Source: Acidobacteriota bacterium (lineage in GTDB: Bacteria; Acidobacteriota; Polarisedimenticolia; JAPUKU01). Taken from it: a DNA stretch of 56,242 nt. The notes beneath the pieces are model-generated. The model was not told the origin of the DNA, searched no databases, and saw only the letters and a program-made list of their open reading frames with translations. Made by a program: the position numbers and the translations under genes. The stretch is taken from positions 1-56,242 of the forward strand of contig JAPUKU010000056.1 in NCBI GenBank assembly GCA_027295505.1. Reading direction: 5' to 3'. Numbering within the stretch: position 1 is the stretch's first letter; every line of letters starts with the position of its first letter. Below, in pieces: positions 1 to 56,242 of the stretch.

Positions 1-10
1 CGCCGCCCTC

Positions 11-1396
11 ATGCTCTCCAGCCTGAGCCTGGGGGGGTGCATGCCATTCCATCGCCTCAAGATGAAAGAAGTACACCATGATTCGGCGCAGCGGGAGACG
101 CGCAATCCAGTCATCCTCCTGCACGGTTTCATGGGCTCCAAGCTGCACCATGTGCGCACAAAGCGTTCAGCCTGGGGCCGGGTACGCAACCTGTTCTGGA
201 AGAGCAGGGGTGATGACCTGGCTCTGCCCATCGATCAGGAACCCCTCTTGGCCAACCGCGACAATCTGGTGCCGTACGAGATTTGCGACAGCGTAGGCGG
301 CATCGACTTCTACAGCCCGATCGTGCGGGCGCTGCGCGAAGTCGCCGGCTACGATATCGGTGACATCGAACACCCGCATCCCGGCGAGAACCTCTACGTC
401 TTCGCTTACGACTGGCGGCGGGACAACGTCGAGAGTGCCCAGGCACTGGGCGAGGCGATCGAGCGCATCGTCCAGGCCCACGGCCGCCCGGACATGAAAA
501 TCGACCTGTTGGCCCACTCGATGGGCGGCCTGGTGGCGCGCTACTACGTCGCCTACGGAACTGAGGATGTGCTGGATCAGGATCCCCTGCCCGCTCCGTC
601 GTATGCCGGTGCCCACAACATCGACAAGATCATCCTGATCGGCACGCCGAACGAAGGCTCCTTGACGGCGTTCCGGGTCATGCATCTGGGAATTACGCGA
701 TCGCTGTCCCCGGAGGCACTCTTCACGATGCCCTCCATCTACCAGCTCTTCCCCGATCGGGAGGCACGACCCTTTGTCGACGCGGAGGGCAATGTTCTGC
801 CCATCAGCCTGTCAGATGCCGACAACTGGGTCAAATATGGTTGGTCGGCCTACCAGCCTCACATTCTGGCCGAGATGCGCTCCAAGCTCCCCCGGCGGCA
901 TCGCAAGTCGGCGGAATCGTTCCAGAGAATGCGTGAGCAGATGCATGCATTCCTGGGCGCCGCGCTCGAGCGCGCCGATCGATTCCACAATGCGCTGAGC
1001 CAGGCCAACGGCCACCAGGCTGGCATCCGGCTCTACACTTTCGGAAGCGACTGCATCCCCACCCAGGCACGCGCCGTGCTCCAGGAGGAAGGCGGGGTCT
1101 GGAAGCTTGCGTTTTCGGTGGAGGCAGCGCGCACCGATCCCCAGCACACGGACCGGGTCCGCGACCTGCTTTTCATGCCGGGCGACGGCTCGGTCACCCT
1201 GGCCAGCCTCATGGACCAGGACCCCACGGCTCCTCCGGGCTCCAAGCCATCGCTGCCAGTTGAACAGACGGTGTTTCTTTGCGCGCAGCACGGTTTTCTG
1301 ACGCGTAACCCGGTCTTCCAGAACAACCTGTTCCACGTCCTGGCGAACGGGCCGGCACATCCGGAGGGGGAGACGCACCCCCTCGCTTCCCGGTAG
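11..1396 (+). CDS. Lipase/acyltransferase-type alpha/beta hydrolase (LCAT/PGAP1-like), probable lipoprotein; true start may lie upstream of the window
   Basis: HGFMGS oxyanion region, YDWRR, nucleophile elbow AHSMGG, GDGSV and C-terminal His; LSLGGC lipobox-like N-terminus; frame is open to the window edge. Confidence 0.75.
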   Translation: MLSSLSLGGCMPFHRLKMKEVHHDSAQRETRNPVILLHGFMGSKLHHVRTKRSAWGRVRNLFWKSRGDDLALPIDQEPLLANRDNLVPYEICDSVGGIDFYSPIVRALREVAGYDIGDIEHPHPGENLYVFAYDWRRDNVESAQALGEAIERIVQAHGRPDMKIDLLAHSMGGLVARYYVAYGTEDVLDQDPLPAPSYAGAHNIDKIILIGTPNEGSLTAFRVMHLGITRSLSPEALFTMPSIYQLFPDREARPFVDAEGNVLPISLSDADNWVKYGWSAYQPHILAEMRSKLPRRHRKSAESFQRMREQMHAFLGAALERADRFHNALSQANGHQAGIRLYTFGSDCIPTQARAVLQEEGGVWKLAFSVEAARTDPQHTDRVRDLLFMPGDGSVTLASLMDQDPTAPPGSKPSLPVEQTVFLCAQHGFLTRNPVFQNNLFHVLANGPAHPEGETHPLASR

Positions 1397-2752
1397 ATTC
1401 CCGCCCATCGTGATCTACCTCACCTCCATACTCGTGTATCTGGGTGTCCTGGTCATCTTGGCCGCGATACTCAGCCGGCGGGTGCGGAACCAGGACGACT
1501 TCATGGTCGCCGGCCGCAAGCTGGGCGCCGGTGTGCTCGTGGGCACTCTTCTGGCAACCTGGATGGGCTCCGGCAGCCTGCTCGGTGCGGCAGGTCTTGC
1601 GTACCGGGAAGGATTCGCCGCCCTGTGGTTCTCGGCTGGCGCATGGATCGGGATCGGGCTGCTCTATTTCGTGGCGGCTCGTGCCAGGCGCCTGGCGCTG
1701 TTCACGGTTCCGGATCTGCTGGAGCTCCGCTACCACGTGGCCGCGCGCGTCCTCGGCACGATCACCACAGTGGTTGCCTACACGGCCATCACCTCGTATC
1801 AGTTCCGCGCCGGCGGGGCAGTGCTCGCTATGACTACCGGCCTGGATGCGGAGGCTGGAATGATCATCACCGCGCTGTTTGTCATCACCTTCACGGCCCT
1901 GGCCGGGATGCTGTCGGTGGCTTATACCGATCTGGTGAATGGTGCGGTGATGACCGGAGGCATGGTGATCGTCTTTCCGATCCTGTTGAGCAAAGCGGGT
2001 GGCTGGTCAGGGGTAGTCGCCTCCCTGCCCGCATCCCACTTCAGCCTGTTCGGAAATCTCACCTGGGTCGAGGCGATCGCCTACATGCTGCCGGCCATGT
2101 TGTTGCTGCTGGGCGAGGCGAACATGTATCAGCGCTTCTTCTCGGCCCGAAGCGAGTCCACCGCCCGGCGGGCTGTCGCCTTCTGGATTGTCGGTCTTGT
2201 GGGCATCGAGCTTGTGCTGGCCTGCACGGCGATCGTCGGTAGCGCCCTCTACCCAGAGCTGGGCGATCCCTCGGCTGCCGCCGCGGGCGCTCTGCCGATC
2301 GGAGTCAAGAACGCCAGCGAGACCATTCTTCTTTACTCGATCCGCCACGGGCTGCCCGTGGCCCTGGGCTGTCTACTTCTGGCCGCGGCCGTGAGCATGA
2401 TCGTATCAACGGCCGACTCCTTCCTGCTGGTCCCTTCGACCAACCTGGCAAGGGATGTGTATCAGCGCTTCCTGAGGCCCCGGGCGACTCCCCGGGAAAT
2501 TCTCATCGTGTCGCGCGTACTGGTGGTGCTGTTGGGGTTGGCGGCCTACGTACAGCTGCGCTTTTTTTCCGGCATCCTGGAGGCCGCCATGTACGCCTAC
2601 ACGATGTACGGCGCCGGCCTCACGCCGGCGATCCTGGCCGCCTTTTTCTGGAAACGCGCCACGCCGGCCGGGGGCGTGGCCTCGATCGCCGGCGGCATGT
2701 TGGTAACGCTGGGCTGGGAGCTCGGGGGCGGCACGGCAATCGGCCCCACGGT

Positions 2753-8230
<5,478 letters not shown>

Positions 8231-8250
8231 TGGGGTGGGGTGAAACTGTT

Positions 8251-8279
8251 ATGGTATAGTGCGTTTTCTGAAGCGTCAA
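8251..8279 (-). promoter_or_regulatory. sigma70-type promoter of uvrA
   Basis: TTGACG-N17-TACCAT on the minus strand. Confidence 0.55.
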
Positions 8280-8397
8280 GAACGGACTTCCAGCTCATTT
8301 CCGTGTCCTACCTCGCAGTCATCGGTGGCTTGTCGCTCACGCCCCCCGCCGAAAGCCAGGATCCGCAGCCGATCGTGCTCGAACAGGTCGTTAGGCC

Positions 8398-9819
8398 ATG
8401 AGACGCACCAAGATAGTGGCCACGATCGGACCGGCGAGCCGGGAGCTCAAGACATTGCGGGCGCTCATCGAGGCCGGCACCGACGTGGTGCGGCTGAACT
8501 TTTCGCATGGGAAACCCGCTGATCATGCACGCATAATCCAGCGTGTCCGTCGCCTGTCCCGGACGCTGGGGCGACACGTGGCTATCCTCCAGGATCTCCA
8601 GGGACCCAAGATCCGTATCGGCCGCCTGCGGAGCAGCAAGGTGGACATCCGGGCCGGCTCCCGCCTGGTCATCACCTCACGTCGCGTCGTCGGCCACGCC
8701 CGCCTGCTTCCCACGAACTACCGGAAACTACCGCTGGAGGTGAAATCCGGGGATCGTGTTCTTCTGGATGACGGACACATCCAGCTCAGGGTGGTCTCCG
8801 TATCCGGAACCGAGATCCACTGCCGCGCCGTGGAGGGCGGTACTGTACAGGAGGGCAAGGGGATCAACCTGCCTGGCGTGAAACTCTCCGCCCCCGCTCT
8901 CACCGAGAAAGACCGGACCGATGTGCTCATGGGAGCACGGCTCGGGGTGGACTATGTGGCGCTTTCTTTTGTGAGACGAGCCCAGGATCTGCACTCACTG
9001 CGACGCCTGCTGCATGGACAGGGACTGGACACTCCCATCATCGCCAAGATCGAGAAGCCGGAGGCGGTGCAGAACCTGGAAGAGATCCTGCAGGCCGCAG
9101 ACGGTGCCATGGTTGCGCGTGGCGATCTCGGGGTGGAGATGCCTCCGGAGGAGGTACCGCTGGTTCAGAAGCACGTCGTGGAGAGAGGCCGGGTCACGGG
9201 TAAACCGGTGATCACGGCCACCCAGATGCTCGACTCGATGCGATTCAATCCGCGCCCCACCCGGGCCGAGTCCTCAGATGTGGCCAACGCGGTGTTTGAC
9301 GGTGCGGACGCCCTCATGCTGTCTGGAGAGACCGCGGACGGCCGCTACCCGGTGGAGTCGGTGGCCATGATGGAGCGCATCATCCGAAAGGTAGAACCCG
9401 CCGTGCTGCGGAGCGCAGCCGAAGAACCTTTCGAGCAAGGAGTGGAAGTCGCGGAGAGCCTGGCCGATGCGGCCTGCCGCGTCGCGCGCGCCTCGGGAGC
9501 CCGCGGCATCGTAGCCCTGACCGTAACTGGCATGGCCGCGCGATTGATCTCCAGCTTTCGCCCGCCGGTCCCGGTATTCGCGCTGTCACCCGAGGAAAAA
9601 ACAGTGCGTCAGCTGGCCCTGTTCTGGGGAGTGCGCCCGCTGCTGACACGCAGACGGCAGAGCTTCGAGCATCTTCTGGATGAAATGGAGCGGCGTCTCA
9701 CGGCCGAGGGATTGGTCACCGTCGGTGAGTCGGTGGTCGTGCTCACCGGACTGCCGTTCGGCCCCGGAGCGACCACCAACCTCCTCAAAGTCCACCGTAT
9801 CGCACCGGCTCGACGCTGA
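8398..9819 (+). CDS. pyk: Pyruvate kinase
   Basis: RRTKIVATIGPAS, RLNFSHG, DLQGPKIR, IAKIEK, MVARGDLG, ATQMLDSM, PTRAE motifs. Confidence 0.97.
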   Translation: MRRTKIVATIGPASRELKTLRALIEAGTDVVRLNFSHGKPADHARIIQRVRRLSRTLGRHVAILQDLQGPKIRIGRLRSSKVDIRAGSRLVITSRRVVGHARLLPTNYRKLPLEVKSGDRVLLDDGHIQLRVVSVSGTEIHCRAVEGGTVQEGKGINLPGVKLSAPALTEKDRTDVLMGARLGVDYVALSFVRRAQDLHSLRRLLHGQGLDTPIIAKIEKPEAVQNLEEILQAADGAMVARGDLGVEMPPEEVPLVQKHVVERGRVTGKPVITATQMLDSMRFNPRPTRAESSDVANAVFDGADALMLSGETADGRYPVESVAMMERIIRKVEPAVLRSAAEEPFEQGVEVAESLADAACRVARASGARGIVALTVTGMAARLISSFRPPVPVFALSPEEKTVRQLALFWGVRPLLTRRRQSFEHLLDEMERRLTAEGLVTVGESVVVLTGLPFGPGATTNLLKVHRIAPARR

Positions 9820-9828
9820 AGCGACCGT

Positions 9829-11301
9829 TCAGCGGCGGCTGCTGCGGACAGGCGTAGTGTTCATGGAAGCAAGGAAGTCGGCGTTCGTCTTGCTCTTGCG
9901 CATATTATCGAGGAGAAGCTCCATGCTCTCGGCCGGCGAGAGCTGATCCAGCACCTTTCGAAGCACCCAGATCCGCTGCAGATCCGAACTCTCGATCAGC
10001 AACTCCTCCTTGCGGGTGCCCGACCTGGCAATGTCAATGGCCGGGAAGACCCTTCGATCAGCAAGCTTTCGGTCCAGGTTGATCTCCATGTTGCCGGTTC
10101 CCTTGAACTCCTCGAAGATCACGTCGTCCATGCGACTGCCCGTGTCAATCAGGGCCGTGGCCATGATCGTCAAGCTGCCTCCGTCCTCAATGTTACGCGC
10201 CGCGCCGAAGAACCGTTTCGGCCGCTGGAGAGCATTGGCGTCCACACCGCCGGACAGCACCTTGCCGCTCGGCGGCACAATGGTGTTGTAGGCGCGCGCC
10301 AAGCGCGTGATGCTGTCGAGGAGAATTACCACATCGCGTTGGTGCTCCACCAACCGCTTGGCTTTCTCGATCACCATCTCGGCGACCTGTACGTGGCGGG
10401 TGGCGGGCTCGTCAAAGGTTGAAGAGATGACCTCCCCCTTGACGGAGCGTTCCATATCGGTGACTTCTTCCGGGCGTTCGTCGATGAGCAGCACAATGAG
10501 CGCCACTTCGGGGTGGTTGGCGCTGAGACTGTGGGCAATCGCCTGGAGCAACATGGTCTTTCCGGTCCGGGGTGGCGCCACGATGAGCCCGCGTTGCCCC
10601 TTACCGATCGGAGTCAGCAGATCCATGATGCGAGCCGACTGATTCTCGTTGGGGCCCTCCAGCTGGAGGCGTTCCTGCGGATAAAGGGGCGTGAGGTTGT
10701 CGAAGAACACACGCTTCTGCGAGCCCTCAGGTTCCTCGAGGTTCACCGCCTCCACTTTCAGGAGAGCAAAGTAGGACTCGCCCGACTTGGGCGAACGCAC
10801 CTGTCCGGAGACCGTATCGCCTGTGCGAAGGCTAAAGCGGCGTATCTGAGATGGGGAGACGTAGATATCGTCAGGGCTGGGCAGATAGTTGTACTCCGGT
10901 GCGCGCAGGAAGCCGTAGCCGTCTGGCAGCACCTCCAGCACGCCTTCCGAGAAGATGCGCCCCTCACGCTCGGCCTGGGCCTTGAGGACATGGAAGATCA
11001 GATCCTGGCGTCTCACACCGGCCGCTGAGCCGACGCCCAGGTCCTGTGCCACGGCGCTCAGGTCACTCAGGCTCATGTGCTTGAGTTCCTTGAGGTTCAG
11101 TGCACCGTTCTTGGCCTTCGTCGCCGCCTCACCGGGCTTCAGCACCGTCGCTACATCGGCAGAGGCTGCAGGAGTTGCAGGGGCAAGTGCAGGGGCGGAG
11201 GGTAGGCTCCTGTCGGGGGCGGACCGGCTCTGCTCTGCCGCACCCCGCGGGCGTCTCGGGCCCCGACGGTCTGTGTTGGGTCGATTGTCTTCGAACTGAA
11301 T
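9829..11301 (-). CDS. rho: Transcription termination factor Rho; probable ATT start at 11301 (ORF track start is GTG 11145)
   Basis: [50 protein letters not shown]; frame is open back to ATT 11301, 8 nt after AGGAGG. Gene identity is certain, the start is inferred. Confidence 0.93.
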
Positions 11302-11585
11302 GGTCTTATCCTCCTACGGGATTGGGTGGATCTGGGTAACCAGCCCACCCGATTTTGAAGGGTCTGATGTCAAGCAGCGAGAAATGTCATCTCGGTGACG
11401 AAATCACCTCAGTAGGTGCCAGGGAATATGCTTGAAAAAACGATTTTAAGGTTGGAATCGCTTAACGGCGCTCTCGGTGGGCGCGGCCCATACTCTCAAC
11501 ACCTGGTATTCAGGAGCTGAACTTCTCCAATGGCTCTGCTGGGACCGTGCTCGATAAACGCTAAATGAGGGAACCTTCAAAAAGC

Positions 11586-11614
11586 ACTATAAGCATACCG
11601 TCGGGTAATGTCAA
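11586..11614 (-). promoter_or_regulatory. sigma70-type promoter of rho, giving an approximately 280-nt leader
   Basis: TTGACA-N17-TATAGT on the minus strand. Confidence 0.7.
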
Positions 11615-11925
11615 CCCCCAGCACTCCGCCGCGTGCCTGAGAGGTCATGCAACACCTCCCGGTAATCGCGCGCGTTCAGATGCAGGAGAAGAATAGCCGA
11701 ATCCAACGTGTCCCGCCACAACGGCTGTAAATCTGGGCTGCACTGGGGTTTGAGAGCCCGCAAAGTGCGCAGGGCTCTTCCCATTCGCCGGCGGTGCTCC
11801 TGCCGGATCAACCGCAATTGTGCCTGAAACTTGGCAGACGGTGCGCTGGATGCCAGCATTCGCTTCAGCTCCCGCACCTTCACGGCCAGTGTCGGGAACG
11901 GAATGAGAGAGGGTGAGCACTCCAT
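11611..11925 (-). CDS. Hypothetical protein, 104 aa, helical and basic
   Basis: ATG preceded by AGAGAGGG; fills the gap between the deacetylase and the rho promoter. Confidence 0.45.
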   Translation of the reverse strand: MECSPSLIPFPTLAVKVRELKRMLASSAPSAKFQAQLRLIRQEHRRRMGRALRTLRALKPQCSPDLQPLWRDTLDSAILLLHLNARDYREVLHDLSGTRRSAGG

Positions 11926-11963
11926 ACCCTCTCTTTACGGCGACCTCCTCTTGCCGTCAAGGC

Positions 11964-12908
11964 CTATCGCTCCCTTTTCGAGCGCTTGGCGCCCTGGGCC
12001 TGTGAGACCTCCTTGACCCGCGTGGCTACCTCCTCGCCCGTGGCGAACCAAACGGCCGGAAAACCTCTCGTCCAGGCCAGGAACTCATCCAGCATTTTTA
12101 TGCGGGCGGGCCTGCCGATGAACTGAGGATGCAGCGTCAGATTAAAGTATCCTCCCTCCTCATAAGCAGCCTCGAAACCTTCCTTCCATAGAAGCGCCAC
12201 CGAGGCGGCGGATACGAGAGGTTTGTTCCAAGATTCCTCATCGAACCAGAAGTGTGCGGCATCATCCAGCACCCAGGACACCGGCAACTCCACCAACCCC
12301 CGTGGCTCGTGATGCACGTACGGCAGGTCGGAGTCCATCAGGTTGCTCGAGTAAAGGAAGCCTTCCTGGGCCACCAGTCCGAGGGTCGAGTCACTCAGAG
12401 CCCAGGACGGCGCACGATATCCGACCACGGTGGCACCGGTGATCTTTTGGAGCACCTCACGACTTTCGCGCAGCAGGCGTAGTTCCTCGTCCCTCTCCAG
12501 TGCCGACGGCGATTCATGGCGCACACCGTGAGCGCCCAACTCGTGGCCAGCAGCAACGATGGACCTGGCTACCTCGGGATACGTCTCGGCAATCCAGCTG
12601 GGCATGAAGAAGGTCCCCCGCAAGCGGTGACGTTCGAGCAGTTCCAGGATTTTCGGGACAGCGCTCTGCGGCCCGTAGCGGCCATGCGAAAGGGATCCGG
12701 GCGGGGCTTTCTGTGTTGCAGGATCTTCCCACCACACGGTCTCACCATCGACATCGAAGGTGACGGTCAGCGCCGCAATTTTTCCGTCCGGCCACAGAGG
12801 TGCTGCAGGCTCTGGCGCCGCCACCGCCAGGCTCGCGAGGCCCGAAAGAGCACCTGCCACCGCCAGCGGCATCCGTCTGCCTGTCCATCTCACCATCCAG
12901 TCTCGCAT
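11964..12908 (-). CDS. Secreted polysaccharide deacetylase (CE4, PuuE/HpPgdA-like)
   Basis: TFDVD, HGVRHE, GYRAP, YSSNLM, TLHPQ motifs; N-terminal signal peptide; GGAGG SD. Confidence 0.85.
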   Translation of the reverse strand: MRDWMVRWTGRRMPLAVAGALSGLASLAVAAPEPAAPLWPDGKIAALTVTFDVDGETVWWEDPATQKAPPGSLSHGRYGPQSAVPKILELLERHRLRGTFFMPSWIAETYPEVARSIVAAGHELGAHGVRHESPSALERDEELRLLRESREVLQKITGATVVGYRAPSWALSDSTLGLVAQEGFLYSSNLMDSDLPYVHHEPRGLVELPVSWVLDDAAHFWFDEESWNKPLVSAASVALLWKEGFEAAYEEGGYFNLTLHPQFIGRPARIKMLDEFLAWTRGFPAVWFATGEEVATRVKEVSQAQGAKRSKRER

Positions 12909-13005
12909 CTCACCTCCCGGTTGATGCCAGGTTCACCTCGGGTGACGCCCGGCGCATGGTTCTGCTATTATCCTCGCAGATGTTCGAGGTTTTCGTCCGC
13001 ACCTC

Positions 13006-14304
13006 ATGAGATCGCGGGCCCGGCTCCGGCGTCTGCTGCGCGACTGCTCACAGGCAATCGTGCGGGCGCAAAAGCCCATCCGCATCTTGTCGGCCCTGCA
13101 CTGGCCCAACTCGGTGCAGGAGGTGTTCTTCCGTCACCGGGCCCGCAGGCTGCCGCACCACGATTACCCGCCCTTACGGTTCGCCCCCCGGGGAAAGCTA
13201 CGGGAGTTTCAGGATATCCGATCGAAGTTGGATGGTCACGACCCCCTCCAGCGGATCCTGATCGACACCTGCAACTCTTACCTATGCTGTGTGCGAATGC
13301 TTCAGCATATCGGCACCGCCGATTTTTACAAATACTCCCGGGATCTGTATGGATCCTCCAATGACCTGTTCGTGGACGGCCGGACCACGAACCTCGAGCT
13401 CGCTCAACATTTCGACCGGATGCTCGCCGGTTTCACGGGTTCCGACATCGGCGAGCACATTTCTTCGCGCTACTCAGCCGAACAGGCTGCCCAGCTCCTC
13501 CAGCGGCGGCTGCGGCGATACTTCAGGGACTCTCGGGTGAAAGTGCAGGTGTCGAACAAACTCACGGCCAATGCGGCGGCCGGCTCCACCACGATTAAGA
13601 TCAAGCGTGGAAGAATGTTCAGCGGCCGAGCCATCGAGCAACTCGAGCACCACGAGGGGCACGTCCACGTCGGCACGACCATGAACGGGCGGCACCAGCC
13701 AGTTCTCAAGTTTCTCGGCAAGGGCGCGCCCCGAACCACTAAATATCAGGAAGGGCTGGCCGTTTTCAGCGAGTTCATGAGCCAGACCATGGATTTGCAA
13801 CGCCTGCGTTCCCTTACCGACCGCATCATCGCCATCGAGATGGCGGAGCAGGGAGCGGACTTCATCGATCTGTATCATTACTTTCTGGACCGCGGCCATG
13901 GGCCGGAGCAGGCCTTTGACAATGCGCGGCGAGTGACTCGGGGAGGGCTCGTCCAGGGCCACGCGCCCTTCACCAAGGATATCTGTTACCTCGATGGAGT
14001 CATTCGAGTCTGGAACTTCATCCGCGTGGCTATCAAGATGCACCGACCCGAGTTCGTGCGTTTCCTGTTTGTCGGCAAGCTGACCCTCGAAGATGTGCCC
14101 ATTCTCGTTCACAAGAGCCAGGAAGACTTAGTCAACCCGCCGCAACATGTCCCGCCCTGGATCAAGGACATGCATTTCATGGCCGCCTCCATGAGCCTTT
14201 CCACGTTCCTCAACCGGATTCAGCTAGATGCGGTCGAACGGTACTACGATCGGGTCTTCCGCGAGGCTCTCAGCGGCGGAGAGCGCTCCCCCGGCGGTCA
14301 CTGA
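13006..14304 (+). CDS. DUF1704 / QEGLA-motif metallopeptidase (MATCAP-like family)
   Basis: HHEGHVH zinc motif, QEGLA, FTKD..YL.G, LFVGKL. Confidence 0.85.
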   Translation: MRSRARLRRLLRDCSQAIVRAQKPIRILSALHWPNSVQEVFFRHRARRLPHHDYPPLRFAPRGKLREFQDIRSKLDGHDPLQRILIDTCNSYLCCVRMLQHIGTADFYKYSRDLYGSSNDLFVDGRTTNLELAQHFDRMLAGFTGSDIGEHISSRYSAEQAAQLLQRRLRRYFRDSRVKVQVSNKLTANAAAGSTTIKIKRGRMFSGRAIEQLEHHEGHVHVGTTMNGRHQPVLKFLGKGAPRTTKYQEGLAVFSEFMSQTMDLQRLRSLTDRIIAIEMAEQGADFIDLYHYFLDRGHGPEQAFDNARRVTRGGLVQGHAPFTKDICYLDGVIRVWNFIRVAIKMHRPEFVRFLFVGKLTLEDVPILVHKSQEDLVNPPQHVPPWIKDMHFMAASMSLSTFLNRIQLDAVERYYDRVFREALSGGERSPGGH

Positions 14305-14338
14305 GAGGTCGCTGAGCACGGATCGCACGCCGTTCGAC

Positions 14339-16219
14339 CTACTGTGCCATCCGCTCCAGACCCGGATCCGGCCGGTCATCCCTGAACTGCAGTTCGTGGA
14401 GCCGGCGATACAGCCGTCCCTTGCTGAGAAGTTCACTATGGGTTCCCGATTCGACGATGCGCCCGCCGTCCAGCACGATGATGCGGTCAGCACGGCGCAC
14501 GGTTGACAGTCGGTGCGCGATCACGAAGACCGTCCGTTTCCGCATGAGGTTCTCAAACGCCTCCTGTATGCGAGCCTCCGATTCCGCATCCAGCGCGGCG
14601 GTGGCTTCATCCAGGATCAGGATGGGGGCATCGCGGAGAATCGCACGCGCAATCGACAGGCGCTGCCGCTGGCCTGCGGAAAGGCGTGATCCGCCTTCTC
14701 CGATGCGTGTCTCGTACCCCTCCGGTAAGGCTCGGATGAACTCGTCGGCGCAGGCAGCCCGTGCAGCCTCCTCGATCCGCTCCATCGAGGCGTCCGGCGT
14801 CGCGTAGGCGATGTTTCTGCGCACGGTGTCGTCGAACAGCACGGTCTCCTGAGCGACAATGCTGATCTGGTTTCTCAGCGAGAGCAGACGCACATTGCGG
14901 ACATCGTGACCATCGAGTCTAACCTCTCCCGAGGTTGGATCGTAGAAGCGCGGCAGCAGGCTCATCAGAGTAGTCTTCCCCGCCCCGCTGCGCCCCACAA
15001 GGGCCACAACCTGTCCGGCCGGCACCTCGAGGTCGATGCCGCGCAGTGCCTCACAGCGCCCATAGGCAAAGTGCACGTTGCAGAACTCCACGCGCCCCTG
15101 GACGGGAGGCAGATCCGAAAGATCTGGATCTTCGGCGCACTCGGGCGGGAGATCGAGGATGCTGAAGACGCGTCGTGCTGCCGCCAGTCCCTGCTGCATG
15201 CTGTTGTTGAGCCGCGCCAGCCTCTTGGCCGCCAGAAAAAGATAGGCGAGGCTGGCCAGAAAGCCCGGAAGAATTCGCAGATCGAGCTGGCCCAGAGAAG
15301 CCTTCCAGCCCACTCCGATCAGGAACACGACCAGGGCCACCGCGCCGGCCAGATCGATGACGGGGGTGGTCAACGAGTTGAGCTTGACCGCCTTGATAGC
15401 CGGCTGCTGCGCCCGCTCGAGAGCCTTCCGGAACCTCCCGCGCTCGAACTTCTCGGCCCCAAACGCCTTGACCACTCGCACCCCTCCGAGCGTCTCGTTG
15501 AGTACCGCCGACAGTTCAGCCATGCGTTCCTGGCTCTTGCGGCTGGCGCGCTTCAGCTTGCGCCCCAAAAGAACGATGGGCCACACCACCAGCGGCAGGA
15601 TGACGAGAAGCACGAACGACAGGTCCGAATGGAGATAGAACACGAAGACGAGCTGAAATATGAGGATCGATCCGGCCCGCAGCATCTCTGCCATATCTCC
15701 GGAAGCGATCCGCTGTATTCGCCCCACATCTCCCGTGATGCGGGACATGAGGGAGCCTGTCGAATGGAGCGAAAAGAAGCGCGCCGGCTGGCGCAGGACC
15801 TGGTCATAGAGCTGATCACGAAGATCGAGCACGACGTCCAGGCCAATGCGGCGCAGACCGTAGCTGCTCACGTACTCAAACGCTCCCTTGAGGAATATGA
15901 GGACCAGGAGCCACAGTCCCACCCTCACGAACGCCCCGGGGCCGTGCTCGAGCGCGGGCATCTGGGGAATCCAGCCCTGTAACCGTGCCAGCAAATCCCC
16001 TTTGAGCGTTTCCAGGCGGACGGGCGGCGCCCCGGGCACGGGTGCGGCAACTGCAGCGCCCAATGGGGCGGATTCCTCTCCGAGTGCGCCCATCAGGGAG
16101 ATCATCAGGCTGACCAGCAGGACGCTGAGTACTCCCACGAGCAACAGGCTCGCCACGGCCGCCGCCAGACGTCCCAGATGGGGACGGTAGAGGCGCAGGA
16201 GGCGGAGGAAATCACTCAT
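14339..16219 (-). CDS. ABC exporter permease/ATP-binding protein, MsbA-like
   Basis: N-terminal TMD, GRSGAGKT, LSAGQRQR, ILDEAT, IAHRLST. Confidence 0.88.
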   Translation of the reverse strand: MSDFLRLLRLYRPHLGRLAAAVASLLLVGVLSVLLVSLMISLMGALGEESAPLGAAVAAPVPGAPPVRLETLKGDLLARLQGWIPQMPALEHGPGAFVRVGLWLLVLIFLKGAFEYVSSYGLRRIGLDVVLDLRDQLYDQVLRQPARFFSLHSTGSLMSRITGDVGRIQRIASGDMAEMLRAGSILIFQLVFVFYLHSDLSFVLLVILPLVVWPIVLLGRKLKRASRKSQERMAELSAVLNETLGGVRVVKAFGAEKFERGRFRKALERAQQPAIKAVKLNSLTTPVIDLAGAVALVVFLIGVGWKASLGQLDLRILPGFLASLAYLFLAAKRLARLNNSMQQGLAAARRVFSILDLPPECAEDPDLSDLPPVQGRVEFCNVHFAYGRCEALRGIDLEVPAGQVVALVGRSGAGKTTLMSLLPRFYDPTSGEVRLDGHDVRNVRLLSLRNQISIVAQETVLFDDTVRRNIAYATPDASMERIEEAARAACADEFIRALPEGYETRIGEGGSRLSAGQRQRLSIARAILRDAPILILDEATAALDAESEARIQEAFENLMRKRTVFVIAHRLSTVRRADRIIVLDGGRIVESGTHSELLSKGRLYRRLHELQFRDDRPDPGLERMAQ

Positions 16220-16349
16220 GATTTCGGGTTGCGATCAGTTCAGGATGAACTCGTTGGAGCCGGGCTGGCACGACGCCAACCGGTTGCCTCCCAGCATACT
16301 CCGGGGCATGGCCGAACGCACGCCAGCGGTGGAAGAGCCCGGTTTCCGC

Positions 16350-17003
16350 TCAAACAAGGATAGCTTTGATCTTCTCCTGGAGGGAGGGATCTGGATCGGC
16401 GAATCGGAATCCGAGCGCATGGCGATCCTTGCCCGCAAGGCGGGTGTGGCGGATCACCTCGGCGATCGCGCGCAGGGGTTCATCCCCCCCGGGTAGCTTG
16501 AACTGGATCTCAACGCGCGTTCCCAAGTTGAGCGGGTGGGAGGCGACGACCAGCATGCCATCGGGGCTGAGATTCTGGCAGGTGCCGGAGACCTGGTCAC
16601 GCCGGCTTCCGTAGACAACCTCTACCTGAATGCTGGCGCGTTCGGCGGAACGCTGCGCGACGCCAAGGATCCGGGAGATCCGCTGCATCAGATCGTCCGG
16701 ATCCACAGGGCGGGTTACCTGCTCGTCCCAGGCGGCGGCCCCCAGTTCGGCGTCCTCGGGACTCGTGATCAGGATCCTGGGCGCACCCCGTGCTCCGCTC
16801 GAGGCAAGCCTGCGGCACAGATCAGCCCCGCTTCCGTCCGGCAGGAGATATGAAACGACAATCAAATCCGGTTTCTCTTCGGCCAGGATCTCTTCCGCTT
16901 CAGCCACACTGCGGGCGTTCAGGATCTGGCAGCCGATGCGGCCAAAGAAGCCGCGCCTGAATTGCTGATAAAAATCGGAATCCTCGACGAAGAGTACAAC
17001 CAT
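16350..17003 (-). CDS. Receiver-like domain + PilZ domain protein
   Basis: VLFVED...PDLIVVS receiver fold; RSAER and NLSPDG PilZ motifs; ATG 17003 lies downstream of the promoter. Confidence 0.75.
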   Translation of the reverse strand: MVVLFVEDSDFYQQFRRGFFGRIGCQILNARSVAEAEEILAEEKPDLIVVSYLLPDGSGADLCRRLASSGARGAPRILITSPEDAELGAAAWDEQVTRPVDPDDLMQRISRILGVAQRSAERASIQVEVVYGSRRDQVSGTCQNLSPDGMLVVASHPLNLGTRVEIQFKLPGGDEPLRAIAEVIRHTRLAGKDRHALGFRFADPDPSLQEKIKAILV

Positions 17004-17035
17004 GACGTGACGCGCAGGGGGCGCTAGGAGAAGCG

Positions 17036-17064
17036 AGACTAATGGGTTCACCTTTCGGTGTCAA
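17036..17064 (-). promoter_or_regulatory. sigma70-type promoter of the REC-PilZ gene
   Basis: TTGACA-N17-TAGTCT. Confidence 0.55.
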
Positions 17065-17109
17065 GAACACCCCGCCTCCTCAGGGCGGTCAGTCTCTGCC
17101 AGCGGCAAG

Positions 17110-18432
17110 TCAGTAGGCCGCCAGGTAGCGTTCCACCTCCCAGGGGTGAATCTGGGCAATGTATTCGGCCCACTCTTGGCGCTTGGCCGTCAGGTAGTTC
17201 GTGTAGATGTGCTCTCCGAGCACAGCCTGGACAACGGCGTCCTTGCGCAAAGCAATGATGGCATCGTTCAGATCGGTGGGCAGGTTCTCTATCTTCAGAC
17301 GCCGGCGCTCCCGCTGGCTCATGTTGTAGATGTTCTTGTTGATTGGCTCACCAGGATCCCTGCGGTTGGCAATCCCATCCAGACCGGCTCCGAGCATCAC
17401 CGCGAGGGCCAGATAGGGATTGCAGGCGGGATCGGGCATACGAAGCTCGGCCCGGGTGCCTACGCCGCGCCGATCGGGCACACGTAGCAGCGGGGAGCGA
17501 TTGCGCTCCGACCAGGCAACGTTGGTCGGGGCCTCATAGCCGGGCACCAGGCGCTTGTAGGAGTTGATCAGCGGATTGGTGATCGCGCAGAACCCTCTCG
17601 CATGCGCGAGCACACCGCCGATGTACCACATGCATAGGTCACTCAGCTCGTACTTACTCTTGGGATCGTGGAACACGTTCGAGCCGCCCTTGAAGAGCGA
17701 CTGGTGCGTGTGCATCCCCGAGCCATTCTGGCCGTAGAGCGGTTTCGGCATGAAGGTGGCGTGAAGATCAAAATCGAGGGCCACCTTCCGGACAATGTGC
17801 CTGAAGGTGGCGATGTGGTCGGCCGTCATCACCGCCTCCGCGTACTTGAAGTCGATCTCGTGCTGACCCGGGGCGACCTCGTGATGCGCCGCCTCTACCT
17901 CGAAACCCATGAGCTCGAGCACCTCGACGATACGGCGTCGGCATTCCTCCCCCCGATCGATCGGGGTGAGATCGAAGTACCCTCCCGCGTCGTGCGTGCG
18001 GGTGGTCGGGTTGCCCTGCTCATCCTGATGGAAAAGAAAGAATTCGGCTTCGGTGCCGGCCATCATCGTGTACCCCAGTGCACCGGCCTGCTCGCAGACC
18101 CGCTTAAGCGCCAGGCGCGGACAGCCACCGAAAGGCCGGCCGTCGGGATGGTGGATATCGCAGATAAGTCGGGCGACCTTGCCGCTGGAGTTGGCCCAGG
18201 GGTACACGCGGAAGGTGCTGAGTTCCGGCGCCAGGACCATGTCCGATTCCTCGATCCGTACGAAGCCCTCGATCGATGAGCCATCAAACAGAACCTGGCC
18301 ATCGAGCGCCTTCTCGAACTGGTTGCGGGGCACCTCGACGTTCTTGACCCGCCCCAAGATGTCCGTGAACTGAAGCCGAAGGAACCGGACCTCTTCCTTC
18401 TCGACCTGTTTGAGGATTTCAGCTCGCTCCAT
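17110..18432 (-). CDS. glnA: Glutamine synthetase type I (GSI-alpha-like)
   Basis: FDGSSIEGF, HHEVAPGQHEI, ATFMPKP, NGSGMH, NSYKRLVPGYEAP; SD GGGAGGAG. Confidence 0.93.
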   Translation of the reverse strand: MERAEILKQVEKEEVRFLRLQFTDILGRVKNVEVPRNQFEKALDGQVLFDGSSIEGFVRIEESDMVLAPELSTFRVYPWANSSGKVARLICDIHHPDGRPFGGCPRLALKRVCEQAGALGYTMMAGTEAEFFLFHQDEQGNPTTRTHDAGGYFDLTPIDRGEECRRRIVEVLELMGFEVEAAHHEVAPGQHEIDFKYAEAVMTADHIATFRHIVRKVALDFDLHATFMPKPLYGQNGSGMHTHQSLFKGGSNVFHDPKSKYELSDLCMWYIGGVLAHARGFCAITNPLINSYKRLVPGYEAPTNVAWSERNRSPLLRVPDRRGVGTRAELRMPDPACNPYLALAVMLGAGLDGIANRRDPGEPINKNIYNMSQRERRRLKIENLPTDLNDAIIALRKDAVVQAVLGEHIYTNYLTAKRQEWAEYIAQIHPWEVERYLAAY

Positions 18433-18507
18433 GCACTCCTCCCTCTTACTGCCTGGCAGAGTAGCCGCCGGAGCAGCGTGCCAGATTTGATTGTTGGAAA
18501 GATGGTA

Positions 18508-18536
18508 ATCTTAGGTGTTTCTACCTGTAGTGTCAA
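18508..18536 (-). promoter_or_regulatory. sigma70-type promoter of glnA
   Basis: TTGACA-N17-TAAGAT. Confidence 0.65.
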
Positions 18537-18901
18537 CGAAAGTTTGCAAAACAGATCATTTTTTTAGATCGATATCTACAATTTACTGAAATCTATTAAA
18601 TACTGACCTGTAGATTATACGGTATAGTCACTTTTTATAGATCGATCGAACGCTACAGGCGGCCTTCTCCAGCCTGGCCCCTGTCCAGATCCCGTCATGA
18701 CCCTGTCCAGTTACGCAACCGATTCCATAAGTTTATTTATAACAATTGTTTACAAACAAATACCCCGCCCAGCCCCGCAGACGTGTCCAGGGGATGCTCA
18801 TGAGGGTGTGCCGCCAAACCCTCGAAATCCACACCCAAAAAAATATCTAAATCATTCAATCTAAATGGATTAAACATGTATTTGCCAAAATGGCATAACC
18901 A

Positions 18902-18917
18902 TGGCACGCCTGTTGCT
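18902..18917 (+). promoter_or_regulatory. sigma54 (-24/-12) promoter upstream of the S8 peptidase
   Basis: TGGCAC-GCCTG-TTGCT, preceded by an AT-rich tract with an IHF-like site (18740-18752). Confidence 0.7.
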
Positions 18918-19009
18918 CTCTCACCATGCGGATGCCGCGCTAGCGGTTCCGCCAGCGGGAACCTGGAGATTGAACCCACTGGAGATTGCCAAGGAGGGCA
19001 ACACTTTAT

Positions 19010-20731
19010 ATGCGAGTAACCCGATGCATCGCTTCAATCCTCTGGACAATGGCCATCGGCGCCCTGGTCTGCGTTGCGGCGTCCACTTCAGCCCTGGCGG
19101 CCCGAACGGACCGCGCGCTCGAGAGGGCCGCGAACGGCCGGCCTCAGATGGTCGATGTCATTGTTCAGACACCCGACAGGCCGACCTTCGAAGATCGTAC
19201 TCTGGTGGGCGCCTTCGGAGGCGAGGCCGGACTGCCGTTTTCTAGCATCAACGGCTTCCCGGCCCGAGTACCTTCTCCAGCGCTGAAGGGCCTGGCTAAC
19301 AATCCGCGCTTCAGCAGCCTGTCGCTCGATGCACCGATGAAATCATTCTGGGACCGTAATGCCGTGCGCCCCCCCGTGGGCGCTCCGGAGGCCTTCGCGA
19401 CTTACGGCGCGACAGGGGCCGGCGTCGGTGTGGCGGTCGTGGACAGCGGCGTTGCGAACCACGAGGACTTCAGTAACGGCGTTAACTCTAGCATTCGTGG
19501 GTTTGTAGATTTTGTCGGTGACACGGACAAAAAACTCATTGACCCGTACGGCCACGGCACGCACGTGGCCGGGATCCTCGCAGGGCACGGAAGCGCGGTC
19601 GACCGTTTCTCCGGTATCGCCCCGGGATCCTCGCTCTACATTCTGCGCGTTCTGGACGGGAACGGCCGAGGCACCGTCAGCAACGTGCTGAGAGCGCTCG
19701 ACTGGATCCGCCATAACGCAGCGGCCCACAACATCCGCATCGTCAACCTGTCGCTGGGACACCCTGTCTTCGAGCCCTACAACAGCGACCCACTCTGCAA
19801 GGCGGTTGAGGACCTGGTCAGGAGAGGCATTGTCGTGGTGGCCGCCGCCGGCAACTACGGACTCTGCGACGGCGCCGAGTGTTACGGAGGTATTACGGTT
19901 CCGGGCAACTCCCCTTACGCGATCACGGTCGGCGCCATGAACCCCAGGGGCACAGCCTCACGCGTTGACGACGTCATGGCGCGGTTTTCCTCCCGCGGGC
20001 CGACGTTCGTCGATGGCATCGTAAAACCTGACATAGTGGCCAACGGAGTGTTCTCGGTGTCGATGACCTCACCTGGCTCTTACTTCGAGACCCGGTACGG
20101 TGAGCTCGAGGTGAGCTCGACCGAATACGACGCGTCGGTGGGCTCCGGAGACTACTTCCTTCTCAGCGGCACCTCGATGGCCGCGCCCGTGGTATCGGGT
20201 ATCGCCGCGATGATGCTGCAGAAGAACCCGTCCCTCACCCCGAACCTTGTGAAGGCAATTCTCATGTACACCGCGGAGGATCGCGGCTACGACATCATGA
20301 CCCAGGGCGCCGGGTATGTGAACGCGCCGGGTGCCGTCGAGGTTGCCGAGAGCATCACAACCAATCCGACCTCCGTTGGCGATGGAGAGTACTGGTTGAC
20401 CTCTCCGTTGAGCGGATCCAGCACCATCGACGGCCAGGGCGTACTGTGGACCGGGCGACTCCTGTTCACCACGTCGATCCTGACGAGCTCATCGCAGAAC
20501 CCCATCGTCGGCTACAACTTCGAAGAGCTATGGGGCCAGGGCGTGCTCTGGAACTACATGCAGACCGTCTACTCTTACGAGTTCGACGATCTCGACATCG
20601 AATCGAGCGCGGTCTACTGGACCGGTGGCGTCAGTTCCTTCTCGGTGCTGTGGACTTCGTGGCAAACCCAGAGCGCCAGCGATCTGATCTACAGTGAGGG
20701 ATATCGTTGGGACGGGAAAAAGAATCGATGA
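19010..20731 (+). CDS. Secreted S8 (subtilisin-like, AprX-type) serine peptidase
   Basis: VAVVDSG, HGTHVAG, AAAGN, GTSMAAP catalytic motifs; signal peptide; AAGGAGG upstream of ATG 19010. Confidence 0.92.
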   Translation: MRVTRCIASILWTMAIGALVCVAASTSALAARTDRALERAANGRPQMVDVIVQTPDRPTFEDRTLVGAFGGEAGLPFSSINGFPARVPSPALKGLANNPRFSSLSLDAPMKSFWDRNAVRPPVGAPEAFATYGATGAGVGVAVVDSGVANHEDFSNGVNSSIRGFVDFVGDTDKKLIDPYGHGTHVAGILAGHGSAVDRFSGIAPGSSLYILRVLDGNGRGTVSNVLRALDWIRHNAAAHNIRIVNLSLGHPVFEPYNSDPLCKAVEDLVRRGIVVVAAAGNYGLCDGAECYGGITVPGNSPYAITVGAMNPRGTASRVDDVMARFSSRGPTFVDGIVKPDIVANGVFSVSMTSPGSYFETRYGELEVSSTEYDASVGSGDYFLLSGTSMAAPVVSGIAAMMLQKNPSLTPNLVKAILMYTAEDRGYDIMTQGAGYVNAPGAVEVAESITTNPTSVGDGEYWLTSPLSGSSTIDGQGVLWTGRLLFTTSILTSSSQNPIVGYNFEELWGQGVLWNYMQTVYSYEFDDLDIESSAVYWTGGVSSFSVLWTSWQTQSASDLIYSEGYRWDGKKNR

Positions 20732-20785
20732 TGTCTCAGGTCCCCTCCTGAGCCGCGCGGCCCGACCCAGCCCGCGCGCACCCCC

Positions 20786-20823
20786 AGGGCCCGGGATTCC
20801 CCCTCCCGGGCCCTCGCCTTTTC
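20786..20823 (+). terminator. Probable intrinsic terminator after the S8 gene
   Basis: AGGGCCCGGGA-N7-TCCCGGGCCCT stem followed by cgccttttct. Confidence 0.5.
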
Positions 20824-20957
20824 TCCCCCCGCAGGACGCAACCTTGACCCCCCCGGAAAGCCTCTGCTAAGATCCGCGCCGTTTTCACGAACTGACTTCC
20901 AGACCTGCCGACATTTCCAAGCCCGCGCCACGGGCTCCTGGCCGGAGGTTCCTGCCG

Positions 20958-21995
20958 ATGCGCCGCTGCTTCCTTCTCGCTCTACTGTTGCCTCTCCTGG
21001 TGCTCCTTGGTTGCCAGACAGGCCCACCAACCCTCAACCTGCTCGTATGGGAAGGGTACGCTGATCGCTCTTTCGCGGCCCCGTTCGAGGAACGCTTCAA
21101 CTGCAAGGTGACCGCTACCTATGTCGGCACCATGGACGAGTTCTTCACCAAGATCAAGGCAGGAGGGGGTGGCACCTACGATCTCATCTCCCCCTCAGGC
21201 AACGCCTGGAAGCGATTCATCGACAGCGACCTCGTTGAAGCGCTGAACCTCGAGAACATTCCTAACTTTGCTCTCCTGGCCCCCACATTTCAGAACCTGC
21301 AGGGGAATCGCAAGGATGGAGAGGTCTACGGGGTGACCTTCGCCTGGGGGCCGTGCCCGATCACTTACAACCGGGACGCCGTAGCCGAGGAGCCGTCGTC
21401 GTGGGAGGCCCTATTTGACCGTCGGTACCGCCGGCGCATCGCGGTTCAGGACGATCCGACGACGCTCTACACGATCGCCCTGTACATGGGGTACGAAGAT
21501 CCGTATAACCTCAACGACACGGATCTGCAGAAAGTGAAAGAAAAACTGCTCGAGCTCAAGCCGCAGGTCCGGAAGTTCTGGTCCACGGCAGGAGAGCTCA
21601 TCAACCTGTTCGTCAATGGCGAGGTTGACATGGCGCTCTCCTGGCCCTTGATCACCAACCAGCTCCGCCAGAAAGGCTTTAATGTGGGAGAAGTCACCCC
21701 CCGGGAAGGGGCCACCGGATGGATCGATTCCTGGATGATTGTCAAAGGCACGCAGCACAAAGATCTGGCCGAGAAGTGGATCAATTATATGCTCGAGCCG
21801 GAGACCCAGAAGAAGCTCACCGACGTGACCGACTACTGCCCGGCTGTGCCCGGCACGGCCGCTCTGCTCACCCCCGAGCGGGCACGCAACCTGCATATCG
21901 ACGATCCATCCTACTTCGACCAGCTCTCTTTCTGGGCCCATGTCGAGCGGCTCGACCGCTACCTCGAGGTCTGGAACGAGGTGAAGGCGCACTGA
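20958..21995 (+). CDS. potD: Polyamine ABC transporter substrate-binding lipoprotein (PotD/PotF family)
   Basis: LLGC lipobox, LNLLVWEGY, PREGATGWIDS, WINYMLEPE. Confidence 0.85.
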   Translation: MRRCFLLALLLPLLVLLGCQTGPPTLNLLVWEGYADRSFAAPFEERFNCKVTATYVGTMDEFFTKIKAGGGGTYDLISPSGNAWKRFIDSDLVEALNLENIPNFALLAPTFQNLQGNRKDGEVYGVTFAWGPCPITYNRDAVAEEPSSWEALFDRRYRRRIAVQDDPTTLYTIALYMGYEDPYNLNDTDLQKVKEKLLELKPQVRKFWSTAGELINLFVNGEVDMALSWPLITNQLRQKGFNVGEVTPREGATGWIDSWMIVKGTQHKDLAEKWINYMLEPETQKKLTDVTDYCPAVPGTAALLTPERARNLHIDDPSYFDQLSFWAHVERLDRYLEVWNEVKAH

Positions 21996-22014
21996 CCCGC
22001 GGCGGGCGCGCCTG

Positions 22015-23118
22015 ATGACCGATCACGCTCCGCTCGAGCACCTGCGCCTCCAGGCGCTCTGGAAATCGTTCGGCGATGTGAAGGCCGTGCGCGGCATCGA
22101 CCTCAGCGTGTCGCGCGGCGAGTTCCTGACGCTGCTGGGCCCGAGCGGCTGCGGTAAGACCACGACCCTCCGCATGGTGGCAGGTTTCGAACCCCCCACG
22201 TCGGGCACCATTCTCTTGCACGGCAAGGACATCACGAACGAACCACCCAACTCCCGTCCGATTAATACGGTTTTCCAGCACTACGCTCTGTTTCCCCATC
22301 TCTCCGTTGAGGAAAACATCGCTTTTGGCCTGCGAATGCGCGGCGTCCCTGCCACCGAGCGCCAGCGGCAGGTGACGGATGCCCTGCGGGCCGTCGCCCT
22401 TCCCGGCTTTGAACGTCGCCACCCCCGGCAGCTCTCGGGCGGCCAGCAGCAGCGTGTTGCCCTGGCACGCGCCCTGGTGAACCGGCCCGAGATCCTTCTG
22501 CTGGATGAGCCTCTCGGGGCGCTAGATCTGAAGCTGCGAAGACAGATGCAGCTCGAACTGCGGGCGCTTCACCGCGAAGTCGGCATCTCCTTCCTCTATG
22601 TCACCCACGATCAGGAGGAAGCGCTGGCGATGAGTGATCGGGTAGCAGTGATGAACGCCGGGCGCATCGAGCAGATCGGTTCACCACGCGAAATTTACGA
22701 GCAGCCCATAAGTCGTTTCGTGGCTGATTTCATCGGCGAGACAAACCTGCTCGAGGGACGGGTGGTGCGGGTCGACGGCACGCGGGTGCAGGTGAAGCTC
22801 GGTCCGCACATACTGCACGCGCTGGGGGAAGGTTGCGTCACCGGTACGCAGGTCGCTCTGTCGATACGCCCTGAGCGCTGGACCCTCACCGAGGGCGTCC
22901 GGGACGCCGACATGAACCGCTTCTCCGGCCGGGTGCGCGAATCGGTGTACGCGGGCTCGGTGCTGCGCCAGGTCGTGGAACTCGAGGGGGGCATCACCGT
23001 GGTGGCCACCCGCCCAGGAAACCTCGCAGGCGAGCCGGCGGGATCGGCCGTGACGCTGACCATCATTCCCTCCGATGTCGTGGTCCTGCCGGCCGGGCCG
23101 CCGGACCCCCCGGCATGA
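22015..23118 (+). CDS. potA: Polyamine ABC transporter ATP-binding protein
   Basis: [44 protein letters not shown]-like C-terminus. Confidence 0.9.
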
Positions 23119-23972
23119 GGGCCGACGCCGACACCCGACATTACTGGCCGCTGCTGCTGCCGGTGAGCCTCTGGAGCCTGGCACTACTGTTGGCTCCCCT
23201 CTCCATTCTTTTTGCGATCTCTTTTTTCAATGTCGAGTACGTAACCCTCATCCCCGCGTTCACTCCCGACAATTACTTAAAGGTCCTGACCCGCCCTCTG
23301 TACTCGGGCCTGCTGTTGAAGACATTTAAGATCGCCGCGCAGGTCAGCCTCTGCTGTGTGCTTCTCGCTTACCCCGCTGCCTATTTCCTAGTGCATCTTC
23401 CTCCAAGACTACGACAGACCCTGTACTTCATGGCTATCGTTCCCCTGTGGATCTCTTATCTCATCCGCTGCTACGCCTGGAAGCTGATCCTGGGGCAGAA
23501 CGGAGTCCTCAATTCGTTCCTGCAGTGGATCGGCATGACACAGGAGCCGATTGCCGCTTTCCTTTACAGCGAGTTCGCGCTCACCTTGACCCTGTCACAC
23601 GTTTACGTAGCGTTCGTGCTCATGCCTGTCTACTCCTCACTGGAGAAGATTCCGCGCCATTTGGGAGAGGCGGCTTCCGACCTGTACGCCAGTCCCTGGC
23701 AGCGGTTGCGCCGGGTGACGCTGCCCCTGTCGATGCCCGGGGTGGTGACGGGGGCCACGTTCGTCTTCAGCCTCACCCTCGGCGATTTCGTTGCCGCCAC
23801 GCTCGTCGGTGGTCCGGAGAACCTGATGATTGGCATGGTGGTGTGGAATCTCTTCGGCACCGCGTACCAGTGGCCGTTGGGAGCGGCCATCTCGTTTCTG
23901 ATCCTCATGGTCGTGCTCGGCTTGGTGAGCTTGGCCGACCGCATCGGTGCTCTGCGCCGGGTGGAGCTGTGA
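23115..23972 (+). CDS. potB: Polyamine ABC transporter permease
   Basis: AYPAAY, EAASDL, VTLPLSMPG; ATGA overlap with potA. Confidence 0.85.
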   Translation: MRADADTRHYWPLLLPVSLWSLALLLAPLSILFAISFFNVEYVTLIPAFTPDNYLKVLTRPLYSGLLLKTFKIAAQVSLCCVLLAYPAAYFLVHLPPRLRQTLYFMAIVPLWISYLIRCYAWKLILGQNGVLNSFLQWIGMTQEPIAAFLYSEFALTLTLSHVYVAFVLMPVYSSLEKIPRHLGEAASDLYASPWQRLRRVTLPLSMPGVVTGATFVFSLTLGDFVAATLVGGPENLMIGMVVWNLFGTAYQWPLGAAISFLILMVVLGLVSLADRIGALRRVEL

Positions 23973-24757
23973 GCTCCTCTGGCACCGGCCTCTCGAGGTT
24001 GCTGCTCCTCGGCTACGGCATAGCGTTCTTCGGCTTCCTGTACCTTCCCCTCGCCGTGATCGTGTTGTTTTCGTTCGATGCCTCCTCTGTCTCATCGTTT
24101 CCGCTCGAAGGCTGGACCCTCCACTGGTACCGGGAGCTCTTCTCAGATGGGGCTCTTCTAGGCGCGCTCTGGAACAGCCTGCGCGTTGCCGTGGTGGCAA
24201 CGGCCGGTGCCGTGCTGCTGGGCACCTCCGGAGCTCTGGGTCTCGATCGCTGCAGGTTTCCGGGACGGGGTCTGCTTCAGCGCCTGGTGCTGATGCCAAT
24301 CGTTCTGCCCGGGATTCTGACCGGTGTTTCTTTTCTGACTTTCTTTGCGAGCCTCAACTGGCCCCTGTCTCTCACGACAGTGACACTCTGCCATGTCACA
24401 TTCTGCGTTCCCATCGTCCTCACCCAGGTGCTCGCCCGACTGCGCCGCTTCGATCGCCGCCTGGAGGACGCGGCCATGGATCTGTATGCCAATCGGCTCA
24501 AGACTCTCCTGTATGTCACGCTGCCATCCCTGCGTACCTCGATCCTGGGAGGAGCGCTCCTGGCGTTCACACTCTCGATGGATGAGATCGTCGTCACACT
24601 GTTCGTGACCGGGCGGGACAACACCCTGCCGATGCAGGTGTGGGCCATGCTGCGCCGCGGGATCACCCCGGAGGTGAATGCCATTGCCACCCTGGTTCTG
24701 GTGGCCTCGTCACTCCTGGTGGCACTGGCCGCAGGCCGTCTCAGAACAGACAATTAG
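23969..24757 (+). CDS. potC: Polyamine ABC transporter permease
   Basis: FLYLPL, TLHWY, LEDAAMDL, AFTLSMDE, TPEVNA; GTGA overlap with potB. Confidence 0.85.
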   Translation: MSSSGTGLSRLLLLGYGIAFFGFLYLPLAVIVLFSFDASSVSSFPLEGWTLHWYRELFSDGALLGALWNSLRVAVVATAGAVLLGTSGALGLDRCRFPGRGLLQRLVLMPIVLPGILTGVSFLTFFASLNWPLSLTTVTLCHVTFCVPIVLTQVLARLRRFDRRLEDAAMDLYANRLKTLLYVTLPSLRTSILGGALLAFTLSMDEIVVTLFVTGRDNTLPMQVWAMLRRGITPEVNAIATLVLVASSLLVALAAGRLRTDN

Positions 24758-24824
24758 GCCCGGGATTACGGCAACCCTTTCCTGGTTGCGCCGGTCAGGC
24801 ACGTTCGGCTGTGATATTATTTGT

Positions 24825-24852
24825 GGTCGGAGCGCGCTTGGCTCCGACCTTT
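24825..24852 (+). terminator. Stem-loop between potC and the aminotransferase (terminator or 5' hairpin)
   Basis: GGTCGGAGC-N7-GCTCCGACC followed by ttt. Confidence 0.4.
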
Positions 24853-24861
24853 CCGCGTTTT

Positions 24862-26145
24862 ATGGGACGATCCAGCGACATCATCAGCGGACACCAGGAG
24901 TATCTGTTCCCCTGTGTGAACGTTTACTACGACGACCCCGTGGTGATCACCCGGGGAAAGATGGGACGGGTATGCGACGCCGACGGACGCGAGTACATTG
25001 ATTTCTTCGGTGGCATCCTTACCATCAGCGTCGGGCACTGCAACCCCGAGATCACCGACCGGGTGGTTGCACAGATGCGAGAGTTACAGCACGCTTCCAC
25101 CCTCTACCCCACCGAACCTCAGGTTCAGCTGGCCAAGCGTCTCGCCGGCCTGACTCCGGGAGGCCTCAAGAAGTCGTTCTTCACTAACAGCGGGACCGAG
25201 GCGAACGAGACGGCCATTCTGCTGGCGCAGTTGTTCACGGACGCCACCGACGTCATCGTCCTACGCCACGCTTACCACGGGCGCTCTGCCCTGACCATGA
25301 GCATGGGGGGGATGGCACCGTGGCGAGTCCAGCGCATTCCGGTGGGAGGCATCAGCCACGCGCACGCCGCCTACTGCTACCGGTGCGCCCTTGGCCGCAG
25401 CTACCCAGACTGTGGGGTGGCGTGCGCGTCGGACGTCGAGGAACTCATTCAGACGGCCACATCCGGGCGCATTGCCGCGGTCATTGCCGAGCCGATTCAA
25501 GGAGTGGGCGGCTATATCACTCCCCCCCCGGGCTACTTCGAGGAGCTGGTGCGAATCGTCCGAAGCCATGGCGGCCTCTTCATTTGCGATGAGGTACAGA
25601 CCGGCTTTGGCCGCACGGGCAAGATGTTCGGCATTCAACACTGGAACGTCGAACCCGACATCATGACCTTTGCCAAGGGACTCGCCAACGGCGTCCCCAT
25701 CGGCGTGACCATTGCCCGGGAGGACATTGCCGACGCGTTCAAAGGCCAGAGCATCTCGACCTTCGGGGGCAATCCCGTCAGCGCCACGGCCGCTCTGGCA
25801 ACGCTCGACTACATCGAACAGAAGAACCTCGTCGAAAATGCCCGGATCCAGGGAGAGCGCTTGCGCAACCACCTGCTCGACCTCCAGAAAAAGTGCCCGG
25901 CCATTCGGGACGTACGGGGCCTGGGTCTCATGCAGGCCATCGAGTTTGCGTCTGAAGACGGCACACCTCTGGCGGATGAAACCGCGCGTGCCTTTGAGGA
26001 GACCCGACACCAGGGGCTGCTGCTGGGCCGGGGGGGGCTCTACAAGAACTGCCTGCGCATCGCGCCTACGCTCAACGTGAGCGCGGAGGATATCGACGAG
26101 TCGATGCGCATCCTCGGGCAGTCGCTCACCGCGCTGGGAGGCTAA
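24862..26145 (+). CDS. Class III aminotransferase (GABA/AGXT2-like omega-aminotransferase)
   Basis: NSGTEAN, YHGR, EPIQG, DEVQTGFGRTG, FAKG, STFGGNP. Confidence 0.88.
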   Translation: MGRSSDIISGHQEYLFPCVNVYYDDPVVITRGKMGRVCDADGREYIDFFGGILTISVGHCNPEITDRVVAQMRELQHASTLYPTEPQVQLAKRLAGLTPGGLKKSFFTNSGTEANETAILLAQLFTDATDVIVLRHAYHGRSALTMSMGGMAPWRVQRIPVGGISHAHAAYCYRCALGRSYPDCGVACASDVEELIQTATSGRIAAVIAEPIQGVGGYITPPPGYFEELVRIVRSHGGLFICDEVQTGFGRTGKMFGIQHWNVEPDIMTFAKGLANGVPIGVTIAREDIADAFKGQSISTFGGNPVSATAALATLDYIEQKNLVENARIQGERLRNHLLDLQKKCPAIRDVRGLGLMQAIEFASEDGTPLADETARAFEETRHQGLLLGRGGLYKNCLRIAPTLNVSAEDIDESMRILGQSLTALGG

Positions 26146-26241
26146 GCCCGAGAGAGGGGGGGGCCTCACCTTGCCGACAATCCGATCCGTTTGATAACAT
26201 GGAAGTTATCGCCCCTGGAACAACTTCGATGAGAGGATCTC

Positions 26242-27576
26242 ATGAACTACCTTGATCAAGAAAAGCAACGCTATGCAGAGAGAACTCCGCGCTCCCGGCA
26301 GCTGGCAGAGGCCGCCCGGGAGGTGCTTCCCTTGGGTGTGAGCAGCCACGTACGCGTCTTCGACCCCCATCCGCTGTTCATCGCGAGCGCAAAAGGCTCC
26401 CGCCTGAAGGACGTGGACGGAAACGAGTACATCGACTTCGGGATGTGTTTCGGAGCCGGCCTGGCGGGACATGCTCACCCGACCGTGACGCGAGCCGTCC
26501 GCGAACAGGCGGAGCGCGGCAGCCTGTACTGCCTGACCACCGAATCGGAGGTGGAGCTGGGGCGGGAGCTGAGGCGGCGATTCGGCCAGGACCAGTGGCG
26601 TCCCTGTAACTCGGGCGGTGAAGCCACCATGCACGCGCTGCGCATTGCCCGCGGCTACACTGGGAGGGACAAGATCGTCAAGTTCGAGGGCGCCTACCAT
26701 GGAGCCCATGACGCCGTCCTGGTCAGCATCAAGCCACCGGTGGGTCAGATCGGCCGGGCCGATAAGCCGCGTGCTGTCGCCAACTCCGCCGGTATCCCCA
26801 AGGGCACGCTGCAGAACACACTGGTGGCCGCTTTCAACGACCTGCGATCGGTCGAGCATCTGTTCGAATCAAATCTGAATCAGATCGCTGCCGTCATCGT
26901 CGAGCCGGTGATGCTCAACCTGTGCATCTGCATGCCCGAGGATGGGTTCCTGCAAAAGCTTCACGAACTCTGTCGCACCAACGGCGCCCTGCTGATTTTC
27001 GACGAGGTCAAGACCGGAACGAAGATTGCTCCCGGCGGAGCCAGCGAGTACTTCAAGATGAAGCCCGATCTCACCTGTGTCGCCAAATCGATCGGCGGAG
27101 GACTACCGCTCGCCGCCGTGGGCGCCAGTCACGAGATCATGAGCGTAGTGGCCGACCTCTCGGTCGTACACGCCGGGACATTTGCTGGAAACCCTCTTTC
27201 CGTGGCCGCCGGCCTTGCGACACTCAAGGAAGTCCTCACCCCTGAGGCAACCCAGAATGCCTTCAACCTCTGCCGCACTCTCACTAAGGGCTGTGACGAG
27301 ATCATCCGCAAGCACCGCCTGCAGGCCACCACAGTCCACATCGGCTCCATGGGGATGGTCATGTTCACCACCGAGCCAGTGCGCAACTTCAGGGAGTGGC
27401 TGAGGATTGATCAGACCCGCTGGCAGGAAATGCTCACCGGAATGCTGAACGTGGGCGTGCTGCCCTTTGCCATCGACAACGATGAGCAGTGGACGGTGTC
27501 CGTGCAGCACACCGAAGAGGACATCGACGCATTTCTGTCAGCTTTCGAGAAGATTGCGCCCAACCTGACGAGTTGA
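26242..27576 (+). CDS. Class III aminotransferase, glutamate-1-semialdehyde aminomutase-like
   Basis: DVDGNEYID, KFEGAYHG, FDEVKTG, AKSIGGGLP, HAGTFAGNP; SD GAGAGGA. Confidence 0.85.
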   Translation: MNYLDQEKQRYAERTPRSRQLAEAAREVLPLGVSSHVRVFDPHPLFIASAKGSRLKDVDGNEYIDFGMCFGAGLAGHAHPTVTRAVREQAERGSLYCLTTESEVELGRELRRRFGQDQWRPCNSGGEATMHALRIARGYTGRDKIVKFEGAYHGAHDAVLVSIKPPVGQIGRADKPRAVANSAGIPKGTLQNTLVAAFNDLRSVEHLFESNLNQIAAVIVEPVMLNLCICMPEDGFLQKLHELCRTNGALLIFDEVKTGTKIAPGGASEYFKMKPDLTCVAKSIGGGLPLAAVGASHEIMSVVADLSVVHAGTFAGNPLSVAAGLATLKEVLTPEATQNAFNLCRTLTKGCDEIIRKHRLQATTVHIGSMGMVMFTTEPVRNFREWLRIDQTRWQEMLTGMLNVGVLPFAIDNDEQWTVSVQHTEEDIDAFLSAFEKIAPNLTS

Positions 27577-27578
27577 GA

Positions 27579-28154
27579 TTAGTCGTCGCCGACAAGCAGG
27601 GACGTTACATCCCTGCGGATCTGCTCTGCATCGAGCGGTCCGGCAATGCAGCGGTTGGCACCGTGCCGTATGAATTCGTCAGCCAGCGCGGCGTTTGGCT
27701 CAGAGGTCACCGCGATGATCTTCGTGTGCCGCGTATCGGGCCTGGCACGTATCCGCCTGCAGGCATCCGCCCCTTCGCCCCCCGGCATGAGAACGTCCAG
27801 GATGATCAGATCCGGCGCAAACTCCGCCACCTTGACCCCGGCTTCGAAACTGCTGGAGGCCGTTTCCACGTCACAAGGGGGGTCCATCTGGCGCAGGCCC
27901 TGGGCGAGTGCATCAACCACGGCTGGCTCGTCGTCGACGATCAGGATGCGATTGCGTCTCGGAGCGGTACGCAAGCGCCTGCCGCTCTGCTGGGCCGAGA
28001 TGAAGGCCTCCAGATCCTCCCGGCTGATCCGACGGTGCCCACCCACCGTTCGGTATGCCTTCAGGTAGCCCGCGTCAATCCAGTTGCTCACTGTCTTGGG
28101 AGCGACGTTCAGATAACGGCTGGCCTCAAAGGTGGTGAGGACGTCCTTTTTCAC
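27579..28154 (-). CDS. Response regulator with N-terminal excisionase-type (HTH_17) DNA-binding domain
   Basis: LTTFEASRYL..TVSNWID..RTVGGHRRI; ILIVDDE...IILDVLMP; GGAGG SD before GTG 28154. Confidence 0.85.
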   Translation of the reverse strand: MKKDVLTTFEASRYLNVAPKTVSNWIDAGYLKAYRTVGGHRRISREDLEAFISAQQSGRRLRTAPRRNRILIVDDEPAVVDALAQGLRQMDPPCDVETASSSFEAGVKVAEFAPDLIILDVLMPGGEGADACRRIRARPDTRHTKIIAVTSEPNAALADEFIRHGANRCIAGPLDAEQIRRDVTSLLVGDD

Positions 28155-28202
28155 CCTTCCTCCACTAAATTCTCTAGTAGTTCGATTATGTAGGTTTTTT
28201 CG

Positions 28203-28231
28203 ACTGTATACAGTTCGAATGATCGTGTCAA
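28203..28231 (-). promoter_or_regulatory. sigma70-type promoter overlapping the palindrome ACTGTATACAGT
   Basis: TTGACA-N17-TACAGT; perfect 12-bp palindrome at 28203-28214. Confidence 0.55.
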
Positions 28232-28284
28232 GCTTGGGGCTATCCGATTGCCCCCTCTTCCAGCGCTCTGGTATTATCGCGCAC

Positions 28285-29133
28285 ATGGCGATTGCGGCCG
28301 CGGACAATTGGAAGGCCTGGAAGAAGAATGCCGGCCTCGTGGGCCGGGAGAAGGAGAGCCGGTTAGCGCTGGCGGTCCTGCAAGCTCAGCGCCATCTCCT
28401 TCTTGAAGGCCCTGTTGGCGTGGGGAAGACGTTTCTGGCCCACTGCCTGGCCCGCTACCTTGGCCGCAGTCTGTACCGCGTGGACGGCGACGAGCGATAT
28501 AGCGAGCAAAAGCTTACTGGCTGGTTCGACCCTCCGATGACCCTCAAAGTCGGCTACGTCCAGGATGCCTTCCGCCAGGGCCCTCTGGTTGCCGCCATGA
28601 AGGAAGGGGGCATCCTCTTCATCAACGAGCTTAATCGGATGCCGGAGTCGGTCCAGAATGTGCTCCTGCCAGCACTTGACGAGCGCCTGATCGATATTCC
28701 CCACCTCGGCCAGCTCCGGGCACAGGGGCCGTTCCAGGTGATCGCGACTCAGAATCCCCATGAGTTCGTAGCCACCAGTCACCTCAGTGAGGCCCTCAAG
28801 GACCGCTTCGAATGGGTGGCGCTCGATTATCAATCCCGCGAAGAGGAGATCCGCATCGTTCAGGGCCAGACCGGCGTGGCGGACGAGAGACTCATTTGCG
28901 GCGCCGTGGACCTGGCCCGCGCCACACGAACCGACGCGCGCGTGCGACGCGGGGCGAGCGTGCGCGCCGCCATCAGCATCGTGGACATCGCTTCCGCCCT
29001 GGGCGGGGTCGATCACCTGGAGGAGGCGGCCCGGGTGGCCCTACCGACACGCATCCAACTTCGCGAGGAACACCAGGACTCGACCGGTGATCTGATCCAG
29101 GAGCTGGCGGGCAGCGAAAAAAAAAACGGCTGA
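28285..29133 (+). CDS. MoxR-family AAA+ ATPase
   Basis: LLLEGPVGVGKT, FINELNR, ATQNP, ALKDRF. Confidence 0.88.
   Translation: MAIAAADNWKAWKKNAGLVGREKESRLALAVLQAQRHLLLEGPVGVGKTFLAHCLARYLGRSLYRVDGDERYSEQKLTGWFDPPMTLKVGYVQDAFRQGPLVAAMKEGGILFINELNRMPESVQNVLLPALDERLIDIPHLGQLRAQGPFQVIATQNPHEFVATSHLSEALKDRFEWVALDYQSREEEIRIVQGQTGVADERLICGAVDLARATRTDARVRRGASVRAAISIVDIASALGGVDHLEEAARVALPTRIQLREEHQDSTGDLIQELAGSEKKNG
29117..29126 (+). other. A10 homopolymer, candidate slippage/frameshift site joining the AAA+ and vWA frames
   Basis: GAAAAAAAAAAC just before the AAA stop; the +1 frame is open from 29096 to 30055. Confidence 0.6.
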
Positions 29134-29209
29134 GCACTCTGCCCAGGACCACCGATCCCCGCCTTCCACGCAGACCCACCCTCCGCTGACGCTCAATGAG
29201 ATCGAGGAG

Positions 29210-30055
29210 GTGACAGCCGGCACCGGTCTGGCTGCAGGAGGCGGCTCCTCCAGCTCCCAGACGGAATCGGTCGCCTGGCGGGTAGCCTGCCGTTACCACC
29301 AGATCCGCCGCCAGGTACCAAACCACAGACGCCGAAAGCTGTTACGGCAGCTGGCGGTACGGGGTGTGCTGGAGAAAGCTCGCGCCATCCTGGGTGCAGC
29401 CAAACGCCGTGCCCGCCTCGTGTCGCAGACTTATCGCGAGGGGGATGCCGGGGAACTCGACCTCGAGGCCACCCTGGAACGCTGGGGCGGCCGGGGCTGG
29501 CCACGGCCGGAGGATCTTGTGGTACGCCGCCGGGAGGAGAAGCGTCTCGACTGCGCCCTCATGGTCGACACCAGCCTGTCGATGGAGGGCAAGAACATTG
29601 CTCTGGCCAGCACCGCCGCCGCGGTGCTGGCCATGCGCCTCAATCCACTGGACGTTTCCGTGATCCTGTTCGAGAACCGTGCCTCGGTTGCGAAGCCTCT
29701 CGGTATGCGCCTGTCTCTGGAGCAGATCGTCGCCCGGATTCTGGACGTGCCGGCCACCGGCTACACGAACATCCACGATGCGCTGCGCTGTGGAGCCCAG
29801 CAGCTCTCCCGCTCCCAGCGCCGCCAGCAGTGCGGCATCCTGATCACGGACGGCAAGTACACGGTCGGGGGGCCTCCCTTGCCTCTCGCGAGCCGCTTCA
29901 GCCACCTGCACGTCCTCATGACCGAGGATTACAGCAACGACCCCCAGCTCTGCCGCAGCATGGCCCTGGCCGGCCATGGTCAGATGCTACCCGTCCGGCG
30001 GTATGAGGATCTCCCGCGTCGCATTGAGCGCCTGCTGGTCGAGATAATGCGCTGA
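29210..30055 (+). CDS. von Willebrand factor A (vWA) domain protein, possibly the C-terminal half of a frameshift fusion
   Basis: LDLEATL, MIDAS DTSLSM, GYTNI, ILITDG. Confidence 0.82.
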   Translation: MTAGTGLAAGGGSSSSQTESVAWRVACRYHQIRRQVPNHRRRKLLRQLAVRGVLEKARAILGAAKRRARLVSQTYREGDAGELDLEATLERWGGRGWPRPEDLVVRRREEKRLDCALMVDTSLSMEGKNIALASTAAAVLAMRLNPLDVSVILFENRASVAKPLGMRLSLEQIVARILDVPATGYTNIHDALRCGAQQLSRSQRRQQCGILITDGKYTVGGPPLPLASRFSHLHVLMTEDYSNDPQLCRSMALAGHGQMLPVRRYEDLPRRIERLLVEIMR

Positions 30056-30128
30056 AGGAGAGGAGGCGTTGGGCCTGATGGCCCAACGCCTTTTGCTTAG
30101 GAGGAGGTATGAGAAGACGTACCTGTCT
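30054..30128 (-). ncRNA. Candidate sigma54-dependent sRNA with anti-SD seed (CCUCCUCC)
   Basis: Lies between a consensus sigma54 promoter and a terminator; short 5' hairpin, unpaired AUACCUCCUCCUAAG, no downstream minus-strand gene. Confidence 0.55.
30064..30094. terminator. Strong, probably bidirectional intrinsic terminator
   Basis: AGGCGTTGGGCC-tgat-GGCCCAACGCCT 12-bp stem; T-run on the plus strand, pyrimidine tail on the minus strand. Confidence 0.75.
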
Positions 30129-30137
30129 TCTCTCTAG

Positions 30138-30153
30138 AGCAAGGTGTGTGCCA
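30138..30153 (-). promoter_or_regulatory. sigma54 (-24/-12) promoter
   Basis: TGGCAC-ACACC-TTGCT on the minus strand; IHF-like TTTCAA-TAAG-TTA at 30181-30193. Confidence 0.7.
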
Positions 30154-30215
30154 ATCCGCTACTATGGTTAACCCAATTATTTTCAATAAGTTATCCAATT
30201 CACGTGGTGTGTGTC

Positions 30216-30234
30216 TGTGACACTCTGTGTCACA
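30216..30234. promoter_or_regulatory. Inverted repeat, candidate enhancer (bEBP) binding site
   Basis: TGTGACAC-tct-GTGTCACA, about 90-105 bp upstream of the predicted sigma54 transcription start. Confidence 0.5.
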
Positions 30235-30260
30235 ACCATGCAAAACATGTCATTATTTTG

Positions 30261-32204
30261 TCAGGAGACCGGCTCGGGCTCCAGCACAGGCTTGACGTCC
30301 GGCTGCAGTACCGCTGAGAGCGTGTCGAGGAGTTTTTCGATCTCGAACGGCTTCGAGAGGACGGGTTGTTTGGTGGTCTCGAGGAACTGGCGCGTCTCCT
30401 CGTCGACGGTGTCGCCCGTGGAGAACACCACGCGCTCGGCGAGATAGGGAAAGTCACGGCACACTGTGTCGTAAAGGGCCCGCCCGTTCATGTGGGGCAT
30501 CTTGAGGTCGAGCAGCAGCGCGTCGTACTTGCCGTTGCGGAGCTTGCCCAGCGCCTCCAAGCCGTTTCCGGCCGTATCAGCACGAAAGCTGCTCTCGGTA
30601 AGAAGATCGACCATGAGGTCCAGAATGACCGGCTCATCATCTACCACCAGGATGCGCGGCATCTTGCGGCGGCTCCCGGATTCGGTCTCGCCCGATGCGG
30701 AGGACTCCGCGGCGACCATGGGCAAATCAATGGTGACGACCACTCCGCCATCGCGTCCGTTCTCAATGCGCAGCTCGCCCGCATGGTCACTCACCACGCT
30801 GTAGGAGATGCTCAAGCCGAGCCCCATGCCTTTGCCGACCTCACGCCTCGTGAAGAACGGTTCCATCACCTTGTCGATGATGTCGGCTGGGATCCCCCCC
30901 CCTGTATCCTCAAAAGTAACGAGAATGCGCCCATCCCGGCCCGAGGTCCGGACCGTGAGGGTCTTGTCCGAGCTCTCCAGCATGGCGTGGTGTGCGTTGT
31001 TGATGATGTTCATGAAAACCTGCCGCATCTGATCGTAATCCACCATGGTGAGCGGCAACTTCGGGTCCAGCTCGGTGACGACCTTGATGTCGTCTAGATT
31101 GAGCTGAAACGACATGACATTGAGGACTTTGGTGAGGATGCCGTTCAGACCCAGGTAGCGCTTGACCGGTTTGTGCTGGCGACCGAAGATAATCAGGTTC
31201 TGGATGATCTTCTGGCAGCGGCAGGCCTGGGAGTAGATGCGCTCCAGCTGACGCTTGAGCTTTGTTTCCGGGCTGCGCCCCAGCAAGAGCTGTGAATAAC
31301 CGATCACTCCAGTAAGGGGGTTGTTGAGCTCGTGAGCCACTCCGGCCACCAGCCGCCCCAGCGAAGAGAGCTTTTCGTTCTGCACGAGCTGCATCTGGAG
31401 ACGCTGGTGCTCCTTCTCAGCCTCACACCGGTCTGTACGGTCCTCGACCAGGAACACTAGCCCGCCCCCCTGGTCCGGGCGCCGCAGGCTGCTGGCCCGG
31501 ATCTCGAGAATACGGCCCCCTTCCCGCACCTCCAGTGAATGCTTGGCGTTGGCGTCTGCCCGTAGCTCCAGGACCAGTCTGGAAATCTGTTCCTCTGATT
31601 CGGGGAAGCATTCGGTGATCGAACGGTTCAGAAGTTCCCAGGTGTGGCGGCCCAGAGCCTTGGCAAAAGCCTCGTTGCAGTAGACCACAAAGTCATTGGC
31701 GTTGATCTCAACCGCTCCTTCGGAGAGCGACTCCAGGATCGAGTTCCGATCGCTCAGCTCCTCAAGCAGTTCCTTGACGACCTCACGGCGGTGCATGTCT
31801 CGAAATCCCGACAGGTAAAGCTCAGGCTCGTCGCGCTGGATCCACTCGATGCTCTCGTCTACCCCCTTGAGTATCTTCTCGGCCTGCATCTTGGCCACAA
31901 AGGCGCGCGCCCCCAACCTGCGCAGGTTTCCGATCTCCTCGAGCAGGATTCCGGAGACAATGACGATGGCGATGGAGCGCAGTTTTTCGTGGCTTTGCAG
32001 GTAACTACAGACCTGCATGCCATCGATGGCCGGCATAATCAGATCCAGGATGATCAGATCGGGACGATCTTCCTCCACCTCGCGGAGTGCCTGCTCACCG
32101 CTGCAGGCCTCCTTGACATCGAACCCCTTGTCGCGCAGGTGATCGCCCATGAGGCGAGTGTAGAAATGGTTGTTGTCGACGACAAGTATTTTTGATACAT
32201 CCAT
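30261..32204 (-). CDS. Hybrid sensor histidine kinase (REC-PAS-HisKA-HATPase-REC)
   Basis: Two receiver domains, VAHELNNPL H-box, QVFMNIINNA, DTGGG, GMGLGL. Confidence 0.92.
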   Translation of the reverse strand: MDVSKILVVDNNHFYTRLMGDHLRDKGFDVKEACSGEQALREVEEDRPDLIILDLIMPAIDGMQVCSYLQSHEKLRSIAIVIVSGILLEEIGNLRRLGARAFVAKMQAEKILKGVDESIEWIQRDEPELYLSGFRDMHRREVVKELLEELSDRNSILESLSEGAVEINANDFVVYCNEAFAKALGRHTWELLNRSITECFPESEEQISRLVLELRADANAKHSLEVREGGRILEIRASSLRRPDQGGGLVFLVEDRTDRCEAEKEHQRLQMQLVQNEKLSSLGRLVAGVAHELNNPLTGVIGYSQLLLGRSPETKLKRQLERIYSQACRCQKIIQNLIIFGRQHKPVKRYLGLNGILTKVLNVMSFQLNLDDIKVVTELDPKLPLTMVDYDQMRQVFMNIINNAHHAMLESSDKTLTVRTSGRDGRILVTFEDTGGGIPADIIDKVMEPFFTRREVGKGMGLGLSISYSVVSDHAGELRIENGRDGGVVVTIDLPMVAAESSASGETESGSRRKMPRILVVDDEPVILDLMVDLLTESSFRADTAGNGLEALGKLRNGKYDALLLDLKMPHMNGRALYDTVCRDFPYLAERVVFSTGDTVDEETRQFLETTKQPVLSKPFEIEKLLDTLSAVLQPDVKPVLEPEPVS

Positions 32205-32314
32205 GGGACAGTTACCCCCACGGACCAACATAGCCTGTGCTCTACCCAAGTCAAATTAGGAATTGGGCATTGACGCCGACCCTCCGGCACCGTAACATTT
32301 TTGACACCCACGCC

Positions 32315-33319
32315 ATGATCAGGATTCATTCAACGCATGCCCGGATTTCAAGCCTGCCCGGCAACCTGTTGCTCCGCTCCCTGGCAGGCATGGCGCTCTG
32401 TGCACTCTCAGTGCATTCAGCTCCGGCCGCTGAGTCTCAGACCGCACCGGCTGCCGGCACCCGGAGCGAGATGCTCGAGGAGCTCACACCGGAAGCTCGC
32501 AAGCGGGCCGCGGCAGTCCTCGAGGCCAGCCCCTGCCTGTGCGGGTGCCGTCTCGACTTGGCGGTCTGTGCTCTGGAGCACCCCGACTGTAGCCGCAGTT
32601 CGAGCATTGGCAAGAACATGGCGCGGCTGGCTGCGGAGGGCGCATCGGAAGAGGATCTCAAGGCATATGTCCGCACACAGCCGATCCTGCCGCGCCCCCG
32701 CCTACCTTCCACGAACCGGCAGGTCGGTCAGTCTGCTTCCTCTGTTCTCGAGGCGACCGAGCACACGTTTACAATCGACAGCTCCGCCTTCACCGGCCCG
32801 GTGAACGCGCCCGTGACGATCATCGAGTTCTCAGACTTCCAGTGCGGGTTCTGCGCCAAGAGCCAGCAACTGCTGAAGACAGTACTGGCCCGCTACCCTG
32901 AGCAGGTCCGCCTGGTCTACAAGCACTTCCCTCTTCCTTCACATGAGCAGGCCCGCGGCGCCGCCATGGCGGCCATGGCAGCTCAGGCGCAGGACCAGTT
33001 CTGGGCCATGCACGACCTGTTGTTCGCCAATCGAACGCAGCTGGATCAGGCGGCGTTCCTTCGCTTCGCCTCCCAGCTGCAGCTCGATATGGATCGATTC
33101 GAGCAGGACTTACAGAACCCGGCTTTCATGGCGCGGGTCAACGAGGATATTGTGGAGGGGCGCTCGGCCCGGCTGCCGGGCACGCCCAGCTTCTACGTCA
33201 ACGGCCGCAAGCTGCAAAGTAATTCAATGGTGGGATTCCAGCAAGCGATTGCGGAAGCACTGCGCGATGTCGAGGTCGGTAAAGCCCTGCACGGCTGGTG
33301 CCCCGTGCCTTCACGGTGA
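32315..33319 (+). CDS. DsbA-family thioredoxin-fold protein with Cys-rich N-terminal domain
   Basis: EFSDFQCGFC, YKHFPL, FWAMHD, GTPSFYVNG; N-terminal CLCGC..C..C; promoter TTGACG-N17-TAACAT at 32270-32298. Confidence 0.82.
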   Translation: MIRIHSTHARISSLPGNLLLRSLAGMALCALSVHSAPAAESQTAPAAGTRSEMLEELTPEARKRAAAVLEASPCLCGCRLDLAVCALEHPDCSRSSSIGKNMARLAAEGASEEDLKAYVRTQPILPRPRLPSTNRQVGQSASSVLEATEHTFTIDSSAFTGPVNAPVTIIEFSDFQCGFCAKSQQLLKTVLARYPEQVRLVYKHFPLPSHEQARGAAMAAMAAQAQDQFWAMHDLLFANRTQLDQAAFLRFASQLQLDMDRFEQDLQNPAFMARVNEDIVEGRSARLPGTPSFYVNGRKLQSNSMVGFQQAIAEALRDVEVGKALHGWCPVPSR

Positions 33320-33348
33320 AGCCAATCCCGGCCGCCCACTTCGAGGTT

Positions 33349-33621
33349 TCAATCGGCCATTTCGAGGAGCGCCTCGAGGACTTTCTCTACGTTTTCTGAG
33401 GTAACGTCGGCGGAGTGCAGACCCAGATCCAGAAGCTCCTGACGGAGCCCCTCGGCGGTGACGGTGATGCTGCTCTCCTCCACGAAGGCCTTGTCGCGTG
33501 CATGGTTCAGGAGCAGCGCTGCAACCGTTTCCATCACATCATGCAGAACTTCGGTTCTCAGACCGGTCTCGAGACGCAGGCGCTCGATGGCTCTCTGTAG
33601 ATTCTGCGCGTCCTGGTTCAT
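33349..33621 (-). CDS. Hypothetical acidic helical protein (about 90 aa; start uncertain)
   Basis: Coding-like codon usage; fills the gap between the DsbA and membrane-protein genes. Confidence 0.55.
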   Translation of the reverse strand: MNQDAQNLQRAIERLRLETGLRTEVLHDVMETVAALLLNHARDKAFVEESSITVTAEGLRQELLDLGLHSADVTSENVEKVLEALLEMAD

Positions 33622-33803
33622 GCGGGAAACGGCTCCACCGGCTGTTCCGGAAGTGACCGCCTCCAATATCTTGTTCCCTGCGACAGGGGTCAAGCGCAGT
33701 TCCCAGAAAAATCCGCCGTCATTTGAGGGGCTTGACACACCGACCGGAGGATTTATATTTGCGGCGCGGACGGGATAGGCCCGAGTGCCCGGCCGCTTTT
33801 TTC

Positions 33804-34550
33804 ATGCCACCCACCGACGAAATCTACTACATCGATGCGGATCTCACGACCGCACCGCCGACGGGGACGGAGAAGTATCAGACCCCGAGGCCTGGATCCA
33901 GGCAGGGCCGCTCCCGCCTGGGCGACGCCACCGTCGTGCCGACGGGGGGAAAGCGACCGGCCCTTGCCGCGAGCCTCTCGTTGTTTCTGTGCGGTGCCGG
34001 CCAGCTGCTCAACGGGCGGCGTGATCTTGCCCTGCTTTACTTTCTGACCGAAGTGCTGTTCATCGCGGCAAACTGGTTCCTGTGGAACATGTGGAGCTCC
34101 GTGGTGAAGACGGTCGGCCTTTTCAGCATTCGACCCACCGATGTCATGCTGGTGGCCACTGCCGGAAATTTCCTGTTTCTGATGTTCATGGTCTTCAACG
34201 TGTTCCAGGCCCACAAGGACGCCTCGGGTGGAGGACAGGCGGAATCCTGCCAGCCCTGGATCTCGACGCCGGCATCCATTCTGGTGCCCGGATGGGGCCA
34301 GATCCTCAACGGTGAACGCGGCAAGGGAGCGCTGCTCCTGGGGACGTTTCTGGCGGCGCTCTATGCTTTCGGATTGTCGTGGTTGCACAAGCCCTTGTGG
34401 AAGCTCTGGGACTCCAGCTATCAGATGATCTTCGGGTTCGAGCTCACGATTGGAGGGTTGATCGCTCTTTCGGTCGCCCTGGTGGCGTACATCTACGCCT
34501 TCTACGACGCCCTGCTCGTTTCCCGGCGGCAGCGGACGGGCGGACTGTAA
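33804..34550 (+). CDS. Membrane protein with two TM2-like repeats
   Basis: SLFLCGAGQLLNG and SILVPGWGQILNG repeats with hydrophobic helices. Confidence 0.7.
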   Translation: MPPTDEIYYIDADLTTAPPTGTEKYQTPRPGSRQGRSRLGDATVVPTGGKRPALAASLSLFLCGAGQLLNGRRDLALLYFLTEVLFIAANWFLWNMWSSVVKTVGLFSIRPTDVMLVATAGNFLFLMFMVFNVFQAHKDASGGGQAESCQPWISTPASILVPGWGQILNGERGKGALLLGTFLAALYAFGLSWLHKPLWKLWDSSYQMIFGFELTIGGLIALSVALVAYIYAFYDALLVSRRQRTGGL

Positions 34551-34556
34551 TTCTAC

Positions 34557-35255
34557 TCAGTACCCTGAAGGGGACTCTGGAGGCAGTGAATCCCGATGGC
34601 TCCGCGCCTCCAGTGATGGCAGGTCGTCTTCCGCCGACTCTCCGGCCGGGTCCTTCTGTATGGGGGTATTCTCACTTTCGGGGTTCGTGAGGATCAGCTC
34701 CAGGTTCCGCATTTTCTCCTTCAGAACGGCAATCTGGAAGTTCTTCTCCTCCATCTCGATCTCCGCCTCCCGGAGGTGGCGCGTCAGAAAATCAACTTCC
34801 TTGATGATGCGGCGCTTGAGATCGTGGATCTCGTGGTTCTTGTGCTTGATTTCCGAGTTCTTGAGGTCGATCTCTGCCTTGAAGTCGAGCAGCTTCTGGC
34901 CGCTGGCGCGGATCATTCCGAACTGTACGAGCAGCTGCTCATGCTTCATCATCAATTCGTTGTAAACGCTTACATGAACGAAATTGCGCAGGTGTTGATC
35001 CAGAGCCTCCGCTGACTCCATGCGGGCGATTACACGCCGGCTTTCGCGCACCGGTACCATCTCGGTGCGTACCGCTGCTGGCGGCTCCGCGGCGCTGCGC
35101 AACAGGTCCAGATCCTTTTCCTCGATCCGGTACTCCTCGCCAAATTTTCCTTCCACCTTGGCCGCTTTGATGCGTCCCTGCTTGATATAGCGGCGAACCG
35201 TCGCAGGGTGGAGTTTCACCCGGCGCGCAACTTCTCTGATTGTCAGGGGTTCCAT
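34557..35255 (-). CDS. HTH_17/MerR-like DNA-binding protein with long coiled coil
   Basis: LTIREVARRVKLHPATVRRYIKQG..YRI; heptad-rich C-terminal half. Confidence 0.8.
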   Translation of the reverse strand: MEPLTIREVARRVKLHPATVRRYIKQGRIKAAKVEGKFGEEYRIEEKDLDLLRSAAEPPAAVRTEMVPVRESRRVIARMESAEALDQHLRNFVHVSVYNELMMKHEQLLVQFGMIRASGQKLLDFKAEIDLKNSEIKHKNHEIHDLKRRIIKEVDFLTRHLREAEIEMEEKNFQIAVLKEKMRNLELILTNPESENTPIQKDPAGESAEDDLPSLEARSHRDSLPPESPSGY

Positions 35256-44747: not shown

Positions 44748-46064
44748 ATGAAATTACAATATCTATCAATTATTTTATTGATATCCGTTTTGACGGCTCC
44801 GCCGTGTGCCGCTGCGCTCTCACGCCCTCAAGCTTTCGAACCCCTGGGCCCTCCCATCCACGAGGAATCGGCACAGCCTCATTTACAGAGAGCTCTGGCT
44901 CACTTCTTTAACGCCGAGTTCGAACCGGCTATTCGCGGTTTCCGGCGCGCTCTGTCCATCTCGCCCGATCTTGCAGAAGCCTACAAGTACCTGGGAGTCT
45001 GCTTTGTGGAGACCGGGAAAGTGGAAGACGCGATCAAGACCTATCAGCAGGGTCTGACCCATGGCGCCAGCGATCCGGAACTACATTACTTCCTCGGCCT
45101 GGCCCACCTGCGACTCGGCAACCTCGAGAAGACGGTCATGTCCTATCGGGAAGCACTGCGCCACGCTCCGAATTACCCCGATTTGTATTTCAACCTCGGA
45201 GTCGTGTACGACCTAATGGGGCAGTACGAAGACGAGATCGAGGCGTATCAACGCTACTCGGAACTCCGCCCGGATAGCCCCGAAGCGCACTATAACCTGG
45301 GCGTGGTCTACGGTCGGCTGGGGAAGACCGAGAAGGAGATTTTCCATTACCAGCGGGCCGTAGCGCTATCCCCGGAGTACGCGGACGCGTCCTATAACCT
45401 GGCGGTGGCTTACGGGCGCGCGGGACGATCGGATGAGGAGCTCGGCGCCTACCGTGCCGCCATCAAGGCGCAGCCCGACTTCGCGGAAGCCCACTATAAC
45501 CTGGCGATCGCTCGCAAGGAGCGGGGGGATCTCGAGGGGGCAGTCGACTCATACCTGGCGGCCATCGAAGCCAACCCGGGAGACGCACGGTCCCTGCACA
45601 ACCTGGGTGTGGTTTACGGCCGGCTGGGCCGGCTCGAAGATGAGATCGAGGCGTACCTTGCCGCCCTGAAGCTAAACCCAGACGATGCGGACACCCACTA
45701 CAACCTGGGAATCGCTTACAGCGACCTGGGGGACAACGCGGGTGCCGTGGACGAATACCGGGCGGCGCTACGCCTCTCACCGGACCACGCCAATGCCCGT
45801 CACAACATGGCGGTGGCGTACCAGCGCCTGGTCTACCGGGCCATGGCGGATGAGAACATGGAGCAGGTCCTCTCGCTCGTCCGTGAGATCGCAAGTCTGT
45901 CTGAACCGAGGACTCTTCCAACCCTGAGAGAGGCGTACCTCTGGGCTGGCAGACACGCCTCGCCCCACTCCAGCCCTGAGGAGCGCGCGGCCTACGATCA
46001 GCTCATGAATGAAGTAGTACAGGCACTTAAGGGGATGGGAGTTGCTGCACACCTCGATCAATAG
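44748..46064 (+). CDS. Exported tetratricopeptide repeat protein
   Basis: Signal peptide; about 9 34-aa repeats (A.YNLG..Y...G...E.I..Y..A). Confidence 0.9.
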   Translation: MKLQYLSIILLISVLTAPPCAAALSRPQAFEPLGPPIHEESAQPHLQRALAHFFNAEFEPAIRGFRRALSISPDLAEAYKYLGVCFVETGKVEDAIKTYQQGLTHGASDPELHYFLGLAHLRLGNLEKTVMSYREALRHAPNYPDLYFNLGVVYDLMGQYEDEIEAYQRYSELRPDSPEAHYNLGVVYGRLGKTEKEIFHYQRAVALSPEYADASYNLAVAYGRAGRSDEELGAYRAAIKAQPDFAEAHYNLAIARKERGDLEGAVDSYLAAIEANPGDARSLHNLGVVYGRLGRLEDEIEAYLAALKLNPDDADTHYNLGIAYSDLGDNAGAVDEYRAALRLSPDHANARHNMAVAYQRLVYRAMADENMEQVLSLVREIASLSEPRTLPTLREAYLWAGRHASPHSSPEERAAYDQLMNEVVQALKGMGVAAHLDQ

Positions 46065-46171
46065 ATCTCAGCCCCATAAACCGTTCTAATTTGAAACGAT
46101 AATGCTCTAAGTCAAACCCTCAGGCTCCGGCTTGACAGCAGGGTAGTTTCATTTCTATACTTCGGCCGTCA

Positions 46172-47215
46172 ATGACGCTCTCCAGGCACCTGCATGGGGT
46201 CGATGCCAGTCGGTCAGACAGGCTCTCCCGCTGGGCTCCACTCCTGCTTTCCAGCCACCCGTTCCCGAAGCACGAGGCCCTCGCCGCGGCCCCGTTCGAC
46301 CGTGCCCGTCTGCCGTCCAGGCCATGGTTCTCGCCTGCATCGGTGCCGGGACAGAGCGAGACGGTAACCCTGGAAGACCTGCTGGCGGGCATGGCCGGAT
46401 CTCGGGAAGCCGCGGCCCCAATCCTCGAGAAGATCGCCTCCTCTCCCGGGGGAGAATGGATCGATTTCCTTGCCGCTTCCCAACTACGTCCGGCTTCGAG
46501 CCCCGTGTCGATCGGCGCCTTTCATGTCCTGGTGCCGTTGCCGGGAGAGCAACAAGCTCTGTTCGTATGGTACGGCCAGCGCCTGCCGCAGCTCGAGAAC
46601 CGCTGCGCCCTCATGCAGGAAGAGCTGGAGCGTGCACGCCGCGCCCTGGCGCAGCTCGAGTCGGGACTGCGCCGGGAACGTGCCCGGGTAGAGACACTGC
46701 TGGAGGCCTGCACAGAGCCCGCCTCGATCCAGGACCCCGCCTACCGCATCGTCGCCCAGAATGGCCCCCACCGTCGGATCTTCGGCGACCGGAGGGGCGA
46801 TCTCTGTCATGAAGTGTACCGGAGGCGGGAGCTGCCCTGTGAGGGGTGCCCCATGGCGGAGGCGCTAGAAACCCGGCAGCCCGCGTGTCTGGAGGATCAG
46901 CCCGGGGAGGGCCCGCTCTCAGGTCTGGAAGTGAGGATCCGGGCCCTGCCACTGTTCGCGCCCGATCACTCCCCTGGCGGCATCGTCGAAGTTTTCGCGT
47001 CCTCTGAAACCCGGATCGCGCTTCCGGATACGGACGCCCACGCCCCAGCACAGAGCCTCCGCGACTACCAGATGCAGCACATCCAGGAAGTCCTCGCGCG
47101 CTGCGGGGGAAACCGTGCCGAGGCGGCTCGGCAGCTTGGAATCAGCCGCGCCACTCTCTGGCGCAGGCTCGGCACCCACCCCACGCGTCCCCCCGAGGCC
47201 TCCCGTAGCGCCTAG
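46172..47215 (+). CDS. PAS domain + Fis-type HTH protein lacking an AAA+ domain
   Basis: Coiled coil, PAS with CHEVY..PCEGCP, GGNRAEAARQLGISRATLWRRL; promoter TTGACA-N18-TATACT at 46132-46161. Confidence 0.72.
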   Translation: MTLSRHLHGVDASRSDRLSRWAPLLLSSHPFPKHEALAAAPFDRARLPSRPWFSPASVPGQSETVTLEDLLAGMAGSREAAAPILEKIASSPGGEWIDFLAASQLRPASSPVSIGAFHVLVPLPGEQQALFVWYGQRLPQLENRCALMQEELERARRALAQLESGLRRERARVETLLEACTEPASIQDPAYRIVAQNGPHRRIFGDRRGDLCHEVYRRRELPCEGCPMAEALETRQPACLEDQPGEGPLSGLEVRIRALPLFAPDHSPGGIVEVFASSETRIALPDTDAHAPAQSLRDYQMQHIQEVLARCGGNRAEAARQLGISRATLWRRLGTHPTRPPEASRSA

Positions 47216-47940
47216 ACACCCCCGTTTTCGCGCAGGCACCGGTTCATTTCAGCCAGAGACCGACGCGGTTCACCTGCTTCGTATAACCAGTGACGAAGGT
47301 TCCTTTTCAGGCTCTGCCAGTCTCGATCGAGCACGGCGTACCACGAGGTGTCACGGTTTCTGCCTTTGACGACCATGTGCTGCTTGAAGGTTCCTTCGTA
47401 CTCAAAGCCAAGCCTCAACGCCGCCTGGCGCGAGCGCCGGTTGAGGGAGTCGCACTTCCACTCCACCCTCCGATACCCCAGGTCGTCGAAGGCATACGTC
47501 ATCATGAGATAGATCGCTTCTGTATTGACACGGGTCCTCTGCGCGAACGGCGCATACCAGATGTTGCCCAGTTCCAGGCGGCGCATGGCGGGCACCATGT
47601 TCAAGAAGCTGACCATGCCGACGCATCGCCCCCGGGCGGCCTCGATGACCGTGAAGAACAGGGGATCGCTCGAGTCCTGAACTTTCCCCAGCCACCTCTT
47701 CATGGCTTCCTCATCGGAGAACGGCCCCTGGAACAGGTAGGTCCAGACGCGGCGTGCCTCCTTCGATCCGTGGGAAACCTCGAATAGCTCGGCAGCATCG
47801 GCCTCCGCATCGAGAGGGTTCAGGGTGACCATGCGGCCACTCAGCGCCCGACGGACCGGAGGTTCAGCCGGAATTCCTGGCACATTCCCCCCTACGGGCA
47901 GCGCTTCATTGCCCGGCCCGGCCTGCAGATTCTTCGACAT
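47212..47940 (-). CDS. GNAT family N-acetyltransferase (RimJ/RimL-like)
   Basis: LGYRRVEWKC, N..S..AA.RLGF.YEG, KGRNRDTSWY. Confidence 0.88.
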   Translation of the reverse strand: MSKNLQAGPGNEALPVGGNVPGIPAEPPVRRALSGRMVTLNPLDAEADAAELFEVSHGSKEARRVWTYLFQGPFSDEEAMKRWLGKVQDSSDPLFFTVIEAARGRCVGMVSFLNMVPAMRRLELGNIWYAPFAQRTRVNTEAIYLMMTYAFDDLGYRRVEWKCDSLNRRSRQAALRLGFEYEGTFKQHMVVKGRNRDTSWYAVLDRDWQSLKRNLRHWLYEAGEPRRSLAEMNRCLRENGGV

Positions 47941-47941
47941 C

Positions 47942-48640
47942 TCATTTCTCGATGGCCCCGCCGATCTCATCGAGGTGACGGCGGAACGAGTAGGAAGGGT
48001 CCCGGGCGCGGCGCTCGAGATATTCATGGAAGTGCAGCTGGTCTCGCAAACGATTCCCTGATCCCAGGGAACGCGCCTGACAGAGCTCGGTGGCGGCGAT
48101 CGATTTCGCTGCAGTCAGGACCCCGTCCAGTGCCCTGGCCGGTATGAAGATTGCGCCGTCGCTATCCCAGAAGACGATATCCTCCCGTCCAACTGCTAGC
48201 GTTCCAACAACCGCCCGCTCGAGAGCATCCGGCTCCCGGGAATCCAGCCGCCGGGGGCCCATCAGACAGGCGCCGTAGCTGAAGATCGGCAGGTCGATCG
48301 ACACGAGCTCGCGTGTGTCACGGTGTGCACCCCACACGAGGATGCCGGCAAGTCCGGCCGCCTGCGCCTCGAGGGTCACCAGGTCGCCGATGCACCCCTC
48401 GTCTTTCCAGCCCTGATTGTCGATCACCAGCACGTCGCCCCCTTCAGCCGTTCCAAGAGCCTCGAGAAAAACATCGACGCTTCCCGCGTGCCGGGCAGGC
48501 AGAACCCTGCCGGCGGCTTTCATGTGCGGCACAAGAGGCTTTCCTCCCGGCGGTGCACAGCGAATCTCCACACCGGTGCTCAGACACGCATCGAACAGCA
48601 GCGGGGTGGTCAGGGATGTGAAGGCTTTCCCGGCTGTCAT
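47942..48640 (-). CDS. RraA / HMG-aldolase family protein
   Basis: GDVLVIDN, GDL, WGAHRD, DSDG motifs; SD GAGGAGG. Confidence 0.85.
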   Translation of the reverse strand: MTAGKAFTSLTTPLLFDACLSTGVEIRCAPPGGKPLVPHMKAAGRVLPARHAGSVDVFLEALGTAEGGDVLVIDNQGWKDEGCIGDLVTLEAQAAGLAGILVWGAHRDTRELVSIDLPIFSYGACLMGPRRLDSREPDALERAVVGTLAVGREDIVFWDSDGAIFIPARALDGVLTAAKSIAATELCQARSLGSGNRLRDQLHFHEYLERRARDPSYSFRRHLDEIGGAIEK

Positions 48641-48759
48641 GGTCAGGCGCTGCCTCCTCTCCCTTCATACATTAGGGTACACAAATACACTGGCTTGACG
48701 AACTCTCCGGGCAGACCTGGCCACCCCGAGCCCCCACACCCTGCTCACATCAAACGACC

Positions 48760-50211
48760 TCAGATGTTGGGGCTGTTCAGGCGTCGGTGCTGCGTCCGCA
48801 ACCGAGGGGGGGAATCGGAAACAGCATTCAGGATCCGCATGAGCCCCCAGTAGACCAGGCCGGGAACCACGCAGGCCGCCATCGAGGCCGGCATGAACCG
48901 GAAGAGGTAATGAGTTTCCGAAGTCAGGGGGTTGTACATCGATAGATAGACGAACTGTCCCAGGACCAAGCATCCCACTGCCACCCAGTTGAAACCATAA
49001 GAGTAATGGTATTCACCCTTAGGATCGTCGTCAAAGAGCGACCACAGGTTCAGGCGCTGCTTCCTGAGAAAGAAATAGTCGGCGAAGAGAATCCCTGACA
49101 GCGGCGCGTACATGGTGCCGTTGTAGGCCAGAAACGTGTCGCCCAGGTCATACAGGTCGTGCGGCCAAAACACGAATGGCAGGCACGGCACGATGGTCCA
49201 GGCGATCACCACCCACCAGGGTGCAAAGCGCAGGGAGCGCAGGTGCCGCAGCGACAGACCCGTGGCGTAGAGGGAGACCGCCGATGAGGTCACGTTCGCC
49301 AGCGCCACGAAGATGAGCGCCAGAACCCCCATGACGACGCCTCCCAGAGGCACCATCCACTCGGTCGGGTCAGCGGTCTTGACCACCAGCGCCGAGAACA
49401 GAGAGACACAGCAGACGACCGACATGAACAGACCCAGCTGCAGGATCTCCGGGTAAACCGCGTCACGGCGCTTACGTGTGTTCCGGGCCAGGAAGCCGAT
49501 CCCGCCCCACCAGGAAAATCCGGACGCTACGCCCATCTCAAACACAATGAAGTAATTGATCAGCGGATCGGGGCCGGGATCCAGAGGAGGTGCCTGGAGT
49601 ATCGCCTGCCAGCCGTACTTCTGGATCAGCATGTAGAACATGAAGACGCTGAGCAGTCCCAGCCCCGGGGCGATGATGGCGTTTGTGATGTTGAGCAGGT
49701 GCACGCCTCTCGTCACCAGAAGATAAGAGAGCCACAGGCCGAGCCCCACGCCGGCGCCGACCACCCAACCGGCCGGCTCATATCCCAGCGCCCGCACGAT
49801 GTTACGGATGCCGTTGCCGAACATCACCAGAATCAAGCCCGTCCAACCGAGCATGTTGATGATGTAGAACACCAGAACAAGCTTTGATCCCCTCTGTCCG
49901 AAGGAAGATTTGCAGTACTCGATCTGCTCCAGCCCGTAGCGCTGGCAACCGAGCGACAGGGGCATCGTGGTCAGGAAGACACCCACCAGGTTGCCGCCGA
50001 TGAGGCACACGATCCCCTGCACGGCTCCGACCCAGCTAGCGGCATAGCCGCCGATAAGGAAGCACCAGGTCGCCACCGCATACGCAAAACAGGTGGCGTG
50101 GGCGCCCCAGGGGCCGTACTCGCGCTCCTGAGGCAGCAGAGGCAGGCGCCCGAATACGCTCTCTTGCCGTATCAGCTGCCCGGCGTCAGGCTGGGAGGCC
50201 GCGGGGTTCAC
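48760..50211 (-). CDS. NCS1 (cytosine/purine permease) family transporter
   Basis: About 12 TMs; YGL..SFGQRGS, ANVTS, ADYF motifs. Confidence 0.82.
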   Translation of the reverse strand: MNPAASQPDAGQLIRQESVFGRLPLLPQEREYGPWGAHATCFAYAVATWCFLIGGYAASWVGAVQGIVCLIGGNLVGVFLTTMPLSLGCQRYGLEQIEYCKSSFGQRGSKLVLVFYIINMLGWTGLILVMFGNGIRNIVRALGYEPAGWVVGAGVGLGLWLSYLLVTRGVHLLNITNAIIAPGLGLLSVFMFYMLIQKYGWQAILQAPPLDPGPDPLINYFIVFEMGVASGFSWWGGIGFLARNTRKRRDAVYPEILQLGLFMSVVCCVSLFSALVVKTADPTEWMVPLGGVVMGVLALIFVALANVTSSAVSLYATGLSLRHLRSLRFAPWWVVIAWTIVPCLPFVFWPHDLYDLGDTFLAYNGTMYAPLSGILFADYFFLRKQRLNLWSLFDDDPKGEYHYSYGFNWVAVGCLVLGQFVYLSMYNPLTSETHYLFRFMPASMAACVVPGLVYWGLMRILNAVSDSPPRLRTQHRRLNSPNI

Positions 50212-50235
50212 AGGGAGTGATCCGGGGGCTCCCGA

Positions 50236-50439
50236 TCAGACAAACATCCACAGAAAGATGTGGGGGAGGATGAGGAAGGCGATGATGCAGAACACCCAAT
50301 CGAGCATGGTGAAATTCCCGAACGAGGAATCTTCGAGGTTTTCCAGGATCTCGATGCGCCTTTCGAGCTCACGGACCAGAAGCTCATGCTCGGCGGCATG
50401 CCGACCGGTGGATGGAGCGGTGGACGTCTGCGGTTTCAT
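50236..50439 (-). CDS. Small membrane protein (67 aa) upstream of the NCS1 permease
   Basis: Coiled N-terminus (ELERRIEILE), FTMLDW, single C-terminal TM; promoter TTGAGG-N17-TAGGAT at 50473-50501. Confidence 0.65.
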   Translation of the reverse strand: MKPQTSTAPSTGRHAAEHELLVRELERRIEILENLEDSSFGNFTMLDWVFCIIAFLILPHIFLWMFV

Positions 50440-50535
50440 GAGATGCCAGCGACGTGCGCGGTGAGATTACCTATCCTAGCAGGGGGTTCGGGGATCCTCA
50501 AGCCCGTGGAACGCGGGTTCTGATCTCCCGCCTCT

Positions 50536-51894
50536 TCAGGAGGTGATCTCGTCCAGAAATTCTTCGAGTACCGCCACGTAACGACCCATGTCGCCGGCAG
50601 TGGCCGGAAACGACGCTGCAGGACCCGCGCTCGAAATCGCCTCCCAGATTCCCCGGTTTGCGAAGTAGACGCGCATGAGCCCGCGCAGTTCTGGATTCTC
50701 TACCGCACGGGCTTCAAGCGCATTGCGCGGCAGCTGCGGCGCAAAGGTGTAACCCGAGCGACAGAACAACCTCTGGACCGACCACGCCAGATTCGCCTTC
50801 TGGAAGGCCGCCTCAATGCCATCCGCCAGCCTGCCGCCCAGGGCGGCTCCCCGTGCGTATGTTTCCTCGGTGAGCACCTGCTCGAGCGTGGCACGTGCCG
50901 CTGCCAGCGAGAGGGCGTTGCCGAACAGGGTGCCTCCCGTCGCCACCCCCTTGCCCGAGTCTTGGCCCGCAGGATCAGCCTGCCAGCCCCCGCGGAGGTG
51001 ACACCCTATTTCCTCAGCCATACCGTAGGTGCCGATCGACACGCCACCCGCCAGACACTTTCCGAGCACGATCATGTCCGACTCGATCCCCCAGGCCCGG
51101 GTCAGTCCTCCGTAAGCGCACACCTGCGTATGCGTCTCGTCCAGCACGACCAGGGTTCCGTGGCGGTGGGCGATCTCTTTCATGGCATGCAGGAACCCGT
51201 CATCCGGCAGGATGACTCCAATGTTAGTGAGCGCCGGTTCGGTGACCACACAGGCCACATCACCGTCACCGAGAACCGACTCCACGGCGTCCAGATCGTT
51301 GAACTGCACGATACGCGTGCACTCGGCTGCTCCTCGCAGCAAACCAGCGGTCCCGGGCCGCACTTCACCGTCCTCGAGCTCGACCAGAGATTCGTTGATC
51401 TCGCCGTGGTACTGCCCGTCAAATAGCAGCACGGTGTCGCGGCCGGTCACGGCTCTCGCCAGGCGGATGGCCTCGATGTTTGCCGTCGAGGCCGAGAGCG
51501 TGAATTGCCAGTGCGAATGGCCGTAGCGTCGCGCCAGCTCCTCGGCCACGACGAGCGCATCCTCCGTGGGCAGCAGGAACTGGCTGCCCTGCTTCATGCG
51601 CTCGGCTACCGCCCTCACCACCGGTTCCGGCCCGTAGCCGCAGTTCATGCTGAGATCAGCCTGGTTCATGTCGAGATACCGATGCCCGTCGACATCGGTG
51701 AAATAGGCGCCGCTCCCCCCGGCGATAAACATCGGCATGTGCTCGTAGAGGGACAGCATCCAAGACATCGGCACGCCCCCTGGCATCGAGCGGCGCCCCC
51801 GTTCCAGCAAGGATCGAGAGCGCGGGCGCTCCGTCACGAAGCGTTCTTGCTCGCGGATCAGGATTTTGCGAACTCTCTCGCCTGGAATCATCAT
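50536..51894 (-). CDS. Class III aminotransferase (GSA-like transaminase)
   Basis: GVPMSW, DVDGHRYLD, YHG, EPALTN, DETHT, LGKCLAGG, GGTLFGN. Confidence 0.85.
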   Translation of the reverse strand: MMIPGERVRKILIREQERFVTERPRSRSLLERGRRSMPGGVPMSWMLSLYEHMPMFIAGGSGAYFTDVDGHRYLDMNQADLSMNCGYGPEPVVRAVAERMKQGSQFLLPTEDALVVAEELARRYGHSHWQFTLSASTANIEAIRLARAVTGRDTVLLFDGQYHGEINESLVELEDGEVRPGTAGLLRGAAECTRIVQFNDLDAVESVLGDGDVACVVTEPALTNIGVILPDDGFLHAMKEIAHRHGTLVVLDETHTQVCAYGGLTRAWGIESDMIVLGKCLAGGVSIGTYGMAEEIGCHLRGGWQADPAGQDSGKGVATGGTLFGNALSLAAARATLEQVLTEETYARGAALGGRLADGIEAAFQKANLAWSVQRLFCRSGYTFAPQLPRNALEARAVENPELRGLMRVYFANRGIWEAISSAGPAASFPATAGDMGRYVAVLEEFLDEITS

Positions 51895-51977
51895 CGATTC
51901 ATCAATTCTAGCAGCAATGAACTGCATTGCTGCGGCAGGACTCGACGAACCACTGTGCGAACCCTACATTGCTCAGC

Positions 51978-52577
51978 ATGGGACCGGCGCGCACGAGCCC
52001 TCTGCACTGCGCCGGCTCGAGTTCATGCTGGCCTCGAGCCATCCTGATGCTTCCGGTGGCGTGGTGGACGCTGACGCTGACCACAGGAGTTTCGTCCTAC
52101 TGCTTTCTCGATCTCGTGAACCTTGCCTTCCACGAGGCGGGTCATCTGATCTTCAGTTTCGCCGGAAGCACGCTGCAATACCTGGGCGGCACACTGACCC
52201 AAATTCTGGTGCCCGTGCTGCTCGCGGGAAACTTTCTCCTCCGTGAGAAACAGCCATTCGCAGCCGCTGTGTGCTCCTGGTGGGCGGGTGAAAATCTCAT
52301 CAACATTTCCGTCTACATGGCTGATGCGCGCGCTCTTGCCCTACCCCTCGTCGGAGGGGGCGATCATGACTGGAACGAGCTGTTCCACCGCTTCGGTCTT
52401 CTCGGAGAGCCTTTGGTACGCACAGTCTCTGCCGCCACGCACGCGCTCGGTGTCACCGTGATGCTCGTATCCCTTGCCTGGTGCATCTACTTCGTGCTGC
52501 CCGCTCCGGCCCGCGGTCGTGTCCATGAAAGCTTGGCTTCCCGCTGGCCCTGGATGGAAACGCTCCTGGCGGAGTGA
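51978..52577 (+). CDS. Conserved hypothetical membrane protein (HEAGH, M50-like)
   Basis: NLAFHEAGH, LGGTLTQ, YMADA, HDWN; several TMs. Confidence 0.7.
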   Translation: MGPARTSPLHCAGSSSCWPRAILMLPVAWWTLTLTTGVSSYCFLDLVNLAFHEAGHLIFSFAGSTLQYLGGTLTQILVPVLLAGNFLLREKQPFAAAVCSWWAGENLINISVYMADARALALPLVGGGDHDWNELFHRFGLLGEPLVRTVSAATHALGVTVMLVSLAWCIYFVLPAPARGRVHESLASRWPWMETLLAE

Positions 52578-52598
52578 CGGGCGGACCGACGAAGGCTC

Positions 52599-53585
52599 TC
52601 AACTCCGGCCTGCGACCCGCACGTTTTCGACCCGCACCCGGACCCGCTTCTCCCAGATCTTGATCTGATCAGCAGCCCAGGCCGCCTGCGATTTGTCCCC
52701 GGAACGAGCCTGCTCCAGCATCCGTGCCCAACGATCGAGGCAGACGAGCAAGGTCTCGAACTCCCAGAGACCCGGTTCCGGGCTCTTGCCTCCCTGCTGT
52801 TCGTACATCTCCAGGAACCGCGATACGCGGCACGGGTCCAGATCGAGAAGCCGGACCGCCACCGCGGAGAGCTCGCATTCCCGCCGGTCATAGCGCATAC
52901 GATAGAGATCGAGGAGGCTCACATGGCCGTCCTCGTGGACGAGAACGTTGTTGAAATGCAGATCGTTGTGCAAGAGCTGAAAGTCCCGCAGCGCCTCGAG
53001 CCGCGGCTTCCAGGCAGCAAGAGCCACCAGGAGATCTCGGGCTTCTTCCCGGGTGAGACCTTCCACGAGCGACAGGCGGCGAACGATCTGGCGCGCCATT
53101 CGTAGACGAGACCCGGCGTAACCGGTGCGCTTCCGCCGTCCGAACGTCCCCCACGAATCTCGATGCTCGGAATGCAGTCTCGCGAGGCTGCCGGCCAGCT
53201 GGTCTAAGGCCGGTGTCCGATCATGCGCCTTCCCTAGCGGAACACCCTCGAGGAATTCCTCCACCGCCACGTACGCCCCGCGCCAGAGCCTGCCCATGTG
53301 CGAGGTGTTGCACAGCAGTAAACGTGGCACCGGCACTCCGAGGAACTGCAGCTTGCGCGTGGACTCGCGCAATCTCACCAACCGGTTGCGGAGGGCGAAG
53401 ACGCGCAGGACGGCGAGAGTGCGGCCTTCAGCCTGCACCATGAACGTTCGCCCGCCGCGGCCAGAGGGTGGCCGCACGAGCCGGAGCTCATGTTCTGTGT
53501 CGACCGCCAGGGCGCGCCGCAGCAACCGGCGGCTGCGACGCTCCAGCCGGGCCATCCGCGAATCAGCGGCCGGGGGATGGTTCAC
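52599..53585 (-). CDS. Aminoglycoside phosphotransferase / choline kinase-like protein
   Basis: GVPVPRLL, LARLH, HNDLHFNNVLV, LLDL. Confidence 0.8.
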   Translation of the reverse strand: MNHPPAADSRMARLERRSRRLLRRALAVDTEHELRLVRPPSGRGGRTFMVQAEGRTLAVLRVFALRNRLVRLRESTRKLQFLGVPVPRLLLCNTSHMGRLWRGAYVAVEEFLEGVPLGKAHDRTPALDQLAGSLARLHSEHRDSWGTFGRRKRTGYAGSRLRMARQIVRRLSLVEGLTREEARDLLVALAAWKPRLEALRDFQLLHNDLHFNNVLVHEDGHVSLLDLYRMRYDRRECELSAVAVRLLDLDPCRVSRFLEMYEQQGGKSPEPGLWEFETLLVCLDRWARMLEQARSGDKSQAAWAADQIKIWEKRVRVRVENVRVAGRS

Positions 53586-53675
53586 CGTTGGGTTCCGGGG
53601 ATCGGGGTCACGATGCGTGGAAGAGCCGTTCCGCCTTAGCGGGTCCCACCCGACCGCCCCGGAAGTCGGGGGTCG

Positions 53676-55097
53676 TCACATGGGACAGACAACGAGAAGC
53701 TTGCGCTCCGTCATCTCCTCGAGTGCGTACCGGGCGCCCTCGCGACCCAGGCCGGAATCCTTGACCCCGCCGTACGGCATAGGATCGATCCGGAATGTGG
53801 GCGCATCGCCGGCCACCACGCCTCCAACTTCAAGCGCCTCGTAGGCGCGGAACATCAGGCCGACGTCCCTCGTGAACACACCTGCCTGGAGACCATAATC
53901 CGAGTCATTGACCTGCTTCAGCGCCTCATCAAACTCCTCGTAGCGGCTGACGGTGACGAGCGGCGCGAACACTTCCTGGCAGCTCACCTTCATGTCGCGC
54001 GTCACATCGGAAAGCACGGTTGGGGGGTAGACGGCTCCCTGGCGCTCACCACCGAGAAGCATGCGGGCCCCTGCCTTCCTCGCCTCGGCCACCCACTCCT
54101 CCGCGCGCCGGGCCTCCCTCTCGTTGATCATGGGACCCACGTCAGTCTCTTCATCGAGGGGATCTCCGATCTTCAGGGACTCCACCTTCGGCAGGAACGC
54201 TTCCAGGAATCTGTCGTAACAGCTTTCTTGCACCAGGATGCGCTGCACCGAGATGCAGCTCTGCCCTGCATAGGAGAAGCCACCGAGGGCGCAGCGGGCA
54301 GCTGCGTGCTCGAGATCGGCGTCCTTGTGAACGATGACGCCGGCATTTCCACCCAGCTCCAGCACCACCCGCTTCTTGCGCGCCCTTTGCTTCAACTCCC
54401 AGCCAACCGCCGGGCTGCCGGTGAAGGTGAGCAACTTCAGCCGATCGTCCGTGCACAGCGGCTCGGCCACGGCGGGTGACGAGGGTAGAACGTTGAGTGC
54501 GCCGGCCGGAACGCCGGCTTCCTCAAACAGACGGGCCAGCCGCAGGGCGGTGAGGGGGGTCTGGCTGGCCGGCTTGAGCACCACCGTATTGCCGGCCCCG
54601 ATCGCGGGCGCAAGCTTGTGCGCCACGAGGTTGAGGGGAAAATTGAACGGTGAAATGGCCGCGATTGGGCCCAGAGGGAAGCGCCGGACGAGTCCCCAGC
54701 GGCCCCGGGTGGCGGCAATGCGGTCCAGGGGCAGCCATTCCCCATCCAGCCGCTTGACCTCCTCCGCTGCATCGGTGAATGTCAGGACTGCACGATCGAC
54801 CTCGACCCGCGCTGTCTTCAGCGGCTTTCCGGCCTCCTGGGCGATTAACCGCGCCAGATTCTCGCGCTCACGCTGAATGCCCCGGGCAACTCCCTCCAGA
54901 ATGTCGGTGCGCTCGTAGGTTGCCATCTTGCGGGTTTGTTCAAAGGCCCGTTCAGATGCCTGGATGGCCTGCTCCACGTCCTCGCTGCTGGCCCGGTAGG
55001 TTTCGCCGACTGGCTCTCCATTGAACGGGGAGAGTATGGTGAGCCTCTCCCCTCTCGTCTTCCATTCTCCGTTCACCAGAAAACCCAGACTCTCCAT
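53676..55097 (-). CDS. Aldehyde dehydrogenase family protein
   Basis: PFNFP, FTGS, LELGGN, GQSCIS, EVFAP, YGGVKDSG; TAATG overlap with the upstream gene. Confidence 0.92.
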   Translation of the reverse strand: MESLGFLVNGEWKTRGERLTILSPFNGEPVGETYRASSEDVEQAIQASERAFEQTRKMATYERTDILEGVARGIQRERENLARLIAQEAGKPLKTARVEVDRAVLTFTDAAEEVKRLDGEWLPLDRIAATRGRWGLVRRFPLGPIAAISPFNFPLNLVAHKLAPAIGAGNTVVLKPASQTPLTALRLARLFEEAGVPAGALNVLPSSPAVAEPLCTDDRLKLLTFTGSPAVGWELKQRARKKRVVLELGGNAGVIVHKDADLEHAAARCALGGFSYAGQSCISVQRILVQESCYDRFLEAFLPKVESLKIGDPLDEETDVGPMINEREARRAEEWVAEARKAGARMLLGGERQGAVYPPTVLSDVTRDMKVSCQEVFAPLVTVSRYEEFDEALKQVNDSDYGLQAGVFTRDVGLMFRAYEALEVGGVVAGDAPTFRIDPMPYGGVKDSGLGREGARYALEEMTERKLLVVCPM

Positions 55098-55759
55098 TAT
55101 GATCCTCCGTAACCCTCCAGGATCCACAGGGCAATCCCGGTCAGGGCAATCAAAGCTCCGCTCACCGCCTCCCCGAAGCGATCCAGGAAGGCGAACTCTG
55201 GCCGGCGCGCGGAACGCAGGCCAATCCAGGCCATGGCAGCCGTGGTTGCAACCGTAGTGACTGTGAAAGCACCTGCCACCGCGACCTGCCAGATTGCCTT
55301 CCACGAGCTGGTAGCGAACAGGAGCGGGATGATGAGCACGCATGGGTTGAAACCCACGACGAAGCTCAGCCCCACCCCGGTCAAACGATGATCAGGCTCG
55401 GCGTGCGGGTCCTCCAGGCGAGGGTGCATGTGCAGGGAGTGCCCGCCGCGCCAGAGAGCCCAGGCAGCATACCCCAGACCGAAAAGGACCAGGAGAACAG
55501 CTGAGATGTTCTGAAGCATTTCACCCATCTCTTGGGCCGTTTCGCGTCCCACCCATAGCGCAAGGGCACCCAAACTGACGGAGACCACGGAATGCAGCGC
55601 GCCGGCCAGGACCGCCAGAGCCAGAGCATGACGCAGATTCCATCGCTTCGCGCGTGACAGCAGCACCAGCGGAAGCCAGTGATCGGGGATGAGGGCGTGC
55701 ACAAGGGCCGTCACCACGGTGGTTCCCAGCAGCGCTAGAGCGGCGGGCTCCAATTTCAT
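55097..55759 (-). CDS. Ni/Co transporter-like membrane protein (NicO/UreH-type)
   Basis: HALIPDHW motif, GALH, His-containing loop, PC motif, about 6 TMs. Confidence 0.7.
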   Translation of the reverse strand: MKLEPAALALLGTTVVTALVHALIPDHWLPLVLLSRAKRWNLRHALALAVLAGALHSVVSVSLGALALWVGRETAQEMGEMLQNISAVLLVLFGLGYAAWALWRGGHSLHMHPRLEDPHAEPDHRLTGVGLSFVVGFNPCVLIIPLLFATSSWKAIWQVAVAGAFTVTTVATTAAMAWIGLRSARRPEFAFLDRFGEAVSGALIALTGIALWILEGYGGS

Positions 55760-55802
55760 TTTCCTCCTCTACACAAGACGCAGCGTGAGCTCCGTGCCAA
55801 GT

Positions 55803-55831
55803 TTGACACCCCCCCAGGCCCCCTCTAAAAT
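55803..55831 (+). promoter_or_regulatory. sigma70-type promoter
   Basis: TTGACA-N17-TAAAAT, 7 nt before ATG 55839. Confidence 0.65.
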
Positions 55832-55838
55832 GATTTGA

Positions 55839-56242
55839 ATGCACAAGGGAATGCAGCCCATAATCTTAGCACTGGCGGGACTCCTGGCGCTGTCCCCCAC
55901 CCAGGCTGAGGATAGCGAAGTTTCCGATCCCCCTCAGACGGCCCCCGCAACGCAGCCTCCCTCGAACGAGATCGAGCTGCCCCCCTCCAGTCAGAACCGG
56001 AAGCAGGAGCAACGTGTGCGGTCGAAACGGCCGCGCGGCAGGCCTCAGCGTGATGATCGAGCCCTGGAGATCCTGGACGAGATGATCAACGCCTATGGAG
56101 GCAACGAGCACCTGCTAGGGGTGAGCTCACGCTTCATCCGCAGCCGGCGGATCACAGGCCAGGGTATGGAAGCGCGTGAGACCATCATCACCGAGTACTG
56201 GAAGAAACCCAACCTTTACCGCCGTGAGATGGATGGACAGCA
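55839..56242 (+). CDS. Exported protein, LolA-like/lipoprotein-sorting type, truncated by the window end
   Basis: My translation: MHKGMQPIILALAGLLALSPTQA...ALEILDEMINAYGG..L..V...YWKKPNLYRRE; no stop before the edge. Confidence 0.6.
   Translation, partial: MHKGMQPIILALAGLLALSPTQAEDSEVSDPPQTAPATQPPSNEIELPPSSQNRKQEQRVRSKRPRGRPQRDDRALEILDEMINAYGGNEHLLGVSSRFIRSRRITGQGMEARETIITEYWKKPNLYRREMDGQ

What the first reader, a model, noticed from the sequence alone, without database searches (positions are those of the whole stretch)
30054..30234. Complete sigma54-dependent sRNA cassette with an anti-SD seed
Seen on the minus strand, in order: palindrome TGTGACAC-N3-GTGTCACA (30216-30234), IHF-like site (30181-30193), consensus TGGCAC-N5-TTGCT (30138-30153), then about 75 nt made of a small hairpin, an unpaired UCAUACCUCCUCCUAAG and a 12-bp GC stem with a pyrimidine tail. 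No gene follows on that strand. The seed is complementary to SD + AUG (UAGGAGGAGGUAUGA). Within this window it could pair with the rho RBS (UAGGAGGA) and the glnA RBS (GGAGGAG). Known: sigma54-driven sRNAs (Qrr, CrcZ, Pxr) and CCUCC-seed sRNAs exist. Inference: an unannotated trans-acting riboregulator, perhaps controlled via the adjacent hybrid kinase.
Basis: partly seen in the sequence, partly recalled or inferred. Interest (0 to 1): 0.75.

Follow-up and report, generated by a model that had tools for sequence, protein, structure and literature searches.

The report
Conserved sigma-54-driven small RNA gene
Just after a sensor-kinase gene, this uncultured sediment bacterium carries what looks like a gene for a 70-base regulatory RNA switched on by the alternative sigma factor sigma-54: a well-supported new example of a known kind of regulator, whose expression and targets are still untested.

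Summary
Related DNA shows they form a real unit.

- **Conservation.** In a metagenome contig (L011) the neighbouring kinase is 63% identical in protein and the upstream spacer about 40% identical in DNA. Yet a 70-nt block (window 30127→30058, minus strand) differs at only 3 positions.
- **Boundaries.** The block starts exactly where a TGGCAC-N5-TTGCT promoter would start transcription. It ends 6 nt after a 12-bp GC hairpin.
- **Promoter.** The two promoter boxes are invariant in 3 of 3 sequences, while the bases between them vary.
- **Not a neighbour's terminator.** The convergent downstream gene differs between the two loci.
- **Host factors.** The genome has rpoN, 12 enhancer-binding proteins and hfq.
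- **No known family.** No Rfam family matches.
- **Narrow spread.** It was not found in the other 117 genomes of the class, in 400 genomes of the phylum, or in one genome for each of 185,579 species (exact 22-mer).

No predicted target rises above shuffled controls. The rho and glnA pairings are ordinary Shine-Dalgarno complementarity.

Verdict: a probable sigma-54-dependent small RNA, a new member of a known kind.

The parts
30058..30127 (-). Predicted small RNA, 70 nt: 5' GACAGG... through the terminator hairpin and the UCCUCUC tail
   Evidence: Differs from L011 5112-5180 at 3 positions (2 substitutions, 1 one-base gap), all in unpaired linker or loop positions. Its first 19 nt are identical in G001, where the contig then ends. 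Its 40-nt bin (30121-30082) scores 0.95, the highest bin of a 2.6-kb alignment; the best kinase coding bins reach 0.875. Single copy in the genome.
30100..30107 (-).
   Evidence: Invariant in the window and L011. Nt 24-36 are unpaired in the minimum-energy fold; nt 21-23 sit in a weak 5' hairpin.
30064..30091 (-). 12-bp GC-rich hairpin, the presumed terminator; also usable on the plus strand
   Evidence: Folds. The stem is identical in L011 and the loop changes from AUCA to ACCA. On the plus strand it is followed by TTTTGCTT; on the minus strand by TCCTCTCCT.
30138..30153 (-). Sigma-54 -24/-12 element TGGCAC-N5-TTGCT
   Evidence: Perfect match. The boxes are invariant while the spacer varies (ACACC, ACGCC, GCCCA) across the window, G001 and L011. 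The C of the -12 GC is 12 nt before G30127. rpoN is present.
30161..30200 (.). AT-rich spacer holding the IHF-like site 30181-30193
   Evidence: Read. The spacer is AT-rich in all three sequences, but the IHF-like match itself is not conserved. Five HU/IHF-family genes are in the genome.
30216..30234 (.). Palindrome TGTGACAC-N3-GTGTCACA, a candidate activator binding site centred about 98 bp upstream of the predicted start
   Evidence: 0.10 expected with up to 3 mismatches. The 17-nt core is identical in G001 while both flanks vary. Only the GTGTCAC half is kept in L011, at a similar distance. It is the only one of 66 promoter-like sites in the genome with both half-sites upstream.
30261..32249 (-). 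Hybrid histidine kinase (REC-PAS-HisKA-HATPase-REC), the conserved upstream neighbour
   Evidence: Pfam. The same architecture stands upstream of the block in L011 (63% identity) and in G001.

Best explanation
The region is a gene for a small RNA of about 70 nt on the minus strand.

Proposed pathway:
1. Sigma-54 RNA polymerase binds TGGCAC-N5-TTGCT at 30153-30138.
2. An enhancer-binding protein, not identified, probably binds the palindrome about 98 bp upstream of the start. It contacts the polymerase across the AT-rich spacer and opens the promoter.
3. Transcription starts at or next to G30127.
4. It stops at the 12-bp GC hairpin, a few bases beyond 30064.
5. The RNA has a long invariant 5' single strand holding CCUCCUCC. 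It most likely pairs with purine-rich ribosome-binding regions of a set of mRNAs and blocks translation initiation. Flanking bases would give specificity, and Hfq may assist.

Because the gene always follows the same cytoplasmic hybrid kinase, that kinase may feed the phosphorelay that activates the unknown enhancer-binding protein.

Shown: the sequence elements, their conservation pattern, and the presence of rpoN, enhancer-binding proteins and hfq.
Inferred: transcription, both RNA ends, the pairing mechanism, the targets and the link to the kinase.
For: 1. Conservation has the shape of a transcript. Against L011, whose kinase is 63% identical in protein, the block 30127-30058 has 3 differences in 70 nt. 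The DNA just upstream and downstream is about 30-55% identical. The 5' boundary falls at the same base in G001.
2. That boundary is the predicted +1 of a perfect -24/-12 element. Its boxes are invariant and its spacer variable in 3 of 3 sequences.
3. The 3' boundary lies 6 nt after the hairpin. All 3 differences fall in linker or loop positions.
4. The convergent downstream gene is a VWA-domain gene in the window and an FGGY sugar-kinase gene in L011. The block therefore belongs to the kinase side and is not simply a neighbour's terminator.
5. On the upstream side, the DsbA-like gene and the kinase keep their order.
6. The machinery is present: rpoN, 12 full enhancer-binding proteins, hfq and HU/IHF-family genes.
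7. Other promoters in this genome share the extended -12 box TTGCTCTAG.
8. No sigma-70-like promoter was found in 29000-31000, and no reading frame lies in the transcript.
9. Precedent: pxr lies directly downstream of a sigma-54 response-regulator gene and has its own sigma-54 promoter (PMC5568312, passages read). glmY and glmZ use sigma-54 promoters with upstream activator sites, and IHF sites at E. coli glmY (PMC3045617, abstract read).
Against: - No expression evidence of any kind.
- On the minus strand the hairpin has no U tract (4 U in 9), so termination there is assumed. The plus-strand orientation is the better terminator.
- The palindrome is kept in the same-genus genome but only as a half-site in L011. 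The activator site is therefore uncertain.
- There are no compensatory changes, because the sequences are too alike.
- Only two full copies and one partial copy are known.
- Target prediction gives nothing above background. The best 18-bp helix lies in the 5' leader of a dnaK-like gene, but 9 of 67 shuffled RNAs reach that length somewhere in the genome. Its duplex energy is reached by 1 of 25 controls that keep CCUCCUCC.
- Total invariance of a terminator stem is unusual for a small RNA and is unexplained.
Confidence: 0.6

Rival explanations
1. The block is the conserved 3' untranslated region of the kinase mRNA: a cis-acting stability or termination element, or a small RNA cut from that mRNA. 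On this reading it is not an independently promoted gene.
For: No terminator-like hairpin with a U tail separates the kinase stop (30261) from the block. The block follows the same kinase in 3 of 3 loci. Small RNAs that share a terminator with the upstream gene are well known (recalled).
Against: It does not explain why TGGCAC and TTGCT are invariant while their spacer and surroundings vary. Nor does it explain why conservation starts exactly 12 nt after the -12 GC. The 134 nt between the stop codon and the block are poorly conserved. The two readings can also coexist.
Confidence: 0.12
2. It is a sigma-54-dependent RNA that does not act by pairing with ribosome-binding sites. It might instead bind or sequester a protein, or act as an antisense partner of the convergent mRNA's 3' end through the shared hairpin.
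For: Every base is invariant, including the stem, which suggests recognition of the whole molecule. No target stands out above controls. The transcripts of the convergent genes would overlap at the hairpin.
Against: There are no repeated GGA or other known protein-titration motifs in the sequence (by reading). The convergent gene differs between the loci, so a gene-specific antisense role is unlikely. A long invariant single strand with CCUCCUCC is typical of a pairing seed.
Confidence: 0.15
3. The functional strand is the plus strand: a strong Shine-Dalgarno sequence plus ATG at 30109 opens a small reading frame, and the 'seed' is only its complement.
For: AGGAGGAGG-T-ATG is followed by a 20-codon frame in the window. 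The first 6 codons (MRRRTC) are conserved.
Against: The frame is 20 codons in the window and 7 in L011, and after codon 6 it differs from the window in G001. It has no promoter of its own, sits directly after a terminator, and has no downstream gene, only the antisense of the kinase. The spacing between GGAGG and ATG is 1 nt. Conservation stops at the minus-strand +1, not at a codon boundary of any frame.
Confidence: 0.03
4. The block is not under selection as an RNA. It was spread recently between lineages (lateral transfer or gene conversion), and the promoter match is fortuitous.
For: About 96% identity sits inside DNA that is otherwise about 40-70% identical. Synteny breaks exactly at its 3' end.
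Against: It is a single copy. It keeps the same position and orientation after the orthologous kinase in three lineages. The promoter boxes just outside the block are conserved although the DNA between them has diverged. It was not found anywhere else in the collections searched.
Confidence: 0.05

Closest known systems
Pxr small RNA of Myxococcus and related myxobacteria
   Same: The small RNA gene lies in the intergenic region directly downstream of a two-component signalling gene. It has its own sigma-54 promoter. Synteny is kept on the regulator side while the other neighbours vary (PMC5568312, passages read).
   Different: The upstream gene of pxr is the sigma-54 activator itself (nla19); here it is a hybrid kinase without an activator domain. 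Pxr is about 108 nt with three stem-loops; this RNA is about 70 nt with one strong hairpin. There is no sequence or Rfam match.
Qrr small RNAs of Vibrio (LuxO and sigma-54 dependent)
   Same: Short RNAs driven by sigma-54, with a long absolutely conserved single-stranded region. They are fed by a phosphorelay that includes hybrid kinases (recalled). That a qrr gene is activated through sigma-54 by enhancer-binding proteins was seen in a search listing (PMC10162802, title and start of abstract).
   Different: No sequence or Rfam match. Qrr RNAs have several stem-loops and a U-rich terminator tail, and they come in 1-5 copies; here there is one copy and no U tail. The activator is unknown.
GlmY/GlmZ of Enterobacteriaceae
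   Same: Both use sigma-54 promoters with upstream activator (GlrR) sites, plus IHF sites at E. coli glmY. The activator belongs to a two-component system, GlrK/GlrR (PMC3045617, abstract read). That glmY lies next to those genes is recalled.
   Different: GlmY and GlmZ are about 150-200 nt and act through RapZ and glmS activation (listing abstracts). Three activator sites there compare with one palindrome here. The IHF-like site here is not conserved. No Rfam match.
Rfam narK RNA motif (RF03032)
   Same: It is the best Rfam match. The model begins with a sigma-54-like GGCAC...TTGCT segment followed by a small hairpin.
   Different: It scores 19.3 bits against a gathering score of 43.2, with E = 0.19. 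The match rests on the promoter part, and no narK gene follows. This RNA is not a member.
Small RNAs with C-rich or CU-rich seeds that mask Shine-Dalgarno sequences (for example RsaE/RoxS; recalled)
   Same: An exposed C/U-rich stretch is complementary to GGAGG-type ribosome-binding sites.
   Different: Those RNAs are not sigma-54 dependent and carry their C-rich motifs in hairpin loops, in several copies. Here one linear stretch has 33 invariant bases. Nothing was tested beyond complementarity.

Membership tests
Sigma-54-dependent promoter | -24 GG and -12 GC elements matching TGGCAC-N5-TTGCW with exact spacing | tested here: met
   Perfect match at 30153-30138. The boxes are invariant in 3 of 3 sequences while the spacer varies.
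Sigma-54-dependent promoter | The host encodes sigma-54 and enhancer-binding proteins | tested here: met
   rpoN on C150 at 212 bits. Twelve proteins carry a full Sigma54_activat domain at 209-246 bits.
Sigma-54-dependent promoter | Upstream activator site about 80-150 bp from the start, conserved with the promoter | tested here: inconclusive
   The palindrome is centred about 98 bp upstream. It is identical in G001, but only one half-site survives in L011. No other promoter-like site in the genome carries it.
Sigma-54-dependent promoter | Transcription start 11-13 nt after the -12 GC, dependent on rpoN | not testable with these tools
   No RNA run was available. The conservation boundary at G30127 fits the expected position.
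Trans-acting base-pairing small RNA | An independent short transcript without a reading frame | tested here: inconclusive
   No start codon lies between +1 and the hairpin. Whether it is transcribed is unknown.
Trans-acting base-pairing small RNA | Intrinsic terminator: GC hairpin followed by a U tract | tested here: not met
   The hairpin is present, but the tail UCCUCUCCU has 4 U in 9. The conserved tail ends 6 nt after the stem.
Trans-acting base-pairing small RNA | A conserved, accessible seed | tested here: met
   Nt 1-32 are invariant in the window and L011. Nt 24-36 are unpaired in the minimum-energy and centroid folds.
Trans-acting base-pairing small RNA | Targets whose complementarity exceeds chance and is conserved | tested here: inconclusive
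   The best sites are the dnaK-like leader and the rpsP ribosome site. They are not above shuffled controls. In G001 the rpsP gene and the matching dnaK-like leader were not found.
Any Rfam 15 family (including Qrr, Pxr, GlmY and the Acidobacteria motifs, as far as Rfam holds them) | Score at or above the family's gathering threshold | tested here: not met
   0 matches in the whole window. The best sub-threshold hits are narK at 19.3 bits and RAGATH-36 at 13.7 bits.

The most novel reading that the evidence does not exclude
A dedicated signalling arm (hybrid kinase, then one enhancer-binding protein, then a single sigma-54 promoter) exists only to make one RNA. That RNA mimics the ribosome's anti-Shine-Dalgarno sequence. 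In response to the kinase's signal it throttles translation of strong-SD mRNAs such as rpsP (ribosomal protein S16 operon) and a grpE-dnaK-like chaperone operon. The invariance of every base, stem included, would reflect recognition of the whole RNA by a partner protein.
Probability: 0.1. Interest if true: 0.7.

Novelty: new member of a known kind. Interest (0 to 1): 0.45.

Why it matters
Regulatory RNAs are almost unknown in uncultured sediment lineages. Earlier notes of this scan label this genome's relatives Acidobacteriota; I did not check that. No paper on a sigma-54-dependent small RNA in Acidobacteria came up in my three literature searches.

This candidate has unusually clean boundaries and a promoter of known type. 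It is therefore directly testable: one promoter, 12 candidate activators and one 70-nt RNA. If it is real, it adds a lineage-restricted case to the recurring design in which a two-component signal is passed through sigma-54 to a small RNA (Qrr, Pxr, GlmY). It also gives a handle on what the adjacent orphan hybrid kinase controls.

Tried and rejected
- **RNA evidence.** No RNA holder is listed among the 23 public runs returned for window 28000-33000.
- **Strain variation.** DNA contigs of 4 runs were laid. Variants appear at 30057 and 30166 and none inside 30058-30153. With only 9 variants in 1301 bases this says little.
- **Distant homologues.**
  - BLAST of the 91-nt region against 119 class genomes gave only G000 and G001 as real hits. 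I looked at 2 of the other 16 hits that lay in other genomes, the two that matched the 5' part; both are chance matches in coding DNA.
  - The exact 22-mer gave 0 hits in genome contigs.
  - A promoter-plus-seed gapped pattern gave 2 hits: a flagellar-gene leader and archaeal coding DNA, both unrelated.
  - A 23-mer with up to 3 mismatches in 401 phylum genomes gave G000 plus one 3-mismatch hit. The backwards control pattern hit 4 genomes.
  - The covariance model R1 gave hits at E <= 0.01 in 7 of 119 class genomes, G000 included. I looked at 4 of the 7 hits in the other six genomes, including both full-length ones. All are ordinary terminators after coding regions, with no promoter and no seed.
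  - The unpublished genome G013 was among the genomes. It contributes only to 'no match' tallies and to one S16 match, and its locus was not read.
- **Paralogues.** None in the genome.
- **Targets.**
  - The full sliding duplex scan timed out.
  - The seed-based scan ranks a grpE-dnaK-like intergenic site first (18 bp with 2 G-U pairs). The rpsP ribosome site (10 + 8 bp) is also notable.
  - Controls reach these values.
  - In G001 the orthologous regions were not found.
  - The extended rpsP site is absent from the 21 other class genomes read (G013's locus was left out). This fits co-evolution but does not prove it.
  - Among 11 activator genes and rpoN that my crude gene calls recovered, one activator (C202) ranks 22 of 2401. 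That is not significant after 12 tests. Two activators and the kinase were not recovered.
- **Regulon.** A search for a regulon sharing the palindrome found no other promoter-like site with both half-sites.
- **16S rRNA.** Its 3' end was not found in the assembly.
- **Earlier notes of the scan.** Nothing on this sequence.
- **Terminator scan.** The simple scan did not list the 30064-30091 hairpin on either strand, so I relied on folds and direct reading.
- **Inverted-repeat finder.** It did not list the 8-N3-8 palindrome. Searches do.

Full report
**What is in the sequence**

On the minus strand, a 662-aa hybrid histidine kinase (REC-PAS-HisKA-HATPase-REC) ends at 30261. Reading onward on that strand:

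| Feature | Coordinates |
|---|---|
| Palindrome TGTGACAC-AGA-GTGTCACA | 30234-30216 |
| AT-rich spacer | about 30200-30161 |
| TGGCAC-ACACC-TTGCT | 30153-30138 |
| GACAGGUACGUCUUCUCAUACCUCCUCCUAAGCAAAA, starting 12 nt after the -12 C | from 30127 |
| 12-bp GC hairpin | 30091-30064 |
| Tail UCCUCUCCUUC | from 30063 |

The stop codon of a convergent plus-strand VWA-domain gene (29210-30055, preceded by a MoxR-type AAA gene) lies just beyond. No start codon lies between the predicted start and the hairpin.

How the elements compare with chance:
- The palindrome is expected 0.10 times in the window even with 3 mismatches allowed.
- The promoter consensus alone is not rare. The genome has 9 perfect matches, and the reversed control pattern has 5.
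- The 70-nt RNA folds far better than shuffles: -29.8 kcal/mol, z = -6.8, 0 of 200 shuffles as good.

**Relatives decide the matter**

One same-genus genome (G001) holds the region, but its contig ends 19 nt into the transcript. A metagenome contig (L011), found through the kinase protein (63% identity), holds all of it. In the three-way alignment:
- TGGCAC and TTGCT are invariant, while the 5 bases between them read ACACC, ACGCC and GCCCA.
- The bases between the -12 box and the predicted start vary.
- From GACAGG onward the sequences are identical in all three, as far as G001 reaches.
- The window and L011 differ at 3 positions in 70: two in the linker before the hairpin and one in its loop.
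- Identity collapses 6 nt after the stem.

In 40-nt bins along a 2.6-kb alignment, the bin inside the block scores 0.95. The best kinase coding bins reach 0.875, and the intergenic DNA upstream scores 0.33-0.55. The conserved block therefore has the outline of a transcript whose 5' end is the +1 of the sigma-54 element.

**The block is not a by-product of the neighbour's terminator**

- The convergent gene is a VWA-domain gene in the window and an FGGY-family sugar kinase gene in L011. The two proteins show no similarity.
- Upstream, the order DsbA-like gene, then kinase, is kept (45% and 63% identity).
- The kinase precedes the block in G001 too.
- The plus-strand reading (Shine-Dalgarno plus ATG at 30109) gives a 20-codon frame in the window and 7 codons in L011. 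It has no promoter and no downstream gene, so I reject it.

**The machinery exists**

- rpoN is present, along with 12 full enhancer-binding proteins, hfq and five HU/IHF-family genes.
- None of the activators lies in the window.
- A second perfect sigma-54 element in the window precedes a subtilase gene.
- Several promoter-like sites elsewhere share the extended box TTGCTCTAG with this one.
- No sigma-70-like promoter was found nearby.

1. The 8-bp 'small hairpin' has its left arm upstream of the predicted start, and that arm is not conserved. The fold of the 70-nt RNA instead has a weak 5-bp hairpin that covers the first three bases of CCUCCUCC.
2. The IHF-like site is not conserved. Only the AT-richness of the spacer is.
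3. The palindrome is identical in G001, but only GTGTCAC survives in L011, at a similar distance from the promoter. It is the only one of 66 promoter-like sites in the genome with both half-sites upstream. This would fit an activator with a single target, but it proves nothing.
4. There is no U tract after the hairpin on this strand. On the plus strand there is one.
5. The proposed rho and glnA pairings are 7-8 nt of generic Shine-Dalgarno complementarity. 410 of 2401 crudely called genes carry GGAGG upstream.

**Targets**

- A seed-based scan of the genome put an 18-bp helix (2 G-U pairs) first. It lies in the leader of a dnaK-like gene downstream of grpE.
- The scan also found a 10 + 8 bp match covering the ribosome site of rpsP up to its AUG.
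- Neither survives the controls. 9 of 67 shuffled RNAs reach 18 bp somewhere in the genome. 1 of 25 RNAs with a shuffled 5' half and an intact CCUCCUCC reaches the best duplex energy over 2402 initiation regions.
- The extended rpsP site is absent from the 21 other class genomes read.
- In G001, the one other genome with the RNA, rpsP and the dnaK-like leader were not found.
- Targets remain open.

**Distribution and identity**

- No Rfam family reaches its threshold in the window. The best sub-threshold hit, narK, rests on the promoter-like part of that model.
- The RNA is a single copy in the genome.
- It was not found in the other 117 genomes of the class by BLAST or by a covariance model.
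- It was not found in 400 genomes sampled from the phylum.
- It was not found as an exact 22-mer in one genome for each of 185,579 species.
- It is thus a lineage-restricted family, known from three sequences.
- Run labels place the organism in marine sediments.
- Earlier notes of this scan call its relatives Acidobacteriota; I did not check that.

**Mechanism and comparison**

The most likely reading is a sigma-54-dependent, activator-controlled small RNA of about 70 nt. Its invariant C/U-rich 5' strand would pair with ribosome-binding regions. In architecture it is closest to three systems:
- **pxr**: a small RNA gene directly downstream of a two-component gene, with its own sigma-54 promoter, and synteny kept only on that side (PMC5568312, passages read).
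- **glmY/glmZ**: sigma-54 promoters with upstream activator sites, and IHF sites at E. coli glmY (PMC3045617, abstract read).
- **qrr**: known to me from recall and from a search listing.

It is a member of none of these by sequence or structure.

The complete invariance of the hairpin stem is unusual and unexplained. It may reflect double duty as a bidirectional terminator, recognition of the whole RNA by a partner, or recent spread of the block.

**Verdict**

It is a new member of a known kind, of moderate interest, and readily testable.

Noticed in passing
window 11299-11316 (minus), upstream of rho 9829-11145: The rho reading frame stays open for 52 codons upstream of its first GTG. A GGAGGA Shine-Dalgarno site at 11314-11309 is followed 7 nt later by an in-frame ATT. 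Rho may start at AUU and carry an N-terminal extension.
   Followed up: partly
window 18902-18917 (+): A second perfect sigma-54 element, with an AT-rich upstream region, precedes a subtilase (Peptidase_S8) gene at 18986-20731. It is divergent from glnA at 17110-18432.
   Followed up: partly
G000 contigs C143:2678, C130:58479, C202:15877: Sigma-54 promoter-like sites share the extended -12 box TTGCTCTAG with the small-RNA promoter. The C130 site has no reading frame before the contig end and could be another non-coding unit, or a gene cut off by the contig end.
   Followed up: no
G000 C254 about 20548-20620 (minus), grpE-dnaK-like intergenic region: The leader of a dnaK-like gene holds GGGAGGUGUGAGAAGACG. 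It is 18-bp complementary to the small RNA and closely resembles the plus strand of the small-RNA locus. It is not above shuffled controls.
   Followed up: yes
G000 C236 10439-10460 (minus), rpsP ribosome site: The S16 gene has an unusually long double Shine-Dalgarno leader, GGGGAGGAGGUAAGGAGAAGAC-AUG. It is not seen in the 21 other class genomes read.
   Followed up: partly
window 46172-47215 (+): A 347-aa protein has only a C-terminal Fis-type HTH_8 domain, the DNA-binding module typical of sigma-54 activators. No AAA+ domain is detected.
   Followed up: no
window 2753-8230 (-): An 1825-aa reading frame has UvrA-type domains and several ABC ATPase stretches, about twice the usual UvrA length.
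   Followed up: no
L111 1501-1570 (unrelated MAG contig): A sigma-54 promoter is followed by a leader in which GGAGGAG can pair with CCUCCUCC, just before a gene whose first residues, read by eye, look like a flagellar rod protein (recalled resemblance, no search run). It may be a cis-acting anti-SD-like hairpin.
   Followed up: no
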